Below are positions 1 through 55,416 of a stretch of 55,416 nt of DNA, piece after piece (position 1 is the stretch's first letter; each line of letters starts with the position of its first letter). The DNA comes from an uncultured Candidatus Saccharibacteria bacterium. Lineage in GTDB: Bacteria > Patescibacteriota > Saccharimonadia > Saccharimonadales > JAUPVS01. The translations under genes and the position numbers were made by a program. The stretch lies in contig CAYWVZ010000006.1 in NCBI GenBank assembly GCA_964462215.1, positions 1 to 55,416 on the forward strand, written 5' to 3'. Below the pieces are notes generated by a model. The model saw nothing but the letters and a program-made list of their open reading frames with translations, ran no database searches and was not told where the DNA came from.

Positions 1-1857
1 ACTGAAGAGGCCGCCGACACTGATGTCGTTGCCGTAGGTCCGGAGGTAGGGTTTGTTTGTAATATGATAATCTGTGGAACACAAACTAGACTGTTCGGCA
101 GAACTTACCTCGGTATCAGGTATATTGTTCCATCGCACCCGCCACCTTGCCTCATAAGTCCCTTGTGTGCCGAGCTGGAAACCGCTAAATGTCCTGGTGT
201 ACGTGCTGGGCGCTATGGCGTCCGGGCTTGTCTGTTCCGCATTAGTCGCGCTAACCATGTTGGCGACTATATCGTAGCGCAGCGACCTGCCCTGTGCCCC
301 CGGACTATAGTTAACCCCAAAGGTGGCGCCAAAAGACTGGCCAGGCTCGGGGTTTTCCGGATTTAAACTAAAACTAGTATTGCATGTAGGCGGCGCGCAA
401 GCCGGTATATTTCTGGGACTGCTATTGAGTTCAATATTCGAGGCGCCGGGAAGCGCCAACGCATACACATACACGTTCGTGCCATACGCATCATAGAACG
501 GCTCTATGGCCGAGCGGGGAATCTCGAAGCCGTAATCGGTATACGAATCACCCGGGAAATAGGCATTGCGCACGTCAGGCCTGGAAACCACTTTGTAGTA
601 ATAAAATCCGCCTGACTGCTTGCCTGCTGGCGGGTTGCCTGAACCGGTCCAAGGCCGGAACTGGCCGATCTTCCTGTTTGTCCCGTTCCAGGGTGCATCC
701 AGAAAAACATCCAGCCACGGCTTATTCTGACGATCGCTCGGATGAAGCGCCCACCCCCAAATACTGCTGCAACTCGCACCATCAAGCGTGCCTTTCGGTG
801 ACTGGTAGCAAGTTGGTGCCGCAGTGTTTATATCATCAAACGGAAACCACAACTGTAACCCATTATTGGCACGTACGTTCTGCCAGGTCCATGTAAAAAT
901 ATCTCCCGGCTGCACACCTGTTATTGAACGGGAGCCGTATTCGCCGTCACCCCCAAGTGCAGCCCCGCTCACCATTATATTCTGTATTGTCTGGCCATCG
1001 CGTACCTGGCTAAGTGTAAAGTAGAGGTTCGGGTTCCACCAGTTAGGGTTAAAGACCGCATCGGCATCATACCATTGCAGATTAAAGGAGCTATTGGCCG
1101 CTATATTGCAGTTAGCCTTAAATTGAAATGCCATACTGTCGGTGTGGGTTGTACCACCACCTATGTTCTGGGAGGGATTGCGGTTTTGGATAGCTACAGG
1201 GAGACTATTATTAATCCTGGCATGCGCAATAAAGCCCGCTTTTCCGTAAGATGCTTCCACCCGAAAGCCATTAATATTCCCCGGCGTTATGTATGCATCA
1301 TAAGGAGCATCGTAGAGACCCATGCCTATTTCTATATAATAATTATACTTTTGGTTCAGGTCTGACTGCTCTACCGTAGCGGAATTTATAGAGATAGGGA
1401 TATAGTCACTCCAACCGCCCGATGCCCCTCCTTCGATCCAGTGGGCGTAAATAGGACCTATACAATTGGTGGTTGGACGTTCCTGTCTGTCTAAAGCACA
1501 AACCTTTGCGTACGCCATATTCTGCAGGGCACTGCAGCTGCCAACCGGCTTGCCAGTAGCCGACCCGTAGTCTATCGGCGAGTTTTGGTGCATACAGAAA
1601 TCGTAAACCCGAAAAGATCTATCATTAGGGGTGTCGTATGTTAATTTGGCATAAGATTTGAGAGCATTAAGGGTGTTATCCGGCGGGTTTTGCTTGGATG
1701 TTTCCATATAGATGCTGGACCAATTTGGGCCAATTGCTGTAGACGGGAACTCATCGGGCCACCCATAAATAGCACTTGCACTGCCGCCCATTCCCACAAT
1801 CACCCCCGCAGTAAGTGCTACCAGGATACTAGGCCAAACAGCCCTACGCCATTTCAT
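1..1857 (-). CDS. Large secreted/cell-surface protein, N-terminal 619 aa only (gene runs off the window start)
   Basis: Absent from the supplied ORF track because no stop lies in the window. Minus-strand ATG at 1855-1857 is followed by 619 sense codons down to nt 1. I checked every + strand triplet 1-3, 4-6, ... for tta/cta/tca and found none. N-terminus MKWRRAVWPSILVALTAGVIVGMGGSASA has basic residues plus a hydrophobic span (signal peptide or anchor). The rest is Cys/Trp/Asn/Gly/Tyr-rich with no family I recognise. ATGA overlap with the stop of the upstream gene. Confidence 0.75.
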   Translation of the reverse strand, partial: MKWRRAVWPSILVALTAGVIVGMGGSASAIYGWPDEFPSTAIGPNWSSIYMETSKQNPPDNTLNALKSYAKLTYDTPNDRSFRVYDFCMHQNSPIDYGSATGKPVGSCSALQNMAYAKVCALDRQERPTTNCIGPIYAHWIEGGASGGWSDYIPISINSATVEQSDLNQKYNYYIEIGMGLYDAPYDAYITPGNINGFRVEASYGKAGFIAHARINNSLPVAIQNRNPSQNIGGGTTHTDSMAFQFKANCNIAANSSFNLQWYDADAVFNPNWWNPNLYFTLSQVRDGQTIQNIMVSGAALGGDGEYGSRSITGVQPGDIFTWTWQNVRANNGLQLWFPFDDINTAAPTCYQSPKGTLDGASCSSIWGWALHPSDRQNKPWLDVFLDAPWNGTNRKIGQFRPWTGSGNPPAGKQSGGFYYYKVVSRPDVRNAYFPGDSYTDYGFEIPRSAIEPFYDAYGTNVYVYALALPGASNIELNSSPRNIPACAPPTCNTSFSLNPENPEPGQSFGATFGVNYSPGAQGRSLRYDIVANMVSATNAEQTSPDAIAPSTYTRTFSGFQLGTQGTYEARWRVRWNNIPDTEVSSAEQSSLCSTDYHITNKPYLRTYGNDISVGGLFS

Positions 1858-2411
1858 TGCCGTTCAACTCCGATTGGCGTGCCGGTGGTAACGATAGTTT
1901 CTAGTTTAGCGGCAGTTTCTTGATCGCGCGGCAGAGGACTGTCTTTCAACACAACAATGGCGCGTTCATAAAAAGCATTGCCAGGTTCTTTTCTACCAAG
2001 GTCATATTCATAGCCGCCATTCATGACCAGGGCATTGATGTTTTGGGGGTCTAATAATAAGATCTGGTTATTGCTGGCTATGGCACACTCATAATCCTTT
2101 TCCGTCGCACACAGGTTTGACCGTGCCATGTATAAATTAACTTTCTTTTCAGTCTCCGGTGTTTGGGCGATTATAGCGTCTATGTTGGCAAGGGCTCCCG
2201 CTAAGTCATTATTTTCGAGGGGTCTGGCGGCATTCTGTAATTCAATGGCTTCTGCCGATAAGGCACTGTAATCCGGCACCTTGGATTGCTGATGTTTACG
2301 ATATACCATCCAGCCACCCCAGATAACGGCAGCTACTAGGCCCGCAGCTATAATAACGATAACAATAATTAGGAAAGGCTTTCTCGCCGGCGGATTTACA
2401 GGTTTGGCCAT
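1854..2411 (-). CDS. Membrane-anchored helical-repeat (TPR-like) protein
   Basis: 185-aa ORF starting at ATG 2411. N-terminal TM span FLIIVIVIIAAGLVAAVIWGGWMV. The remainder is helical-repeat-like (LYMARSNLCATEKDYECAIASNNQILLLDPQNINAL...). Its stop overlaps the next ATG (ATGA, 1854-1857), suggesting translational coupling with the large secreted protein. Confidence 0.6.
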   Translation of the reverse strand: MAKPVNPPARKPFLIIVIVIIAAGLVAAVIWGGWMVYRKHQQSKVPDYSALSAEAIELQNAARPLENNDLAGALANIDAIIAQTPETEKKVNLYMARSNLCATEKDYECAIASNNQILLLDPQNINALVMNGGYEYDLGRKEPGNAFYERAIVVLKDSPLPRDQETAAKLETIVTTGTPIGVERQ

Positions 2412-2478
2412 CTTGAGCCCATTATAACATTGCTTATGCTTTTGTGAATGGCGCAGCGACTTTCTGCCGCCAGCAAGA

Positions 2479-2673
2479 CTACTGGAGCTTGGCTGCTAAC
2501 AGGGTAGTGGCCGGCCGGGTACGCGGTACAGCCGGAGCTTCTGCCCCTTCAAATGCTTTAATAGAACCACAGCGCCGGCACTTTATTTCTATGCGACCGG
2601 TAAAAAACGGGCTCTTAAACAGTAGTTTGCCGCAATCACAACGATACTCATTTGGCTGGCCTGCCGCTGTCAT
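2479..2673 (-). CDS. Small Com-like zinc-ribbon protein
   Basis: MTAAGQPNEYRCDCGKLLFKSPFFTGRIEIKCRRCGSI... has the pattern CxC-KLLFK-...-IEIKC-RC, as in phage Mu Com-type zinc ribbons. ATG 2673 has AAAGGGA 5-6 nt upstream. The ORF-track start at 2715 is a TTG with no SD. Confidence 0.5.
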   Translation of the reverse strand: MTAAGQPNEYRCDCGKLLFKSPFFTGRIEIKCRRCGSIKAFEGAEAPAVPRTRPATTLLAAKLQ

Positions 2674-2752
2674 AGGTTCCCTTTCTTGAATAATCAAGTG
2701 CTGAGGACGAGCCAAACGGTCCGCCCTCAGGCAGCATTATTTTCGCAACCTA

Positions 2753-2770
2753 TTCTTAAAAAGTTCTTAA
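2753..2770 (+). promoter_or_regulatory. Direct repeat TTCTTAA-N4-TTCTTAA (11-bp phasing); candidate OmpR/PhoB-type response-regulator box upstream of the regulator's own gene
   Basis: TTCTTAA at 2753-2759 and 2764-2770, with an inverted copy TTAAGAA at 2816-2822. It sits inside the 16-mer AACCTATTCTTAAAAA (2747-2762), which recurs exactly at 52268-52283. Located 77-94 nt upstream of the regulator ATG at 2847. Confidence 0.4.
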
Positions 2771-2846
2771 TTATTAAATTTTCTATGGTGTTGTGTATAA
2801 AAAGTTAATAAGTTTTTAAGAATTGTATTATTAAATAAAGCCAGTA

Positions 2847-3527
2847 ATGAGTAAACTTCTCGTCGTTGAAGACAATGAACCATTGGCCGCTAGTCTGCAG
2901 AACTGGTTAAGTAAGCAGCACCAGGTTTCGGTTGTCTCCACCGGCCAAGAGGCGTTGTCTCACCTAAAGGAAGATGAGTACGACCTGATTATCCTTGACC
3001 TGGGCCTGCCGGATATGTCTGGCCAGGACGTTTGTACCGAACTGCGCTTAAACGGAGTTAAGACACCTTTGCTCATCCTAACGGCCACCGACGAAGTTAA
3101 CATGAAGGTTACCCTGCTCGACCTGGGTGCCGACGACTACCTGCTCAAACCGTTTTATATCGGCGAGCTGCAAGCCCGTCTGCGGGCTCTGCTGCGCCGC
3201 AGTAAGAACCCCAGCGAGGCCACCAGCGTACTAACGGTGGGCGACCTGGTGCTTGATCCGGCCCGGCGCCAGGTTACCCGCGGCGACAAAGTCATCCGTT
3301 TGCGGCGCAAGGAGTTCGATATTCTGGAATACCTGATGCACAATCGCGGTACGGTAGTAACACGCGCCATGATTATCAACAATGCCTGGGATGCCGGTAG
3401 CGACCGCTGGAATAATACGGTTGACGTACACGTCAAATATTTACGCGACAAGGTGGACAAGCCTTTTAAGCGTAAGCTTATCAAAACTGCATACGGGGTG
3501 GGCTATATGATTGATGACACCATGTAG
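2847..3527 (+). CDS. OmpR/PhoB-family two-component response regulator
   Basis: 226 aa. Receiver domain (LLVVEDNEP ... DLIILDLGLPDMSG ... LLKP) plus winged-helix output domain (LTVGDLVLDP ... RLRRKEFDILEYL ... TAYGVGYMI). Confidence 0.9.
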   Translation: MSKLLVVEDNEPLAASLQNWLSKQHQVSVVSTGQEALSHLKEDEYDLIILDLGLPDMSGQDVCTELRLNGVKTPLLILTATDEVNMKVTLLDLGADDYLLKPFYIGELQARLRALLRRSKNPSEATSVLTVGDLVLDPARRQVTRGDKVIRLRRKEFDILEYLMHNRGTVVTRAMIINNAWDAGSDRWNNTVDVHVKYLRDKVDKPFKRKLIKTAYGVGYMIDDTM

Positions 3528-3559
3528 CTAGTAGCGTAATATACAAGAAAGGAGAGGCC

Positions 3560-3667
3560 ATGAAAGACGTAATTGCCAGCATCTTAACTGATGCCAGCGC
3601 GCGCGACAGCAATACCGTTGAAGATACGTTAATGCAACAAGCAGTTGCGACGCCTTGGGCCAACTAA
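3560..3667 (+). CDS. Unannotated 35-aa peptide MKDVIASILTDASARDSNTVEDTLMQQAVATPWAN (candidate signalling/RiPP precursor)
   Basis: Below the ORF-track size cutoff. ATG 3560 is preceded by AAAGGAGAGG, with the GGAG core 5 nt upstream. 35 sense codons, then TAA at 3665-3667. It fills an otherwise unexplained 213-nt gap between regulator and kinase and is followed by a strong terminator. A single Trp sits 3 residues from the C-terminus. Confidence 0.5.
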   Translation: MKDVIASILTDASARDSNTVEDTLMQQAVATPWAN

Positions 3668-3695
3668 GATCTGTGACTGATCTTGGCCCATAAAT

Positions 3696-3730
3696 ACTGG
3701 GCGTTCTACTAAGGAACGCCCAGTTTTGTT
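3696..3730 (+). terminator. Rho-independent terminator/attenuator between the small ORF and the histidine kinase
   Basis: ACTGGGCGTTC (3696-3706), a 7-nt loop, then GAACGCCCAGT (3714-3724) form a perfect 11-bp stem followed by TTTTGTT. The T-tract abuts the kinase SD (AGGAG 3731-3735), leaving no room for a separate promoter. Confidence 0.7.
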
Positions 3731-3740
3731 AGGAGCTACT

Positions 3741-5114
3741 ATGCTAGAAAGACCGTACCGACAACTTATTGAACCGAAGTCATCCACCCCAGATAGCCGT
3801 AACCGCGAGTTAGTGCTCAATTGTTTACTCCTCGGGACTATACTACTAGCCACGCTAGCCTTGCTTAACACTATTATCAGCCTGGTGTTTTTTGATTATC
3901 AGTTTCTGGCGACGCGCATCATAGCAATTATAGCCGTACTCGTTTTTCTTATATCTTTATATGGTATCGTTCGCAAAGGCTTTCGAGCGGTCGGAGCCGT
4001 TATTCTAATAGGGGTGTTTTTCTTGATCGCCGCATATCTAGCTTATTATTGGGGCACCGTCACTCCTACTGCCGTCCTGATGTTTGGCTTTAGCATTATC
4101 ATGGCTGGCGTATTATTGAGCGCTCGCTATTCCCTCTATGTGGCGGGGGCTTCGATTGTGGCACTCGTGAGTCTCCAGTATTTGCAGGCCGGGATGCGTA
4201 TCCAGGCCGACCTCTCCTGGATGCAGCGACCAGCTACCATGGGTGATATTATTGGTTTTTGCGCCATCTACGGCGTACTGGCTTTGAGCAGCTGGCTCTT
4301 CAATCATCAGATGGAGCGGTCATTGCAGCGGGCTCAGCGGTCAGAGGCGGCCTTGTCGCAGCAAAAAGCCCTGTTAGAGGTCAAAGTCGAGGAACGTACC
4401 CGTCAGCTGGAGGCCGCGCAACTGGAAAAGATCCAGCACGTCTACCGCTTCGCCGAATTAGGGCGTACCAGCAGTGCCCTATTCCATGATCTGGCCAACC
4501 ATTTGACCAGCATGTCATTAGATATCGAAGGCCTGAAGTCGCGCGGGCGCTCCGATATCATGCAGCGCATCAAAAATGACGTTCAGTACATTGATGATGT
4601 CGTGCAGCGGGTTCGTTTCCAGCTGCGCGGCCAAACCAAAACCGAGGAATTCAATGTCGCCAAAGAAATCACTCAGGTTATTAAGATTCTTAAGTACAAA
4701 ACCGGCCAGGCCCGCACTACCATTAAAGTCACTAAAGTCTCCCGCAAGCCAATTATGTATGTTGGTGATGTAACCCGCTTCCGGCAGTTGATCATCAACC
4801 TGCTCAGCAATGCTATCGAAGCCTACCCGCCGCCCACGGGACGGCCCACTGAGCAGCGGTTGGTGGATGTCAAAATTGAACAATTATTTGATGCAATCGT
4901 TTGTATCACTGTAACAGATTGGGGCGTGGGCATTAAGCCGGCCCAAAAGCGCAAAGTCTTTGAGCCTTTTTACAGCAAAAAACCCGAAGGAACGGGCATC
5001 GGATTATTCATCGTCAAGCAAATCATCGAGCAGGATATGCACGGTACCATCAAGCTCACTAGCAGCCCTAAACGCGGCACGGTCTTTACGGTGCATCTGC
5101 CGACTTCGTCATGA
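3741..5114 (+). CDS. Sensor histidine kinase with polytopic (about six TM) membrane sensor
   Basis: The ORF-track start at 3726 is a TTG inside the terminator T-tract. ATG 3741 has AGGAG 5 nt upstream. Six hydrophobic spans lie in the first ~190 aa with no large external loop. These are followed by a coiled coil, H-box FHDLANHL, N-box LLSNAIEA, and G-boxes DWGVGI / GTGIGL. Confidence 0.9.
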   Translation: MLERPYRQLIEPKSSTPDSRNRELVLNCLLLGTILLATLALLNTIISLVFFDYQFLATRIIAIIAVLVFLISLYGIVRKGFRAVGAVILIGVFFLIAAYLAYYWGTVTPTAVLMFGFSIIMAGVLLSARYSLYVAGASIVALVSLQYLQAGMRIQADLSWMQRPATMGDIIGFCAIYGVLALSSWLFNHQMERSLQRAQRSEAALSQQKALLEVKVEERTRQLEAAQLEKIQHVYRFAELGRTSSALFHDLANHLTSMSLDIEGLKSRGRSDIMQRIKNDVQYIDDVVQRVRFQLRGQTKTEEFNVAKEITQVIKILKYKTGQARTTIKVTKVSRKPIMYVGDVTRFRQLIINLLSNAIEAYPPPTGRPTEQRLVDVKIEQLFDAIVCITVTDWGVGIKPAQKRKVFEPFYSKKPEGTGIGLFIVKQIIEQDMHGTIKLTSSPKRGTVFTVHLPTSS

Positions 5115-7102
5115 GAGATGCGGCCTTGACTGTTTCGATTAATCGAGCAACGGTCTGCGGCCTGAAATATATCCGGGCCCAGCAACAAGCCAACGGCGGA
5201 TTCATTAGCCAGTCAAGCCCGCGGCAAACACCGTGGCAACCGGCCTATCACTATCGAACGGTTTTCGTGCCAGCCCTGATGCTGGCTAGCTTAGCGGGCC
5301 AAACAAGTAGGGCTGCTCTGGAGATACGGCAAAAATTAGCCGGTTTTTTACTGACCCAAAAAGGCCCGCACTGGTCGTTTAACTACTGGGCTAAACGGAC
5401 GCCGGAACGCCGTACCATGCCCTATCCGGACGATTTGGACGATACGTTTTGCGCTTTAATCGGCCTGCACCTTCATGATCCGTCCCTGGTAGGTGAGTCG
5501 GCGCTGGCCCAGGTCGTCAAATTACTGGTGGCTACCGAAACAGCCGTCGGCGGGCCATACCGTACCTGGCTGGTAGCGCCCAAGGCCGATCCTAAAGACG
5601 TCTGGCAAGACATCGACTTGGCTGTTAATGCCAATATTGCCTACTTCATAGCTTCGGTTGGCAGCCGTTTGCCGCAACTTGACGCGTTGTTCCAAACCGC
5701 TATCCGGCAACAGCAATACCGTTCACCCTACTACCCTTCCGCCTATCCTATTTGGTACTACCTGGCTCGCGCCAGCTCTGTGCAGATGCGGCCGGCCCTG
5801 CGCCAGACCATCAAGCAAGCCTGGCGGCAGAACAAACAACCAACTCCTCTGGAGACGGCGTTGGTGTTAACCAGTTTATGCCGGCTGGGCGCACCGGCCG
5901 GGCAGCCGCAGCGTTTGGCCAAGCAGTTGCTGGCCGCCCAGCTGCCAGACGGCTCGTGGCCGGCCGCCGCGTTCTGTATCGACCCGGCCCGGCAGCAACG
6001 CCATCACTATCACGGCAGTAGCGCCCTCACAACAGCCTTCGCTCTGGAGGCCCTGGAACGATACCGGCAGTCAAACCAAGCCGAGGCAACCGCACCAGCT
6101 CGTAAACCAGCCGCCAAAGCCGATCCGCGGGCCGGGCGTTTACAGCAGCGCATCCTAACCCAAGCCAGCCGCCAGGCTGACCAGCTGCAGCCTGACCTCC
6201 GGCGGCAATTAAACACGTTCTTGCAGCGAGTTGTCAAAGGTGACACTAAACACGAAATTACCCTACTGCCCTACCTGTTCACAAGGTCTTTGGCGCGTCC
6301 GGCCAAACTGCCTGATTCTTTGTTCATTAACTTTGGTTTGGCCAATCTGTACGGCTGGGTGGCCTATACCATTTATGATGACTTTTTAGACGATGAGGGC
6401 GACCCGCGTTTGCTGTCGGCAGCCAACGTTGCTCTGCGTAATTCTGTGCTCAGTTTTCAGCGGGCCTTGCCCGGTAAGACCGCCTTCCAAAAGCTGGTCG
6501 AACAAACCTTTAACACTATAGATAACGCCAATACCTGGGAAGTTACCCATTGCCGTTTCGCGGTAGACGGCCAATCGATCAAAATCGGCGCGCTGCCGCG
6601 TTACGGCGGGCGGCAAAAACTGGCCGAACGTTCGCTGGGGCACGGCTTGACGCCGCTAGGTATTCTGGTGGCCCGGGGAGCCAGCCTTAACAGCCCGGGT
6701 GTACAGGCCATTGAACAAGCCTTTCGGCATTATTTGATTGCCCGGCAGCTCAACGACGATGCGCACGACTGGAAAGAGGATGTCCAAAAGGGTCATATCA
6801 CCTACGTAGTGGTTTGCATCCTGCAAGAGATGGGCTTGAGCGGGCAACAATCGTTTGCGGATTTATTGCCAACCATGGAACGGCAGTTCTGGCACCATAC
6901 TTTGCCGCGGGTCTGCCGCGATATCCAGCGTCATATAGCCCGGGCGAGGCGATTGCTGGCTAAAAACTCGTATCTGTACCCTGTTAATGCGCTGACAGTT
7001 TTGCTTGATGGGATTGAAGCTTCGACCCAAGAAGCCATAGATAGCCAGCGGCAAACCGTACAATTCCTGCAAAGTTACCGGGGTCAAAAAACAAATTCTT
7101 AA
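5111..7102 (+). CDS. Two-domain isoprenoid-enzyme-like protein: N-terminal prenyltransferase/terpene-cyclase-repeat (alpha/alpha toroid) domain fused to a C-terminal class-I isoprenoid-synthase-like domain
   Basis: 663 aa, with ATGA overlap with the kinase stop (5111-5114). N-terminal domain: QQANGGF, AVGGPY, LPDGSWP repeats and YPDDLDDTFCAL (DxDDT, nt 5429-5446). C-terminal domain: YDDFLDDEGD (6377-6397) and, 125 aa later, LNDDAHDWKED (6752-6781). The CDS call is secure. The function is inferred from motifs only. Confidence 0.6.
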   Translation: MRDAALTVSINRATVCGLKYIRAQQQANGGFISQSSPRQTPWQPAYHYRTVFVPALMLASLAGQTSRAALEIRQKLAGFLLTQKGPHWSFNYWAKRTPERRTMPYPDDLDDTFCALIGLHLHDPSLVGESALAQVVKLLVATETAVGGPYRTWLVAPKADPKDVWQDIDLAVNANIAYFIASVGSRLPQLDALFQTAIRQQQYRSPYYPSAYPIWYYLARASSVQMRPALRQTIKQAWRQNKQPTPLETALVLTSLCRLGAPAGQPQRLAKQLLAAQLPDGSWPAAAFCIDPARQQRHHYHGSSALTTAFALEALERYRQSNQAEATAPARKPAAKADPRAGRLQQRILTQASRQADQLQPDLRRQLNTFLQRVVKGDTKHEITLLPYLFTRSLARPAKLPDSLFINFGLANLYGWVAYTIYDDFLDDEGDPRLLSAANVALRNSVLSFQRALPGKTAFQKLVEQTFNTIDNANTWEVTHCRFAVDGQSIKIGALPRYGGRQKLAERSLGHGLTPLGILVARGASLNSPGVQAIEQAFRHYLIARQLNDDAHDWKEDVQKGHITYVVVCILQEMGLSGQQSFADLLPTMERQFWHHTLPRVCRDIQRHIARARRLLAKNSYLYPVNALTVLLDGIEASTQEAIDSQRQTVQFLQSYRGQKTNS

Positions 7103-7147
7103 ATAGTTATTAATTTTTGCGGGGTTAGCAGCGGACTTTAGTATAAT
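7096..7147 (+). promoter_or_regulatory. radC promoter region: TTCTTAA/TTATTAA 11-bp-phased repeats plus TATAAT placed 7 nt before the ATG
   Basis: TTCTTAA at 7096-7102 (includes the TAA stop of the upstream gene) and TTATTAA at 7107-7113. TATAAT at 7142-7147, ATG at 7155, and no SD in between. Confidence 0.4.
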
Positions 7148-7154
7148 AAGCCAT

Positions 7155-7919
7155 ATGTCCACCGCCACACTCGCCACTAACCCGTATGCCTTAACCGACA
7201 ATGCTTTTTTGATGGGCGAAAACACCGACCAGCCATACGTGTTGCGGGTCCGCGACTTGCCCAGCGACGAAAAACCGCGCGAAAAACTACTCCAGTTAGG
7301 CGCCGACAACCTTAGTCTGCCGGAGTTAGTGGCCGTATTATGGGGCGTCGGTACCAAAAAAGAAGACGTATTACTAATGGCTCAGCGCATGGTCAAAGAA
7401 TACGGCCAACGGGCTTTGGGAACCGAAACCAACCCGCAAAAACTGGCCGACAGCCTGGATATTCCTTTGGTTAAAGCCTGTCAACTGGTAGCATGCTTCG
7501 AAATCGGGCGGCGGTTCCACAGCAGCAGCGGCGGCCGGCCGGTGTACGTCCGCAACGCCAAGCAAGCCCATCAGTATCTGCGCACCATCGCTTTCAGCAG
7601 CAAAGAACAGTTACGCGGCCTCTACGTCAACAGCCGCTACCAAGTGGTCCACGACGAGGTAATCTCGGTCGGCACACTCACATCCAACCTAGTCCACGCC
7701 CGTGAGGTCTTTCAGCCGGCCATCGAACACGGTGCCATCGCCGTTATTATCGGCCACAACCACCCGTCGGGGGTTATCGAGCCAACCGAAGCCGACTTTA
7801 TTGTCACCCGCCAGCTTATCAAGGCCGGTAAAATCCTCGGCATTGACCTAATCGACCACCTGATTGTTACCGAAAATAACTTTGTTAGTATTCTGGATTA
7901 CCTCGATGAGCAGCGCTGA
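7155..7919 (+). CDS. radC: RadC-family JAB/MPN domain protein
   Basis: 254 aa. C-terminal JAMM motif GHNHPSG with ...EPTEADFIVTRQL..., and a helix-hairpin-helix-like N-terminal half (LSLPELVAVLWGVG). Confidence 0.85.
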   Translation: MSTATLATNPYALTDNAFLMGENTDQPYVLRVRDLPSDEKPREKLLQLGADNLSLPELVAVLWGVGTKKEDVLLMAQRMVKEYGQRALGTETNPQKLADSLDIPLVKACQLVACFEIGRRFHSSSGGRPVYVRNAKQAHQYLRTIAFSSKEQLRGLYVNSRYQVVHDEVISVGTLTSNLVHAREVFQPAIEHGAIAVIIGHNHPSGVIEPTEADFIVTRQLIKAGKILGIDLIDHLIVTENNFVSILDYLDEQR

Positions 7920-7980
7920 TACCTACCCTTCGCCGTCTCCCGCGCAATTTACCCACCCCGGTCCGTTGAACCGGCAACCA

Positions 7981-8187
7981 ATGGTGCTAAACGACAACCA
8001 AACCAACCGGCGTGACGAACTGCTGGCGCAAATTGCCTCCAACGATTACTTCGCCATGTTAGCTACCCACCTCGACCAAATCAGCGAAAACCTCGAAGAA
8101 CACCACAACAACAGTTATATTGAGCTCGAAAAACTCATCAGCGACCTACTCTACCTGCACCACAACTACAAAATTGTCAAACGCTAG
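7981..8187 (+). CDS. Small hypothetical protein
   Basis: ORF-track entry 7864-8187. Its first ~40 codons overlap radC. Plausible starts are ATG 7981 (MVLNDNQTNRRDELLAQ...) or ATG 7906. No family recognised. Confidence 0.35.
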   Translation: MVLNDNQTNRRDELLAQIASNDYFAMLATHLDQISENLEEHHNNSYIELEKLISDLLYLHHNYKIVKR

Positions 8188-8225
8188 GTTAGGATTCCTT
8201 AGTCACCTCTGTTAAAATAGTCAGT

Positions 8226-9302
8226 ATGAGTTTATCTATCGGCATCGTCGGGTTGCCCAACGTGGGCAAAAGTACCCTGTTTAATGCCCTGACCGACAAT
8301 ACTATCTTGGCGGCTAACTATCCGTTTGCCACGATTGAGCCGAACACCGGTATCGTGCCGATCCCCGACCCGCGACTCAATAAGCTGGCCGATTTGTACA
8401 AAAGCCAAAAAATCGTGCCGGCCACGGTGACGTTCGTGGATATCGCCGGTTTGGTGGCCGGTGCCAGCGAGGGCGAAGGCCTGGGTAACCAGTTTTTGGC
8501 GCACATCCGCAGCACCAATGCTATCTGCCAAGTGGTGCGGGCTTTTCATGACGATAACGTCGTCCATGTCGATAACCAGATCGACCCGCTGCATGACATT
8601 GACATCATTAACACCGAATTGGTGCTGGCCGACCTGCAGACCGTCCAGAAACGCCTGCCCAAAACCGAAAAAGAGGCCAAGGCCAACCCTAAGCTAAAGC
8701 CGGTGGTCGATACGCTCAAGCGTGTTGAAACGTTGCTGAACGACGGCACACCCCTGTCGCGGGCGGCTGACATCGACCCCGAACATATTGCCGACCTGCA
8801 GCTGCTAACTGCCAAGCCAGTAATCTACCTCTTTAATGTTGATGAGCAAACGCTAAACGACCAAACTAAACAGCAAGAACTTGCCGCCCTGGTAGCGCCG
8901 GCTCAAGCTCTGTTTGTGTGTGCACAGCTGGAAGCCGAGCTAAACGGCCTGGACGCCGATGACCGCGCCGAAATGCTGGAAAGCTACGGCCAAACCGAGT
9001 CCGGCCTAGTGCAACTAATTCATGCCGCCTACGACACATTAGGCCTGCAAAGTTACCTGACAGCCGGCGAAAAAGAAGTCCGCGCTTGGACCATTCCCAA
9101 GGGTGCTACCGCCCCGCAAGCCGCCGGCGTTATCCACGGTGATTTCGAAAAAGGTTTTATCGCGGCGCAAATTATCGATTACCACGATCTTATCGCCGCC
9201 GGTTCGGAAACCGCGGCTAAAGCTGGCGGCAAAGTCCGCACCGAGGGCAAAACCTACGTTATGCAGCCCAATGACATCGTCGAATTCCGCTTCAACGTTT
9301 AA
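8226..9302 (+). CDS. ychF: Ribosome-binding ATPase YchF
   Basis: 358 aa. GIVGLPNVGKSTLFNALT P-loop, a coiled-coil insert, and a TGS-like C-terminus (AGVIHGDFEKGFI...). Confidence 0.9.
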   Translation: MSLSIGIVGLPNVGKSTLFNALTDNTILAANYPFATIEPNTGIVPIPDPRLNKLADLYKSQKIVPATVTFVDIAGLVAGASEGEGLGNQFLAHIRSTNAICQVVRAFHDDNVVHVDNQIDPLHDIDIINTELVLADLQTVQKRLPKTEKEAKANPKLKPVVDTLKRVETLLNDGTPLSRAADIDPEHIADLQLLTAKPVIYLFNVDEQTLNDQTKQQELAALVAPAQALFVCAQLEAELNGLDADDRAEMLESYGQTESGLVQLIHAAYDTLGLQSYLTAGEKEVRAWTIPKGATAPQAAGVIHGDFEKGFIAAQIIDYHDLIAAGSETAAKAGGKVRTEGKTYVMQPNDIVEFRFNV

Positions 9303-9996
9303 GGCTTGCTGTTGAGATTACCGGGTCAAAGCGTCCAACGCGCCGGCGCGTCATAAATGGCAGGCTGGCGTACGGGTTGCGTCTGCGAATCGGCTCCGTA
9401 AAAGACGTTGGTGTCGCCGCGGCTTGCCGTTGAAGCACCTGCTGCTCCGGCGTTATAGCCGTGGCCTGCGGCCATTCTTGGGCCGCTATGGCCGTTGGGT
9501 CAATAAACGGCGCCTGCGGCGTATTGAGCCTGACATATTGTACCGGCTGGGCATTCTGCTGTTCCCAGGTCTGGGACTCTTGTGATTGGCGCTGCCCGTT
9601 ATGCTGTTGCCTGATTTCGATCAAACGCTGCTGAATAAAGCTCACCAGGTCGCGTAGGATTTTCGGCCGTAACGCCGTAAACGTCAACGTCTTACCAGGG
9701 GTACGAATCCGCACTGTGCCACTAATTAGCTGGGCTCCATAGTCGACCTCGGAGATCATGTCGTATTGCAGGTCTTCAACGGTCAGATGGAAGACCTTTT
9801 TGTCGATTAACAGAATCCTCTGGTCGGTGGCGCATAACATGGCCAGGCCGCCCTCGTAATAGCCGTTCAGACAGGCCATTATCTTTTCGCCGGGCACCAG
9901 AATGCGAGGGAGTTCTTCCACTTCGGGACGTCCCCAAAAGTGTACTTTTGCATCGATGGCCCGGAGTTGTTGTTCAACTGCTTCGCGTGTCACCAT
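9292..9996 (-). CDS. Bacterial PH-like (YokE/bPH-type) domain protein with Gln/Pro-rich tail
   Basis: ATG 9996 has GGAGGAG upstream; the ORF-track start at 10044 lacks an SD. Core sequence: GEKIMACLNGYYEGGLAMLCATDQRILLIDKKVFHLTVEDLQYDMISEVDYG...GTVRIRT. Converges on ychF with an 11-nt overlap. Confidence 0.45.
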   Translation of the reverse strand: MVTREAVEQQLRAIDAKVHFWGRPEVEELPRILVPGEKIMACLNGYYEGGLAMLCATDQRILLIDKKVFHLTVEDLQYDMISEVDYGAQLISGTVRIRTPGKTLTFTALRPKILRDLVSFIQQRLIEIRQQHNGQRQSQESQTWEQQNAQPVQYVRLNTPQAPFIDPTAIAAQEWPQATAITPEQQVLQRQAAATPTSFTEPIRRRNPYASLPFMTRRRVGRFDPVISTASLKR

Positions 9997-10074
9997 CTCG
10001 GCTCCTCCCCTTAATTGTACTTTCAGTATGAGCCCTTCTACCACTTATTGCAGTCAGTTAACTCACACTCCAGC

Positions 10075-10090
10075 TGTGATAAATATCACG
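10075..10090. promoter_or_regulatory. CRP/FNR-type palindrome TGTGA-N6-TCACG
   Basis: TGTGATAAATATCACG matches 9/10 of the TGTGA-N6-TCACA consensus. It is centred about 45 nt upstream of the Crp/Fnr-family gene ATG (10128), in the divergent intergenic region. Confidence 0.55.
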
Positions 10091-10127
10091 GCTTGCAGAT
10101 AGCACCCTGGTAGTTCATACTACATAT

Positions 10128-10778
10128 ATGTTGGCCTCCCCCAAACAGCAAGCTGCGTTCTTACGTATCTTCACGCAGGGCACCAAGCTAACCTACAAAA
10201 AGGGTTCATTTATCATTCACCCCGGAGAAACGCCAAGCGGCGTTTTTTATATTGAATCGGGCCTGGTCAAAGCGTACGACATTTCTAAATACGGCGAAGA
10301 AAACCTGCTGAGCATCCGGCGGCCCAAGGAAATGTTCCCCCTGATCTGGTCGTTAACCGGCCAGGGGCACAACATTATCTATGAAGCGCTGGGCCCGACC
10401 ACTGTCTGGCGGGTTAGCCGCGAGCAATACCTGGAAAGGCTGCGCCGCGACAATGAGACCTTTGCTCCCCTGCTAGACGTTATTATCGAGATGTACCGCG
10501 GCCACTCCGAACGTATTTTGGGGCTGGAGTACCGGACAGTACGCGAGCGGCTGATTGCTTTTTTGCTGACTACTGCCCAGCGGTTCGGCAAGCAACGGGT
10601 GAATGGCAGTATTTTGTTGAATGTCCCCTTAAAACAGCAGGATATCGCCAGCTCCATCAGCGCCACTCGCGAAACCACCAGCCGCGAACTAATGCGCCTG
10701 GAGCGCTTGGGGCTGATTTCTAACCACCAGGCTAAAATAACGTTAGTCGACCCGGCCAAGCTGCGCGCTATGCTATAA
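10128..10778 (+). CDS. Crp/Fnr-family transcriptional regulator
   Basis: 216 aa. cNMP-binding-like beta-roll (GVFYIESGLVKAY...) plus C-terminal HTH (QQDIASSISATRETTSRELMRLERLGLI). Confidence 0.85.
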   Translation: MLASPKQQAAFLRIFTQGTKLTYKKGSFIIHPGETPSGVFYIESGLVKAYDISKYGEENLLSIRRPKEMFPLIWSLTGQGHNIIYEALGPTTVWRVSREQYLERLRRDNETFAPLLDVIIEMYRGHSERILGLEYRTVRERLIAFLLTTAQRFGKQRVNGSILLNVPLKQQDIASSISATRETTSRELMRLERLGLISNHQAKITLVDPAKLRAML

Positions 10779-10802
10779 ATTTGCAGCTACCGCCGCGCTA
10801 GT

Positions 10803-11459
10803 TTATTGCCATTTTAGGACGATGTCTTTGATTGTGCCGACAATCTGCTCGTGGGGCGGCAGCGTGTTGTCTTCGTAATAATGGTCGGTGTTAATGTAGT
10901 TTTCCAGCACGTTCAAACAGTAGATTTCGTCGGCCAGCAAGTGCATTCGGTCGACGGCCGCCACGCTGGCCAGCGGTGTGGCTACAATCAGTTTCTCGAG
11001 CTTATAGGGCTTGAGGTAGGCAGCGGCGGCGTCCAGCGACAGGCCGTTGCTGAGGCCGTCGGACACCAAAATGACGTTATGGTAGCGCAGCATGGCCGGT
11101 TCGATCAGGCCGCCGCTGCCCAGCAGCCGGTTCATCTCGTGCAATTTCTCAAGCTTCTTCTCTTCGATATAGGTACGGTATTCACTGGTAAACTCCTCCA
11201 GTTGACCGGTCGAAAACATGCCGTTATAGGTAAATATACCACTTTGGTCGATAGTGCCCACCGGCGTTGTTTCGCCCGGCAATACAATCGGCTCGGTCAG
11301 CAACATCATAACTACGCAGTGCAGTTGTGCCGCCAGGTGACTGGCAATAATTACGCCGCCGTCACTTAGGGCCACTACGGCACAGTTTTCGTAACGATAT
11401 TTTGGCACGATTTTCTGCGCTAACACGTCAGCCGCTTGAGCGCGATCTTTAAAATACAT
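10803..11459 (-). CDS. Phosphoribosyltransferase-fold protein
   Basis: 218 aa. VVALSDGGVIIASHLA and a PRPP-loop-like NVILVSDGLSNGLS (a degenerate version of VDDGxxTG). Confidence 0.5.
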   Translation of the reverse strand: MYFKDRAQAADVLAQKIVPKYRYENCAVVALSDGGVIIASHLAAQLHCVVMMLLTEPIVLPGETTPVGTIDQSGIFTYNGMFSTGQLEEFTSEYRTYIEEKKLEKLHEMNRLLGSGGLIEPAMLRYHNVILVSDGLSNGLSLDAAAAYLKPYKLEKLIVATPLASVAAVDRMHLLADEIYCLNVLENYINTDHYYEDNTLPPHEQIVGTIKDIVLKWQ

Positions 11460-11488
11460 ACCGCCAGTTTAGCACAACCGTTGCCAAC

Positions 11489-12214
11489 CTAACCCACTTT
11501 GGTGAGTAAGTAGAACCGTTCGCGGTTGCCGCGGGCGCCCGACACCTGGCTGTCGGCCTTGTTATGGACAATAAATAATTTTTGTACCCACGCTTCAAAA
11601 TCTTTTAATATCGACCGGCGGATCGTATCATTTTTGATCACACCCTTGTGTTTGAATGTGTCGCCAGCCTCAAATTGCGGCTTGACCATAACAACGTAGC
11701 GCGTCTGGGCATTGCCTAACTCACCAGCCCGCGGCAAAATCTGGCGTAAGCTGATAAACGATACGTCTGCCAACACTATGTCCGGCGTGGCCGGCAGTTT
11801 CTTCAGGTCACGGAAATCAGTTTGTTCAAATAAATCGATCCGCGGATCGTCGCGTAAACTGGGGTGTAGTTGATTGGTGCCGACATCAACGGCAATCACC
11901 CGCTTGGCTCCATGCTGGAGGGCATACTGCGTGAACCCCCCTGTTGAGGAGCCGATATCCAGCACCGTTTTGCCGGTAAAATCCAGTTCCAATGCCTCAG
12001 CCACCGAGGCCAGCTTGAGCGCTGCCCGCGACACGTATTGCTCGGAAGTTAATAATTCAACTTGGTCGCTGTCTTGCACCGGCGTGCCGGATTTGGTAAC
12101 CACCGCCCCGTTTACCGTGACCTGGCCCAGCTTAATATAGCTTTCGGCCTGGCTGCGCGAAGCTACCAGCCCGCGCTGCATCATGGCCACGTCCAATCGC
12201 TGTTTGCCGCCCAT
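11489..12214 (-). CDS. tlyA: TlyA-family rRNA (cytidine-2'-O)-methyltransferase
   Basis: S4 domain (RLDVAMMQRGLVASRSQAESYIKLGQVTVNG) plus SAM motif VLDIGSSTGGFT. ATG 12214 lies 4 nt after the efp stop. The ORF-track start at 12331 would overlap efp. Confidence 0.85.
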   Translation of the reverse strand: MGGKQRLDVAMMQRGLVASRSQAESYIKLGQVTVNGAVVTKSGTPVQDSDQVELLTSEQYVSRAALKLASVAEALELDFTGKTVLDIGSSTGGFTQYALQHGAKRVIAVDVGTNQLHPSLRDDPRIDLFEQTDFRDLKKLPATPDIVLADVSFISLRQILPRAGELGNAQTRYVVMVKPQFEAGDTFKHKGVIKNDTIRRSILKDFEAWVQKLFIVHNKADSQVSGARGNRERFYLLTKVG

Positions 12215-12218
12215 AGCT

Positions 12219-12785
12219 TTAGTCCTTGACACGTTCGCGATACGCGCCGGTGACTGTGTCAACGCTGATGATATCATCCTGTTTAATGAAGGCTGGGACC
12301 TTGATAGTGATACCGGTTTCCAGCTCGGCATTTTTGAGTACGCTGCTGGTGGTATCGCCCTTGACGACGTTCTCGGTATAGGTCACCTTGAGCGGCACGT
12401 TTTTGGGCAGCTCAATGTTGATAACCCGGTCGTCAAACAATTGCGCCTGGACACTGTCGCCCTCTTTCAGGTAGCCAACCTGTTCGGTCATATCGGCCAC
12501 CGGCAGCTCGAACTGCTCGTAACTGTCCTGATCCATGAAATGCAGCATGGTACCGTCGGCATACAGATACTGCACGTTACGGTTGGTGACTTCGGCCGGC
12601 TCGATTGATTCGCTGCCCTTGAAGGTTTTATCAAGTACTTTGCCGTCAATTAGGCTCTTGATTTTGACGTTGACAATCGAGCCGCCGCGGCCCATGACTT
12701 TTTGGGCATACTCCACCACCCGGTACGGTACGCCGTCCAGTTGAAAAATCTGCCCTTTTTTAAGGTCGGTTACGCCTAATGCCAT
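12219..12785 (-). CDS. efp: Elongation factor P (Arg at the loop tip)
   Basis: 188 aa and colinear with EF-P. The loop reads KVMGRGGSIV where E. coli has KPGKGQAF, so residue 33 (nt 12687-12689, cgc) is Arg. Confidence 0.9.
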   Translation of the reverse strand: MALGVTDLKKGQIFQLDGVPYRVVEYAQKVMGRGGSIVNVKIKSLIDGKVLDKTFKGSESIEPAEVTNRNVQYLYADGTMLHFMDQDSYEQFELPVADMTEQVGYLKEGDSVQAQLFDDRVINIELPKNVPLKVTYTENVVKGDTTSSVLKNAELETGITIKVPAFIKQDDIISVDTVTGAYRERVKD

Positions 12786-12797
12786 ATCTACAGACCC

Positions 12798-13001
12798 TTA
12801 GTTAGTTGCTACGAACGGTAACAGCGCCAAGTGACGGGCCCGCTTAATAGCACGCGCCAAATGCCGTTGCTGGCTCTCGGTTAAACCGGTCTTTTTGCGG
12901 CTTTCAATTTGCCCGTAGGTGTTTACGTAACGCTGCAGGGTTTTGAAATCTTTGTAGTCAAAATAGGCTACATCGGTTCTGTGCTTAAAAATCTTTGCCA
13001 T
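12798..13001 (-). CDS. rpsR: 30S ribosomal protein S18
   Basis: MAKIFKHRTDVAYFDYKD...LARAIKRARHLALLPF. ATG 13001 has AAAGGA upstream. The ORF-track start at 13067 lies inside the structured element. Confidence 0.9.
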   Translation of the reverse strand: MAKIFKHRTDVAYFDYKDFKTLQRYVNTYGQIESRKKTGLTESQQRHLARAIKRARHLALLPFVATN

Positions 13002-13026
13002 AATCTGTCCTTTCTTGATTAGCAAG

Positions 13027-13143
13027 AATCCGTATCGAGGGATGAGCTGCGCGGAAGAAGCGAGCATTGGAGCGAGCCGTACTACTGGTACGGTGAGCGA
13101 AACGCACAGCTTCTGACACTGCAGATCGCCCTCGATACGGATT
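13027..13143 (-). other. 117-nt structured intercistronic RNA element between ssb and rpsR
   Basis: Perfect 15-bp closing stem: AATCCGTATCGAGGG (13027-13041) with CCCTCGATACGGATT (13129-13143). Inner 9-bp stem 13045-13053/13103-13111 has a G-U wobble only on the minus-strand (mRNA-sense) transcript; on the + strand it is a C-A mismatch. Central hairpin CCGTAC-TACTG-GTACGG (13077-13093). The element starts 1 nt after the ssb stop. Confidence 0.55.
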
Positions 13144-13144
13144 G

Positions 13145-13651
13145 TTAAAATGGAATATCGTCTAGGTTGATCGGGTCGTCACCAATATCTTCGATGACAA
13201 CGTCTTCTTTTTTCTTCTTACTGGGTTTGGGTTTGCTGTCGGCGGCACCGGAATCACCAGAATTGCTGGAACTAGTACTGTCACCCGCGGGAGCGCCGCC
13301 GTAATCACCGCCGCCTTCGCCGCGGCTGCCCAGGAATGTTACGTCTTGGGCGACTACTTCGACTTTGCTGCGCTTTTGGCCGTCCTGTTCCCAGGAACGG
13401 CTTTGGATACGGCCGTTGACCAGTACCGGGCGACCCTTGGTGACATATTGCGCCACACGTTCGCCTAACGGCCCCCAGGCGACGATATCGATGTAATCGG
13501 TGGCTTCTTGCCAGTTGCCGTCCGCACCTTTGTAGCTGCGGTTGAGCGCCAGGCTAAAGCCGCAGACACTTTGGCCGTTGGGTGTTTGGCGCAACTCCGG
13601 GTCGCGCGTCAGGTTGCCCATTAAAATTACTTGGTTAAAACTTCGTGCCAT
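13145..13651 (-). CDS. ssb: Single-stranded DNA-binding protein
   Basis: 168 aa. OB fold (NQVILMGNLTRDPELR...), Gly/Ser-rich linker, and the canonical acidic tip ...DDIPF. Confidence 0.95.
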   Translation of the reverse strand: MARSFNQVILMGNLTRDPELRQTPNGQSVCGFSLALNRSYKGADGNWQEATDYIDIVAWGPLGERVAQYVTKGRPVLVNGRIQSRSWEQDGQKRSKVEVVAQDVTFLGSRGEGGGDYGGAPAGDSTSSSNSGDSGAADSKPKPSKKKKEDVVIEDIGDDPINLDDIPF

Positions 13652-13747
13652 GATGGCCTCCTCTTGTTATAAGACATATGTCTTGTTTAGTTGTACCTAT
13701 ACCCTAACTCCTGGTGTATAAAACCGTCAAGAAAAATGAAATTGTAC

Positions 13748-14134
13748 TTAATTTTCCTCTGATGCTTCATCGCTGCTGTCGGCTTTGTCACCGCGAGCGG
13801 CAGCCTTTTCGGCTTTTTCGGCCTTGGCGGCTTCGGCTTTGGCGATCGCCTTGAGGTCCGGACGCACGATCAAATAACGAATCACCTCGTCGGTGATATT
13901 CAACGCCGTCTCGATCTTTTTGACTGATTCACCGGGTATGTCGAGCGTATAGAACACGTACACGGCGTGTTCGTTACGGGCAATCGGGTAGGCCAGTTTG
14001 CGCTTACCCCAATTGTCGGTCGCCGTCACCTTCGCCTTGTTGTCGGTGAAAATTTTGGTGACCCGCTCTTCGGCCTTGGTCAGATCTACTTCCAGATCCG
14101 GGTGATACAGTACTGCAATCTCGTACTGAGCCAT
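13748..14134 (-). CDS. rpsF: 30S ribosomal protein S6 with Ala/Lys/Glu-rich acidic tail
   Basis: MAQYEIAVLYHPDLE...NWGKRKLAYPI... Sits in conserved rpsF-ssb-rpsR order. Confidence 0.9.
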   Translation of the reverse strand: MAQYEIAVLYHPDLEVDLTKAEERVTKIFTDNKAKVTATDNWGKRKLAYPIARNEHAVYVFYTLDIPGESVKKIETALNITDEVIRYLIVRPDLKAIAKAEAAKAEKAEKAAARGDKADSSDEASEEN

Positions 14135-14205
14135 GAGAACTCCTTCCTTTGGTCTTTACGGCCCGCTGGCCCTAGTGGCAGCGAGCTGAAGTTAATAACC
14201 CCGCT

Positions 14206-14234
14206 ATTATAGCGCACTCACCTCTGTTAGTCAA
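14206..14234 (-). promoter_or_regulatory. Sigma-70-type promoter of the rpsF-ssb-rpsR operon
   Basis: On the minus strand: TTGACT (14229-14234), a 17-nt spacer, then TATAAT (14206-14211), immediately after the ftsK stop. It leaves a ~70-nt leader containing the hairpin CGCUGCC-ACUAG-GGCCAGCG and a GCUCGCU word (14180-14186). That word recurs twice in the ssb-rpsR element. Confidence 0.6.
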
Positions 14235-16448
14235 TTAGCGGGCTAGATATTCGTCTTTGGGGTCTTCTTCGGGAGGTTCGGCAGTAGCGTCGGCCGGGCC
14301 GCCGAAAACATCATCCAAAGAAGTGATCAGCACCTCGCGCGGCCGGGCGCCGTCAGCCGGGCCGACAATGCCCTGCTCTTCCATGGCTTCAATCATGCGG
14401 GCGGCCCGGGCGTATCCAACCCGCAAACGCCGTTGCAATAAGCTGGTACTGGCCTTTTTACCTTCGACAACCACCCGTACAGCGTCTTTCCACATATCGT
14501 CGTCGGCATCGCTGCCAAAGTCGGCGACCACGCCGCCGCGGCCGTTTAATTGCACCGGTTGGCTGACAACTTCGTCATCATACTGCGGCGGCCGTTGCAT
14601 ACGGATAAAATCGGCAACTTTGACTGTTTCGGCGTCTTCAATCAGGGCGGCTTGGACACGTTTGGGTTTGGGCATATCGGCGGTCAAGAGCAGCATGTCA
14701 CCCCGCCCGAGTAGCTTTTCGGCACCAATCTGGTCAATGATTGTCCGTGAGTCGACCTGGCTAGCCGTTGTAAAGGCGATTCGGGCCGGCACGTTGGCTT
14801 TAATCAAGCCGGTAATAACATCGACTGAGGGGCGCTGAGTGGCCAACACCAGGTGGATACCGGCCGCCCGGGCCTTCTGGGCCAAACGGACTATCAGGGC
14901 CTCGACATCACGGGCGGCCATCATCATCAGGTCGGCCAATTCATCGATAACTATAACGATATAGGGCATGCCCTCTTCTTTTTTGAGGTTGTTATACTCA
15001 ACGATATTACGGCGGCCGACTTCGGCCATGGTCTTAAGCCGGCGGTCCATTTCGGCCACGGCCCACTTGAGCGCGCTAATACATTTTTCGGGGTCATGGA
15101 TGACCGGGGCTAGCAGGTGCGGAATGTCATTATACGGTGTTAATTCCACCTGTTTGGGGTCAACCAGAATCAGTTTAAGGTCGGCCGGGCTGTTGCGGTA
15201 TAGTAAGCTGGTCAAAATATCGTTTATCATTACCGATTTACCGGAACCGGTCTGGCCGGCTACCAGCAGGTGGGGCATCTTTGCCAGGTCGCCGATTATC
15301 GGCGTGCCGGCAATGTCCTTACCAATGACAAAACCAAGCGGCCCTTTGGTGTCTTGCCACTCGCGCGATTGCAATAAACTGCTGATACGGACAGTGGCCG
15401 GTTTGACGTTCGGCACCTCGATACCAACCGCCCGTTTGCCCGGAATCGGCGCTTCGATACGAATCGAATGTGCCGCCAAATCCAGAGCCAGGTTATTCTC
15501 CAGGGCCGTAATCTTAGTTAGTTTCACCCCTGTTGGCGGTTTCATAGTGTACTGCGTGACGCGCGGCCCGATGTTGGCCCCTTCCATATCTACGTCGATA
15601 TTAAAGTGCGCGAACGACTCCTCAATGGCTTTGGCGTTGCCCTCAACATCGCCGGCATCGGCCTTGTCTTGCTTCTGGTTCAGCAGGTCCATGCCCGGGA
15701 ACTTCCAGTTTGGGTCACTGGCCGTCGTCAAAGCCTGATGGTCATCAGCCGGCGCCAATTTTTGAGCCGAGTTACGGAAACTGCTCAGACGAGCCGGCGT
15801 CTTACCGCCGTGGTGTTCCACCGGCACCCCTTCGTTAAGCGTAAAATTAGTACCTTCGGCTTTTTGCTTGAGAGAGTCCAGCTCGCCCTCTTCTTGAGGC
15901 TGCCGCTTAAACAGGTTGCCCAGGCTCAGGATGACCTTAGGAGAGATACCAAAGACAAAGAAACAGGCCAGCACCGCGAAAACAAAGAATAAGAGGCTGG
16001 CCGGAACTTTGTCGAGCACCGTTAGCGCGGCGTTGCCGAGCACGCGGCCGATCTCGCCGCCGTGGCCGCCGACGTATTCGTTGAACGCGTCTTTGCTCAC
16101 AAAGGCCACGTGCAGCCAGGCGGCTGACAATATTAAAAATGCCACCATGCCGGCGAATTTACCCAAAGGAATCTGACGGTCTTCGCTGGTAAACTTAAGG
16201 ATGCCGAAGAAAACCAGGGCTACCGGCGCCAGCCAGGCCCCCCAGCCCAAGGCCCAGTAGGCTCCGTAAAACAGGCGTTCCGGCAACACACCACCGGCGC
16301 CAAAGCCGCCAATCAGCAAAAAGACGGCCAGGACTATCATAATGATGGCGCCGGCCAGCGGCCAGAACGGCGAGCGCTCGACGGTTTCTTCAACCTTCTT
16401 GCGGCTCTTGCTGGTTGTTCTACGGGTTTGTTTTTTCTTTTTTGCCAT
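14235..16448 (-). CDS. ftsK: DNA translocase FtsK
   Basis: Start at MAKKKKQTRR (ATG 16448). Four N-terminal TM spans, a linker, Walker A GQTGSGKS, and a gamma domain LLQRRLRVGYARAARMIEAMEEQGIV. Confidence 0.9.
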   Translation of the reverse strand: MAKKKKQTRRTTSKSRKKVEETVERSPFWPLAGAIIMIVLAVFLLIGGFGAGGVLPERLFYGAYWALGWGAWLAPVALVFFGILKFTSEDRQIPLGKFAGMVAFLILSAAWLHVAFVSKDAFNEYVGGHGGEIGRVLGNAALTVLDKVPASLLFFVFAVLACFFVFGISPKVILSLGNLFKRQPQEEGELDSLKQKAEGTNFTLNEGVPVEHHGGKTPARLSSFRNSAQKLAPADDHQALTTASDPNWKFPGMDLLNQKQDKADAGDVEGNAKAIEESFAHFNIDVDMEGANIGPRVTQYTMKPPTGVKLTKITALENNLALDLAAHSIRIEAPIPGKRAVGIEVPNVKPATVRISSLLQSREWQDTKGPLGFVIGKDIAGTPIIGDLAKMPHLLVAGQTGSGKSVMINDILTSLLYRNSPADLKLILVDPKQVELTPYNDIPHLLAPVIHDPEKCISALKWAVAEMDRRLKTMAEVGRRNIVEYNNLKKEEGMPYIVIVIDELADLMMMAARDVEALIVRLAQKARAAGIHLVLATQRPSVDVITGLIKANVPARIAFTTASQVDSRTIIDQIGAEKLLGRGDMLLLTADMPKPKRVQAALIEDAETVKVADFIRMQRPPQYDDEVVSQPVQLNGRGGVVADFGSDADDDMWKDAVRVVVEGKKASTSLLQRRLRVGYARAARMIEAMEEQGIVGPADGARPREVLITSLDDVFGGPADATAEPPEEDPKDEYLAR

Positions 16449-16491
16449 AATCGTTTTATTATACCCCTCTCTTATCTGGTGTGCTAGCGGA

Positions 16492-16773
16492 TTATAGTTT
16501 GCCTCCGAAGGCCAGAGCGTGCAGGACCTGGCCTTTGGTCCAGGTATCAAGCTGCTGCATATCCTCAAAGGCTTCTTTGCGCCGGTGTATAGCGGCGGCG
16601 ATCATATTCAGCTCAGTAAGATTAGCCCGATTAAAGTCATCCGCAGAAAGGTTGCATCTGGCAATAAGCTGTTCCCGGGCAAAAATCAAATCGAGCAGCT
16701 CCGGGTCGTATGAAGCTTCTTGGACCATTTCGGGTGTGTAGTCGCCTGGTTGGCCGAGGAACTCTGTTTCCAT
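16492..16773 (-). CDS. Small acidic hypothetical protein
   Basis: 93-aa ORF between rnj and ftsK on the same strand. No family recognised. Confidence 0.4.
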   Translation of the reverse strand: METEFLGQPGDYTPEMVQEASYDPELLDLIFAREQLIARCNLSADDFNRANLTELNMIAAAIHRRKEAFEDMQQLDTWTKGQVLHALAFGGKL

Positions 16774-16835
16774 GACGTTATTATAGCAAAATTTACATCA
16801 TTTGTCAATCAGGCGGGCGCAGTCACGGCGGGCGT

Positions 16836-18938
16836 CTAGTCGGGCTGGTCTTGGCCGAGCAGGCGGGCGCGCATTTCCTGGAAGCGTTTTTGCTGGTCTT
16901 GCACCAGATCTTCGCTGGACTTAGGCTTTTTATTGGTGCCGTTATTGGTATGCCCGGCCTTGGCTTCTACCTTGCCGCCGACCACATTAACCACCGGAAT
17001 CACAATCGGCGCCCGGCCGGTGTGTTCGAATAAGAAATGGGTAACGTGCTCTTTGAGTTCCTGCTTAAAGCGGTCCAGGTCAACCCGTTTGAAGCGCTGG
17101 GCCACGGCCCGCCGCAGTTCGGTGCGGAAGTTGTTCATCAGCTCTTCGGAGTCGCGCATATAAATGAAGCCGCGGCTAATGATATCGGGGCTGGTGAGCA
17201 GCGCGCCGGTCTTGCGGTCGATAGTCAACACCACGGCCACCAGGCCCTCTTCGGCCAGCATCAGACGATCTTTTACGACCACGTTGTTAACAATCGCGCC
17301 GGTTTGGTCTACTAAAATCACGCCGGATGGTACTTTGCCGATAATCTCCATTTTGTCGGGCGTCAACGCTACGACGTCACCGTTATCGCAGTTAAGGGTG
17401 TTTTTGCGCGGAATCCCCTCTTGGACGGCAATCTCGATATGCTGCCGCTTGGCCGTAAAGTCGCCGTAAATCGGGATGAAGAACTTGGGTTTGGTCATGT
17501 CAATCATATCGCGGTATTCTTCGATGCTGGCATGCCCTGAGACGTGCAGCGGGCCGCAGCCGTCAACTTCGCGGGTTTCGTGCCGGAAGACATGTACGCC
17601 TTTACGGAACAGGTCGTCCACCATCGACCGGACCAAGGCGTCGTTACCGGTATATGGAATCGGTGAGCTCGACAGCACCACAGTATCTTCTTCTTTGAGC
17701 TTGATGTGTCGGTGTTCGCCGTTGCTCATTCGCTGCAGCGCTGAGTTCGGCTCGCCTTGTGAGCCGGTACAAATGACCACGACTTCATCGTCTTTCATGT
17801 TGCCGACGCCGGCGATTGGCACAAATGTGCCCTTGGGAATCTTCACGAATCCGTGGCGCACGGCCATTTCAAGCGTACTGACCATGCTGCGGCCGTCCAT
17901 AGCGACCTTGCGGCCGTTGTGGACAGCGGCGTTGATGATCATCTGGACGCGGTTCATGTTAGTCGAAAACAGACCGACAAAAATACGGCCCGGCGCCTGC
18001 GCCATAATGTCCATAAAGCTTTGTTCGATGGTACTTTCGCTGGGCGTGCGGCCCGGCCGTTCGGTGGTGGTACTTTCGCTCAGCAGGGCTAAAACGCCTT
18101 CTTTGCCAAGCTCCAACAGCCGTTGCGTATCGGTCCGTTCGTGGTCAAGCGGGTTGGGGTCAAGCCGGAAGTCACCGGTGTTAATGATGCGGCCGACCGG
18201 TGTGTCGACAACAACACAGGTACTACCCGGAATGGAGTGCGTAACTCGCACCAGCTCCACAAAAAACTGGCCGATCTTAAGCCGTTCGTGGTTGTTTTCG
18301 TTCATAATGACGGTTTTGAGCTCAAAGCCCGCAGGCATCGGTAGCCCGAAGTTGTGGAAAATCTCTTCGACGCGGCCGATGGTGAAACGACTGCCGTAAA
18401 CCGGTGCCGGAAACTTCGGCAGAATATGGGGCAAGCCGCCGATGTGGTCCAGGTGGCCGTGCGTAATAATATAGCCTTTAAGTTTAGGCCGGATAGTTTC
18501 GAGATACGAAGTGTCGGCAATACCGTAATTAATGCCCGGCAGGTCAACTCCCAGGTCATTACCGCAATCTAAAATGATAGCGTCGTTGAGATATTCCAGC
18601 ACCAGCATGTTTTTCGAGCCACCGCTGTCCTGGCCGCCGAGCGGAATGAGCTTGAGGCGCGGGCTATCATCTATGAAGTTGGCTCGTTTGGGGTGCTCGG
18701 CACTCGCCGCGGCGCCTGGCAAATACTGGTTGGCGATGCGCTGGGCGTCATCCTGATTGCGCCGCTGGGCGCGAATAGCCGCGCCGCGGCTGGCACCCCG
18801 TCCGAGACTGCTGTTACCGTCTTTTTTAGGCGGCCGGCCCTGGCCCTTGCCGCGCGGTTTGGCGGCCGGTTTGTTGGCCGGCTTATCAGCTCGCGGCTGG
18901 CGCGGCGGATGGTGATTTTTTGGTGTATCTTTTTCCAT
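16836..18938 (-). CDS. rnj: Ribonuclease J with ~95-aa basic disordered N-terminal extension
   Basis: 700 aa. Metallo-beta-lactamase motif THGHLDHIGG, a beta-CASP region, and a C-terminal domain. AAGGAG SD upstream. The N-terminus is rich in Pro/Lys/Arg/Gly (PPRQPRADKPANKPAAKPRGKGQGRPPKK). Confidence 0.9.
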   Translation of the reverse strand: MEKDTPKNHHPPRQPRADKPANKPAAKPRGKGQGRPPKKDGNSSLGRGASRGAAIRAQRRNQDDAQRIANQYLPGAAASAEHPKRANFIDDSPRLKLIPLGGQDSGGSKNMLVLEYLNDAIILDCGNDLGVDLPGINYGIADTSYLETIRPKLKGYIITHGHLDHIGGLPHILPKFPAPVYGSRFTIGRVEEIFHNFGLPMPAGFELKTVIMNENNHERLKIGQFFVELVRVTHSIPGSTCVVVDTPVGRIINTGDFRLDPNPLDHERTDTQRLLELGKEGVLALLSESTTTERPGRTPSESTIEQSFMDIMAQAPGRIFVGLFSTNMNRVQMIINAAVHNGRKVAMDGRSMVSTLEMAVRHGFVKIPKGTFVPIAGVGNMKDDEVVVICTGSQGEPNSALQRMSNGEHRHIKLKEEDTVVLSSSPIPYTGNDALVRSMVDDLFRKGVHVFRHETREVDGCGPLHVSGHASIEEYRDMIDMTKPKFFIPIYGDFTAKRQHIEIAVQEGIPRKNTLNCDNGDVVALTPDKMEIIGKVPSGVILVDQTGAIVNNVVVKDRLMLAEEGLVAVVLTIDRKTGALLTSPDIISRGFIYMRDSEELMNNFRTELRRAVAQRFKRVDLDRFKQELKEHVTHFLFEHTGRAPIVIPVVNVVGGKVEAKAGHTNNGTNKKPKSSEDLVQDQQKRFQEMRARLLGQDQPD

Positions 18939-18943
18939 ATAGG

Positions 18944-19525
18944 TTAGTTCTCCTTTTCGTTAATAAGTTCGAGGATGGCCGGAATAGTCATAAAGTCATC
19001 AATTACTGTCTGGCGCATACCTCCGTTGTATAGTGCAGCGGCCGGGTGGAACAGCGGCAAATAGACCTGCCCGTCTTTGCGTTTGGGCTGACCGTGCACT
19101 TGGCTGATTTTCAGCCCGGGCAGAAAGCATTCCATGCTGTGCCTGCCTAGGGTGACAATCACTTTTGGCCGCATAATCGCCATCTGCTCTTGCAGATACG
19201 GCAAAAAGGCGGCTTTTTCTTCGGGATACGGGTCGCGGTTGTTCGGCGGCCGGTATTTAACGATGTTGGTGATATAAACATCTTCCCGCTTGAGCCCGAT
19301 CATCTCTAACATCTCATTCAAAAACTTGCCGGCGGCACCGACGAACGGTTTGCCCTGAATATCTTCGTTCTTGCCTGGTGCCTCGCCGATAAACACCACC
19401 TTGGCATCGGCGCTGCCGTCGCCAAAGACCAGCTGGGTGGCCTGCCCGGCCAGTTCCGGACAGATGTTGTCAGCCAGAATCTTAGCTTTTAGTGTGTCGA
19501 GTTTTGCCTGTTTTTGACTGGCCAT
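18944..19525 (-). CDS. Family-4 uracil-DNA glycosylase
   Basis: 193 aa. VVFIGEAPG, FVGAAGKFLNEML, and LFHPAAALYN motifs. Confidence 0.8.
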   Translation of the reverse strand: MASQKQAKLDTLKAKILADNICPELAGQATQLVFGDGSADAKVVFIGEAPGKNEDIQGKPFVGAAGKFLNEMLEMIGLKREDVYITNIVKYRPPNNRDPYPEEKAAFLPYLQEQMAIMRPKVIVTLGRHSMECFLPGLKISQVHGQPKRKDGQVYLPLFHPAAALYNGGMRQTVIDDFMTIPAILELINEKEN

Positions 19526-19733
19526 GTATAAGCGCCTTGATTAGAAATATAAAGTTTTTGACAGTACCAATAAAGAAAAGGGCGGTGACCAGATACAACA
19601 GCAGGCTGCCCGAATCGATGGACCAAGAGGCGAAGCCATAGGTCAATAGCGCTTCGACCAGCGTAAATGTTGCTAGGCCAGCCACGGTGTGCTGCTTCCA
19701 TTGGCTGAACCTGTCTAGTTTATGTTTGCCCAT
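19482..19733 (-). CDS. Small two-TM membrane protein (hypothetical)
   Basis: 83-aa ORF with two hydrophobic spans (VAGLATFTLVEALLTYGFASW; LLLYLVTALFFIGTV). Overlaps the UDG start by 44 nt. Confidence 0.4.
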   Translation of the reverse strand: MGKHKLDRFSQWKQHTVAGLATFTLVEALLTYGFASWSIDSGSLLLYLVTALFFIGTVKNFIFLIKALIHGQSKTGKTRHTKS

Positions 19734-19749
19734 ACCACCCTTCCTTTCC

Positions 19750-21894
19750 TTATTGCTTGGCGTCTTTTTGTTCGCGGGCAGCAGCCTTCATACTAAGCTG
19801 CAAGCGGCCGCGGTCATCAATCGCCACTAACTTAACGGTTACTTTGTCGCCCTCTTTTAGGACGTCGCTGGGTTTTTCGACCCGCTCTTCCTTGATTTCG
19901 CTGACGTGCACCAGGCCGTCTTTGCCCGGCATAATCTGCACGAAGGCACCGAAGTCCATCACGCTGACCACCGGTGCACCGACGTAAATCTTGCCGACTT
20001 CCGGCTCGGCCGTGATGCTTTCAATGTACTGTTTGGCGGCGTCAATCGACTTCTTGTCGGGGCTGGCAATAAATACCAAGCCGTCGTCCTTGATGTCGAT
20101 CTCGGCGCCGGTTTCGGCGATAATCTTGTTGATGGTTTCACCGCCCTTGCCAATTACTTCGCGGATTTTATCGGGATTAATCTTGATAGACTCCACGCGC
20201 GGCGCGTAGGCGCTCATCTCGCCCGGTTCTTTAATGGTGGCGAGCATGTGCTCCAAAATAAACGCCCGGCCGTCTTTGCCTTGCAACAAGGCTTGTTTGA
20301 GCACTTTGACCGGCAACCCGTGGACTTTCATGTCCATCTGCAGAGCCGTAATGCCTTTGGTGGTACCGGTTACCTTAAAGTCCATGTCACCGGCGAAATC
20401 TTCGGCGTCGGCGATGTCGCTGAGGATGTATGGTGTGTCACCGTCCATCATCAGGCCCATGGCAATACCGCTAACCGGCCGCTTCAGCGGCACACCGGCG
20501 TTCATTAGCGCCAAACAGCTGGAACAGGTAGCAGCCATAGAGGTGGAGCCGTTTTGGCTCATAATTTCGGTGACTGAGCGCATGGTGTACGGGAACTCTT
20601 CTTCGCTCGGCAAAACAGCTGTTAGGGCGCGTTCCGCCAGGTAGCCGTGGCCGATTTCCCGCCGTCCGGGCGAACCCAGGCGTTTGACTTCGCCAACCGT
20701 CCAGCCGGGGGCGTTATAGTGGTGCAGATAGCGGCGTTCGCCTTCTTTTTCCATGGTGTCAACCAGTTGCACATAGCTCAGCGGCGCCAAGGTCACGATG
20801 TTCATGGCCTGCGTCAGGCCGCGCGTAAAGATACTGGAACCGTGAGCCCGCGGCAAAATACCGATTTCGCTGCTCAAAGGACGGATTTCGGTCAGGCTGC
20901 GGCCGTCAGGACGCACTTGCTCTTTGACGATGCCCTCGCGGACGTCTTTGTGCAGGGCCATGGTAAAGGCATCGTCGTATTCGCGCTTTTGTTCGGCGAA
21001 AGCCTCTTCGCCGATTTCGGCGATAAAGTGCTCGTACATCTGGTTACGGACTTTTTTAACGAGGTCGTTACGCTCCGGATACGGCTGGCGCAAACCGGTG
21101 CCCAATTTACCGGCCACCCAGGTGTCTACCCGCTGTTGAATATCGCTGTCGGGCAGCGTTAAGCTGTATTCCTGCGGTGTTACGCCGACTTTTTCTACCA
21201 GTTCCTTTTGCAGGGCAATAGCCGGCTGAATAGCATCGTGGCCAAACTGCAACGCGCCGGCGATTTCTTCTTCGGTAACTTCGTTGGCGCCGGCTTCGAC
21301 CATCATAATGGCGTCGCCTGTACCGGCCACAACCAGGTCAAGCTTGCCGGTGTTAAGCTCTTCGGCGGTGGCAAAGGTCGTGTAATTACCCTGTCCGTCC
21401 ATGCCGACGCGTACGCCGGCCACCGGCCCTTCAAACGGCGCGCCGGTCAGCATAAAGGCGGCGCTCATGGCGACCATGGCGACCATGTCGGGGCGAAACG
21501 CCGGATCCATGCTCAGAACCGTAGCAATGCCCTGGACTTCGTGACGGTAGCCTTTTGGCCATAACGGCCGGATCGGCCGGTCAATCAGGCGGCCAATCAG
21601 TACGGCGTCATCGCTGGGACGACCTTCGCGCTTAATAAAGCGGCTGCCGCTGATCTTACCGGCGGCGTACATCTTTTCTTCGTAATCGATACTGAGCGGA
21701 AAGTAGTCAAAGCCGTGCAGCGGGCTGTTGCCCACCATCGCGGTACCCAATACAACGGTGTCGCCATAGCGGGCGACCACTGTGGCTGTGCTGCGGAAGC
21801 CGACGCGGCCGACTTCGAGCGTCAGCGTCCGGCCGCAAAACTCAGTTTCGACGGAAATTATTTTTTTACCCAAAGGGTTTAGTGTGTGTCCCAT
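19750..21894 (-). CDS. pnp: Polyribonucleotide nucleotidyltransferase (PNPase)
   Basis: Two RNase PH domains plus KH (REVIGKGGETINKI) and S1 (VGKIYVGAPVVSVMDFGAFVQI). ATG 21894 has AAAGGA upstream. The ORF-track start at 21927 is 11 codons further up. Confidence 0.92.
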   Translation of the reverse strand: MGHTLNPLGKKIISVETEFCGRTLTLEVGRVGFRSTATVVARYGDTVVLGTAMVGNSPLHGFDYFPLSIDYEEKMYAAGKISGSRFIKREGRPSDDAVLIGRLIDRPIRPLWPKGYRHEVQGIATVLSMDPAFRPDMVAMVAMSAAFMLTGAPFEGPVAGVRVGMDGQGNYTTFATAEELNTGKLDLVVAGTGDAIMMVEAGANEVTEEEIAGALQFGHDAIQPAIALQKELVEKVGVTPQEYSLTLPDSDIQQRVDTWVAGKLGTGLRQPYPERNDLVKKVRNQMYEHFIAEIGEEAFAEQKREYDDAFTMALHKDVREGIVKEQVRPDGRSLTEIRPLSSEIGILPRAHGSSIFTRGLTQAMNIVTLAPLSYVQLVDTMEKEGERRYLHHYNAPGWTVGEVKRLGSPGRREIGHGYLAERALTAVLPSEEEFPYTMRSVTEIMSQNGSTSMAATCSSCLALMNAGVPLKRPVSGIAMGLMMDGDTPYILSDIADAEDFAGDMDFKVTGTTKGITALQMDMKVHGLPVKVLKQALLQGKDGRAFILEHMLATIKEPGEMSAYAPRVESIKINPDKIREVIGKGGETINKIIAETGAEIDIKDDGLVFIASPDKKSIDAAKQYIESITAEPEVGKIYVGAPVVSVMDFGAFVQIMPGKDGLVHVSEIKEERVEKPSDVLKEGDKVTVKLVAIDDRGRLQLSMKAAAREQKDAKQ

Positions 21895-21940
21895 GGTTGG
21901 TCCTTTCTGGGATAGGGTTCGTTGCATAGTTCAAATATAC

Positions 21941-22035
21941 GGCCGGCGCTTGTGCAAAATTGAGGTGCCGAGCATATATCTGTTACCCTACAACGAACCG
22001 TACGTTTAGGCGTTAATGTGCACAAGCTTGCGGCC
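21941..22035 (-). promoter_or_regulatory. Long stem-loop in the rpsO-pnp intergenic leader
   Basis: GGCCGGCGCTTGTGCA (21941-21956) pairs with TGCACAAGCTTGCGGCC (22019-22035), giving 9 + 5 bp arms around an internal loop. Its position matches the pnp autoregulatory/RNase III leader known in other bacteria. Confidence 0.4.
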
Positions 22036-22065
22036 CTTTTGCGGAGCCGGTCGAGTCTGGGCAGA

Positions 22066-22332
22066 TTAGCGGCGAATGCCGAGTTTTTCTGTCAGTTCCA
22101 GATAGGTGTTACTGTCTTGCTTAGCCAAGTAGCGCAGCAAGCGCTTGCGTTGCCCCACCATTTGCAACAACCCGCGGCGCGCCGCGAAGTCTTTCTTGTT
22201 GGCTTTGAGATGGCCGGTTAGCTCGTTGATGCGGGCGGTCAAAATACCAATCTGCACCTCTGGTGAGCCGGTATCCTTTTTGTTGGTTTGCAGGTCGCTA
22301 ATAATCTTCTGTTTCTTATCGGTCGAAATCAT
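22066..22332 (-). CDS. rpsO: 30S ribosomal protein S15
   Basis: 88 aa. ...[50 protein letters not shown]. Confidence 0.95.
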
Positions 22333-22415
22333 CTGGTTCCTTATGGTTACTGATAGAGATTGATGGCGTTACCGATGATTATAGCAAACTCGTATCTGTT
22401 TTACAAGTTTTGTAC

Positions 22416-23117
22416 TCACTTTGCGGTCCGCAGATTTTGGTAGATAGCTTCTGAACTCAAATTGTCGGCAGGCAGCGCGTTATCCAGAGTAGAATCACCT
22501 ACCGTCAGGCGGCGCAAACCGGTGGTATAAGCGCCGGTTTTGAGATGTTTGCCGATGTCTTCAACCAGGGTGCGGATGTAGGTGCCGCTGGAAACGTCGA
22601 CGGTGAAGTTGAGCGTGGGATAGGCGTACCCAACGTCCGTGTAGCCATGAACGGTTACGCTGCGCGGGTCAATTTTGACGGCTTTGCCTTGGCGCGCCAA
22701 TTTGTAGGCCCGCTGGCCGCCGACCTTAACGGCTGAGTAGACCGGCGGTACCTGGCTTAGAGTGCCGGTAAACCGTTCCAGAGCTGTCCGTACCTCTGTT
22801 AGACTTGGTTGGACGTCCGAAACAAGGCTTTTCTCCCCTTCCTCGTCGCCAGTGGTACTAATTTGGCCCAAACGAGCTGTTACGGCGTAGGTTTTGTCGA
22901 GTTTACTGAATTCCTGGGCGCGTTTGCAGTAGGAGCCGATCAGAATCACCATTAGGCCGGTGGCCAGCGGGTCAAGGGTACCGGCATGACCGACTTTGGG
23001 TTTGGCTACACCGCTGACACGCGCAATGCCGCGTACTTTGGCCACCACGTCAAACGATGTCCAGCCGCTAGGCTTATCGACTAATACTATCCCGTCCATA
23101 CCGGTAGAGTGTAGCAT
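22416..23117 (-). CDS. truB: tRNA pseudouridine-55 synthase TruB
   Basis: GIVLVDKPSGWTSFDVV ... VGHAGTLDPLATGLMVILIG (catalytic Asp motif). Starts 3 nt after the upstream stop. Confidence 0.9.
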   Translation of the reverse strand: MLHSTGMDGIVLVDKPSGWTSFDVVAKVRGIARVSGVAKPKVGHAGTLDPLATGLMVILIGSYCKRAQEFSKLDKTYAVTARLGQISTTGDEEGEKSLVSDVQPSLTEVRTALERFTGTLSQVPPVYSAVKVGGQRAYKLARQGKAVKIDPRSVTVHGYTDVGYAYPTLNFTVDVSSGTYIRTLVEDIGKHLKTGAYTTGLRRLTVGDSTLDNALPADNLSSEAIYQNLRTAK

Positions 23118-23120
23118 GCC

Positions 23121-24755
23121 CTATGGGGCGGGCGGTGGCATCATCGGCGGCGGCACCGGCGGAGGCGGGGCCGGCGCGCTAGCGGCAGCCGTAGTGTCAG
23201 TCAGCGGCGTGGTCGGCATAAGTTGCGAAGGGATATTGGGGTTTACGCCGTTGGCAGGCGGTGCTTGGGGAGCTGGCATTGGTACGGCCGGCGGCATAAA
23301 CGCCGGCGGCGTACCGGCTACCGGCGGACTGCCGGCAGGCATAGGCGGTGCAGTTTGTCCGGTGTGCAAGTCAAGGTTAACCGGCTGGGCGCCGAGCGCC
23401 TCAATCGGTTCCAGAGGTTGGTCGACAGGGTCAATACCACCGATGGCCGCATCTACAGCCTCACGGGCTTCTTCAAGGTGATTCTTAGGGTTGTCAGTCA
23501 CCGCGGCTGACGCGCCGGCCTCTTCAGAGACATGCGGGCTATCAACCGATTCTTCGATCTTATTGAGTGTCGCCGGGCTGCCGTCGGCCATAGTGGCCGG
23601 CGCCGCCGCTTCCAGCGGCAGCCTATTCAACAGTGGTTGGTCAGCGGCAGGATTGGTGCTCAACGGATCGGTCGAAGGTTCTACTTGCGCGTGTTCAGGT
23701 TCGCTATTGGCAGTAAGTTTACTGCCTAAGGCGGGTGGTTCCAGTACCATGTTAGAATCGCCGCTTAGCTTGGGCGGTGCCGCGTCTTCGGGCTGAGTCG
23801 GCGGTTTAGACGATTGTTCATCATTGCGCAGTTTCGATATCTTAGGTCCGGCCGGCGCGCTGTTTTCTTCTTCATTGTCCTCTACTACTGGCGGCAAACT
23901 GGCTGGCGGCGCGGTTTCGGCATCGTCATGCGAGATACGCAGCGAACCGTCGTCATCAGCATCATCTTCAGTAGTGTCTGTGTCGGCTGGCTTTACCTTT
24001 GGGATCGGTTTAGTACCTTCGAGCTTTGAGGCGATCAGCTGCTGGTTGGCGCCGGCACTCATCAGTTCTGAGGCCAGGGTCATGGTAGCCGGGCTGGTCC
24101 GGTCGTTGCTAAAGCGATCGGTTTCGGCCACGATACCAGTCATAAAGGCCGTAGCCATTTGGGCATCCATCGGCTCGGTAGTCAGCCCCTTACTCAGGTC
24201 AACCAGCATCTCGGATAAGCTGCTGGCGTTTAAATCAACCCAGTTAATGGCGCCGACGTTGCCTTGGTCGCGGTTGTTGACCGAGATAACCGTAGCGTCA
24301 TGCAGAATCCGGCCGTGAGCCATAATAGCTTTATCGAGGTCAGTGCGCTCATGCACGCCCAGCCCCATCACTACGTCGACGTTAAAGTCGCCCTGGCTGA
24401 AATCCAGATCTTTTTCGCTTAAGCTGGTCCGGTATGGTGTAATAAAGATTTTGACAATCTTGTCTTCGACCTTGTAGCGCAGTTTATCGGCCTTGGACTT
24501 ATCCAGAGCGATAATGAAATCGCGCAAGCTGTCGGTATTCTTTTCGATGGTCTCTTCGGGTTTGAGGAACTCAATAGTCGATGGAATATCACCGCTGAAC
24601 ACCGCCGTGCCGTGTTTGCCGAGCTTATTGAGCAGCAGCGTCAGACCGATACAGGCCGACAGCTGGTCTACCGACGGATTGGCACTCACCGTTACCAGCA
24701 CATTATTGGCCTGCTGTAAGCGCTCAAGGATCTGCTGTTTGGCGTTTGGGTCCAT
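23121..24755 (-). CDS. DHH-fold (NrnA-like) protein with degenerate catalytic motifs and ~290-aa Pro/Ala-rich disordered tail
   Basis: 544 aa. The N-terminal ~250 aa is colinear with the DHH domain (TAFMTGIVAETDRFSN...). Motif I reads SANPSVD and the DHH position reads GLGVHE. No DHHA1/GGGH domain. The C-terminus is low-complexity (...PPVAGTPPAFMPPAVPMPAPQAPP...APPPPVPPPMMPPPAP). Confidence 0.6.
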   Translation of the reverse strand: MDPNAKQQILERLQQANNVLVTVSANPSVDQLSACIGLTLLLNKLGKHGTAVFSGDIPSTIEFLKPEETIEKNTDSLRDFIIALDKSKADKLRYKVEDKIVKIFITPYRTSLSEKDLDFSQGDFNVDVVMGLGVHERTDLDKAIMAHGRILHDATVISVNNRDQGNVGAINWVDLNASSLSEMLVDLSKGLTTEPMDAQMATAFMTGIVAETDRFSNDRTSPATMTLASELMSAGANQQLIASKLEGTKPIPKVKPADTDTTEDDADDDGSLRISHDDAETAPPASLPPVVEDNEEENSAPAGPKISKLRNDEQSSKPPTQPEDAAPPKLSGDSNMVLEPPALGSKLTANSEPEHAQVEPSTDPLSTNPAADQPLLNRLPLEAAAPATMADGSPATLNKIEESVDSPHVSEEAGASAAVTDNPKNHLEEAREAVDAAIGGIDPVDQPLEPIEALGAQPVNLDLHTGQTAPPMPAGSPPVAGTPPAFMPPAVPMPAPQAPPANGVNPNIPSQLMPTTPLTDTTAAASAPAPPPPVPPPMMPPPAP

Positions 24756-24825
24756 TTTTTTGTTTTTTTGTTAAGAAACCTTGGTTGGATAGTATCATGA
24801 ATGCTTATGTTTGTCCAGAGTTTTC

Positions 24826-24855
24826 TTTACAAACCCCGCCCCTGTAGGGTATAGT
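24826..24855 (+). promoter_or_regulatory. Candidate rpsT promoter
   Basis: TTTACA (24826-24831), an 18-nt spacer, then TATAGT (24850-24855). AAGGA SD before ATG 24898. Confidence 0.35.
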
Positions 24856-24897
24856 GTGCTCCGAAGTCTACAATTATAGTAAGTTCAAAGGATATAC

Positions 24898-25257
24898 ATG
24901 CCGATTATCAAATCAGCCAAGAAGCGTGTCCGTACGGCACGCAAAGCAACCGTACGCAACAGTAAGACCAAGCGGTCATTGAAAGAGGCCGTTAAGGCGT
25001 TTAGTGCTACCGTAGCCGGCGGTAAGGATAGCAAAAAAGCTCAGGCCGCAGCCCAGGGCGCTATCGACACAGCCGTTAAAAAGGGTGTCATGCATAAGAA
25101 CAAGGCCGCCCGCAAGAAAGCTCAATTAGCCAAGCAGGCCAAGGCCGCTGCCGGCACCAAGAAGACTGTTACTAAGAAAACTGCGGCTAAAAAGACCGTG
25201 GCCAAGAAAACTCCGGCCAAGAAGCCGGCTGCCAAAAAAGCAGCCGCTAAAAAATAA
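24898..25257 (+). CDS. rpsT: 30S ribosomal protein S20 with Lys/Ala-rich C-terminal extension
   Basis: MPIIKSAKKRVRTARKATVRN... is the S20 core. Residues ~86-119 form a histone-H1-like tail: TKKTVTKKTAAKKTVAKKTPAKKPAAKKAAAKK. Confidence 0.9.
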   Translation: MPIIKSAKKRVRTARKATVRNSKTKRSLKEAVKAFSATVAGGKDSKKAQAAAQGAIDTAVKKGVMHKNKAARKKAQLAKQAKAAAGTKKTVTKKTAAKKTVAKKTPAKKPAAKKAAAKK

Positions 25258-26178
25258 TTAGGAACTGAGTTGTAATAGGTAGTGCTGCAGGGCGTTATCG
25301 GCGTCGATGGGTTCGCTTTTGAGGCGGACGTCCAGGCGGGCGGCGTCGGCTATCCACTGTTTGAGTTGGTGTAGCGTGCATTTTTGGGCGGCACGTTGGC
25401 TTTTACGAATGACGAAGGGGCTGACTTTGGCCTCGCGCGCGATGTCTTCCGGGCGGCGCTGGCCGGCGGTTTTGAGCAGCGCCAACACGTGCAGCTGCCA
25501 GGCCATCATGGCCATGATGGCCAGCGGTTCGACTTTTTGTTGGCGCTGCTCATGGTACAGCCGCAGCACCTGCCGGCGGTCGCCGGCCAGCGCCGCATCC
25601 AACAAGTCGAAGACACTGCTCTGTGGTGTCGGTTCGGTTAATTCGTCGATGTGCGCCCGAGTAATGGCAGGTTGGTAGCTGAGTAATTTTTGTAGCTCGT
25701 TGCTGAGTAATAGTTGGTTGGCGCCAACCCGCTGCACTATATAATTCGCATCACTCAAACTTATACTGCCGCCGCGGTTCTTGGCCTCTGTTACCAGCCA
25801 TTGTGCCAAACCCCGTTCGTCCAGTTCTGCATACTCCCGAAAGTCGGTTTGTTTTTGCAGCGTCTTATAGTAGCTGGTGCGTTTGTCGGGGCGTTGTTCA
25901 ACAATCACCAGGTCGGTGGTTTCCGGTACGTCAGCCAGCAGTTGTTCCAGTGCCTCCTGCACGGCTTTTTGGGCCGACGGGTTCCTTATAATGACCATCC
26001 GGTGGGCAGCCAAAAACGGCGAGGCCTGAACGATAGACGGCAGGCGTACCGGGTCAAGTTCGGCGCCGTCATATTGTTCCAGGCCGATGTCGCCATGGGT
26101 TTTGACGAAAGCCTGGCGCAACTCGGCCAGGCCTGCCCGCAGGGCGAAATCGTTGGTGCCGGTGAGCGTTAGTATCAT
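25258..26178 (-). CDS. holA: DNA polymerase III delta subunit
   Basis: 306 aa with delta-like organisation (...PFLAAHRMVIIRNP ... LSNELQKLL...). ATGA overlap with the mutM stop. Confidence 0.75.
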   Translation of the reverse strand: MILTLTGTNDFALRAGLAELRQAFVKTHGDIGLEQYDGAELDPVRLPSIVQASPFLAAHRMVIIRNPSAQKAVQEALEQLLADVPETTDLVIVEQRPDKRTSYYKTLQKQTDFREYAELDERGLAQWLVTEAKNRGGSISLSDANYIVQRVGANQLLLSNELQKLLSYQPAITRAHIDELTEPTPQSSVFDLLDAALAGDRRQVLRLYHEQRQQKVEPLAIMAMMAWQLHVLALLKTAGQRRPEDIAREAKVSPFVIRKSQRAAQKCTLHQLKQWIADAARLDVRLKSEPIDADNALQHYLLQLSS

Positions 26179-27059
26179 GCGTAGCCTCTCGGTAATTTCT
26201 GCTCGCGCGGGCAGATGTGCGTCCCCCGCCCGGCCACCCGAATCTTAACAATTTCGTGGCCGCAGCGCGGGCAGGCCTGGCCTTCGCGCCTGAATACTCG
26301 GGCAAACGTCAGATAGCTGCCGCGCTTGCCCTTAGCATCAACGTAATTGCGGTCGGACGAGCCGCCTTTGGCAATACTTAACTCCAGTACTGCCCGTAAG
26401 TCAGCAAACAATTTGTTGAGCTTGGCAGTCGATACGTCACGCACCCGCATAGCCGGATGAATTTTGGCGCCGAACAGTGCTTCGTCGGCGTAGATGTTCC
26501 CTACTCCGGCAATAACCGTCTGGTCCAGCAGAGCCGCCTTAATGGTTGTGTTGGGCCGGCATAGCAGCCGCGCCCGAAAGTCTTTAGCCGTAAAGTCGGC
26601 GGCCAGCGGCTCCGGGCCGACCTTTTTGAAAAAATCAATAGAAGGGATCTCGGCCGTCGGCAGTAAACGGACCCAGCCGAACCGGCGCTGGTCGTTAAAA
26701 AACAGCTTGGCCCCGTCCAACTCCAATATTACGCGAGTCGATGTATCCGGCAGCTCGCCAATCAGGCTGCGGTTAGGGTGGCCGGCGCCAAACCGCTCGC
26801 CATTATCGGCTCGGTATACCAGTTGGCCGGTCATTTTAAGATGCACCAGCAGGCTGTAAGCGCTGCTTAGGTCAATTATTAAAACTTTGGCGCGGCGCCT
26901 AACGGCACCAACCTTGGCACTAACCAAAAACCGCTGCACGTCGGCCGGCGCATTTGGAAACGACTTACTATAGTCCGTCACAACCCCTGTCACAACGTGA
27001 CGGGGCAGTAGTTCGGCCAAACCCTGACGAACGGTCTCTACCTCTGGTAACTCGGGCAT
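26175..27059 (-). CDS. mutM: Formamidopyrimidine-DNA glycosylase
   Basis: MPELPEVETV N-terminus, H2TH region, and C-terminal zinc finger CPRCG...ICPR. Confidence 0.92.
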   Translation of the reverse strand: MPELPEVETVRQGLAELLPRHVVTGVVTDYSKSFPNAPADVQRFLVSAKVGAVRRRAKVLIIDLSSAYSLLVHLKMTGQLVYRADNGERFGAGHPNRSLIGELPDTSTRVILELDGAKLFFNDQRRFGWVRLLPTAEIPSIDFFKKVGPEPLAADFTAKDFRARLLCRPNTTIKAALLDQTVIAGVGNIYADEALFGAKIHPAMRVRDVSTAKLNKLFADLRAVLELSIAKGGSSDRNYVDAKGKRGSYLTFARVFRREGQACPRCGHEIVKIRVAGRGTHICPREQKLPRGYA

Positions 27060-27087
27060 GCAACTATTGTACCAGGCTTTGGGCGGC

Positions 27088-27432
27088 TCAGGCGGCGTGT
27101 TGTTCGCAGATGACTATCTGCCGGCCCAGCCGCCGGATACGGGCACTGGATGCAAAATTTTCGGCCACGGCCGCCAACTCCTGCACCACCACGGCCTGTT
27201 TGCCTTCGAATACAACGTTCGGGTCACGACACGGGTCGCGGGCTAAATCATCAAGTTTAGCTCCGGTTACCATTTCTACAACTTCAACCGGAAGACGGTC
27301 TCTGGGGTTATCGGCGTCTTCTATAACTATGCCCTTTTCAACACACGAAACAGCCAGCGCGTGAATGACTTCCAGCTCCCCTTGGGTAGCTAATGCGACG
27401 CTGGATATAGCTTCGTGGTTGGGCATAGGCAT
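27088..27432 (-). CDS. Hypothetical protein
   Basis: 114-aa ORF upstream of mutM on the same strand. No family recognised. Confidence 0.4.
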   Translation of the reverse strand: MPMPNHEAISSVALATQGELEVIHALAVSCVEKGIVIEDADNPRDRLPVEVVEMVTGAKLDDLARDPCRDPNVVFEGKQAVVVQELAAVAENFASSARIRRLGRQIVICEQHAA

Positions 27433-27528
27433 CTCTTTTACGTTTTATTACTAGGAGCTCTGCTGCCTTATTTCACTATAACCTCCTGATTATAAAACGC
27501 AAGCGTTTTGTCGGAGTATAATACCCGT

Positions 27529-27768
27529 ATGACACACGCTTTACGGGATTTGCTGGCCGGACGCTTCGACGAAGAGCCGCCCGAAATTAGCGGTATCAAA
27601 GACTACGTCAAAGAGCATTTCAACGAGCCGGTGGCAGTAGCGCTACGCGACAATCAGATTATTATAACCACGCGCGGGGCGGCACTGGCCGGAGCTTTGC
27701 GGCCGCACCTGCACACACTGGCTAAGCTAAGCGGCACCAAGCGGCGGCTGGTCATACGTATCGGCTAG
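27529..27768 (+). CDS. Small DUF721/DciA-like protein (tentative)
   Basis: ATG 27529. MTHALRDLL...VAVALRDNQIIITTRGAALAGALRPHLHTLAKL...RLVIRIG resembles the C-terminal pattern of DUF721 proteins. The match is weak and from memory only. Confidence 0.3.
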   Translation: MTHALRDLLAGRFDEEPPEISGIKDYVKEHFNEPVAVALRDNQIIITTRGAALAGALRPHLHTLAKLSGTKRRLVIRIG

Positions 27769-27960
27769 GGCAGCCGCGCCAAGCATGTGGGCTTCTTGTT
27801 GGATTACTTCTTCGAGCGCACGGTCGGCCCGTTCCTGAGCCTCAGCCGCCAATCTGTCCGGCTCGACCGGCTGCCATCCGTCAGAAGGGGGCATAGTGTT
27901 AACAGGACAATACACAAACTCCGGAGACCCTTCCATAGCAGGCGTTTGATACATTGTCAT
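27727..27960 (-). CDS. Hypothetical small protein (doubtful)
   Basis: 77-aa ORF overlapping the 3' end of the previous gene by 42 nt. No family recognised. Confidence 0.25.
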   Translation of the reverse strand: MTMYQTPAMEGSPEFVYCPVNTMPPSDGWQPVEPDRLAAEAQERADRALEEVIQQEAHMLGAAALADTYDQPPLGAA

Positions 27961-28039
27961 TGTCGGGCTTTCTCCTTGGTGTGTATGTTGGTAACTACCC
28001 TTTTGGTATAAGCCTTTGCACAGAAAAAGTCAACGCCGG

Positions 28040-28651
28040 CTACAGTACCAAACCGGTATTACGGTTGCCGGTACCGGTAATACTAACGTTCCTGGTGATT
28101 GCGTCGTAGTCGGGGATCTGTGCCTGGAAAAGTATTACCGTCAACTGGATGTTGCCGGCAAAAGAGCCGTCCGTGCAAGCAGCCGACCATAGGTTTTGTA
28201 CATCGCTGCCGTTTTCGACAATTTGGTAGAAGCTGCGGTTAGCCAGCGGGCAAATCGATTCGGAGGTAATGCCCTCTCTGAGGCGGCGTTCCTTGGTAAA
28301 GCCGGCGCGATTCAGCGCCTCTAAAAACTCGCCGTAGGCATCGGTGTTGTTATCGTAGGTCTTGCGATCCAAAATTTCGCCCTGATAGCCCTTAAACACG
28401 TCAATCTGGCGGCTGCGCGGGCTAATGGTAATACGGATAGCCCGATGATTTTCGGATGCATTAATCGGCCCGTCAATGGTGTACTGCACCGAGGCATTGG
28501 TGTTTTCGGTGTAGTCAGTCAGTGCGCTGCCGCTACCGGGCACTACATTGGTATTATTCGAAGAACCGCTGCGGACAATAACTACAATGCCCACGAGCAG
28601 CAACACGATAATCGTCAGCGTCGCCAAAAAGTATCTGATACCACTGTTCAC
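28040..28651 (-). CDS. Membrane-anchored extracytoplasmic hypothetical protein
   Basis: 203 aa. N-terminal TM span YFLATLTIIVLLLVGIVVIV, then a soluble domain containing two Cys. Confidence 0.5.
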   Translation of the reverse strand: MNSGIRYFLATLTIIVLLLVGIVVIVRSGSSNNTNVVPGSGSALTDYTENTNASVQYTIDGPINASENHRAIRITISPRSRQIDVFKGYQGEILDRKTYDNNTDAYGEFLEALNRAGFTKERRLREGITSESICPLANRSFYQIVENGSDVQNLWSAACTDGSFAGNIQLTVILFQAQIPDYDAITRNVSITGTGNRNTGLVL

Positions 28652-28705
28652 AATGGTTAAATAATACCATATTTCTTTCTATTTACAAACTTCGGTGGGG
28701 CTGCC

Positions 28706-31360
28706 TTATAGTTCGCCCCAGTTTTTGCCGCTGTCAGTGTCGACTTTAAGGTTGACGGCCAGTTGACAGACACCTTCCATGGTGGTTTTGAGTAATTTTG
28801 CTACTCGCTCGCCATCGGCTTTGGGGCATTCCACCAAAATTGAGTCATGGATCTGCAGCAGTATGTTGGCCTCTGGCGGCAAGATGTTTTGGACAGCTAT
28901 CATGGCCAGCTTCATAATATCGGCAGCCGTGCCCTGGAACGGCATATTAACAGCAGCGCGCATGGCGGCTTCGCGGACGGCGAAGTTACTGGAACGGACG
29001 TCCGGCGTCGGCCGGCGTCGGCCGAACATGGTTTCGACGTAACCGTCCTCTTTGGCCTTCTCTTTAACCGACTCAATGTAAGCCAGCAAGCCGGTGCGGA
29101 TTTCGAAATAGCGTTTTATAAAGTCAGCCGCCTGCTCGCGCGTCAGGCCGGTGGCCACACTTAGGCCATGGGGGCTTAAACCGTACATCACGCCGAAGTT
29201 AACGACCTTGGCGTCACGCCGCATGTTCTTAGTGACCTCCGCGGGCTTGATACCGTGTACCAGTGCTGCGGTTTGGGTATGGATGTCGGTGTCGTCGTCT
29301 TTGAAGGCGTTGATCATGGTTTTGTCGCCGGAAAGCACGGCCGCCAGGCGCAGTTCGAACTGCGAGTAATCGGCGCCGACCAGAACCTTGCCCTTGCCGG
29401 CCACAAAGGCCGTGCGGATACGCTTGCCTAAGTCCGTACGGATGGGAATGTTTTGTAGGTTCGGGTCGGTGCTGCTGAGCCGGCCGGTTTGGGCAACGGT
29501 TAAGTTAAAGGTGGTATGGATGCGGGAATGCTCGTCAACCTGCCGCGGCAAAGTATCGACGTAGGTATTCTTAAGTTTGGTTACTTCGCGGTACTGGGTT
29601 ATCAGGTCAATAATGGGATGTATCGCGCGCAGTTTGTCCAGCTCGCTGGCAGCCGTTGAGTAACCGGTTTTGCCCTTTTTTATACCGTTGGTTGGTAGTT
29701 TTAAGGTAGTAAACAGTACGTCCGCCAGCTGGCCGGGCGAACCGATATTAAACTCTGCGTCAGCGTAACCGTAAATCTGCTGTTCAAGGTCGCTGATAGC
29801 ATCATCAATCTCGACCTGAAAATGTTTGAGGTAATCGGTGTCCAGCTCAATCCCCTCGTACTCCATGCGGGCCAGCACCGGAATGACCGGCCACTCAATA
29901 TCTTTGGCTAGTGTAGGTAGTTTCGGATATTTTTTAAGCTCTTTAATTTGCTGTTCGTACAGGCCGCGGATAACGGCGATTAGTTCTGGTGCCCGGGCGC
30001 GCAATTCTTCTGTATCCAGGTCATCAAGCGAAGAAGCTGTGTAGCCCAGGCCGCGGTCAGCCAGTTCACTGAGTGATTGCACCCGTTGCAGACTGTTGAT
30101 CAGAAAGGCGCCGACCAAAATGTCGTGTTCTACCGCCGGCAACTCGGTCAGGCCCAGTTCCAGCAATACTTTAAGGGTGGCTTTGACATCATAGCCGACC
30201 AGCGAGCCCAGTTTTTGTAGTGTAGCAGCTGTTTTAGTACGGTCGAGCTTGGTTAGGTCGAGTTCGTAGATAACGTCGGGCTTAGGGCTTAGTATGAGCA
30301 GTTGCGGCTCCCGCCCGTGTTTGCCGCGGCTGCGGCTGTAGACTACGGCCGGGGCGGCGGTGCTGCCAACGCCGAGTTCCAGCTTAGCCAGCGCGGCGTC
30401 AGTATCAACCCGCGTGACCTTACCCAACTTCAGCCCCGCCGGCACATGGGCGGGAGCCGCGTCAGCCACCTGCATAACCTCCGGCAATTGCCGTACCAGG
30501 CTGCGGAACTCCAGCCGCTGTAATAGTTCCTGTACTTTCTCAGGATGACATAAGCTGCCGTCCATCTTCTTCAAATCCAGTTTGAGCGGCGCGTCCGTCC
30601 AAATAGCCGCCAGCTGTTTGCTCAAGTAAGCCAGGTCTTTGCCGGCCTCTAATTTCTTTCGGACGCTATCTTTGGTAAGTGCCAGGTTCTCATAAATACC
30701 GTCCAGCGTGTGGTACTGCTTGAGCAGCTCGATAGCTGTTTTCTCGCCAATGCCCGGCACACCGGGAATATTGTCGGACGAATCCCCTTTCAGGGCTTTC
30801 AAGTCCAAAAACTGCACTGGCAGCAAGCCGTATTTTTCGGTAAAGCTCTCTGGGTGGAACAGTTCGATGTTGCTTAAGCCCTTTTTCAGCGCATAGACGC
30901 TGACGTGCAGGTCAACCAGCTGCAGCATGTCGAGGTCGCTGGTTACGAGCATGGTTTCGATATCTTGAGCTGTGGCCTGTACCGCCAGGGTGCCCATAAT
31001 ATCGTCAGCTTCGTAGTCATCCAACTCGTACAACGGCCAACCAAAATCTTTCAGCAGTTCCTGTAGCAATGGAATTTGTTCATAAAAATCCGGCGGTGCC
31101 GGTTTGCGGCCGGCTTTGTATTCCGGATACATTTGTACGCGCTTGCGGATATTGGTTTTAGGCTTGTCCCAGGCCACACACACGTAGTCGGGCTGGAGCT
31201 TGCGGATCACTTCCAGTGCCATGGTAGCAAAGCCGAATACGCCGCCGGTTGGCGCTCCCTCTTTGGTGGCCAAGTTGGGCATGGCGTAGTAACCGCGATA
31301 AAACACGCTCTTACCGTCAATAATCGCCAGTCTCTTCCGCTTCGTCACCTTCTCACTCAT
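28706..31360 (-). CDS. polA: DNA polymerase I
   Basis: 884 aa. 5'-nuclease domain (LAIIDGKSVFYRGYYA ... GDSSDNIPGVPGIGEKTA), a central exonuclease-like domain, and a family-A polymerase domain (DYSQFELRLAA, QIHDSILVE). Confidence 0.95.
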   Translation of the reverse strand: MSEKVTKRKRLAIIDGKSVFYRGYYAMPNLATKEGAPTGGVFGFATMALEVIRKLQPDYVCVAWDKPKTNIRKRVQMYPEYKAGRKPAPPDFYEQIPLLQELLKDFGWPLYELDDYEADDIMGTLAVQATAQDIETMLVTSDLDMLQLVDLHVSVYALKKGLSNIELFHPESFTEKYGLLPVQFLDLKALKGDSSDNIPGVPGIGEKTAIELLKQYHTLDGIYENLALTKDSVRKKLEAGKDLAYLSKQLAAIWTDAPLKLDLKKMDGSLCHPEKVQELLQRLEFRSLVRQLPEVMQVADAAPAHVPAGLKLGKVTRVDTDAALAKLELGVGSTAAPAVVYSRSRGKHGREPQLLILSPKPDVIYELDLTKLDRTKTAATLQKLGSLVGYDVKATLKVLLELGLTELPAVEHDILVGAFLINSLQRVQSLSELADRGLGYTASSLDDLDTEELRARAPELIAVIRGLYEQQIKELKKYPKLPTLAKDIEWPVIPVLARMEYEGIELDTDYLKHFQVEIDDAISDLEQQIYGYADAEFNIGSPGQLADVLFTTLKLPTNGIKKGKTGYSTAASELDKLRAIHPIIDLITQYREVTKLKNTYVDTLPRQVDEHSRIHTTFNLTVAQTGRLSSTDPNLQNIPIRTDLGKRIRTAFVAGKGKVLVGADYSQFELRLAAVLSGDKTMINAFKDDDTDIHTQTAALVHGIKPAEVTKNMRRDAKVVNFGVMYGLSPHGLSVATGLTREQAADFIKRYFEIRTGLLAYIESVKEKAKEDGYVETMFGRRRPTPDVRSSNFAVREAAMRAAVNMPFQGTAADIMKLAMIAVQNILPPEANILLQIHDSILVECPKADGERVAKLLKTTMEGVCQLAVNLKVDTDSGKNWGEL

Positions 31361-31426
31361 AGCTACCAGTATACGCCATGCATACCGCCTCTTTACTTAC
31401 GCCTGATTCTGCGAGATTATAGGGCA

Positions 31427-31990
31427 ATGAAAAAACACGTTATCGCATTGGTTGGCATGCCGGGGTCTGGCAAAGGTACCTGCACCGACTACTTGGCCGA
31501 AAAGTACGGCTGGCCGGTGATTCACTTTGGCAACATGGTCTACGAGGAAGTTCAGCGCCGGGGTCTGGATAACGTCAAAGACGAGATTTTTGTACGCGAA
31601 GACATGCGTAAACAGGAAGGTGCCGCGGTACTGGCTAAGCATGTCGCCCGCAAAGCCAAAAACTATTTTAAGGCCGGCAAAGAGGCGGTGGTATTGGATG
31701 GGCTGTATAGTTGGAGCGAGTACAAGTTTTTAGAGCAGACCTTTGGTAACCAACTGACTGTGATTGCCGTGGTGGCACCGAAAAAAGTCCGTCGGCAACG
31801 CGTCCTTGACCGCAAAGACAGCCACCGTAAATACACGCTCGAACAGCTTGTAGCACGCGAGATTGCCGAGATCGAAAACCTAGAAAAAGGCAGTCCAATC
31901 GCGTATGCCGACCACACGATTGCCAACGACTATACCCCTCAAGATATGCTTGCCAGGCTCGACGCCCTCGTACAAGAAACCGTTACATAA
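31427..31990 (+). CDS. P-loop nucleotide/nucleoside-monophosphate kinase-like protein
   Basis: ATG 31427. MKKHVIALVGMPGSGKGT Walker A. About 187 aa. The ORF-track start at 31076 is an artefactual extension antisense to polA. Confidence 0.6.
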   Translation: MKKHVIALVGMPGSGKGTCTDYLAEKYGWPVIHFGNMVYEEVQRRGLDNVKDEIFVREDMRKQEGAAVLAKHVARKAKNYFKAGKEAVVLDGLYSWSEYKFLEQTFGNQLTVIAVVAPKKVRRQRVLDRKDSHRKYTLEQLVAREIAEIENLEKGSPIAYADHTIANDYTPQDMLARLDALVQETVT

Positions 31991-31993
31991 ATA

Positions 31994-33157
31994 CTACTTG
32001 ATATAGTCGTGTAATTTGCGAGCGTCTTTGTGCTTGCGCAGTTTAGCTAGGGCTTTGGCCTCAATTTGGCGAATACGTTCGCGGGTGACGCTGAACTCCT
32101 GCCCGACTTCTTCTAAAGTGTGTGATTTACCGTCTTCCAGGCCGAAGCGCAGCTTGAGGATTTTCTGCTCGCGTTCTGTCAGGGCGCTTAACATGACATT
32201 AACGTGCTCTTTGAGCAGTTGGCCGGTGGCCGCTTCTTCGGGGCTGACGGACTCTTCATCTTCGATAAAGTCACCTAAGACCGAGTCTTCTTCGTCATCG
32301 CGCACGCTGGCGTCTAAGCTCGAGATGTCCTGTTTGATCTTCATGATGTGTTCCACCTTGTCGACATCGATTTCCATTTCTTTGGCGATTTCTTCGTTGG
32401 TTGGTTCGCGGTTGAATTCTTGGGTTAAGCGCCGCTGGGTACGCAGCAACTTGTTAATGGTCTCGACCATGTGCACCGGAATACGGATGGTACGAGCTTG
32501 GTCAGCGATGGCGCGGGTAATAGCCTGGCGGATCCACCAGGTAGCGTAGGTACTAAACTTGAAGCCCTTGTCGGGGTCGAATTTTTCGACGGCACGCAGC
32601 AGGCCGGTGTTCCCCTCTTGGATAAGGTCCAGTAGGTCCAGGCCGCGGCCGACGTATCGCTTGGCGATACTGACTACCAAGCGCATGTTGGCTTCAGCCA
32701 TTTTGTCTTTGGCTCGTTTGTCGCCAGATACCACTTTTTGAGCCAGAGCCAGTTCTTCTTCGGCGTTGAGCAGCGGGATTTTACCGATTTCGCGCAGGTA
32801 CAGGCGCACCGAGTCGTCGGCGATGTCATCCAGGTAGGTTTGGTCACTGAGGACGATTTCTTCCTCTTCTTCGACCCATTCGTCGCTAAAGTCGGCGGCA
32901 TTCGGTTCGGTGGCACTAATAATGCTCAGGTTGAGTTCGGCCAGCTTGCCATACAGGCCGTCGAGCACGTCGATATTAGCCGGTACGTCGGGGATCAAGG
33001 CGAAAATATCGCGCTGGTCGATCTTGCCGTCTTTTTTGGCTTTGGCTAGCAATTTGGCCTTGGCGTCGTCAAAACTATGGGTTGGTACAGGTGTAGATTT
33101 AGGCTTAGATGCGGATTTAGGGGTGGGCTTGGGTTTTGCCGTCTTGGGTTTTGCCAT
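31994..33157 (-). CDS. rpoD: Primary RNA polymerase sigma factor (sigma-70 family)
   Basis: Regions 1.2-4.2 are present ([11 protein letters not shown]; [18 protein letters not shown]; [14 protein letters not shown]; [20 protein letters not shown]). Confidence 0.95.
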
Positions 33158-34945
33158 TTAAGCATCTCCTTGTTTGGTTACGTTGAGTAGGGCGTCGAGC
33201 GCCTTAGCTTTGGTGAGTAGCGTTTTGGTTTGGGCGTCGTCGGCCTCGTGCAAGGCACTGGTCAGCTCGGCTTTTTGGGTTTTTACATAGTGTTCTATCA
33301 GGCGAGTCTGCAATCGAGCGGCTTCGTAGCGAAGCTCCACGGCCTCGAGACTTTGATAGAGTTCCTCAAATATGACTCCTAATATTGTAGCGTATTCCGC
33401 AACGTTTTTCAATTGTTTGGGCGGCTTGCTTTGCTTGCCGCGGCCCTTGCCCGAGCCTTTGCCCGGGGCGGCAAAATCGGGGTGCTCGCGCAAAAACGTA
33501 AATAGTTCGCGAGCCGGTTCTTCGGGCAGCATGTCGGTGGTTAACGGCTGCAGGTAGCCGCGCAGGTTGGGCACCATGAACGCCAGTGCCAGCAGTTGGT
33601 TCTGGGCTTTGATAATCTCGGCAACGTGCGGGTCAACTTTGGGCGGTTCAGCCCGTTTTTTACGGGCCGGGCTGGCGGGGTTAGCTTTGAGTTTGTTCTT
33701 GAGCGCCTCGCGGCTGACACCCAACGTTTTGCCAAGTTTTTCCAGATAGTGCTCCTGCTCCACCGCGTCGTCGAGCGCCCGGACGGTGGCCAGCATGACA
33801 TCACTGTACTGGCGCTTGCCCTGGGCACTGGCTAAGTCCAGCCGCTCGGCATAGACCCGCATCAGCCAGTCCAGCGCGTATTCCGGCTGCGTAATGGTTT
33901 GCTCCCAGGCTCCCGGGTCTTTTTGGATAAGTTCGTCCGGGTCTTTGGCGTCTTTGACGGTGATGATGCTCAGATCAACGCCGGTTTTGCCAGCCAGCGG
34001 AATAATCCGTTCGGCGGCAGCAATACCGGCCTTGTCCTGGTCGAACGCCAAGCGTACGTCCGGCACGAACCGCTCCAGCGCCTTAAGGTGATATTCGGTC
34101 ATAGCCGTACCGGCGGTAGCTACCACATTATTGACGTGCACTTGGTGGCTGGCGACAACATCCATATTACCCTCTACCACCACGGCAAATTTGGCCTGGC
34201 GAATGGCTTGCTTGGCCAGGTGCAGCCCGAACACATGTCGGCTTTTGTCGTAGAGTATCGTCTGCGGCGTATTGAGGTACTTGGGCGCGTTTGGTTCGTC
34301 ATTCAAGAGCCGGCCGGTGAAGCCGATCACCTGCCCGCCCGGGTCCATTAGCGGAATCATAATCCGGCCACGGAACATGTCGCCGGGCCGGCCGGCGCGC
34401 TGGGTGCTGAGGCCGGCTTTTTTGAGTTCGTCGGCCGTAAAACCCTTTTTTAGTAAAAAGTCCGTCAGCGCCGCGCCGTTGTTGGGCGCGTAACCAAGCT
34501 GGAACGACAACGCTGTTTCTTTGTTAATTGTGCGTTTTTTGAACACATAATCGACCGCTTCGCCGCTTTTGCTCAGATGTACCTGATAGAACTTAGCCGC
34601 CAGCTCGTTGGCCTCATGCAGCCGCTGTTTCAGTTTGGCGTTGCCCTGGCCACCGCCGCCGCGGAACTGGCTCAAATCCACGCCGGCCTTACGCGCCAGC
34701 AAGTCCAGTGCCCCCTTAAAGTCCTGCCCTTCCATCTCCATCACAAAGGTGAAGATGTCGCCGCCCTTGCCGCTGCTAAAGTCATGCCAAATCTGTTTTT
34801 CGGGGCTGACCATCAGGCTGGCCGTCTTTTCGTTGCTAAATGGGCTGAGCGCCTTAAAGTTACGGCCGGCACGTTTGAGCTCGACGTACTCGCCCACTAC
34901 GTCTTCGACGTTCAACCGCTGCTTAACCTCATCAACCGCATCCAT
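33158..34945 (-). CDS. dnaG: DNA primase
   Basis: 595 aa. N-terminal zinc-binding-domain-like region (ALSPFSNEKTASLMVSPEKQIWHDFSSGKGGD; the canonical Cys/His ligands are not evident), TOPRIM (VVEGNMDV ... AFDQDKAG). Abuts the rpoD start. Confidence 0.92.
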   Translation of the reverse strand: MDAVDEVKQRLNVEDVVGEYVELKRAGRNFKALSPFSNEKTASLMVSPEKQIWHDFSSGKGGDIFTFVMEMEGQDFKGALDLLARKAGVDLSQFRGGGGQGNAKLKQRLHEANELAAKFYQVHLSKSGEAVDYVFKKRTINKETALSFQLGYAPNNGAALTDFLLKKGFTADELKKAGLSTQRAGRPGDMFRGRIMIPLMDPGGQVIGFTGRLLNDEPNAPKYLNTPQTILYDKSRHVFGLHLAKQAIRQAKFAVVVEGNMDVVASHQVHVNNVVATAGTAMTEYHLKALERFVPDVRLAFDQDKAGIAAAERIIPLAGKTGVDLSIITVKDAKDPDELIQKDPGAWEQTITQPEYALDWLMRVYAERLDLASAQGKRQYSDVMLATVRALDDAVEQEHYLEKLGKTLGVSREALKNKLKANPASPARKKRAEPPKVDPHVAEIIKAQNQLLALAFMVPNLRGYLQPLTTDMLPEEPARELFTFLREHPDFAAPGKGSGKGRGKQSKPPKQLKNVAEYATILGVIFEELYQSLEAVELRYEAARLQTRLIEHYVKTQKAELTSALHEADDAQTKTLLTKAKALDALLNVTKQGDA

Positions 34946-35014
34946 ACCCCTATTGTACGCTATGCCAACTTCTTAAACATAAGCAAACAAAAGAGCCTGA
35001 ACGGTTTGGTATAT

Positions 35015-35323
35015 TTAATTATCTTCATCAGAGAGCAGGTCCTTCATGAGGTCACCGACATCAGTGTACCCCCTGACTTTGCCCTGGCTCTCGAGCTTTT
35101 TATGTTCAGCAAGTTCGCGATCAAAACGGTCGGCGACCTCTTGGGGAGGTTCCGGCCATGGTTCGGCGTCAAAATCAATGGTTCGGCCGTCGGCCTGGGC
35201 TTTGGCCCAAACGCGGATCATGGCCTGGATGGAATCAAAGCCCAGCGCCTTAGAACGCGCTGCTAAAGCGTCGCGCAGTGACTTTTCCATCGGTACTTGG
35301 ATTTTAACAGTCGTGCTACTCAT
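35015..35323 (-). CDS. Ribbon-helix-helix (CopG/antitoxin-like) small protein
   Basis: VKIQVPMEKSLRDALAARSKALGFDSIQAMIRVW fits a beta-strand/helix/helix RHH pattern, followed by an acidic tail. It is the first gene upstream of dnaG-rpoD. Confidence 0.45.
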   Translation of the reverse strand: MSSTTVKIQVPMEKSLRDALAARSKALGFDSIQAMIRVWAKAQADGRTIDFDAEPWPEPPQEVADRFDRELAEHKKLESQGKVRGYTDVGDLMKDLLSDEDN

Positions 35324-35358
35324 ACCAAAATGGTATCAAAATAGTCTTTTGATGTCAA
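35322..35358 (-). promoter_or_regulatory. Promoter plus operator palindrome of the RHH gene (leaderless layout)
   Basis: On the minus strand: TTGACA (35353-35358), a 17-nt spacer, TACCAT (35330-35335), 6 nt, then ATG (35323). The palindrome ATACCA-N3-TGGTAT (35322-35336) spans the -10 and the start codon. Confidence 0.5.
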
Positions 35359-35455
35359 GCCAAGCCGGGCGGGATGTTAACGTATCGGGCAAGCGATGTG
35401 ACCGGGCCGGTTGTGGCGCTGGTCAGGCATGTACCGCATATGCTTAAATACATGT

Positions 35456-36094
35456 ATGCCTCCAAACCAACCCGTACCGCCGCCCGTTGGCGGCTCGAAC
35501 CAGTACGACTTCATCATGCAGGACCCGCAAAAGCCCAAGCGCTCCCTGCTGCCTAGTGGTGCTTCGCGCAAGCAGCGCCTGATTGTCGGCGGCCTGGGGT
35601 TGGGCGGCGTGCTTACCTTGTTTATTATCATCCTGGTTGTCATTTTTAGCATCGGCGGCAGCAACGCTCAACCGATGATCGAACTTGCCCAGACTCAAAA
35701 CGAGATTGCCCGCATCAGTAATGCCGGCACCACCAAAGCCCGTTCGCCTGCCACGCTAAACTTTGCCCAGAATGCCTACCTTACTACTACCACCGGCCAG
35801 CAGCAAACGCTCGCCTATCTACAGAAAGAGATGGACCAAAAGATCAATACCAAACAACTGGCGGCAACTCAAAGCGCCTCCACCGACGAAACGCTCAAGA
35901 ACGCCGAGCAGGCCGGCACCTACGATACCGTTCTTTATACCATCCTCTATCAGCAATTGACCGCTTATCGAGACCGGCTGACTACAACCTATCAAGGTGC
36001 CAGCGGCGCCAAGCAAAAAGAGTTGCTAAAAAAGCTCTACGACAGCGTGGTGACGTTGCTCAAGAATCAGCCGGCACCCGCGACCAGCTCGTAG
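35456..36094 (+). CDS. Single-pass membrane hypothetical protein
   Basis: ATG 35456 (MPPNQPVPPPVGGSNQYDF...). TM span LIVGGLGLGGVLTLFIIILVVIF, then a helical extracytoplasmic domain. Confidence 0.5.
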   Translation: MPPNQPVPPPVGGSNQYDFIMQDPQKPKRSLLPSGASRKQRLIVGGLGLGGVLTLFIIILVVIFSIGGSNAQPMIELAQTQNEIARISNAGTTKARSPATLNFAQNAYLTTTTGQQQTLAYLQKEMDQKINTKQLAATQSASTDETLKNAEQAGTYDTVLYTILYQQLTAYRDRLTTTYQGASGAKQKELLKKLYDSVVTLLKNQPAPATSS

Positions 36095-36390
36095 GAGTGG
36101 CGAATCAGGTCCTGGACTTCCGGCCAACTGAGCTGGCCGGTCAGCACAATAGTGTTCCAATGCTTTTTGTTCAGGTGGTAGCCGGGTAATACCGTTTCAT
36201 ACTTTTCGCGTAGCACTTCGGCCAATTTGGGGTCGCACTTCAGGCTGATGCGCACCGGGTCTTTGCCCTCGGCGATTAAGGCGAACATCTTGTCGTTCAC
36301 TTTATACACCGCCACTTCTTCGCCGAACGGATAATCCAGTCGGGCGTTCGGCATGCTTAAGACGTAGGTTTCAACGGTCTTGTGGTCCAT
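36067..36390 (-). CDS. MmcQ/YjbR-family protein
   Basis: MDHKTVETYVLSMPNARLDYPFGEEVAVYKVNDKMFALI...PGYHLNKKHWNTIVL, with the family-typical HxNKKHWNT motif. ATG 36390 overlaps the orn 3' end by 20 nt. Confidence 0.75.
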   Translation of the reverse strand: MDHKTVETYVLSMPNARLDYPFGEEVAVYKVNDKMFALIAEGKDPVRISLKCDPKLAEVLREKYETVLPGYHLNKKHWNTIVLTGQLSWPEVQDLIRHSYELVAGAG

Positions 36391-36952
36391 CGCTATTTTG
36401 ATTACGGTTTTTGAACCAGTCCAGGTAGTATTGCAGCTCGGCAATCGAGGCCTGGATGTCATCAAAGGCCCGGTGGGTAGCGTTCTTTTCGTAGACGACG
36501 CCATATTTGCCCTGCATCAGGATTTTGAAGCTGCTGACGTCCAACATACGGTAGTGCAGCTTGAGGTCCAGCGACGGCAGCCAGCGCTTAATAAACAACC
36601 GGTCGTTGTAGATAGAGTTGCCGCCCAGCACGGCCAGCTCGCTGCCAAACTGCCGCTCAACCAGGGCGATAAGTTCTTGTTCGATGTCGCCCAGAGCCTT
36701 ACCTTTGTCGAGGTTTTTGACGAAGGTGTCGCGGTTTTCAGGGAAATCTTTCCACCAGGTGTTGGCCTGCATGCGCTTGACCACACGGTCGCGCGGCTGT
36801 TTGACGGCCGCTTCGTAGCTGGCCAGGGTCTTAAAGTCAAAGTCGGTGATTTCGGCGGCCACTTCAAGGATAACGTCCTGTTGCGGATCCAGGCCGGTCA
36901 TTTCTAAATCAACCCATAAAATCTTGGTCGGGATGGTGTCCGTATCGCTCAT
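36371..36952 (-). CDS. orn: Oligoribonuclease (DEDDh)
   Basis: ILWVDLEMTGLDPQQDVILEVAAEITD ... HRAFDDIQASIAEL. Confidence 0.9.
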   Translation of the reverse strand: MSDTDTIPTKILWVDLEMTGLDPQQDVILEVAAEITDFDFKTLASYEAAVKQPRDRVVKRMQANTWWKDFPENRDTFVKNLDKGKALGDIEQELIALVERQFGSELAVLGGNSIYNDRLFIKRWLPSLDLKLHYRMLDVSSFKILMQGKYGVVYEKNATHRAFDDIQASIAELQYYLDWFKNRNQNSDGPQDR

Positions 36953-36992
36953 TGCTGGGTATTATACCCCGTTACCGGCCGCACTCGAAATG

Positions 36993-37385
36993 TTACTTCT
37001 GGGGTTTAAAATCTAACGCCGCCGAGTTGATACAAAACCGCATGCCGGTCGGTGTTTGCGGTGCATCGTTGAAGACGTGGCCCAAGTGGCTGCCGCAGTT
37101 GGCACAAGTCACCTCTACGCGCGGTTCGCCCAGCGACCTGTCTTCCGCTAGTTTGATGGCTTTGGTGGTTTTCGGATCCCAAAAGCTGGGCCAGCCGCTG
37201 CCCGAGTCAAACTTTTGCTCAGAAGCGAAGAGTTCCTGGCCGCAGGCGGCGCATGAATACATACCGGTCTCTTCGTTGTGTAACAGCTTACCGCTAAAAG
37301 CCGGTTCGGTGCTCTTCTGGCGCAGTACGGCGTATTGTTCCGGCGTTAACTTTTTCCTGAGCTCGTCATCGGTCGGTCCACTCAT
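36993..37385 (-). CDS. msrB: Peptide-methionine (R)-S-oxide reductase
   Basis: LTPEQYAVLRQKSTEPAFSGK ... CAACGQELF ... GWPSF ... CANCGSHLGHVF. ATG 37385 lies 7 nt after a TATACT hexamer. The ORF-track GTG at 37415 has no SD. Confidence 0.9.
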   Translation of the reverse strand: MSGPTDDELRKKLTPEQYAVLRQKSTEPAFSGKLLHNEETGMYSCAACGQELFASEQKFDSGSGWPSFWDPKTTKAIKLAEDRSLGEPRVEVTCANCGSHLGHVFNDAPQTPTGMRFCINSAALDFKPQK

Positions 37386-37439
37386 AGTTTTTAGTATACG
37401 TGATCGGGCAAGCACCTGCTAAGGAGGTAGTTTGCCAAG

Positions 37440-37850
37440 TTAATTCTTCTTTTTGTCGAGCTTATCCAACCGTAGCCAACGGAACGTAAAGTAAATGATA
37501 GCGGCGATAATCACAAAGTTTATGATCACGTACAAAAACGCGCCCCACTCGAACGTGGCCGGACGGCCGGCGATCTCTATGTAAAACGTTTTGTCGCTCA
37601 AGCCCTCAGGCGAACCGACGATTAAACCTAAGATAGGGTTGATGAAACTGGCGCTGAGCTGGTCAACCAATATCCGAGCCTGCGTACCGATGATAAAACC
37701 GATAGCCAGCCCAATCACCCCTTGGGTACGAACGAATTCCACAAAGCCAAGGGCGTGGTCTTTGGTTTTGGCTTTGACGTGTTTAGCAGCCACCTGGTGT
37801 TTGGCCGGCGGCGCCACTTCACTGCCCTGACGGGTAACTTTTTTTGCCAT
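37440..37850 (-). CDS. mscL: Large-conductance mechanosensitive channel
   Basis: FVEFVRTQGVIGLAIGFIIGTQARILVDQLSASFINPILGLIVG, colinear with MscL TM1. Confidence 0.88.
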   Translation of the reverse strand: MAKKVTRQGSEVAPPAKHQVAAKHVKAKTKDHALGFVEFVRTQGVIGLAIGFIIGTQARILVDQLSASFINPILGLIVGSPEGLSDKTFYIEIAGRPATFEWGAFLYVIINFVIIAAIIYFTFRWLRLDKLDKKKN

Positions 37851-37896
37851 GGCTCTATTCTACCGCGAACTTCTGCAGAATGCAGCCATAAGCATG

Positions 37897-39561
37897 TTAG
37901 ATTTTTTGGGGCGTTGGAATATTGAGCAAAGTCAGGCCGCTGTGCAAGGTGCTTGCGTAGGCATCTACCAGGCTCAGGCGGATCGCTTCGCGCTCGTCGC
38001 CGATGACGCGGTTGTTTTCGTAAAAACGGTTGAAGGTTTGAGCCAGTTCGTATAAGTAGGTGCAGATGTGGTGCGGCATCAGTTCAGTGGCGGCCTGCTC
38101 AACAACGCTGGCGTATTCGCCCAGTTTGCGCACCAGGCTGCGTTCGCCTTCGGTAAATTCGGGTGCGGGCAGTTCGCCGGCCGAGGCTTTGGCCAAAATG
38201 GAGCGGGCGCGGGCGTAGGCATATTGCAAATACGGGCCGCTGTTGCCCTGCAAACTGACGGACTCCTGTACGTCAAAGGCGATATCGCCGCCTAAGCGCT
38301 GCTTCAAAAACGCATATTTGACTGCTCCAAGCGCAATGTCTTCGCGCAGCTGATCATTATCTGCTTCGACGGCTTTTCGCACCGTGTCGAGCACTTCAAC
38401 CGCCCGGGTGACGTTGCCCAGCCGCGAACTCATCTTTCGGCCGTCGCCAAAACGTACCGTGCCGTGGGTCAAATGGGTTTGCTTGGCCGCTAGTGCTTCG
38501 TTAATTTCGTTTAAGGCGGCAAATACCACTTTCATGTACTCGGCCTGGTCGTTGCCGGTCATGACAATACGTTTGTCGTATGGAAAATCCTCGACTTCGC
38601 TGACAACCACGCCCAAGTCTTTGGTTTCGTAGGTCGGCAAGCCGGCTGAAGTTATGAACACGCGGGTGTGCACACCGTACTCTTCGCCCTTAAAGACGAT
38701 GGCGCCGTCGCTTTCGCGGAACACCGTGCCGATGTTGGCTTGCACCAGGGCAACACCGGGCGGCGTGGCGGCCGATTCGGGATAATACTTGTCGAACGGT
38801 GCTACCTGCAGCTGCTCATAAAAACGCTTGAAGTAGTCGTAGCTCCAGTCGCGGCAGGTCCAGTAGAGTTGTGCTAGCGGGCTGTCATGGTCGTCGTCGG
38901 TATGGAAAGCATAAATGGTGTTGTTAAGTTCCTTGATTGCTGCGGCCGCTTTGGGGTCGTCCTCGTAGGCTTTGGCGCCGGCTACGTAGGCTTTGCTAAT
39001 CCAGCCGGCCTGTTCGCCTACCGGTACGTCGGCCAGTTTTTCGGGCTTGTCGCCGCCTAAAGCCTGGCGAATACCGTACAAACACTTGGCCACGTGCAGG
39101 CCGACGTCGCCGCCAAAGTTGGCCCGAAACACCTGTGCCCCACCCTGCTCGACTATATGACTTAAGGTGTCACCGACAATCGTTTGGTAGAGGTGGCCGG
39201 TGTGCAGTTCCTTGAAAGCGTTGGGGTTGGAATATTCCATTAGCACCCGCTGGCCGTCAAACAGTTTGCCAGGTTGGGCGGTAGCCGCTGCCCACAGCGC
39301 TTCGTCACTCAAAAAGAAGTTTAAAAAGCCCGGGCCGGCAATTTCGATCTTGGTAATTGAACCGTCGTGGTTGGCCTCCAGATAGCTTTTGAGTTGCTCG
39401 GCCAGGTGACGCGGCTGCTGTTTGAGAGGCTTGGCTAACTGCAGGGCCGCGTTGCTGGCATAGTCGCCGAACTGCTCGTCCGGCCGCGTCAGGTCGGGCT
39501 GCAGGCTGACGCCAAACAGTTCGTCGGCGGCAGTTGTCAGTAGCTCCACGAGATAGGTCAT
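37897..39561 (-). CDS. argS: Arginine--tRNA ligase
   Basis: 554 aa. N-terminal Arg_tRNA_synt_N-like region, class I HIGH-type motif PNAFKELHTGHL, and a C-terminal DALR anticodon-binding region. Confidence 0.92.
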   Translation of the reverse strand: MTYLVELLTTAADELFGVSLQPDLTRPDEQFGDYASNAALQLAKPLKQQPRHLAEQLKSYLEANHDGSITKIEIAGPGFLNFFLSDEALWAAATAQPGKLFDGQRVLMEYSNPNAFKELHTGHLYQTIVGDTLSHIVEQGGAQVFRANFGGDVGLHVAKCLYGIRQALGGDKPEKLADVPVGEQAGWISKAYVAGAKAYEDDPKAAAAIKELNNTIYAFHTDDDHDSPLAQLYWTCRDWSYDYFKRFYEQLQVAPFDKYYPESAATPPGVALVQANIGTVFRESDGAIVFKGEEYGVHTRVFITSAGLPTYETKDLGVVVSEVEDFPYDKRIVMTGNDQAEYMKVVFAALNEINEALAAKQTHLTHGTVRFGDGRKMSSRLGNVTRAVEVLDTVRKAVEADNDQLREDIALGAVKYAFLKQRLGGDIAFDVQESVSLQGNSGPYLQYAYARARSILAKASAGELPAPEFTEGERSLVRKLGEYASVVEQAATELMPHHICTYLYELAQTFNRFYENNRVIGDEREAIRLSLVDAYASTLHSGLTLLNIPTPQKI

Positions 39562-39582
39562 AACAGATGCCAGTATAGCAGA

Positions 39583-40281
39583 TTAGCGGCGAATCTTAGC
39601 GGGTTCGGTAGTGCGGAGAATAGTAATTAGTTGGTAGCCAACGATGTAGATGCTGCCCAGCAGCACGAAAAACATCAGCGTGGTCGTAAAGGCCTGCGGG
39701 TTAGATGCCGGATTAATGAACGGTTCGGAAACGTCAAAGATTACACCGGCCGGATTAACCAGCACGTCCCAGCTATTCCAGCGCAAATACCGGCCCAGAT
39801 AAATCGCAAAACTGCACAGCAGCAAGGCCAGTGCCACCAAGCCGTCGGCCTGGATTGGCGCCAAGCGCCGGCGTAACTGCCGGTGCACCAGGTACAGGCT
39901 CAGGTAGCCCAAGACAAAACCGTTCCAGATGAACGACACCATCATCACCACATCAAACAAGATACTGATATCCCCCGTCGCCTGCACATGGATCAGGTCG
40001 CTGACGATATAAAAGGCGTTGGGCAAAAAACCCAGCCACAAAACAGTCAATAGAAGATTAGGCCAAGCCAGCCAGGCAGTCGTTTTCAGCCGCAGCACCA
40101 GCCAGCAGCTGAAGCCCAGCGGAATCCAGGCCAGTAGCAGGTTCCAAGCCAAAAACCAGTAGTCAGACGTGCCGGTGCTGAACATGCGAACCAGCAGCAA
40201 AGCGACGCTTACGCTGGTAGAAAGCAGCAATACTACCAAGAGCCGATGTTGCTGTGACCGGGACACCTCACGTGTAGCCAT
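39583..40281 (-). CDS. DUF1361-like polytopic membrane protein
   Basis: 232 aa with about 6 TM spans. The WNLLLAWIPLGF motif is typical of DUF1361 (from memory). Confidence 0.55.
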   Translation of the reverse strand: MATREVSRSQQHRLLVVLLLSTSVSVALLLVRMFSTGTSDYWFLAWNLLLAWIPLGFSCWLVLRLKTTAWLAWPNLLLTVLWLGFLPNAFYIVSDLIHVQATGDISILFDVVMMVSFIWNGFVLGYLSLYLVHRQLRRRLAPIQADGLVALALLLCSFAIYLGRYLRWNSWDVLVNPAGVIFDVSEPFINPASNPQAFTTTLMFFVLLGSIYIVGYQLITILRTTEPAKIRR

Positions 40282-40341
40282 AGTCTTACTAGTATACCAA
40301 GAAGCAGCAAATCACCTCTAGAGTGGAGTATACTATGGCTA

Positions 40342-40983
40342 ATGCGTACCCTGAATGCCCTGTTAGATCGGTTGCGAAGCATAGTCAGAGCCGGCGCTCG
40401 GCACCTGGCTAAGGAGCTCGACGGCCTCAGCGGCGGGCGCTTGACGCCCACTACGGTCACTTTTGTTAGTCTGGCCGGGCACATACCGATTGCCTACCTG
40501 ATAGCCGTCGGCTACGTACGCTGGGCGGCCTTGTTCTTGGTAGTTTTCGGTTTATTGGATACGTTGGACGGCGAGCTGGCGCGGCTGCAGAAGCGGGCTG
40601 GTCCAGCCGGTATGCTGCTCGATGCCAGCACCGACCGTATGAAAGAATCGTTGCTGTATATTGCCAGCGCTTACGCGTTCGTCCGGCTGGACCAGCCGTA
40701 TATGGCGGTGTGGGCCGTGGCCGCTTGCGCCGGCGCCTTGCTGGTCAGTTACGTTAAAGCCAAGGGCGAAACGGCCGTGAGCGGCCACGGCCGGCACGAC
40801 ACCGTCAACCGGCTGTTCCAGGACGGCCTGATGCGCTACGAAGTCCGCATGGGCATTTTGGTGATTGGCCTAATCTTCGGCTGGCTGGCTGCGGCCATTA
40901 TTTTGATTGCCCTGCTCAGTTGGATAACTGCTTTCGGCCGGCTGCACCGCATAACCAAGCACTTGGATAATGCCGCGCGTTGA
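40342..40983 (+). CDS. CDP-alcohol phosphatidyltransferase family protein
   Basis: DTLDGELARLQKRAGPAGMLLDASTDRMKE matches DG-x2-AR-x8-G-x3-D-x3-D. Polytopic. Confidence 0.85.
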   Translation: MRTLNALLDRLRSIVRAGARHLAKELDGLSGGRLTPTTVTFVSLAGHIPIAYLIAVGYVRWAALFLVVFGLLDTLDGELARLQKRAGPAGMLLDASTDRMKESLLYIASAYAFVRLDQPYMAVWAVAACAGALLVSYVKAKGETAVSGHGRHDTVNRLFQDGLMRYEVRMGILVIGLIFGWLAAAIILIALLSWITAFGRLHRITKHLDNAAR

Positions 40984-41623
40984 CCTGCATACCCACTCGA
41001 CGGCTTCGCCGGACGGCGGCATCCGGGCGGAACAATACCGCCATGCCCTAAAAAGCGGCCTTTTGGATATGGTTGCCATAACCGACCATAACCGTATCGA
41101 TTTTGCCCAAGAACTACAGGCCGAGCTGGGCGACGCCATTATTATCGGCGAGGAGATTATGACCACTGAGGGCGAGATTATCGGTTTGTTTTTGCAGGAA
41201 CCAGTGGCCGCCGGGCAAACGCCGCGGCAGGCCGCGCAGGCGGTGAAGGCTCAAGGAGGTTTGGTGTACATTCCGCACCCGTTCGAGACAGTGCGGCGCG
41301 GCCTGCCGGCCGCCAGCCTGGCTGACATCGCCCAGTACGTCGACATCGTCGAGGTCTACAACGGCCGGGCCGTAGCCCAAAACCGCAGCCGGCTGGCGGC
41401 CGAGTGGGCGCGCGCCCACCACAAGCCGGCGGCAGCCAGCAGCGACGCCCATGGCGCCAGAGGCCTGGGCCACACCTATACTGTCGTCGACAAGCTACCC
41501 TCGCGCAAAGATTTCTTGCGACACCTGGCCAAAGCCCGCCTGGTGACAGCACGGCCGCCGCTGACCACTCTGGCTCACCCTAAACTCAACCGGTTGCGCA
41601 AAAAAATACGGAGGCCGGCATGA
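40970..41623 (+). CDS. PHP-domain phosphoesterase
   Basis: VDLHTHSTASPDG N-terminal PHP motif, plus ITDHN and SSDAHG. 14-nt overlap with the upstream gene. Confidence 0.8.
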   Translation: MPRVDLHTHSTASPDGGIRAEQYRHALKSGLLDMVAITDHNRIDFAQELQAELGDAIIIGEEIMTTEGEIIGLFLQEPVAAGQTPRQAAQAVKAQGGLVYIPHPFETVRRGLPAASLADIAQYVDIVEVYNGRAVAQNRSRLAAEWARAHHKPAAASSDAHGARGLGHTYTVVDKLPSRKDFLRHLAKARLVTARPPLTTLAHPKLNRLRKKIRRPA

Positions 41624-42141
41624 ACGAGTGGCTGGCCGCCTTTATTTTTTTCCTGCCAGCTGGCGTCGCTAACGCCACGCCGGTGCTGGCCAATAAAATC
41701 CCCTTGCTCAGAACCTGGCACACGCCGCTGGATTTCGGCCTGTCCTGGCGCGGCAAACGGTTGCTCGGCCAAAACAAGACCTGGCGCGGCCTGGTTACCG
41801 GTACGCTGCTGGCCGGCGCTACCGCTACGCTGCTGGCATCGCTCAACGGCCGTCATGACGCATTACTAACTGCCCTGGCACTTGGCCTGGTCATGGGGCT
41901 AGGCGCGCTGGTCGGTGACGCTGTCGAAAGTTTCTTTAAGCGGCAATTTAATATTCGCGCCGGCCGCAGTTGGTTCCCGTTTGACCAAATCGACTACATT
42001 ATCGGCGGCCTGTTATTCGTCTGGCCGTTCGCCCATTTAAGCCTGCGCACCATGGCCATTATCTTCGTCACCTTCTTCGGATTACACCTGATAACTGCTT
42101 ACGCGGCTTATGTAGTCGGCCTCAAAGACCGGCCCATTTAA
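41620..42141 (+). CDS. CarS-like (CDP-archaeol synthase family, ex-DUF46) membrane protein
   Basis: 173 aa. LPAGVANATPVLANKIP...PLDFG...GKRLLGQNKTWRGLVTG ... GDAVESFFKRQ ... FPFDQIDY. ATGA-type 4-nt overlap with the PHP gene. Confidence 0.7.
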   Translation: MNEWLAAFIFFLPAGVANATPVLANKIPLLRTWHTPLDFGLSWRGKRLLGQNKTWRGLVTGTLLAGATATLLASLNGRHDALLTALALGLVMGLGALVGDAVESFFKRQFNIRAGRSWFPFDQIDYIIGGLLFVWPFAHLSLRTMAIIFVTFFGLHLITAYAAYVVGLKDRPI

Positions 42142-42172
42142 GTCGCTTCGGGCACCTGGGCGGCCGTGCGGC

Positions 42173-43243
42173 CTACTTGTCCAGGGCTTTTTTGAACGTT
42201 TCGACCAGCTCGACCGGCGCGGGGTTAATGCCGCTTAACAGCGCCAGGTACATGCTGACAAAATCACCAAAAGCCGATGTCCAGAGTAGCTGCTCCACCA
42301 ACGAGTCGCCCTGAACCTGTACGACGTGCGGTTCGGGACGCATGCCGGAAAGCAGTCGGGCGGTCACTTCAAAGCGTTTTTGGACGCGCGGGTGCTCCAG
42401 ATTACTGCGCAAGTCGATAACCGCGTACGGCTTGTCGACCGGCTGTTTGCTCCAGCCGATAAATTCGTTGTGGTTAAACTCCGGCAGTTGGCCTAGCCAG
42501 GCGATGTGTTTGGCATTTTCATTGAAACTGATCTTCCACTTATAGGCAGCCGGATACAATTTGGGGCCACTGTAGATCACGATAGACTTACCCATTAGCT
42601 CCTGTGCCAGTTGCTTGGCAGGGTTCCGGGCAGTTGGCATGTCGGCGCGCCACAAAGCGGTTTGTTTGCGCACAAACTGCGCCGCCGTAGCCAGTTCAGC
42701 TAAAACCGGCTGGCCATTGAGTACCCCCACATGAGCCAGTAGTGTCAGTAGCGCCTTGTAGTTGGCGAACACAGCGTACCGCGGTTGCGGGATTTTGGGC
42801 AGCACCAGCAACGGATACCCCTTGTCGTGGGCGATGGCTTCGAGCTTGCCGCCGCCGGTAATGACGGCAATTTTGGCACCGCGGGCTTCGGCCTGAGCCA
42901 GCGCCGTCAACGTTTCTTCGGTGTTGCCGGAATAACTGCCGCAAATTACCAGAGTATGCTTATCGACATAGTCGGGCAGGTCATAATTACGCACCACGGT
43001 AAACGGCAGTTTAAGCGGCGGCCATGACTGCGCGAACAGAGCTGCTAAAGCCGACCCGCCCATGGCTGCGTAGACAATGTTGGTAATATCGGTGAACTGT
43101 ATAGTTTCCGGTAATGAGAATGATACGTCAAGTTGCTCCGATTGTTTTTCGGCAATACCCAAAGCGTCTTGCTGGTCATGTTCGTGAATGTAACGTAAGT
43201 CGTCTAACATAATTCCCCCATCTACCCCCATAGTATACGGCAT
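42173..43243 (-). CDS. Bifunctional phosphoglucose/phosphomannose isomerase (SIS-domain, archaeal-type)
   Basis: 356 aa. SIS core (VYAAMGGSALAA ... LVICGSYSGNTEETL) and the family-typical C-terminal half. Confidence 0.75.
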   Translation of the reverse strand: MPYTMGVDGGIMLDDLRYIHEHDQQDALGIAEKQSEQLDVSFSLPETIQFTDITNIVYAAMGGSALAALFAQSWPPLKLPFTVVRNYDLPDYVDKHTLVICGSYSGNTEETLTALAQAEARGAKIAVITGGGKLEAIAHDKGYPLLVLPKIPQPRYAVFANYKALLTLLAHVGVLNGQPVLAELATAAQFVRKQTALWRADMPTARNPAKQLAQELMGKSIVIYSGPKLYPAAYKWKISFNENAKHIAWLGQLPEFNHNEFIGWSKQPVDKPYAVIDLRSNLEHPRVQKRFEVTARLLSGMRPEPHVVQVQGDSLVEQLLWTSAFGDFVSMYLALLSGINPAPVELVETFKKALDK

Positions 43244-43323
43244 AATTTAGACTTTACCTGCCAGCCGGTACAATGCTATAGTCTACAGTAGAATATGCTA
43301 ATGCTAAAAATCAGGGGGTGAGC

Positions 43324-43941
43324 ATGTTTGGCCACGATGACCAACAAGATGAAAACGCTACAACAGTAAATCCGACGACGGATGACGTCGTCACAAGCGA
43401 TGCGCCAGCCGTCACGCCGACCGAAGACCCAACTGTCGCTACCGACTCTACGGCGTCAAACGACAGCGTAGAACCTGCCGAAGCATCAACCGGCGCGCCG
43501 GCAGTTGACTACAGCACGGATAGCCCTGCAAGCGACAGCCCGTCGATTACTGACGACGTGGCCGCACCAACAAGCAGCGACATAGGCGACAGCACCCCTA
43601 CCGCTACCCCTAAACCTGAGCCCGAAGCCGAAGCTAAGCCCGCTGATGAGCCGGCCGTCACTGGCTCTTTCGGTACACTCTCTGGCAGCGACGACGACCT
43701 GCTGGATCTTAAGAAAGAGGCTTTAGGCGAACTCGCCCCGCTGGTAGACCAGCTTGACCAATCCCCCGAAGAGAAATTCAACACCACCATGATGATGATT
43801 CAAGCCACCGATACGCCCGGCCTAATTAAAACCGCGCACGAAGCCGCCCAGAATATTCGCGACGAAAAAGTCCGCGCCCAAGCGCTGCTCGATATAGTTA
43901 ACGAAATTAACTACTTCACCCAAAAAGATAAAACTGCGTAA
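43324..43941 (+). CDS. Acidic hypothetical protein (disordered N-terminal half, helical C-terminal half)
   Basis: ATG 43324 has a GGGGGTG SD 5 nt upstream. Asp/Thr/Pro/Ser-rich. Confidence 0.5.
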   Translation: MFGHDDQQDENATTVNPTTDDVVTSDAPAVTPTEDPTVATDSTASNDSVEPAEASTGAPAVDYSTDSPASDSPSITDDVAAPTSSDIGDSTPTATPKPEPEAEAKPADEPAVTGSFGTLSGSDDDLLDLKKEALGELAPLVDQLDQSPEEKFNTTMMMIQATDTPGLIKTAHEAAQNIRDEKVRAQALLDIVNEINYFTQKDKTA

Positions 43942-43946
43942 GACGT

Positions 43947-44378
43947 TTATTCGTCGCTTGTCGGACCGGTACGCGGTAGTTCCGCGGTAGGGCCGGTTTG
44001 CGGCGTTATTTGAGGGGTCGGCTCCGGTGCTGGCGCAGCGGCGGATTGGCCGGGTTGTTCGGGTTGTTCGGCCGGCTGGTCGGCTGGTGGCTGCGACTGA
44101 GGTTCGTCAGACGGCTTTTGATCCGGCTCCTGCGCTGGCTCCTGGGTAACGGTAACTTCCGGCTGCGGCTGGTCGGTGCCGTTAGTAACCCGGTTATAGG
44201 TCCAGCGGCCGGCCCAGAAAAGCCCGACTACCACTAGTACGGTCACCACGAACGTGGCGGCCGACAATAACCAGGTCGTCCACATCCGGCCGCGTTTCTC
44301 GGCTTGGTAGTAATCCTTGATCTCTTCCGGTACTGTATCAGTTTCGGTGTCTTCGGCTTTTCGGTTAAATGGCCACAT
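43947..44378 (-). CDS. Single-pass membrane protein with Pro/Gln/Glu-rich tail
   Basis: 143 aa. TM span WLLSAATFVVTVLVVVGLFWAG, then a low-complexity PQPE/QPxx region ending ...ELPRTGPTSDE. Confidence 0.5.
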   Translation of the reverse strand: MWPFNRKAEDTETDTVPEEIKDYYQAEKRGRMWTTWLLSAATFVVTVLVVVGLFWAGRWTYNRVTNGTDQPQPEVTVTQEPAQEPDQKPSDEPQSQPPADQPAEQPEQPGQSAAAPAPEPTPQITPQTGPTAELPRTGPTSDE

Positions 44379-44447
44379 AGCTCGCTCCCTACCTTAGTTA
44401 GGGGTACTTTAGTACAAACTGGCTAAATATGCAACTATTATTGATGG

Positions 44448-46097
44448 CTACATGCCCATCATACCGCCCATGCCGCCGCCGGCCGGGGCTGCAGGAGCCT
44501 CTTTTTCAGGGATATCGACAACCAAAGCACCCATGGTCATACTGGTGCCGGCAATCGATACGGCGTTTTGGATGGCCTCTTTGGTAACACGGGCCGGATC
44601 AACCACGCCGGCTGACTTAAGGTCAACCAATTTGCTTGGGCTGTTAACATCTACGCCCTGCCCGGCTTTGCCGGTTTTGACCTGCGGCAACCACTCGTCG
44701 GCGTTCAGACCGGAATTGGTTAACAAGATACGGAACGGTTGCTCCAGGGCACGCTTGAGTAGCTGTTTGCCGGCTGTGACGCCGTCGTCGTCGGCCTTGG
44801 TCTGGATGACGGCAGCTAGGTTGACGAATGTCACGCCCCCACCGGCAACAATGCCGTCTTCCAGCGCCGCTTTGACGGCGGCAACGGCGTCGTCGACGCG
44901 GAACTTCTTCTCTTCAATCTCGGTCTCGGTGGCACCGCCAACCTTGATGACGGCCACTTTGCCGCCCAAAGCGGCGCGGCGCTTCTCGAGGTTTTCACGG
45001 TCGTATTCGCTGGTCGCCAGACCAATCTGATTATTGATTTGGGCAATCCGAGCCTTAACGTCACCGGCCGAACCGGCGCCTTCGATAATGGTCGTTTCGT
45101 CTTTGGTGACAATGACTTTGCGGGCCGAGCCAACCACATCGACATCAACGTTTTCGAAGCTCATAGCCTGGTCGTCGGTAATAACCGTAGCGCCGGTCAG
45201 GATAGCAATGTCTTCCAGCACATCCTTGCGGCGGTCGCCAAACGACGGTGCCTTAACGGCAATGGTATTAAAGACGCCTTTCAGCTTGTTCAGGATCAAA
45301 GTGCCAAGCGCCTCGCCCTCGACATCTTCGGCAATCAGAATCAGGTCTTTTTTGCCGGCAGCAGCCAGTTTTTCAAGCAACGGCAGAAACTCTTGGATAC
45401 TGGCGATTTTTTTGTCGGTGATGACAATAGCCGGCTTGTCGGCAATCGCTTCCATGCGGGTCGTATCGCTCACCATGTAGGGGCTGACGAAGCCGCGGTC
45501 AAACGTAAAGCCCTCGACCACTTCGCTTTCCAGGTTCAAGCCCTGACCTTCTTCTACTGTAACGACACCGTCTTTGCCGACCTTGTCGATAACGTCGGCG
45601 ATCAGGTTGCCGATTTCGGCGTCACCGGCCGAGATAGTAGCCACTTCAGCCACCCGCTTCTTATTGCTTTTGATATCTTCGGCCAGGCCGCCGAGTTTGT
45701 TAATAACATCATGGGCGGCGGCTTCCAGGCCCTTGCGCAGCAGCATCGGGTTATGTCCGGCGGCAATCAGCTTGTTGGCCTCATTCAGAATGTGATAGGT
45801 CAGAACGGTAACGGTAGTGGTACCGTCGCCAGCTACGTCGTTCATTTTGTTGGCAGCTTGCTTGATAAGCTCCGCGCCAACGGTGTAGCCCAGGGTTTCG
45901 TCATCATCGCTCGGCAGTTCCACACCCTTGGCTACCGTCACGCCGTCGTGGGTAACCGTCGGGCTACCGTAGCTTTTGCTGAGCACCACGTTGCGGCCTT
46001 TTGGACCCATGGTGGTCTTAACGGCGTTATACAGGATCTCGGCGCCGGCCAGCACGCGGCGGCGGGCGTCATCATCATAAAAAACTTTCTTTGCCAT
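44448..46097 (-). CDS. groL: Chaperonin GroEL
   Basis: 549 aa. AGDGTTTVTVL and the C-terminal GGMGGMMGM tail. Confidence 0.97.
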   Translation of the reverse strand: MAKKVFYDDDARRRVLAGAEILYNAVKTTMGPKGRNVVLSKSYGSPTVTHDGVTVAKGVELPSDDDETLGYTVGAELIKQAANKMNDVAGDGTTTVTVLTYHILNEANKLIAAGHNPMLLRKGLEAAAHDVINKLGGLAEDIKSNKKRVAEVATISAGDAEIGNLIADVIDKVGKDGVVTVEEGQGLNLESEVVEGFTFDRGFVSPYMVSDTTRMEAIADKPAIVITDKKIASIQEFLPLLEKLAAAGKKDLILIAEDVEGEALGTLILNKLKGVFNTIAVKAPSFGDRRKDVLEDIAILTGATVITDDQAMSFENVDVDVVGSARKVIVTKDETTIIEGAGSAGDVKARIAQINNQIGLATSEYDRENLEKRRAALGGKVAVIKVGGATETEIEEKKFRVDDAVAAVKAALEDGIVAGGGVTFVNLAAVIQTKADDDGVTAGKQLLKRALEQPFRILLTNSGLNADEWLPQVKTGKAGQGVDVNSPSKLVDLKSAGVVDPARVTKEAIQNAVSIAGTSMTMGALVVDIPEKEAPAAPAGGGMGGMMGM

Positions 46098-46113
46098 AGT
46101 GTTTCTGCTCCTC

Positions 46114-46383
46114 TTATTTTACGGTGGCGATAATGTTATTGCGGGCTACCAACGTGTATTCCTCGGCACCAACCTTAACGGTGGTCGCCTCGTACTCGTT
46201 CTTGTAGATAACCTGCTGGCCAACCTTAACCTCGTTGACGCCGTCCCCTACCGCTACCACGCGGGCAGTTTTGGGCTTTTCCTGGGCTGACTCGGGCAAG
46301 TACAGGCCGCTGCGCGTTTTGGCTTCGGCTTTTTCGGCTTGCACGACCACGTATTCAGGCATTGGGTTTATAGGTGTTGCCAT
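46114..46383 (-). CDS. groS: Co-chaperonin GroES
   Basis: MATPINPMPEYVVVQAEKAEAKTRSGLYLP... ATG 46383 has an AGGAGG SD. The ORF-track start at 46449 lies in the CIRCE leader. Confidence 0.92.
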   Translation of the reverse strand: MATPINPMPEYVVVQAEKAEAKTRSGLYLPESAQEKPKTARVVAVGDGVNEVKVGQQVIYKNEYEATTVKVGAEEYTLVARNNIIATVK

Positions 46384-46436
46384 AAAAGTGAACCTCCTGT
46401 TTGTCCGTTTATACGTGGCTATTGTAGCGAAACAAA

Positions 46437-46463
46437 TTGGCACTTTCAAGCCTAGAGTGCTAA
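46437..46463 (-). promoter_or_regulatory. CIRCE operator (HrcA site) upstream of groES-groEL
   Basis: TTGGCACTT-N9-GAGTGCTAA on the + strand; read on the minus strand it is TTAGCACTC-N9-AAGTGCCAA. The consensus is TTAGCACTC-N9-GAGTGCTAA. Confidence 0.8.
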
Positions 46464-46477
46464 TTCTGCGGCAAAGC

Positions 46478-47539
46478 CTATAGCCCGGCGCAAATTTCCT
46501 GCTCCATGTCCACCATGGATTTCAGATCCATAGCTAGCCTGGCGAGTTCTTCGCGAACTTCGGCTTCATGGTGCTTGCGGCCTTTACGTCGGTTGAGCTC
46601 CAGGCGGCGATCAACCTCTAGCAGCCTGACTTCACAATATTCGTCAAAAAATATGTCACGGAAGCTCTGCCACCAATCAAGCTCATTCTTGCCATAAAAG
46701 AGGCCGATGCCCGCCTTAAATTCAGCATGAGGAGGACGGCACATCGAATCAAGTAATACTGATAAATCGCCAAAGCTGTTGTTATAGCTTACCTCTACAT
46801 CCCTGGGTAACCGGGTGTCTATCCGTGCTTTTTCCCAGTCAATAATAAACGTGCCCCCATCAGCTGATGTAGCGATATTCCGGGCCGCTAAATCACCATG
46901 GGACGTGCTGCCGCTCCCATGTAAAATAGCCGTTTGCTGACTCACCTCGCGCCACATCTCTTGCATGCCCGGATGCTGGGTGGTATCGGGTAGGAAACCG
47001 GACCAGTCTATGGAGTCAAGAGTAGTCAAAGTTTCATCCAAAACAGTTAAGGAATAGGCCTTATCGCCATCCATAACGTAGCCTACCCCTCCCGGCGTGT
47101 AAAAACCCAAGCGGCGAATCGCCTCATTCTTCAGGTAATCATTTAAGCACGATTTTATGGGATAATCTTTGTGGGGTTTGACCGCTACCGGCACTGAAGT
47201 CTCCGAACCAATCTCCAGGTCTCCAAAGAAAACTCCATGAAACGAACGCTTACCGCCCCGGGCTACGCGCGGCATGAATGACAAGGCGGTATTGGGCGGA
47301 ACGTCCCCCAGCTGTTCGGCCGTATAAAAAGTTGGTTGAGCCCTCAGCTCATAGTTCTCAAACCGACGGATAGCATCTGTAACCGGATCATCGTTGGCAC
47401 AATCAAGTGCAATGGTATTCGGTGTAACACATTCAACCCGGGCCACCGTATCCATAAACTCCTGGATACGATATAGTTCCCGGTCGCCAGAAAACTCGGG
47501 CGTTATTGACTTTTCCGGACCGGGAGACGAGAAAGCCAT
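46478..47539 (-). CDS. Atypical protein-kinase-like / phosphotransferase-fold protein
   Basis: ATG 47539 avoids overlap with the upstream stop. VPVAVKP (catalytic Lys context), HGDLAARNI (HxDxxxxN catalytic loop), and FIIDWEKA (metal-binding Asp). Resembles the RIO/Kdo/APH-type families. Confidence 0.6.
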   Translation of the reverse strand: MAFSSPGPEKSITPEFSGDRELYRIQEFMDTVARVECVTPNTIALDCANDDPVTDAIRRFENYELRAQPTFYTAEQLGDVPPNTALSFMPRVARGGKRSFHGVFFGDLEIGSETSVPVAVKPHKDYPIKSCLNDYLKNEAIRRLGFYTPGGVGYVMDGDKAYSLTVLDETLTTLDSIDWSGFLPDTTQHPGMQEMWREVSQQTAILHGSGSTSHGDLAARNIATSADGGTFIIDWEKARIDTRLPRDVEVSYNNSFGDLSVLLDSMCRPPHAEFKAGIGLFYGKNELDWWQSFRDIFFDEYCEVRLLEVDRRLELNRRKGRKHHEAEVREELARLAMDLKSMVDMEQEICAGL

Positions 47540-47546
47540 ATTCAAC

Positions 47547-48161
47547 TTACCTCGTCTTTGCCTCGTCAAAACCAGCACTAAAATACGGCGAAAATTCTGC
47601 AAACCGCTCACCGCACTCCTGACCCAGCTGCGTCAAATAATGCATTCGGTCGTCAAAGGGTTCCTCTATAAACCGGAGTTGTTGTTCGACGCTCGGTACC
47701 AGAAAGAGTTGCTGTTCACCGGGACGAATGAATTCAACGAACGCCACATGCGGCATAATGTCAGAGGCTAAAATTGCTCCATCCACTTTTTCAGAAAGAG
47801 TTCCTAGTAAATTACCAAGATCGCGCCACATTTTGGTGTCACCATAAGAGAAAATGCCGGGCGCGTCAGATTGAGCCTCATAAACAATCGGTCGAGATGA
47901 AGCCGGTATCTTGACATAGCTACGATCTTTGTCATCCCTTAACAGAGTGCCTAGCAGGAGGTCATTGTGCCGAAGCTGGTCGCGCAGAGCCATATGATCG
48001 GCATCCGGTCGAGGATATGAAATGACTCGAGCCTTGCCAGTCGGGTGATCAATCATAAAATCCTCCAGGCCATCGAGCAGAGGCGTAAAGCTATAACGCC
48101 GACCAGTAGCGTGTTCCGGCGTTTTGCCGTGTGGGAAGCTGTCAAAATGCGGTGTATTCAT
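47547..48161 (-). CDS. Hypothetical protein, co-oriented upstream partner of the kinase-like gene
   Basis: 204-aa ORF, 7-nt gap to the kinase-like gene. No family recognised. Confidence 0.45.
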   Translation of the reverse strand: MNTPHFDSFPHGKTPEHATGRRYSFTPLLDGLEDFMIDHPTGKARVISYPRPDADHMALRDQLRHNDLLLGTLLRDDKDRSYVKIPASSRPIVYEAQSDAPGIFSYGDTKMWRDLGNLLGTLSEKVDGAILASDIMPHVAFVEFIRPGEQQLFLVPSVEQQLRFIEEPFDDRMHYLTQLGQECGERFAEFSPYFSAGFDEAKTR

Positions 48162-48230
48162 TAGCTCTATTATTATAGCATAAAAGCTAACTTATATCAA
48201 TACTTTCGCCTCCGGTGTATACTTTTGGTA

Positions 48231-49079
48231 ATGAATCTGAATAATCACCTCTTGATGTCCAGCGCCCAGTATTTTGCTGACGAGTTCGCTATTAACCCCT
48301 ATATGGACGCTTCTTTGGCGATTGACAGCGGCCAGGCTGCTGTGGAGCATGCCGCCATTCGGGCGGCTTTTGAAGCCGCTGGCATTCGCGTTACCCAAGT
48401 GCCGGCACCGGCTGGTTGCCAGGACGGCGTATACACCGCCAACTGGGGTCTCGTCCGCGGCGACACGGTGGTTTTATCTTCCCTGCCCAACAAGCGGCAG
48501 GCCGAGGAACCGTATGCCGAAGCCGTACTGCGGGGCTTGGGCAAAAAAGTTATCCGGGCGCCGCACCGCTTCAGCGGCCAGGGCGATGCCCTGGCCTGCG
48601 GCAACCGGTTATTTATCGGCAGCACGTACCGCACCGACCCGCGCATGCACGAATTCGTCGCCAAGGAGCTGGGTTATGAGGTTATCGGGCTGCAAACCGT
48701 ACCGTCGCGCGATGCTGCCGGGCAACCCGCCATTAATGCCGTCACCGGCTGGCCGGACAGCTTTTTCTACGACTTGGATTTGGCCCTGGCCGTGCTGCGA
48801 CCCGACCTGATCGCCTGGTGCCCGGAAGCCTTCGTGCCCGAAAGCCAAAAAGCCATTCTGGCCCTGCCGCTAGAGAAAATCGAAGTTTCGCTGGAAGAAG
48901 CCCGCGGCGGCTTTGCCTGCAACCTGGTTTCCACCGGCCGAACGGTGATTATGAGCGCCCGGGCGCCGCGTTTGCAGGCCGCCATTAAAGCCAAAGGCCT
49001 GGAAGTCATTACGCCCGACATCACCGAGCTGGCCAAAGGCGGCGGCTACATCCGCTGCGTCAGCCTGACGTTGGAATAA
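48231..49079 (+). CDS. Amidinotransferase/DDAH-superfamily guanidino-group-modifying enzyme
   Basis: ATG 48231. ~282 aa. The C-terminal GGGYIRCVSLTL holds the catalytic Cys context of the superfamily. The FYDLDLA segment occupies the position of the His/Asp motif. Confidence 0.65.
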   Translation: MNLNNHLLMSSAQYFADEFAINPYMDASLAIDSGQAAVEHAAIRAAFEAAGIRVTQVPAPAGCQDGVYTANWGLVRGDTVVLSSLPNKRQAEEPYAEAVLRGLGKKVIRAPHRFSGQGDALACGNRLFIGSTYRTDPRMHEFVAKELGYEVIGLQTVPSRDAAGQPAINAVTGWPDSFFYDLDLALAVLRPDLIAWCPEAFVPESQKAILALPLEKIEVSLEEARGGFACNLVSTGRTVIMSARAPRLQAAIKAKGLEVITPDITELAKGGGYIRCVSLTLE

Positions 49080-49087
49080 CTGCCAGA

Positions 49088-49348
49088 TTAGCGGTAGATA
49101 TGCCGACGGTGCCCAACTTTCGTTACCCGCACCACTCGAACTGTCTCTTTAATTATATATAAGATCCGGTAGTTGCCTTGCCGCGCCCGGTATTCTTCCC
49201 GCCCCGACAGTCGTTTTGACCAGACCGGTCGCGGATTGTTGCCCAATGACTTGATCCGATTCATAATCCTACGAGCATCATTTGCCGGCAGTTTAGCCAG
49301 GTCTTTTCGAATAACGGACGGCAGAATCTCAACCCTATATAACACCAT
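49088..49348 (-). CDS. RelE/ParE-family type II toxin
   Basis: 86 aa. ...LSGREEYRARQGNYRILYIIKETVRVVRVTKVGHRRHIY. 14-nt overlap with the upstream antitoxin. Confidence 0.8.
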   Translation of the reverse strand: MVLYRVEILPSVIRKDLAKLPANDARRIMNRIKSLGNNPRPVWSKRLSGREEYRARQGNYRILYIIKETVRVVRVTKVGHRRHIYR

Positions 49349-49565
49349 GGCCCAGTAACTCTGCTAGAGCCGCTTCGTACGACAGGGGTTTTTCCTTTTT
49401 TGCTAGCCGTGCCCGAATAGCCGTGATGTCTTCTAAGTCTTCACTAAGTTGAGCCTGGAGTGCCTCATTCATAAGAGATGATATGGATTGCCCGCTTTCG
49501 ACGGCTCGTAGTTTGAGCGCCTTGTACATGTCTGAGTCAAGATAAAGAGTAGCTTTGGTAGTCAT
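49335..49565 (-). CDS. RHH-type antitoxin
   Basis: 76 aa. TKATLYLDSDMYKALKLRAVESGQSISSLMNEAL fits a ribbon-helix-helix pattern. Confidence 0.75.
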   Translation of the reverse strand: MTTKATLYLDSDMYKALKLRAVESGQSISSLMNEALQAQLSEDLEDITAIRARLAKKEKPLSYEAALAELLGHGVI

Positions 49566-49571
49566 ACTACC

Positions 49572-49601
49572 ATTTTACTGTCATGCTGTCATGCTGTCAA
49601 C
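49572..49601 (-). promoter_or_regulatory. Toxin-antitoxin promoter with tandem 8-nt operator repeats (leaderless layout)
   Basis: On the minus strand: TTGACA (49595-49600), a 17-nt spacer, TAAAAT (49572-49577), 6 nt, then ATG (49565). The spacer consists of + strand repeats CTGTCATG, CTGTCATG, CTGTCAAC (49578-49601). Confidence 0.6.
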
Positions 49602-49608
49602 CTGTGTG

Positions 49609-50970
49609 CTAGGTTCGGTCCCGGAGGGCCCGCCGGGCGGTTTTAACCTCGTCGTAGGGGCGTTTGGTGACACGCCTAGGGTCGTCGTCGCTTTGCAGCA
49701 GGTGCCGCAGTTCGGCGGCCTGCGGGCCGTTGGTTAAGATAGATTTTTCGTGCCCCTTGCCTAGCAGCAGCACAATATCGCCCTTTCTGGCCAGATCGAC
49801 GGCTTTTTGAACGGCTTTTTCACGTTCATGAACCAAAAACAGGTTTTTACCTTCGGTTTTGCCAGCTTTAACGGCACCGCTGGCGATTTGTTCCAGGATT
49901 TCCTGGCCGTCCATGTCGCGGTCATCCTCTTCGGTGGCAATCACAATATCGCAGTAGCGGCCGGCCACTTCGCCCTGTTGGGCGCGCTTGGCTTCGTCGC
50001 GCCGGCCAGCCGAACCGAACACGGCAATCAGCCGCCCTTTGGCCAGTGGTTTAACTTCTTTAAAGATCTTCTCGAAGCTCTCCGGTGTGTGGGCGTAATC
50101 GACAATCACTTCGAAGTCCTGGCCTTCGTCAACTCGCGTCATGCGGCCCTCGACGGCTTTGAGGCTGGCGATGCCGGCTTCTATCTGTTTAGGCTCCAGG
50201 CCGATGGCTCGCCCTACGCCCACGGCGGCCAAGGAGTTATAGACGTTAAAATTGCCAGGCAGGTGACATGCAATCTGGTACCTATCCTGGCCAATCGTGG
50301 CTGCAAACGTGCTGCCGGACGGGGTTAATTTCACGTCGGTAGCCTTGAGGTCGCCCTTTTCGCGACCGTAGCGGATAGGATTGGCGACGGCAGCTGCGAA
50401 CAGTTCGCCGCTGGGGTCGTCGGCATTAACTACCCCTGTCCGCAGACCGCGGCGGTTGGCATTGGTTTGGGTAAATAGCATCTTTTTGGCGTCGCGGTAA
50501 CGCTCGAAAGTACCGTGGTAGTCCAGGTGTTCATGGCTGATATTCGTCATCACCGCCACCGTGAACGGCACGCCGGCTACCCGGTGCTGGGCCAAGCCCT
50601 GGCTGGTTACTTCCAGCACCAGCCATTCGGCTCCGGCAGCCTTAACTTTTTTGAGCTGCTTAACCAGCGCCAAGGAGCCCATGGTAGTCATGCGGCTGGG
50701 GTTGGGCTGTTCCCCCCTACCGTCGCCATAATCCACCGAAATAGTGGTCATCATGGCCACTTTGTAGCCGTTGTGGCGCAACATTTGGGTTATCAGGGTA
50801 CAGGTGCTGGTTTTGCCGTCGGTGCCAGTAACGCCAATGATGTTCAAACCACGCGCCGGAAAGCCAAACAACGTCTGCTCCACCAGTGCTTCGCCCCAGT
50901 GGCCATATGGTTCTATTTTCTTAAAGGTTTTGCGTGGGATAATCTTCTTGACGGTGCTGCGGAAACTCAT
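49609..50970 (-). CDS. murE: UDP-N-acetylmuramoyl-tripeptide synthetase (MurE-type Mur ligase)
   Basis: 453 aa. IIGVTGTDGKTST P-loop, and Mur ligase middle and C-terminal domains. The third-residue specificity motif is non-canonical (TEEDDRD where DAP enzymes have DNPR). Confidence 0.85.
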   Translation of the reverse strand: MSFRSTVKKIIPRKTFKKIEPYGHWGEALVEQTLFGFPARGLNIIGVTGTDGKTSTCTLITQMLRHNGYKVAMMTTISVDYGDGRGEQPNPSRMTTMGSLALVKQLKKVKAAGAEWLVLEVTSQGLAQHRVAGVPFTVAVMTNISHEHLDYHGTFERYRDAKKMLFTQTNANRRGLRTGVVNADDPSGELFAAAVANPIRYGREKGDLKATDVKLTPSGSTFAATIGQDRYQIACHLPGNFNVYNSLAAVGVGRAIGLEPKQIEAGIASLKAVEGRMTRVDEGQDFEVIVDYAHTPESFEKIFKEVKPLAKGRLIAVFGSAGRRDEAKRAQQGEVAGRYCDIVIATEEDDRDMDGQEILEQIASGAVKAGKTEGKNLFLVHEREKAVQKAVDLARKGDIVLLLGKGHEKSILTNGPQAAELRHLLQSDDDPRRVTKRPYDEVKTARRALRDRT

Positions 50971-50993
50971 GACCTCAAGTATACTAGGTTTTG

Positions 50994-52055
50994 ATGAAGA
51001 TTTTAGGGATTGAATCGAGTTGCGACGAAACAGCAGCCGCCGTGGTCGAAGACGGCCGGCGGTTGCTAGGCAGCGTGGTAGCCAGCAGCATGGCCCAACA
51101 CGTGCAGTACGGCGGCGTGGTGCCCGAGATCGCCGCCCGCAGCCACATTGAGGTAATTATCCCTGTTATTGAGCGGGCTTTGGCCGAAGCGGACTGCACC
51201 TGGGACGACATCGACGGCATGGCCGTCACCTACGGCGCCGGTTTGGGCGGCTGCTTGCTGGTGGGCGTAATGACCGCCCGCAGCCTGGCCATCGCCAAAA
51301 ATAAGCCGCTGTACGCCTGCAACCACGTCGAGGGACATGTGTACGCTAACTTTCTTACCAGCACTTCCCTGCCCGGCTACGTTTTGCCCAAGCAGCCGCC
51401 CAAATTCCCCCTGTTAGCACTGATTGTCAGCGGCGGCCACAGCCAGCTGGTGTTGTTTCGCGACCACTTCGATTACACCCTGCTGGGCCAAACCCACGAT
51501 GACGCCATCGGCGAAGCGTTCGACAAAGTCGCCAAAATCCTTGGCTTGCCCTACCCTGGCGGCCCCAGTATCGGCGTTAGGGCTAAAGAGGGCGACCCCT
51601 ACGCCTTCGAGTTCCCCAAGGCCAAGCTGGCCGCCCCCTATGACTTTAGCTTCTCTGGGCCCAAGACAGCCGTTTTAAGGGCCGCTCAAGAGGTTTGCGG
51701 TAAAGACCACGCCTTCCCCTCTTTTGAGCTTGCCGGGCTGCTCTCTGAGGCTCAGAAGGCCGATATTGCCGCCAGTTTCCAGCGGGTGGCCGTCGAAACA
51801 GTGGTCGATAAGACCATTCAGGCCTACCAAGAGTTCCAGCCGGCCAGTGTGGTCATTGCTGGCGGCGTAGCCGCCAGCCCGGAACTGCGGCGGCAACTGG
51901 CCGAACGACTGCCCCACCCTATTAATTACACCGATCCTAAGCTCTGTACCGACAACGGTGCCATGATCGCCGCATTGGGCTGCTTTATGGCTCTGAACCA
52001 GCAACCAACCGCCGACCCCTATTCCCTGGCCATCCAGCCCAACCTATCGATGTAA
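50994..52055 (+). CDS. tsaD: tRNA N6-threonylcarbamoyladenosine transferase TsaD
   Basis: MKILGIESSCDETAAAVV ... CNHVEGHV ... SGGHSQL ... DNGAMIA. Confidence 0.93.
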   Translation: MKILGIESSCDETAAAVVEDGRRLLGSVVASSMAQHVQYGGVVPEIAARSHIEVIIPVIERALAEADCTWDDIDGMAVTYGAGLGGCLLVGVMTARSLAIAKNKPLYACNHVEGHVYANFLTSTSLPGYVLPKQPPKFPLLALIVSGGHSQLVLFRDHFDYTLLGQTHDDAIGEAFDKVAKILGLPYPGGPSIGVRAKEGDPYAFEFPKAKLAAPYDFSFSGPKTAVLRAAQEVCGKDHAFPSFELAGLLSEAQKADIAASFQRVAVETVVDKTIQAYQEFQPASVVIAGGVAASPELRRQLAERLPHPINYTDPKLCTDNGAMIAALGCFMALNQQPTADPYSLAIQPNLSM

Positions 52056-52248
52056 AAAGCCCGCTAACAGTTGAGGTTATTTTGCGGTTGTGGGGGCTTG
52101 TTGTCGATGTTATGCTTATGATTGAAAACAAACATTGGGAAAAGGAACGAATGCAGGCCTGCGCGTTCTGTTGGTTGTGGTTCATATGTCTTTGGGCATT
52201 CTTCAAAAACCGGTTTTTTCCGGAAAAGTTAAGAATGTTTTAACTTCA

Positions 52249-52341
52249 TGTGGATAACTAATTATTGAACCTATTCTTAAAAACTGATTAAATTTCCGAA
52301 AGTTTTTCCACAGGCTACCGAATATGCTATGCTGTGGAAAA
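52249..52341. promoter_or_regulatory. Cluster of DnaA-box matches in a 405-bp AT-rich intergenic region
   Basis: TGTGGATAA (52249-52257) is the exact complement of TTATCCACA. TTTTCCACA (52304-52312) and TGTGGAAAA (52333-52341) are 8/9 matches; extended by one base each they give a 10-bp inverted repeat (52304-52313 / 52332-52341) with an 18-nt spacer. There is also a 7/9 match at 52176-52184. Confidence 0.45.
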
Positions 52342-52392
52342 TTTCAAAAAAAGCCCATTAATTAATCGACAGATACTTAAAAAGTTATTAAC

Positions 52393-52420
52393 TCTTAAAA
52401 AAATCTTAAATTCCTCTTAA
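52393..52420 (+). repeat. Three TCTTAA direct repeats at exact 11-bp spacing upstream of valS
   Basis: TCTTAA at 52393, 52404 and 52415, with a degenerate AATTAA at 52426. They lie 41-68 nt upstream of the valS ATG. Related TTCTTAA (52274-52280) and TTAAGAA (52229-52235) lie further upstream. Confidence 0.5.
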
Positions 52421-52460
52421 GATTTAATTAAATTTTAAGGAGAAAAAAGGTAAAATTTTC

Positions 52461-55028
52461 ATGAAATTGTCCAAGGTATATGAACCCAGCCAATACGAGT
52501 CGACGGTTTATGCGTTGTGGGAGAAAACCCAAGCCTTCGCGCCCAAGCAGCGGGGAAGTAAGGGCAGTTTTAGTATTGTCGTGCCGCCGCCCAACGCCAA
52601 CGGCAACCTTCACCTGGGGCATGGGCTAACGCTGGCTATCGAGGATGTGCTGGTACGGTATCATCGGCTAAAAGGGGAGTCTGCGCTGCTGTTGCCGGGC
52701 GCCGACCATGCCGGTTTTGAAACCCAGGTGGTATACGAAAAAGAGCTGGCCAAAACAGGCAAGAGCCGCTTCGATTTCAGCCGCGAACAGCTATACGACC
52801 AGATTTATGACTTCGTGAGCGCCAACAAAGATAATTACGAATCCCAGTTCCGCCGGCTCGGCGCCAGCGTAGACTGGTCGCGTTACGTCTTTACGCTGGA
52901 CGACAAGATTGTTAAACGGGCCTATGATACCTTCAAACAGATGTGGGACGACGGTTTGGTGTACCGCGGTAATCGTTTGGTTAACTTCTGTACCTTCCAC
53001 GGTACGGCTTTCGCCGATATTGAGGTGGCCTACAAAGAAGCAAAAGGGCACTTGTGGCACATCCGCTACCCGCTAACGGACGGCAGCGGGGAGCTGGTAG
53101 TCGCCACCACCCGGCCGGAAACCATGCTCGGTGACACTGCCGTAGCTGTCCATCCGGATGACCCGCGCTACCAAAAGTATATCGGCAAAACTGCCCGGCT
53201 TCCCCTGACGAATCGGGAAATTCCGGTTATCACCGACGCCATGGTGGAACGCGAGTTCGGCACCGGTGCCGTCAAGATCACGCCGGCTCACGACCCCAAC
53301 GACTATGAGGTCGCCCAGCGCCACGACCTGCCGTTTATAACCATTATCGACCACGAGGGCAAGCTGACGGCCGAGGTGCCCGAGGCCTACCGCGGCCTGG
53401 ACGTCAAAGAAGCCCGCAAAACAGTGGTCAAAGACCTGACGGAGCAGGGTTTACTGGCCGAAACCGAGGACATCACACACAACGTCGGGCACTGCTACAA
53501 GTGCGGCACGGTCATCGAGCCGTTGTTGCGCGACCAGTGGTTCGTTGACATGCAACCGCTCGTCCAGCCGGCCATCCAAGCCCTAGAGAAGGGTGCCATA
53601 ACCTTTTATCCGGAGGCTAAAAAACAGCAGCTTATCACATACCTGCAGGGGTTAAAGGATTGGAATATCAGCCGGCAGATTGCCTGGGGCATCCCGATTC
53701 CGGCCTTCCAGAACATCGATGACAGCGACGATTGGATCTACGACGAACGGGTAGACGAGGAGTTACTCGAAATCGACGGCAAAACTTACCGCCGCGACCC
53801 GGACGTCTTCGACACCTGGTTCAGCAGCGCCAGCTGGCCCTACGCCACACTGGATTACCCCGACGGCCAGGATTTCAACCAATTCTACCCCTTGAGCGTT
53901 ATGGAGACCGGCGCCGATATCCTCTACCCTTGGGTTAGCCGGATGATCATGTTCGGCCTATACGTAACAGGGGAGGTGCCGTTCAAAAACGTTTACCTGC
54001 ACGGCCTGGTGCTCGACCAGCACGGCGCCAAAATGAGCAAAAGCAAAGGCAACGTGGTTGACCCGATGGAAAAAGTGACCGAGTTTGGCTCGGACGCCTT
54101 TCGCATGGGCATCATTGCCGGCCAGACGCCGGGCCACAACCAACCCTATGACGAGAGCAAGCTGGTTGGCGCCCGTAACTTCTGTAATAAGCTCTGGAAT
54201 ATGGCGCGATTTATCGAGGATAAGCTGGGCGACCAGCCAGTTACTACCAGTCCGGAACCCCAAACTCCGGCCGATCACTGGATATTGCATAAATTACAAC
54301 AGTCTACAGAGGCGGTGGAACAGTATTTGGACGAATACCGGATTTCTGAGGCCTACGAAACCGTCTATCACTTGGTATGGGATGATGTGGCCGATTGGTA
54401 CATTGAAGCCTCTAAGACGGCCGTGAATCCCTCTGTGCTGGCTTATACGCTGCAAACCGTACTGCAGTTAGCCCACCCGTTCGCGCCGTTTGTTACCGAG
54501 ACAATTTGGCAGACCCTGGCCTGGGAGCCAGACAGTGTCTTGGCGACCAGCGGGTGGCCGGAGACACACCAGGCTAGCCAGAAGCAAGCCCGTACTTTTG
54601 AAGAGATTAAGGCTGTCGTGACCGAAGTCCGCGGCCTAACCAATGCCCTGAAAGCCCGCAACCTGGAACTGCATTATGCCGACGCACCGCTGCTAGCCGA
54701 ACAGGCCGAGCTGATCGCCCGCCTGGCCCGCCTAAAAGCAATTACGCAAGCGCCCGATGACGGGGAAGGGGTACGGCTGGTACAAACACCGTACCAGGCC
54801 TGGCTGAACGTCAGCGCCAAAGCCGCCCAGGCCTACGCCGATGAGCTACAAACCAAGCAGGCCGAGCAAGAGCAGGTTATTAAGCAGCTTAAGGGGCGGC
54901 TGGCTAACAAAAGCTATGTCACCAACGCACCGTTCAGCGTCGTTCAGCAAACCAAAGACCAGCTGGCCGAAGCTGAACAGCTCCTCGGCACCTTGGCTGC
55001 CGAAGCCAGCCGCTTCAACAAAGTTTAA
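52461..55028 (+). CDS. valS: Valine--tRNA ligase
   Basis: 855 aa. PPPNANGNLHLGH (HIGH), KMSKSKGN (KMSKS), CP1 editing domain, and a C-terminal coiled coil. Confidence 0.97.
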   Translation: MKLSKVYEPSQYESTVYALWEKTQAFAPKQRGSKGSFSIVVPPPNANGNLHLGHGLTLAIEDVLVRYHRLKGESALLLPGADHAGFETQVVYEKELAKTGKSRFDFSREQLYDQIYDFVSANKDNYESQFRRLGASVDWSRYVFTLDDKIVKRAYDTFKQMWDDGLVYRGNRLVNFCTFHGTAFADIEVAYKEAKGHLWHIRYPLTDGSGELVVATTRPETMLGDTAVAVHPDDPRYQKYIGKTARLPLTNREIPVITDAMVEREFGTGAVKITPAHDPNDYEVAQRHDLPFITIIDHEGKLTAEVPEAYRGLDVKEARKTVVKDLTEQGLLAETEDITHNVGHCYKCGTVIEPLLRDQWFVDMQPLVQPAIQALEKGAITFYPEAKKQQLITYLQGLKDWNISRQIAWGIPIPAFQNIDDSDDWIYDERVDEELLEIDGKTYRRDPDVFDTWFSSASWPYATLDYPDGQDFNQFYPLSVMETGADILYPWVSRMIMFGLYVTGEVPFKNVYLHGLVLDQHGAKMSKSKGNVVDPMEKVTEFGSDAFRMGIIAGQTPGHNQPYDESKLVGARNFCNKLWNMARFIEDKLGDQPVTTSPEPQTPADHWILHKLQQSTEAVEQYLDEYRISEAYETVYHLVWDDVADWYIEASKTAVNPSVLAYTLQTVLQLAHPFAPFVTETIWQTLAWEPDSVLATSGWPETHQASQKQARTFEEIKAVVTEVRGLTNALKARNLELHYADAPLLAEQAELIARLARLKAITQAPDDGEGVRLVQTPYQAWLNVSAKAAQAYADELQTKQAEQEQVIKQLKGRLANKSYVTNAPFSVVQQTKDQLAEAEQLLGTLAAEASRFNKV

Positions 55029-55416
55029 TCGTCGAAGGCTAGGGTCTGGCGGATGGCGGCCACGCTGTTGGCCGGACGGTAGTCATCAAACCATAACACG
55101 CGCCAGCCCAGGCGTTCGGCGGCCATAAGATTAGTGCGGCTGTCGTCGACGAACAGAATCTCTTGCGGCGCTACGCCCGCCCGTTCTTGGGCGATCTGGT
55201 AAATCTGGGGTTCCGGCTTAATAGCATGCACTTCTGACGAGTCAATAATTGCCTGGTAGGGCAGGGCGGGGATCTTACCGGCTGTCTGCAAAGCAGTGAT
55301 CAGACCGGGCATAATGTTGCTGAGCAGGCCGATGCGATAGTGCTCAGCTGCCCAGGGAAGCAGCTCTTGCATGTCGGCAATCGGCTCCACGGCCTCTAAA
55401 TAATAGGTTTGCCAGT
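55025..55416 (-). CDS. HAD-superfamily hydrolase, C-terminal part (N-terminus beyond window end)
   Basis: The ORF-track entry starts at an internal GTG (55390). The frame stays open upstream to nt 55416 (...WQTYYLEAVEPIADMQ...). HAD motifs SN (LLSN), K (IKPEPQIY), and VDD (ILFVDDS). Motif I (DxD) must lie outside the window. Confidence 0.7.
   Translation of the reverse strand, partial: WQTYYLEAVEPIADMQELLPWAAEHYRIGLLSNIMPGLITALQTAGKIPALPYQAIIDSSEVHAIKPEPQIYQIAQERAGVAPQEILFVDDSRTNLMAAERLGWRVLWFDDYRPANSVAAIRQTLAFDD

Follow-up and report, generated by a model that had tools for sequence, protein, structure and literature searches.

A four-gene cassette conserved across CPR bacteria links a small tryptophan-containing peptide and a predicted two-domain isoprenoid enzyme to a two-component system

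We describe a four-gene cassette, encoding a response regulator, a tiny peptide, a polytopic histidine kinase and a 663-aa enzyme, which is real and conserved across ultra-small CPR bacteria. In the window, by which we mean the whole 55,416-nucleotide stretch analysed here from an uncultured Candidatus Saccharibacteria bacterium, the gene order is regulator, peptide, kinase, enzyme. An earlier note on this DNA had proposed a ComQXPA-like, independently assembled prenylated-peptide signalling or RiPP system. Our analysis supports that proposal, since conservation of the small ORF, the fold of the C-terminal enzyme domain and synteny all agree with it, and further support comes from a polyprenyl synthetase in ~22 loci and from a class II cyclase domain with its DxDD motif intact. 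On balance we lean towards the cassette being a self-regulated peptide-signal module, in which a peptide bearing a cyclised isoprenoid is both produced and detected. If so, it would be the first conserved system of signalling between cells to be put forward for CPR bacteria. Enzymes of this kind are already known, as peptide maturases that fuse a prenyltransferase to a cyclase were reported in 2024 (review PMC13290415); the novelty lies in the link to a two-component system and a tiny precursor, and in the wide occurrence among CPR.

The cassette in the window and in related loci

The five colinear elements that had been claimed were each found again in the window, with only small corrections to a stem length and to a sixth TM helix. 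The features are the following:

2753..2770, minus strand: putative regulator box 1, TTAAGAA-N4-TTAAGAA, a 7-bp direct repeat in 11-bp phase (exact pattern match)
2805..2822, plus strand: putative regulator box 2, TTAATAA-N4-TTAAGAA, in inverse orientation to box 1 (pattern match)
2847..3527, plus strand: OmpR/PhoB-family response regulator, 226 aa (Pfam Response_reg E 1.8e-26, Trans_reg_C E 5e-24)
3548..3557, plus strand: Shine-Dalgarno AAAGGAGAGG of the peptide gene (sequence)
3560..3667, plus strand: candidate precursor peptide gene, 35 aa, MKDVIASILTDASARDSNTVEDTLMQQAVATPWAN (73 homologues)
3696..3731, plus strand: stem-loop and TTTTGTT tract between the peptide and kinase genes (folding)
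3741..5114, plus strand: polytopic sensor histidine kinase, 457 aa (HATPase_c E 2e-25)
5111..6091, plus strand: enzyme N-terminal domain, aa 1-327, predicted single-barrel class II terpene cyclase (phmmer, Foldseek)
6125..7081, plus strand: enzyme C-terminal domain, aa 339-657, trans-isoprenyl-diphosphate-synthase-like fold (AF2 model, Foldseek)
7096..7113, minus strand: putative third regulator box, TTAATAA-N4-TTAAGAA, overlapping the enzyme stop codon and upstream of radC

Synteny of the four genes in relatives, which the earlier note had named as a test of its proposal, holds across three CPR superphyla. The order peptide-kinase-enzyme is kept in ~70 loci from Saccharibacteria, Microgenomates and Parcubacteria, and these three genes are contiguous in essentially all of the ~70 informative loci, including those from which the regulator has moved away. 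Of 80 sources, the window and 79 loci, 75 have the kinase gene directly 5' of the enzyme gene; the peptide gene is found at most ~1.5 kb upstream of the enzyme gene in every informative locus. An OmpR-type regulator is encoded upstream in most of the ~70 cassette loci, and the regulator gene precedes the kinase gene in 62 related loci. No conserved protease or exporter was found in the cassette neighbourhoods of related loci, which counts against the prenyl-peptide reading.

Both Pfam matches of the regulator agree with its earlier assignment to the OmpR/PhoB family, and its NCBIfam matches are to the heavy-metal/PmrA/RppA-like subfamily. The kinase carries ~6 TM helices with short loops, a coiled-coil, an H-box (FHDLANHL) and a HATPase_c domain, and its polytopic sensor has no extracellular domain. 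The sensor had been described as six TM helices with no large external loop; the short loops (8-12 residues) and five strong hydrophobic segments within residues 24-187 bear this out, while the sixth segment is weaker. Six helices, an even number, would fit the basic N-terminus of the kinase.

A true polyprenyl synthetase gene, which could supply a prenyl donor, is part of the cassette elsewhere: it follows the enzyme gene directly in 17 loci, usually with a 4-nt overlap (PF00348, E 1e-57), and lies between regulator and peptide in 2 more. There is none in the window cassette nor anywhere within its 55 kb, a further point against the prenyl-peptide reading.

The candidate precursor peptide and the predicted two-domain enzyme

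Judged by its sequence and that of its homologues, the small ORF is a real gene. The 35-codon ORF with a strong Shine-Dalgarno is present as the earlier note had it, and an ORF with an invariant Trp occurs in essentially every related locus with enough upstream sequence. The window peptide has an N-terminal ILTDxxxR motif, Arg15, and Pro32-Trp33 followed by two residues. Among the 73 homologues (72 unique), Trp and Arg15 are kept in 73/73 and Pro stands directly before the Trp in 58/73. The Trp lies near position 33, its spacing from the N-terminus being almost constant; 1-7 residues follow it, and it is usually second to fifth from the C-terminal end of a precursor of 34-41 aa. Invariant residues are encoded by 4-6 synonymous codons, from which it follows that selection acts on the peptide as a protein. 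GGAG-type Shine-Dalgarno sequences (often AAAGGAGG) precede most of the homologous ORFs and are missing in several AT-rich loci. The peptides of Saccharibacteria are acidic and not membrane-like; those of Microgenomates and Parcubacteria have a hydrophobic middle and a basic N-terminus and so resemble a small membrane protein, which counts against the prenyl-peptide reading.

The enzyme gene (5111-7102, plus strand) starts with an ATG that overlaps the kinase stop codon as ATGA, and the Asp-rich motifs claimed for its product are there (PYPDDLDDT, YDDFLDDEGD and LNDDAHDW). The AF2 model (pLDDT 91.5) has two domains. What had been called an extra toroid is predicted to be a class II terpene cyclase domain, with the alpha/alpha barrel and the general-acid DxDD(T) of that class present and the catalytic DxDD intact (D108-L-D-D111, at 5432-5443). 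Its phmmer match is drimenol synthase 9mhs (E 1.9e-7), in which PDDLDTT aligns with PDDLDDT, and Foldseek matched it to 9mhs (1.6e-11), 8pak, MstE 6sbb and SHC. D108, L109 and D110 are kept in 72/72 homologues, D111 in 71/72 and T112 in 70/72.

The C-terminal domain models as a trans-IPPS fold, in line with the isoprenoid-synthase fold that had been anticipated. The all-alpha fold and the two facing Asp-rich motifs (FARM and SARM) of this class are present, as DDFLDD at aa 423-428 (6377-6394) and Q546-x-x-D-D-x-H-D553 (6746-6769). Foldseek matches were GGPPS 5jfq (3e-4), 4jyx and 5ze6, with a target TM of 0.58-0.67; E values ran from 3e-4 to 3e-3 across GGPPS, OPPS and HexPPS. Of 72 enzyme homologues, 71-72 retain DLDD, DDxxD and QxxDDxxD. 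A profile search of the domain against PDB sequences gave no match, hhalign against the co-encoded IDS of related loci returned a probability of 0.5%, and none of 31 enzyme members had a Pfam match to PF00348, the canonical chain-elongating family. The enzyme has no prenyltransferase, polyprenyl_synt or ComQ match in Pfam or NCBIfam, again a point against the prenyl-peptide reading, and one weak Pfam match, Terpene_syn_C_2, covers the second Asp motif. That motif is a canonical DDxxD (DDxHD), not the ComQ-type pseudo-SARM NDxxx, and could belong to a class I terpene synthase as well. By the model the domain shares the fold and the two Asp-rich motifs of trans-IPPS enzymes without sequence-level membership; this lack of sequence similarity and the DDxxD form of the second motif both count against the prenyl-peptide reading.

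Hairpin and putative regulator boxes

The intergenic hairpin has a 12-bp stem and a 5-nt loop (3696-3724) followed by TTTTGTT, and the T-tract runs straight into AGGAG (3731-3735) ahead of the kinase ATG at 3741. The terminator had been described with a T-tract abutting the kinase Shine-Dalgarno, as we find, and with an 11-bp stem, which is one base pair short. Its folding z-score against shuffles is -5.5, and a stable hairpin (z < -2) follows the peptide stop in 35/73 loci vs 2/73 control segments, often without a T-tract in the related loci. No alternative antiterminator pairing was found at the hairpin, which we take to be a partial terminator or a transcript-stabilising hairpin.

The 11-bp-phased direct repeats reported before the regulator gene were also found, and recur in 30/61 loci as TTAAKAA-N4-TTAAKAA near the regulator start (within -150..+60 of it). 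Box density there is 2.81 per kb, vs 0.059 per kb in other AT-rich DNA (~48-fold), and the window holds 5 box sites vs 0.04 in whole-window shuffles. Box 1, on the plus strand TTCTTAA-N4-TTCTTAA, recurs in L001 and L008, two close relatives; box 2 lies ~42 nt before the regulator ATG, just 5' of a TATTAT -10-like hexamer; and the position of the third box also holds a box in L001, L008, L018, L027 and L028. The traits of an OmpR/PhoB two-component system are present, namely a regulator that combines receiver and winged helix, a kinase with HATPase_c, and direct repeats in ~11-bp phase, which the regulator may bind. Boxes also precede radC and valS.

Known systems, a proposed mechanism and its rivals

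ChrPC and NctPC (Hubrich et al. 2024, Chem 10:3224) are fused prenyltransferase-terpene cyclase RiPP maturases. As described in the review PMC13290415, a prenyltransferase domain (trans-IDS-like in ChrPC) is joined to a monodomain MstE-like class II cyclase, and the Trp of a nearby-encoded ribosomal peptide is prenylated with a C10-C20 donor, after which the chain is cyclised. All trans-IDS-like peptide prenyltransferases characterised so far target Trp, according to this review and the StheQ preprint. By its AF2 model and Foldseek matches, MstE among them, the window enzyme likewise combines a trans-IDS-like fold and a monodomain class II cyclase fold in one polypeptide (ChrPC itself being compared by description), and an adjacent ribosomal precursor with a Trp is found in every informative locus. 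The substrates of ChrPC and NctPC are reportedly natural-product precursors of the proteusin, Nif11 or lasso type. The cassette is unlike them in that its precursor has only 34-41 aa and in its conservation across CPR phyla, and we found no report in the literature of a histidine kinase and response regulator linked to enzymes of this type.

With ComQXPA of Bacillus the cassette shares an IPPS-superfamily transferase (here by fold), a small candidate precursor with a Trp a few residues from its end, a polytopic kinase in the receptor position, a response regulator, and a locus without a dedicated exporter or protease. The differences pointed out earlier (an OmpR-type regulator, the gene order and an extra domain) all hold: the order is A-X-P-Q vs Q-X-P-A, the regulator is of the Trans_reg_C type vs the NarL/LuxR type of ComA, and the enzyme, which resembles no ComQ-type model in sequence, carries a class II cyclase domain in addition. 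Moreover, the second Asp motif is DDxxD vs NDxxx, the precursor 35 aa vs ~55 aa, and the host CPR vs Firmicutes. We rejected membership of the ComQ family (IPR033965, FARM plus pseudo-SARM NDxxx), as there is no Pfam or NCBIfam match and the motif is DDxHD; the resemblance goes no further than fold class.

PalQ/PalX (Paenibacillus) and StheQ/StheX (Sphaerobacter) also combine a trans-IPPS fold with FARM and a Trp at or near the peptide C-terminus, second from the end in StheX compared with usually second to fifth in the cassette. StheQ Q212/N215/D216/D219 corresponds to Q546/D549/D550/D553 of the window enzyme, both having a Gln one turn of helix ahead of the second motif, a feature that does not discriminate because ordinary trans-IDS enzymes have it too (FQxxDD). 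Unlike the cassette enzyme, PalQ and StheQ are stand-alone, single-domain, ComQ-like Trp C3-prenyltransferases without a linked kinase, and their precursors are longer (69 aa; in PalX, an NHLP leader). The best matches of the N-terminal domain, with the catalytic Asp motif aligned, are MstE, the drimenol synthase AsDMS and the drimenyl diphosphate synthase SsDMS, which are monodomain or HAD-fused class II cyclases. They differ in that their substrates are small molecules (for MstE, a prenyl chain that already sits on an aromatic ring) and in having no fused IPPS-like domain. In the drimentine pathway of Streptomyces, a Trp diketopiperazine is C3-farnesylated and then cyclised to a drimane. This is the logic proposed here, indole C3 prenylation followed by protonation-driven cyclisation of the chain, although drimentines use a tRNA-derived cyclodipeptide and separate, unrelated enzymes (a phytoene-synthase-like prenyltransferase and a membrane cyclase).

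Fold, motifs and gene context lead us to propose that the 35-residue peptide would be the substrate of the 663-aa enzyme. The C-terminal domain would take a prenyl diphosphate, probably C15 or C20, supplied in many genomes by the adjoining polyprenyl synthetase, and alkylate the invariant Trp near the peptide C-terminus, like ComQ, PalQ, StheQ and the P domain of ChrPC. The N-terminal class II domain would cyclise the isoprenoid chain via its DxDD acid, either after transfer, as in MstE and the C domain of ChrPC, or, equally, before it, in which case a drimenyl- or copalyl-type diphosphate would be formed first and then ionised by the C-terminal domain. By analogy and from the cis-elements, the lipidated peptide, whole or trimmed, may enter the membrane and be detected by the six-helix sensor of the kinase, which would phosphorylate the OmpR-type regulator. 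The regulator would bind TTAAKAA-N4-TTAAKAA and raise expression of its own operon, a positive feedback, and of a few other promoters, and the hairpin after the peptide gene would keep peptide mRNA in excess of kinase and enzyme mRNA.

On an unlikely alternative reading, the 663-aa protein would act alone as a bifunctional terpene synthase, its class II domain cyclising FPP or GGPP and its class I-like domain ionising the product; the kinase would sense the free terpenoid, and the small protein would be a kinase accessory or connector like MgrB/SafA rather than a substrate. Such class II-then-class I logic is standard in diterpene synthases, abietadiene synthase is among the fold matches (Foldseek rank 33), and the canonical DDxxD with its weak Terpene_syn_C_2 match, the TM-like middle of peptides outside Saccharibacteria and the lack of a conserved protease or exporter would all suit it. 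However, the best C-terminal fold matches are chain-elongating trans-IPPS enzymes and not class I cyclases, an invariant Trp at fixed spacing beside an IPPS-like enzyme is what characterises ComX/ComQ, PalX/PalQ, StheX/StheQ and ChrPC substrates, the acidic peptides of Saccharibacteria are not membrane-like, and a kinase accessory needs no such tight coupling to the enzyme gene in ~70 loci.

We give similarly little credence to a product made by the same Trp prenylation and cyclisation that is no population signal, being instead a reporter of isoprenoid or envelope status that stays in the producer membrane, or an effector or antimicrobial RiPP that targets the host bacterium and whose production is all that the two-component system controls. 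CPR bacteria are epibionts with tiny genomes, and an exporter is not conserved in the cassette; known prenyl-cyclised RiPPs are, according to the review PMC13290415, natural products untied to kinases; and the radC and valS boxes suggest a wider physiological regulon. Against this, a kinase gene always set between those of peptide and enzyme, with a purely intramembrane sensor, is the layout of autoinducing-peptide systems, the autoregulatory boxes fit positive feedback, and a few-residue core around one Trp without an immunity gene is unlike typical antimicrobial RiPPs. It is very improbable that adjacency is mere operonic convenience, an ordinary envelope-stress two-component system sharing a transcript with an enzyme of isoprenoid lipids by chance, and the small ORF encoding a conserved leader or attenuator peptide whose product has no function. 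The hairpin after the small ORF does recall leader-peptide attenuators, but it often lacks a T-tract and has no alternative antiterminator pairing, and leader peptides keep codon content, whereas here Arg15 and Trp33 are invariant across phyla with many synonymous codons in use; the strong Shine-Dalgarno and fixed length likewise favour a functional protein.

The cassette and its two-domain enzyme

From the sequence, an earlier note had described five colinear plus-strand elements, and Pfam, ORF and folding checks recovered all of them at the described places.

Elements of the cassette (window positions, strand, description)
2847-3527, +, OmpR/PhoB-type response regulator (Pfam Response_reg, E 1.8e-26; Trans_reg_C, E 5e-24)
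3560-3667, +, peptide gene of 35 codons, product MKDVIASILTDASARDSNTVEDTLMQQAVATPWAN, with the ribosome-binding site AAAGGAGAGG 5' of the ORF
3696-3724, +, stem-loop with a 12-bp stem and a 5-nt loop, followed by TTTTGTT
3741-5114, +, histidine kinase with an HATPase_c domain
5111-7102, +, ORF of the 663-aa enzyme, its ATG overlapping the kinase stop codon

Two details had to be amended. The hairpin does carry a T-tract, TTTTGTT, that directly abuts the AGGAG and ATG (3741) of the kinase, but its stem measures 12 bp and not the 11 bp originally counted. The kinase had been credited with a sensor of six transmembrane helices and no large external loop; its residues 24-187 contain six hydrophobic helices, five strong and the other weaker, and since the loops joining them are just 8-12 residues long, the protein has no extracellular sensor domain.

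For the enzyme family, Pfam and NCBIfam gave just weak, sub-threshold matches to SQHop_cyclase and Prenyltrans in the N-terminal domain and no match at all in the C-terminal domain. Using phmmer on PDB sequences, residues 93-316 could be aligned with a bacterial drimenol synthase over its class II cyclase domain (E 1.9e-7), with PYPDDLDDT of the enzyme lying over FPDDLDTT of drimenol synthase. We then built an AlphaFold2 model from a 31-sequence alignment. The model is confident (mean pLDDT 91.5) and has two helical domains, 1-327 and 339-657, separated by a disordered linker. Searched with Foldseek against the PDB, the N-terminal domain matches class II terpene cyclases, one-barrel or beta-domain-centred, among them drimenol synthase (1.6e-11), the small myxobacterial cyclases 8pak/8paj, the monodomain meroterpenoid cyclase MstE, drimenyl diphosphate synthase and squalene-hopene cyclase. 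The isoprenoid-synthase fold suspected for the C-terminal domain was borne out by the model, which matches trans-isoprenyl diphosphate synthases such as GGPPS 5jfq (3e-4), as well as 4jyx and octaprenyl and hexaprenyl synthases (target TM-scores 0.58-0.67). A profile of this domain retrieved chance matches only from all PDB sequences (E at least 0.19), and hhalign gave a probability of 0.5% against the polyprenyl synthetases encoded beside it in related loci. We therefore regard it as a very divergent member of the fold; the latter value also led us to reject the idea that it is a second chain-elongating synthase. Across 72 enzyme homologues, D108, L109 and D110 are invariant and D111 is kept in 71; D423, D427, Q546, D549 and D553 are likewise invariant, D550 is kept in 71 of the 72, and several aromatic residues are also preserved.

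Spread of the cassette and conservation of the small peptide

To survey the family we scanned one genome per GTDB species with an alignment of 31 sequences homologous to the 663-aa enzyme. This yielded 190 confirmed enzyme loci, and the 80 fetched for study belong, by record title, to Saccharibacteria, Microgenomates (Daviesbacteria, Levyibacteriota, Shapirobacteria) and Parcubacteria (Moranii-, Colwell- and Doudnabacteria). As located by tblastn with the window proteins, the kinase gene adjoins the enzyme gene on its upstream side in essentially all loci with enough sequence, and the regulator gene lies upstream of the kinase in most, being found downstream, on the opposite strand, in a few. 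The neighbours radC, ychF and a Crp-like regulator gene are common only to the closest Saccharibacteria, so the conservation is specific to the cassette. Peptide, kinase and enzyme genes occur together in loci of all three groups, as expected of the single system that the earlier note had proposed. Among the 1.84 billion cluster representatives of a sequence library, 1,080 belong to the enzyme family at E <= 1e-30. The best 150 of these are all 500-680 aa long, almost all above 600 aa, and align in a single stretch that covers both domains in nearly every case, indicating that the domain fusion is fixed.

The proposal of a hidden peptide gene also held. Wherever the upstream sequence reaches far enough, a homologous ORF of 34-41 codons is found 5' of the kinase, also in the loci whose regulator has moved and where other DNA lies upstream. 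The 73 homologues (72 unique) share the N-terminal motif h-h-x-x-h-L-T-(D/S)-x-x-x-R, in which Arg15 is invariant, and keep the Trp, which falls at position 31-36 with just 1-7 residues behind it and, in 58 of the 73, a Pro in front. Differences between the genes are mostly at third positions, and many different synonymous codons encode the conserved residues (five at Arg15, six at Leu9, four at Pro32), which argues that selection acts on the protein. Most of the ORFs are preceded by a GGAG-type Shine-Dalgarno sequence. Judged from these alignments, the small ORF is a genuine gene. Its product differs between lineages in the central part, which is acidic or polar in Saccharibacteria. In the Microgenomates and Parcubacteria loci (L031-L077 of our set) this part is hydrophobic, behind a Lys/Arg-rich N-terminus and with a PW ending, resembling in sequence a signal peptide or transmembrane helix. 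One homologue, at 6403-6507 of locus L050 (KKLLKKVFINKVIRD...LVWS), has no ATG, GTG or TTG start downstream of the stop codon before it; the copy may be decaying, use a non-canonical start or contain a sequencing error.

Clustering of all locus ORFs brought out one recurrent extra neighbour, a canonical polyprenyl synthetase (PF00348, E 1e-57), which would supply the prenyl donor. In 17 loci, spread over several lineages, its gene lies directly 3' of the enzyme gene and in most cases overlaps it by 4 nt; in two further loci it is on the opposite strand. In two patescibacterial loci, L043 (397-1419) and L044 (5310-6347), it sits between the regulator and peptide genes, and we therefore conclude that the donor synthase was recruited into the cassette independently. 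No polyprenyl synthetase gene is present within the 55-kb window.

A candidate lipopeptide signal and its alternatives

The cassette resembles ComQXPA in its working outline, but differs from it in regulator class (OmpR-type), gene order and enzyme family, and hence is not an orthologue, in line with the doubts already expressed on simple orthology. Trp in ribosomal peptides is the prenylation target of ComQ, PalQ, StheQ and the P domain of ChrPC, all of them trans-IDS-like (PMC13290415; 10.64898/2026.08.29.745113). NctPC and ChrPC are fusions of a prenyltransferase with an MstE-like cyclase, the attached chain being cyclised afterwards (PMC13290415). By architecture our enzyme groups with the fused prenyltransferase-cyclase maturases reported in 2024. 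In StheQ, FPP is positioned by the first Asp-rich motif (FARM) and Q212, one helical turn before N215/D216/D219 (10.64898/2026.08.29.745113). The same spacing is seen in Q546/D549/D550/D553 of the window enzyme, a likeness that is compatible rather than diagnostic because ordinary trans-IDS enzymes also have FQxxDD.

We tentatively propose that the cassette encodes an ancient, CPR-wide autoinducer, a ribosomal peptide carrying a cyclised (drimane- or labdane-like) terpenoid on its Trp, made by a bifunctional cyclase-prenyltransferase and read by an intramembrane kinase. In the less far-reaching reading that we favour, the peptide would be the substrate of the enzyme, whose C-terminal domain would transfer a C15-C20 isoprenoid onto the invariant Trp and whose N-terminal domain would cyclise the chain before or after transfer. 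The polytopic kinase would then detect the lipopeptide within the membrane. The signal may leave the cell. No conserved protease or exporter was found near the cassette, ABC and MFS genes being present in just 5-7 loci.

The same chemistry might instead serve an intracellular or effector role in place of quorum sensing, which we consider rather unlikely. The enzyme could also be a bifunctional synthase of a free terpene, with the small protein as a kinase accessory. The canonical DDxxD of the second motif and the hydrophobic peptides of some lineages would suit such an enzyme, but the invariant Trp fits it poorly, as does a C-terminal fold that matches IPPS-like and not cyclase-like proteins, and we find this explanation improbable. 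Nor is the small ORF likely to be a leader-peptide attenuator, since its conservation is at the amino-acid level.

A full-text search of the CPR/Patescibacteria literature for ComX, prenylation, terpenes and RiPPs found no account of the cassette, and both ComQ/ComX and prenylation go unmentioned in a survey devoted to CPR quorum-sensing genes. What appears to be new is the coupling of a probable terpene-cyclising peptide maturase to a two-component system, combined with a minimal precursor and CPR-wide conservation. These bacteria account for a large part of bacterial diversity, with minimal genomes and few recognised biosynthetic clusters, and to our knowledge almost no signalling is known in them experimentally. 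At least a thousand sequence clusters (50% identity) from CPR organisms retain the cassette, and this breadth, together with a dedicated prenyl-diphosphate synthase in many genomes, implies strong selection for a lipidated peptide and its receptor. If true, the proposal would describe the first known pheromone of the terpenoid-peptide kind and, for CPR episymbionts, the first known system of communication that spans the lineage. It would offer a testable handle on kin or host sensing by epibionts, extend the terpene-cyclised ribosomal peptides of 2024 from natural products into signalling, and provide compact soluble enzymes (~650 aa, with a 35-aa substrate) for putting cyclic terpenes on peptides.

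Regulatory DNA and neighbouring genes

The 11-bp-phased repeats claimed ahead of the regulator gene proved to be two copies of TTAAKAA-N4-TTAAKAA in opposite orientation, at 2753-2770 and 2805-2822. Five such boxes occur in the window against 0.04 in whole-window shuffles, a control that ignores intergenic AT-richness. Among related loci, 30 of 61 have a box within -150..+60 of the regulator start, where the density is 2.81 per kb; the remaining AT-rich DNA of these loci has 0.059 per kb. Sites of OmpR/PhoB regulators classically take the form of a 7-4-7 direct repeat, so autoregulation through these putative boxes can, by analogy, reasonably be inferred; in the mechanism that we propose, the regulator would use them to feed back on its own operon. 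A third box (7096-7113) overlaps the enzyme stop codon just upstream of radC and is kept at the corresponding place in the five closest relatives (L001 9953, L008 9788, L018 6237, L027 4007, L028 9906); the regulon may include radC or an antisense transcript.

The hairpin between peptide and kinase genes had been read as a leaky terminator. A stable hairpin lies at most 60 nt 3' of the peptide stop in 35 of 73 loci, compared with 2 of 73 control segments taken from within the kinase gene (Mann-Whitney p = 2e-5), and the window segment folds with z = -5.5 against shuffles. Although stability and recurrence were thus confirmed, a T-tract follows the hairpin in only a minority of loci, and for this reason we prefer to describe it as a conserved stem-loop, attenuating or stabilising, and not as a proven terminator.

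Two more boxes (52274-52291 and 52374-52391) lie upstream of valS (52461-55028), in the intergenic region 52056-52460 that follows a tsaD-like gene (50991-52055). The 14-nt CCTATTCTTAAAAA at 52270-52283 recurs unchanged at 2749-2762, ahead of the regulator gene, and this 400-nt spacer also contains the inverted repeat TTCCACAG...CTGTGGAA. The regulator may have another target promoter here, or the region may encode a small transcript that is not annotated. Rfam gave no match in either of the two odd intergenic regions searched, 52056-52460 included, and no family above threshold in window 1-55416, where no tRNA gene was found either. An RNA gene in the apparently ORF-free first 1.85 kb was rejected, as the stretch is occupied by a minus-strand ORF of 621 codons that the window edge truncates.

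A 78-aa zinc-ribbon protein (2479-2715, minus strand; weak Mu Com-like match, PF10122, E 2.7e-4), 74-85% identical in L001, L008 and L018, is encoded divergently from the regulator, and the box-containing intergenic region is common to both genes. The window also encodes a Crp/Fnr-like protein of 216 aa (10128-10778), with ~35% identical Saccharibacteria counterparts directly upstream of the cassette. Such a gene lies ~100-150 nt upstream of the regulator in L003, L007, L012, L019, L020, L028, L029, L033 and L056, and is itself preceded by a TTAAKAA box in L003, L012, L020, L033 and L056.

Follow-up and report, generated by a model that had tools for sequence, protein, structure and literature searches.

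The 35-codon open reading frame that lies between the response regulator gene and the histidine kinase gene of a two-component operon in the window (the whole stretch of Saccharibacteria DNA analysed here, 55,416 nucleotides) is, judging from comparative sequence, a genuine and unnamed gene found across Patescibacteria. In our best reading, to which we give a probability of about 0.6, it encodes a ribosomal, terpene-modified peptide precursor that forms, together with its three neighbours, a self-contained signalling cassette ancestral in Patescibacteria. By analogy, the cassette would best be read as working like ComQXPA or PalPXQ, yet as a member of neither.

The gap spans 213 nt (3528-3740), given that the gene of the OmpR-type regulator ends at 3527 and that the six-transmembrane histidine kinase starts with the ATG at 3741 (Table 1). 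The preliminary description, made from the letters of the DNA, had placed in this gap a Shine-Dalgarno sequence, the 35-codon frame, a small AGATC-N7-GATCT hairpin (3667-3683), a strong stem with a T-rich tail and the Shine-Dalgarno sequence of the kinase, all of which were recovered at the same positions. The stem, which it had called perfect over 11 bp, does comprise 11 Watson-Crick pairs, to which the computed structure adds one G-U, and folding also extends the small hairpin to AAGATC/GATCTT. A TTG at 3726, inside the T-tract, is a formally possible alternative start of the kinase; the ATG at 3741 was preferred because a Shine-Dalgarno sequence is present and the N-termini of the orthologues agree. 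Upstream of the peptide ATG, AAGGAG or a near variant was found in nine of ten aligned loci, with AGGAA only in L026. Rfam and tRNA scans detected no known RNA families or tRNAs in the window, so that the gap is without a known riboswitch or leader. A separate peptide promoter (ATGACA-17-TAATAT, 3514-3542) was considered and is not claimed, since it is unconserved in the 10-locus alignment.

Table 1. Features of the peptide cassette and its surroundings in the window
Feature	Positions	Strand	Basis or detail
Candidate operator: 16-mer CTTAAAAAGTTCTTAA at 2755-2770 (+), inverted copy at 2805-2820 (-)	2742-2822	.	Pattern search
OmpR-family response regulator, 226 aa	2847-3527	+	Pfam Response_reg 1.8e-26, Trans_reg_C 5.1e-24
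Hairpin over regulator stop codon, arms 3501-3508 GGCTATAT / 3522-3529 ATGTAGCT	3501-3529	+	Covariation, 10 loci
Peptide gene Shine-Dalgarno sequence AAAGGAGAGG	3548-3557	+	AGGAG core 5 nt ahead of ATG 3560
Putative precursor peptide gene MKDVIASILTDASARDSNTVEDTLMQQAVATPWAN, 35 codons + stop	3560-3667	+	Conserved across loci, profile search
First 3' hairpin, GGGCCAA/TTGGCCC, inner AAGATC-N7-GATCTT	3657-3689	+	Folding; overlaps last codons and stop
Terminator-like stem-loop (3696-3724), then TTTGTT	3696-3730	+	12 pairs, 7 G-C, 5-nt loop
Kinase Shine-Dalgarno sequence TAGGAG	3730-3735	+	Directly 3' of the tail of the terminator-like stem
Sensor histidine kinase, 457 aa	3741-5114	+	Pfam HATPase_c 2.2e-25
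Predicted fused cyclase/prenyltransferase, 663 aa	5111-7102	+	Start overlaps kinase stop (ATGA)
Third 16-mer box CTTAAATAGTTATTAA	7098-7113	+	End of enzyme gene, upstream of radC

Chance alone gives the window many frames of 30-40 codons (dozens at about 35 codons), which leaves length alone without significance and lends some ground to regarding this one as a chance frame in a long structured spacer. It is on conservation, not on length, that we judge the ORF to be real, and the comparative data refute a chance origin, to which we attach practically no weight. Genome hits number at least 253. Among 80 related loci, drawn from Saccharibacteria, Microgenomates and Parcubacteria, the peptide was found upstream of the kinase in all those with upstream DNA present: a strict peptide pattern matched in 67 of the 76 kinase-bearing loci, and the remaining nine are contig-truncated or carry variant peptides. 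Across 58 sequences with 17-71% identity to the window peptide, M1 is nearly invariant and L9, R15 and W33 are invariant; the spacing from the Arg to the Trp is fixed at 17-19 residues, and in all orthologues the Trp lies 0-8 residues from the C-terminus, being the third residue from the end in the window peptide. An exhaustive profile search (E <= 1e-3) collected 432 clusters of stand-alone proteins, none of them named; the best 150 of the 432 clusters are all 34-82 aa long with a match ending no more than three residues from the C-terminus, and the peptides detected by the profile alone were again located between a regulator and a kinase plus enzyme. Pfam and NCBIfam hold no family for the peptide, and some orthologues have been deposited as "hypothetical protein". 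As the preliminary description had proposed, conservation and codon changes were used as a check on the ORF, and both speak for it: the peptide is kept across the superphylum, and among the 35 codons compared with L008 synonymous changes are in excess (13 synonymous-only differences, 10 non-synonymous, 12 identical; counted by hand for this one pair). These comparisons place the amino-acid sequence under purifying selection across phyla.

The protein encoded downstream of the kinase resembles, in the folds of its structural model and in its motifs, a known kind of maturase that acts on peptide Trp residues. In the AF2 model (pLDDT 91) the N-terminal half adopts a class II terpene cyclase fold with the motif DDLDDT at 107-112, and the C-terminal half a trans-IDS-like prenyltransferase fold with DDFLDD at 423-428 and Q546-L-N-D-D-A-H-D. 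Foldseek matched the former to the monodomain class II cyclases drimenol synthase AsDMS (1.7e-11) and MstE (3.6e-7), with a PDB profile search of the cyclase half giving 1.9e-14, and the latter to GGPP and hexaprenyl synthases (~2e-4 to 1e-3). The residues D108, D110, D111, D423, D424, D427, Q546, D549, D550 and D553 are invariant in 30 orthologues; Trp prenyltransferases have been described as sharing a conserved Gln shortly before their second Asp-rich motif (PMC13290415). Pfam at its default threshold gave no match on the 663-aa protein, the weak matches being Terpene_syn_C_2 (0.024) and TIGR01787 (2.5e-5, far below the cut-off), and neither PF00348 nor the NCBIfam ComQ model matched even at E <= 10. 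At the level of sequence, the C-terminal domain matches neither ComQ nor PalQ nor Pfam polyprenyl_synt significantly; that it resembles trans-IDS enzymes at the level of the fold alone (~2e-4) is an observation that counts against our best reading.

ChrPC and NctPC (Hubrich et al., Chem 2024, as reviewed in PMC13290415) are fusions reported to prenylate the Trp of a peptide and to cyclise the added chain afterwards, with the trans-IDS-like prenyltransferase of ChrPC acting on the Trp of a nearby-encoded ribosomal precursor and the attached C10-C20 prenyl group being cyclised (PMC13290415). In the same manner, the window protein combines in one chain a trans-IDS-like prenyltransferase and a monodomain class II (MstE-like) cyclase, as seen from the folds of the model, and its DxDD, its first Asp-rich motif and the Gln before its second Asp-rich motif are intact when compared by motif description (PMC13290415). 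An adjacent putative ribosomal precursor with a conserved Trp at the presumptive acceptor position (W33) is a further likeness. The cyclase is N-terminal and the transferase C-terminal in the window enzyme, which is likened to ChrPC by fold and motif description alone. Maturases of the ChrPC/NctPC type reportedly act on precursors of proteusin, Nif11 or lasso type, and the window peptide is none of these, belonging instead to a new family of 35-40 aa. Furthermore, the genes considered here are two-component-linked and part of the core genome of a superphylum, whereas the ChrPC type is a sporadic biosynthetic cluster.

ComQXPA offers a second parallel, in that four genes on one strand encode a trans-IDS-like enzyme, a small precursor, a polytopic membrane kinase and a response regulator; no dedicated protease or exporter is encoded with them. 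The Trp that is modified in ComX is third or fourth from the C-terminus (PMC5331326), and W33 of the window peptide is third. The differences are equally plain: the gene order is A-X-P-Q here and Q-X-P-A there; the regulator is OmpR-type (Trans_reg_C), whereas ComA is NarL/LuxR-type (PF00196); the kinase has no HisKA_3 (PF07730) match and about six TM segments by eye, compared with 8-10 TM helices in ComP; the enzyme, which has a cyclase domain in addition, shows no detectable similarity in sequence to ComQ (PF00348 / IPR033965); and the precursor is 35 aa long with a conserved leader and conserved sequence, unlike the 52-73 aa of the hypervariable ComX. No match was obtained between the peptide and the ComX family PF05952, ComX being too variable for homology searches. 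Two further observations weigh against our best reading, namely that the peptide is highly conserved, unlike hypervariable ComX pherotypes, and that the cassette holds no protease or exporter. ComQXPA itself was confined to Firmicutes in a census (PMC4008528). PalPXQ of Paenibacillus is similar in that a histidine kinase is encoded together with a precursor, whose leader and C-terminal Trp are both conserved, and with a Trp prenyltransferase of trans-IDS-like type, which makes up a sequence cluster of its own (PMC10853753). PalX, however, has an NHLP leader of ~70 aa and a strictly C-terminal Trp, in contrast to the 35 aa and the third-from-last W33 of the window peptide; PalQ is without the cyclase domain present here; and no regulator is described for the three-gene PalPXQ cluster, whereas the present cassette has one of OmpR type.

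The linkage of the peptide to its neighbours is kept even in rearranged loci. An OmpR-type regulator lies upstream of the peptide in 62 of 80 loci, and the order peptide-kinase-enzyme is kept where the regulator lies elsewhere (L067, L077, L079, L057). In the rearranged locus L071 the enzyme gene runs divergently from a polyprenyl synthase, the peptide and the kinase, which share one strand; L043 and L044 have a bona fide polyprenyl synthase (PF00348, ~1e-55) inserted within the operon, and in L082 one adjoins it. Housekeeping genes surround the cassette, in which no immunity gene was found either. The kinase has six hydrophobic transmembrane segments (residues ~24-187, judged by eye), lacks a large external domain and continues with a coiled coil, the H-box FHDLANHL and HATPase_c; its orthologues align from residue 1-10 on, transmembrane part included, in nearly all loci. 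Since the peptide always stands beside a membrane kinase and a fused cyclase/prenyltransferase, the likeliest role for it is that of precursor to a terpene-modified peptide signal, and the earlier suggestion of a precursor gene inside a two-component operon, with a terminator-like stem before the downstream genes, gains support from the conservation and from the folds and motifs of the enzyme.

The same neighbourhood may be seen differently, with the peptide as an unmodified accessory protein of the kinase, a membrane modulator like MgrB or SafA, and the enzyme separately making a free terpenoid, e.g., a membrane lipid, whose level is under two-component control. It is the kinase, and not the enzyme, that the peptide always directly precedes, the peptide and the sensor domain of the kinase are both conserved and do not co-diversify, and both enzyme domains also resemble enzymes of free isoprenoids. 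Additionally, the Microgenomates and Parcubacteria peptides have a hydrophobic middle that resembles a transmembrane helix, a feature as compatible with a partner residing in the membrane as with a secreted signal. The Saccharibacteria peptides, including that of the window, are however polar and not membrane-like, and the sole invariant C-terminal residue is a Trp, usually after a Pro, in an unstructured tail (the peptide model has helices at 2-15 and 17-27 and an extended tail at 28-35). Trp is the acceptor of every characterised trans-IDS-like peptide prenyltransferase (PMC13290415), the enzyme retains the Gln and Asp-motif signature described for Trp recognition, and peptide and enzyme stay linked after the L071 rearrangement. 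On this balance we regard an accessory protein as unlikely.

A modified product need not be an autoinducer, and it may chiefly be an effector, i.e., an antimicrobial or host-membrane-active lipopeptide, with the two-component system regulating its production or sensing another cue, an arrangement known from many lantibiotic loci. For the most part Patescibacteria live as episymbionts and have to act on the envelopes of their hosts, and the sole characterised cyclic-terpenoid RiPP is said to have modest antibiotic activity, both of which speak in favour of an effector. So do the placing of both linear and cyclic terpene-RiPP hybrids among bioactive RiPP lipopeptides (PMC13647313) and the boost that prenylation gives to the membrane activity of antimicrobial peptides (PMC13290415). 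We nevertheless consider this rather improbable, given the want of an immunity or export gene in the cassette, the extreme conservation of the peptide across the superphylum amid housekeeping surroundings, unlike arms-race bacteriocins, and a six-TM kinase without external domain that suits a lipophilic ligand.

The RNA around the peptide cistron is structured on both sides. The 81 nt 3' of the peptide stop fold at -33.1 kcal/mol against -17.2 for shuffled sequences (z = -5.8; 0 of 200 shuffles as good), and the element at 3696-3730 has the form of an intrinsic (Rho-independent) terminator, i.e., a G+C-rich stem, a short loop and a U-rich tail. The strong stem after the peptide ORF noted earlier is kept, as a stem-loop differing in sequence, in about 26 of 40 orthologous loci folded, and a comparable stem follows the peptide stop in L082; a clear U-tract is absent from the stems of most relatives and the stem is missing in about one third. 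On the 5' side, RNAalifold did not recover the hairpin over the regulator stop codon from the regulator-to-peptide spacer; an explicit pairing test over 10 loci was then run, in which 80.5% of cells pair, against 27-33% with the partner slid, with compensatory changes in three pairs.

For the alternative of the preliminary description, a leader-peptide attenuator, here taken as one whose translation governs the downstream terminator and whose product is functionless, it can be said that the last codons of the ORF pair into the first 3' hairpin, a strong terminator-like stem stands just before the kinase Shine-Dalgarno sequence, and a Trp codon lies three codons ahead of the stop. Conservation, however, resides in the amino acids (invariant L9, R15 and W33, together with a length that stays the same from phylum to phylum) and not in the RNA, the DNA and the hairpins being different in sequence. 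The ORF holds only one Trp codon and lacks a run of regulatory codons, no competing antiterminator pairing is evident in the folds, and the first hairpin is not kept in close relatives such as L008, which has a single hairpin. A terminator would find no room in L026, L029 and L039, where the kinase starts directly at the peptide stop, and about one third of the loci lack the stem. With purifying selection across phyla and no evident antiterminator structure, attenuation by a functionless leader is not supported, and we hold it to be very improbable.

In our best reading, the hairpins flanking the peptide cistron probably raise the mRNA of the peptide over that of the kinase and the enzyme. RNA runs were found neither for the window nor for L059. 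RNA contigs of a relative (L005) in soil metatranscriptomes, which are tiny, of low depth and may include DNA, covered the peptide region in four of five runs, the 5' end of the kinase in two and the enzyme gene in none, with regulator fragments rarer than peptide fragments; in two runs the contigs stop ~72 nt past the peptide stop, possibly at assembly breaks. Of the excess of regulator and peptide transcript that had been anticipated, the peptide half agrees with these contigs, which give no indication of the regulator half. The rarity of regulator fragments, together with the second conserved hairpin over the regulator stop, points to a separately stabilised peptide segment. In lantibiotic and other RiPP operons (e.g., nisA, sboA), a stem-loop after the precursor gene probably favours precursor mRNA over that of the enzymes and sensors. 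The likeness is the stem-loop directly 3' of the precursor gene; the differences are that here the putative precursor stands between the regulator and the kinase themselves and that a second conserved hairpin lies 5' of it.

The candidate operator upstream of the regulator gene has TTCTTAA half-sites recurring at an 11-bp period. The 16-mer pattern has six matches in the window against 0.07 expected, at only three intergenic places, boxes of the CTTAAAAAGTTMTTAA type standing at 2755, 2805, 7098 and 52276-52409; the orthologous regulators of L001, L008 and L017 are preceded by the same boxes, and L001 has a similar box with three mismatches (8955-8970) in the same relative place as the third box. 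The regulator of the cassette may bind these boxes.

Drawn together in our best reading, the operon would start upstream of the OmpR-type regulator gene, with the peptide cistron bounded by the 5' hairpin at the regulator stop and by the 3' stem-loops, which would attenuate read-through or stabilise a processed segment so that the peptide has more mRNA than the kinase and the enzyme. In the peptide, the helical N-terminal two thirds (with L9 and R15) would serve as a leader docking on the 663-aa enzyme, the 17-19-residue spacing putting the invariant Trp of the extended C-terminal tail into the active site. There the trans-IDS-like C-terminal domain would move a C15 or C20 prenyl group onto the indole, and the N-terminal class II cyclase domain would protonate and then cyclise the attached chain. 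The lipophilic product, with or without leader removal, may go to the membrane and be sensed by the six-helix domain of the kinase, which would phosphorylate the regulator, and the latter would bind the CTTAAAAAGTTMTTAA boxes ahead of its own operon and of a few other genes.

Much of bacterial diversity falls to Patescibacteria, which have genomes of ~1 Mb and few regulators and whose sensing of neighbours and hosts is little understood. The four-gene cassette is kept from Saccharibacteria to Parcubacteria, and most pipelines overlook its small central gene or label it hypothetical; a conserved cassette around an overlooked gene is thus a concrete, testable candidate for neighbour or host sensing. 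The cassette was found undescribed in the literature on two-component systems, terpene cyclases, RiPPs and prenyltransferases of Patescibacteria, CPR and Saccharibacteria, the genome mining of Hubrich et al. 2024 being one place where the clade may be listed, and a homology-based quorum-sensing census of Patescibacteria leaves ComX and ComQ unmentioned (PMC7567580). For annotation, M-x6-[ILV]-L-T-D-x3-R-x17-19-P-W provides a clear profile to call the peptide gene, and the cassette would offer work on peptide lipidation a natural substrate of small size along with a well-folded enzyme of two domains. More tentatively, and with considerable doubt, we suggest that Patescibacteria share an ancestral core-genome autoinducer circuit made of a 35-40-aa peptide, a cyclised terpenoid on its invariant Trp, a dedicated cyclase/prenyltransferase and a six-TM kinase as sensor. 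If true, these ultra-small episymbionts would have their first proposed peptide-pheromone system, possibly a reporter of cell density or of contact with a host, and the RiPP class concerned would be a housekeeping and not an accessory one; the terpenylation of Trp in ribosomal peptides would then move from the specialised metabolism of Firmicutes, Bacteroidota and cyanobacteria into the core biology of a superphylum.

All of the signals that the preliminary description had placed between the regulator and kinase genes, namely an SD, a 35-codon ORF, a small hairpin, a stem with a T-rich tail and the kinase SD, were found at their positions. ORFs of 35 codons are frequent by chance and many are present in the window; the size of this one is in itself unremarkable, and conservation is therefore the question to ask. 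The 663-aa ORF at 5111-7102 has more than 1000 homologues, the named ones from Candidatus Saccharimonadales or other Patescibacteria, and a one-genome-per-species scan gave 253 loci, 80 of which were fetched and inspected (related loci carry L numbers). With the window proteins as tblastn queries, the order regulator, gap of ~140-450 nt, kinase and 663-aa protein was recovered in nearly all 80, which come from Saccharibacteria, Microgenomates (Daviesbacteria, Levyibacteria, Shapirobacteria), Parcubacteria, Doudnabacteria and others.

Except in L053 and L060, every locus with an upstream regulator has an ORF in the gap, 34-42 aa long or extended by an in-frame start further upstream. The encoded peptides follow the pattern M-x6-[ILV]-L-T-D-x3-R, ~17-19 residues, (P)-W and 0-8 residues, matched strictly in 67 of the 76 kinase-bearing loci; among the other nine, four are ended by the contig, L042, L043, L057 and L079 are slight variants, and L053 has the peptide sequence with no canonical start codon. 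There (5388-5507, peptide-like sequence ..KKLLKKVFINKVIRDTMAISAFVVIIMETTLVWS) an in-frame TGA precedes the conserved N-terminal motif with no ATG, GTG or TTG in between, and the gene may have a non-canonical start or be decaying. Across 58 aligned peptides (17-71% identity to the window peptide), L9, R15 and W33 are invariant and M1 almost invariant; more than 70% have a Pro before the Trp, and the spacing from R to W hardly varies. Between the window and its relative L008, 13 of the 35 codons differ only synonymously, 10 non-synonymously and 12 are identical; invariant columns cluster at codon positions 1 and 2, and the peptide SD is kept in nine of ten aligned loci. Such a codon pattern marks a protein under purifying selection. 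Conservation in related genomes, a check that the preliminary description had proposed, and the synonymous excess both speak for a real gene. The alternative given in that description, that the ORF is the leader peptide of an attenuator, has the conservation pattern against it and is effectively excluded, as is a chance ORF.

A word-indexed profile search found 30 proteins, all of 32-60 aa, named "hypothetical protein" at most and with no Pfam match. When 1.84 billion representatives were searched exhaustively with an HMM, 432 clusters matched at E <= 1e-3; in the top 150, every protein is 34-82 aa long and the match ends 0-3 residues from the C-terminus. The family is one of stand-alone mini-proteins, never a domain of a larger protein. 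In L081 and L082, whose peptides were found by profile only, the peptide gene again has a regulator on one side and, on the other, a kinase and then a protein of ~610 aa. In L082 (5001-5110) a TGA occupies the expected codon of the invariant Trp (...VMSP-TGA-SSTP-TAG), which could be a TGG-to-TGA nanopore-assembly error, a pseudogene or UGA decoded as Trp. An AF2 model of the peptide with its family alignment (pLDDT 76) has helices at 2-15 and 17-27 and an extended tail at 28-35 bearing the P-W. The peptide comes in two flavours, both with L9, R15 and P-W: Saccharibacteria peptides with a polar, amphipathic middle, and Microgenomates/Parcubacteria peptides with a Lys-rich N-terminus and a hydrophobic middle like a transmembrane segment or signal peptide.

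The 81 nt downstream of the peptide stop fold at -33.1 kcal/mol, versus -17.2 when shuffled (z = -5.8). In 40 loci we folded the sequence that separates the peptide stop from the kinase start, and the strong stem of the preliminary description recurred in part. Fifteen of the 20 closer, Saccharibacteria-type loci carry a G+C-rich stem that pairs perfectly or almost perfectly over 10-13 bp (more in L014); no two are alike in sequence, and most are poor in U-tract. A strong stem is seen at 11 of the 20 distant loci; those of L040, L056 and L075 are textbook terminators, as is the one after the peptide gene of L082. No room is left for a stem in L026, L029 and L039, where the kinase start directly adjoins the peptide stop; the stem is therefore frequent but dispensable. 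The small hairpin before it was not conserved in the relatives folded. A hairpin over the regulator stop codon, unseen earlier, has 80% of its cells paired in ten loci, versus ~30% in slid controls, with compensatory changes in three pairs; its 5' arm lies within conserved G-Y codons. Structured RNA thus brackets the peptide cistron.

No transcriptome was found for the organism of the window. For the relative L005, matching RNA contigs, short, of low depth and with ends that are possibly assembly breaks, occur in five soil metatranscriptomes. Its peptide region (ORF 5322-5429) is covered without mismatch in four of the five (5280-5501, 5289-5501, 5302-5505 and beyond, 5302-5461). Two of the five cover the 5' end of the kinase and two cover fragments of the regulator; no contig falls in the remaining kinase sequence or in the enzyme gene. 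The contigs demonstrate transcription of the peptide region and suggest that no other RNA of the locus is as abundant; they are no proof of termination. Two independent soil metatranscriptomes have contigs that end at 5501, with cover beginning again at 5538 or 5540, before the kinase start at 5603, and a third run has an indel and a SNP just after 5505; this gap could mark processing or a 3' end, or polymorphism at this spot could have broken the assembly.

By sequence search alone the 663-aa protein gives weak Terpene_syn_C_2, weak squalene-cyclase and PDB drimenol synthase matches. Its AF2 model (30-sequence alignment, pLDDT 91) is resolved by Foldseek into two halves. For residues 1 to ~330 the matches are monodomain class II terpene cyclases (AsDMS drimenol synthase, 1.7e-11; small myxobacterial cyclases, 1.7e-9; MstE, 3.6e-7; drimenyl diphosphate synthase), with a PDB profile search at 1.9e-14, and the C-half matches trans-isoprenyl diphosphate synthases (GGPP, hexaprenyl, solanesyl; 2e-4 to 2e-3). 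The class II motif D108-L-D110-D111, the first Asp-rich motif D423-D424-F-L-D427 and Q546-L-N-D549-D550-x-H552-D553-W554 are invariant in 30 orthologues. Prenyltransferase plus cyclase is a known kind of RiPP maturase: in ChrPC a trans-IDS-like prenyltransferase, and in NctPC an ABBA-type one, is fused to a cyclase (MstE-like in NctPC), and a ribosomal-peptide Trp receives a prenyl group (C10-C20 from ChrPC, C20 from NctPC), which is then cyclised (2026 review, PMC13290415). ComQ, PalQ, the ChrPC P domain and Ord1 have a Gln, thought to recognise indole, just upstream of the second Asp-rich motif (PMC13290415). A Gln of this kind is present, and invariant, in the window enzyme, as in these trans-IDS-like Trp prenyltransferases; the proposed likeness to ChrPC is drawn from the review's description of that enzyme.

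The peptide, kinase and enzyme genes remain neighbours in loci whose regulator lies downstream on the other strand (L067, L077, L079) or ~1.8 kb downstream (L057); in the scrambled L071, polyprenyl synthase, peptide and kinase share one strand and the enzyme gene is divergent. A true polyprenyl synthase (~1e-55) lies between regulator and peptide in L043 and L044, and one adjoins the regulator divergently in L082, which suggests a dedicated supply of prenyl donor. The kinase stop overlaps the enzyme start (ATGA, 5111-5114), suggesting translational coupling and perhaps a physical complex. The kinase has, by eye, six hydrophobic segments in residues 24-187 with no sizeable external loop, then a coiled coil, H-box and HATPase_c; its membrane part is alignable across the superphylum, which fits a conserved lipophilic ligand. 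That the peptide is an unmodified accessory of the kinase, beside a terpene synthase that acts independently, is unlikely.

By analogy, the best-supported reading is that the cassette functions like ComQXPA of Bacillus and PalPXQ of Paenibacillus, with an added ChrPC-like cyclisation. Those systems combine a kinase with a trans-IDS-like prenyltransferase and a small precursor whose acceptor Trp lies close to the C-terminus (PMC4008528, PMC5331326, PMC10853753); the modified Trp of ComX is third or fourth from the C-terminus (PMC5331326), and W33 is third. In the model, the helical conserved N-terminus and fixed Trp spacing look like a leader positioning a core in the enzyme. That the modified peptide is an effector lipopeptide rather than a signal seems quite improbable. 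Membership of the ComQXPA family itself is ruled out: the regulator is NarL-type there and OmpR-type here, HisKA_3 is missing from the kinase, the enzyme does not resemble ComQ in sequence, the genes stand in another order, and ComX is hypervariable whereas this peptide is conserved.

Six matches to the 16-mer CTTAAAAAGTTMTTAA are present in the window (0.07 expected), confined to three intergenic places. Boxes also lie upstream of the regulator in L001, L008 and L017, with a weaker copy 3' of the enzyme gene in L001. Direct repeats of 11-bp period suit an OmpR-type regulator; the boxes may be its operator, which makes autoregulation plausible. radC and valS would then be further candidate targets. 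Elsewhere the window carries housekeeping genes (FtsK, RNase J, PNPase, PolA, RpoD, DnaG, ArgS, ValS, MurC-like, TsaD, RadC, YchF), and the cassette is therefore in the core chromosome, not on an island. Positions 1-2400 hold many short overlapping ORFs and a single long one, of 185 aa (1854-2411, minus strand), with a sub-threshold PilO-like match.

Features of the cassette in the window and polyprenyl synthase genes at related loci
Feature	Position	Strand	Remarks
OmpR-type response regulator	end 3527	+	Response_reg + Trans_reg_C
Hairpin over regulator stop codon, GGCTATAT...ATGTAGCT	3501-3508 pairs with 3522-3529	+	
SD of peptide gene, AAAGGAGAGG	3548-3557	+	sequence
35-codon ORF	3560-3667	+	sequence
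Small hairpin AGATC-N7-GATCT	3667-3683	+	outward extension GGGCCAA/TTGGCCC, 3657-3689
Terminator-like stem, 11 Watson-Crick pairs and one G-U	3696-3724	+	then TTTGTT
Kinase SD TAGGAG	immediately 3' of TTTGTT	+	sequence
Histidine kinase start	ATG 3741	+	gap to regulator 213 nt
CTTAAAAAGTTMTTAA boxes upstream of regulator	2755-2770 forward, 2805-2820 reverse		TTCTTAA half-sites 11 bp apart
CTTAAAAAGTTMTTAA box at end of enzyme gene, before radC	7098-7113		
CTTAAAAAGTTMTTAA cluster upstream of valS	52276, 52376, 52394 (52276-52409)		TCTTAA repeats every 11 bp
Polyprenyl diphosphate synthase, in or adjacent to cassette	L043 397-1419		PF00348
Polyprenyl diphosphate synthase, in or adjacent to cassette	L044 4310-5347		PF00348
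Polyprenyl diphosphate synthase, in or adjacent to cassette	L071 ~5884-6900 (-)		
Polyprenyl diphosphate synthase, adjacent to cassette, gene split in two ORFs	L082 3100-4190 (-)		

In the searchable literature we found no description of the cassette or the peptide family in Patescibacteria. A census of ComQXPA reports none outside Firmicutes (PMC4008528), and ComX and ComQ are unmentioned in a census of quorum-sensing genes in CPR and DPANN (PMC7567580). Precedents are known both for this type of enzyme and for the concept of a kinase that senses a Trp-prenylated peptide.
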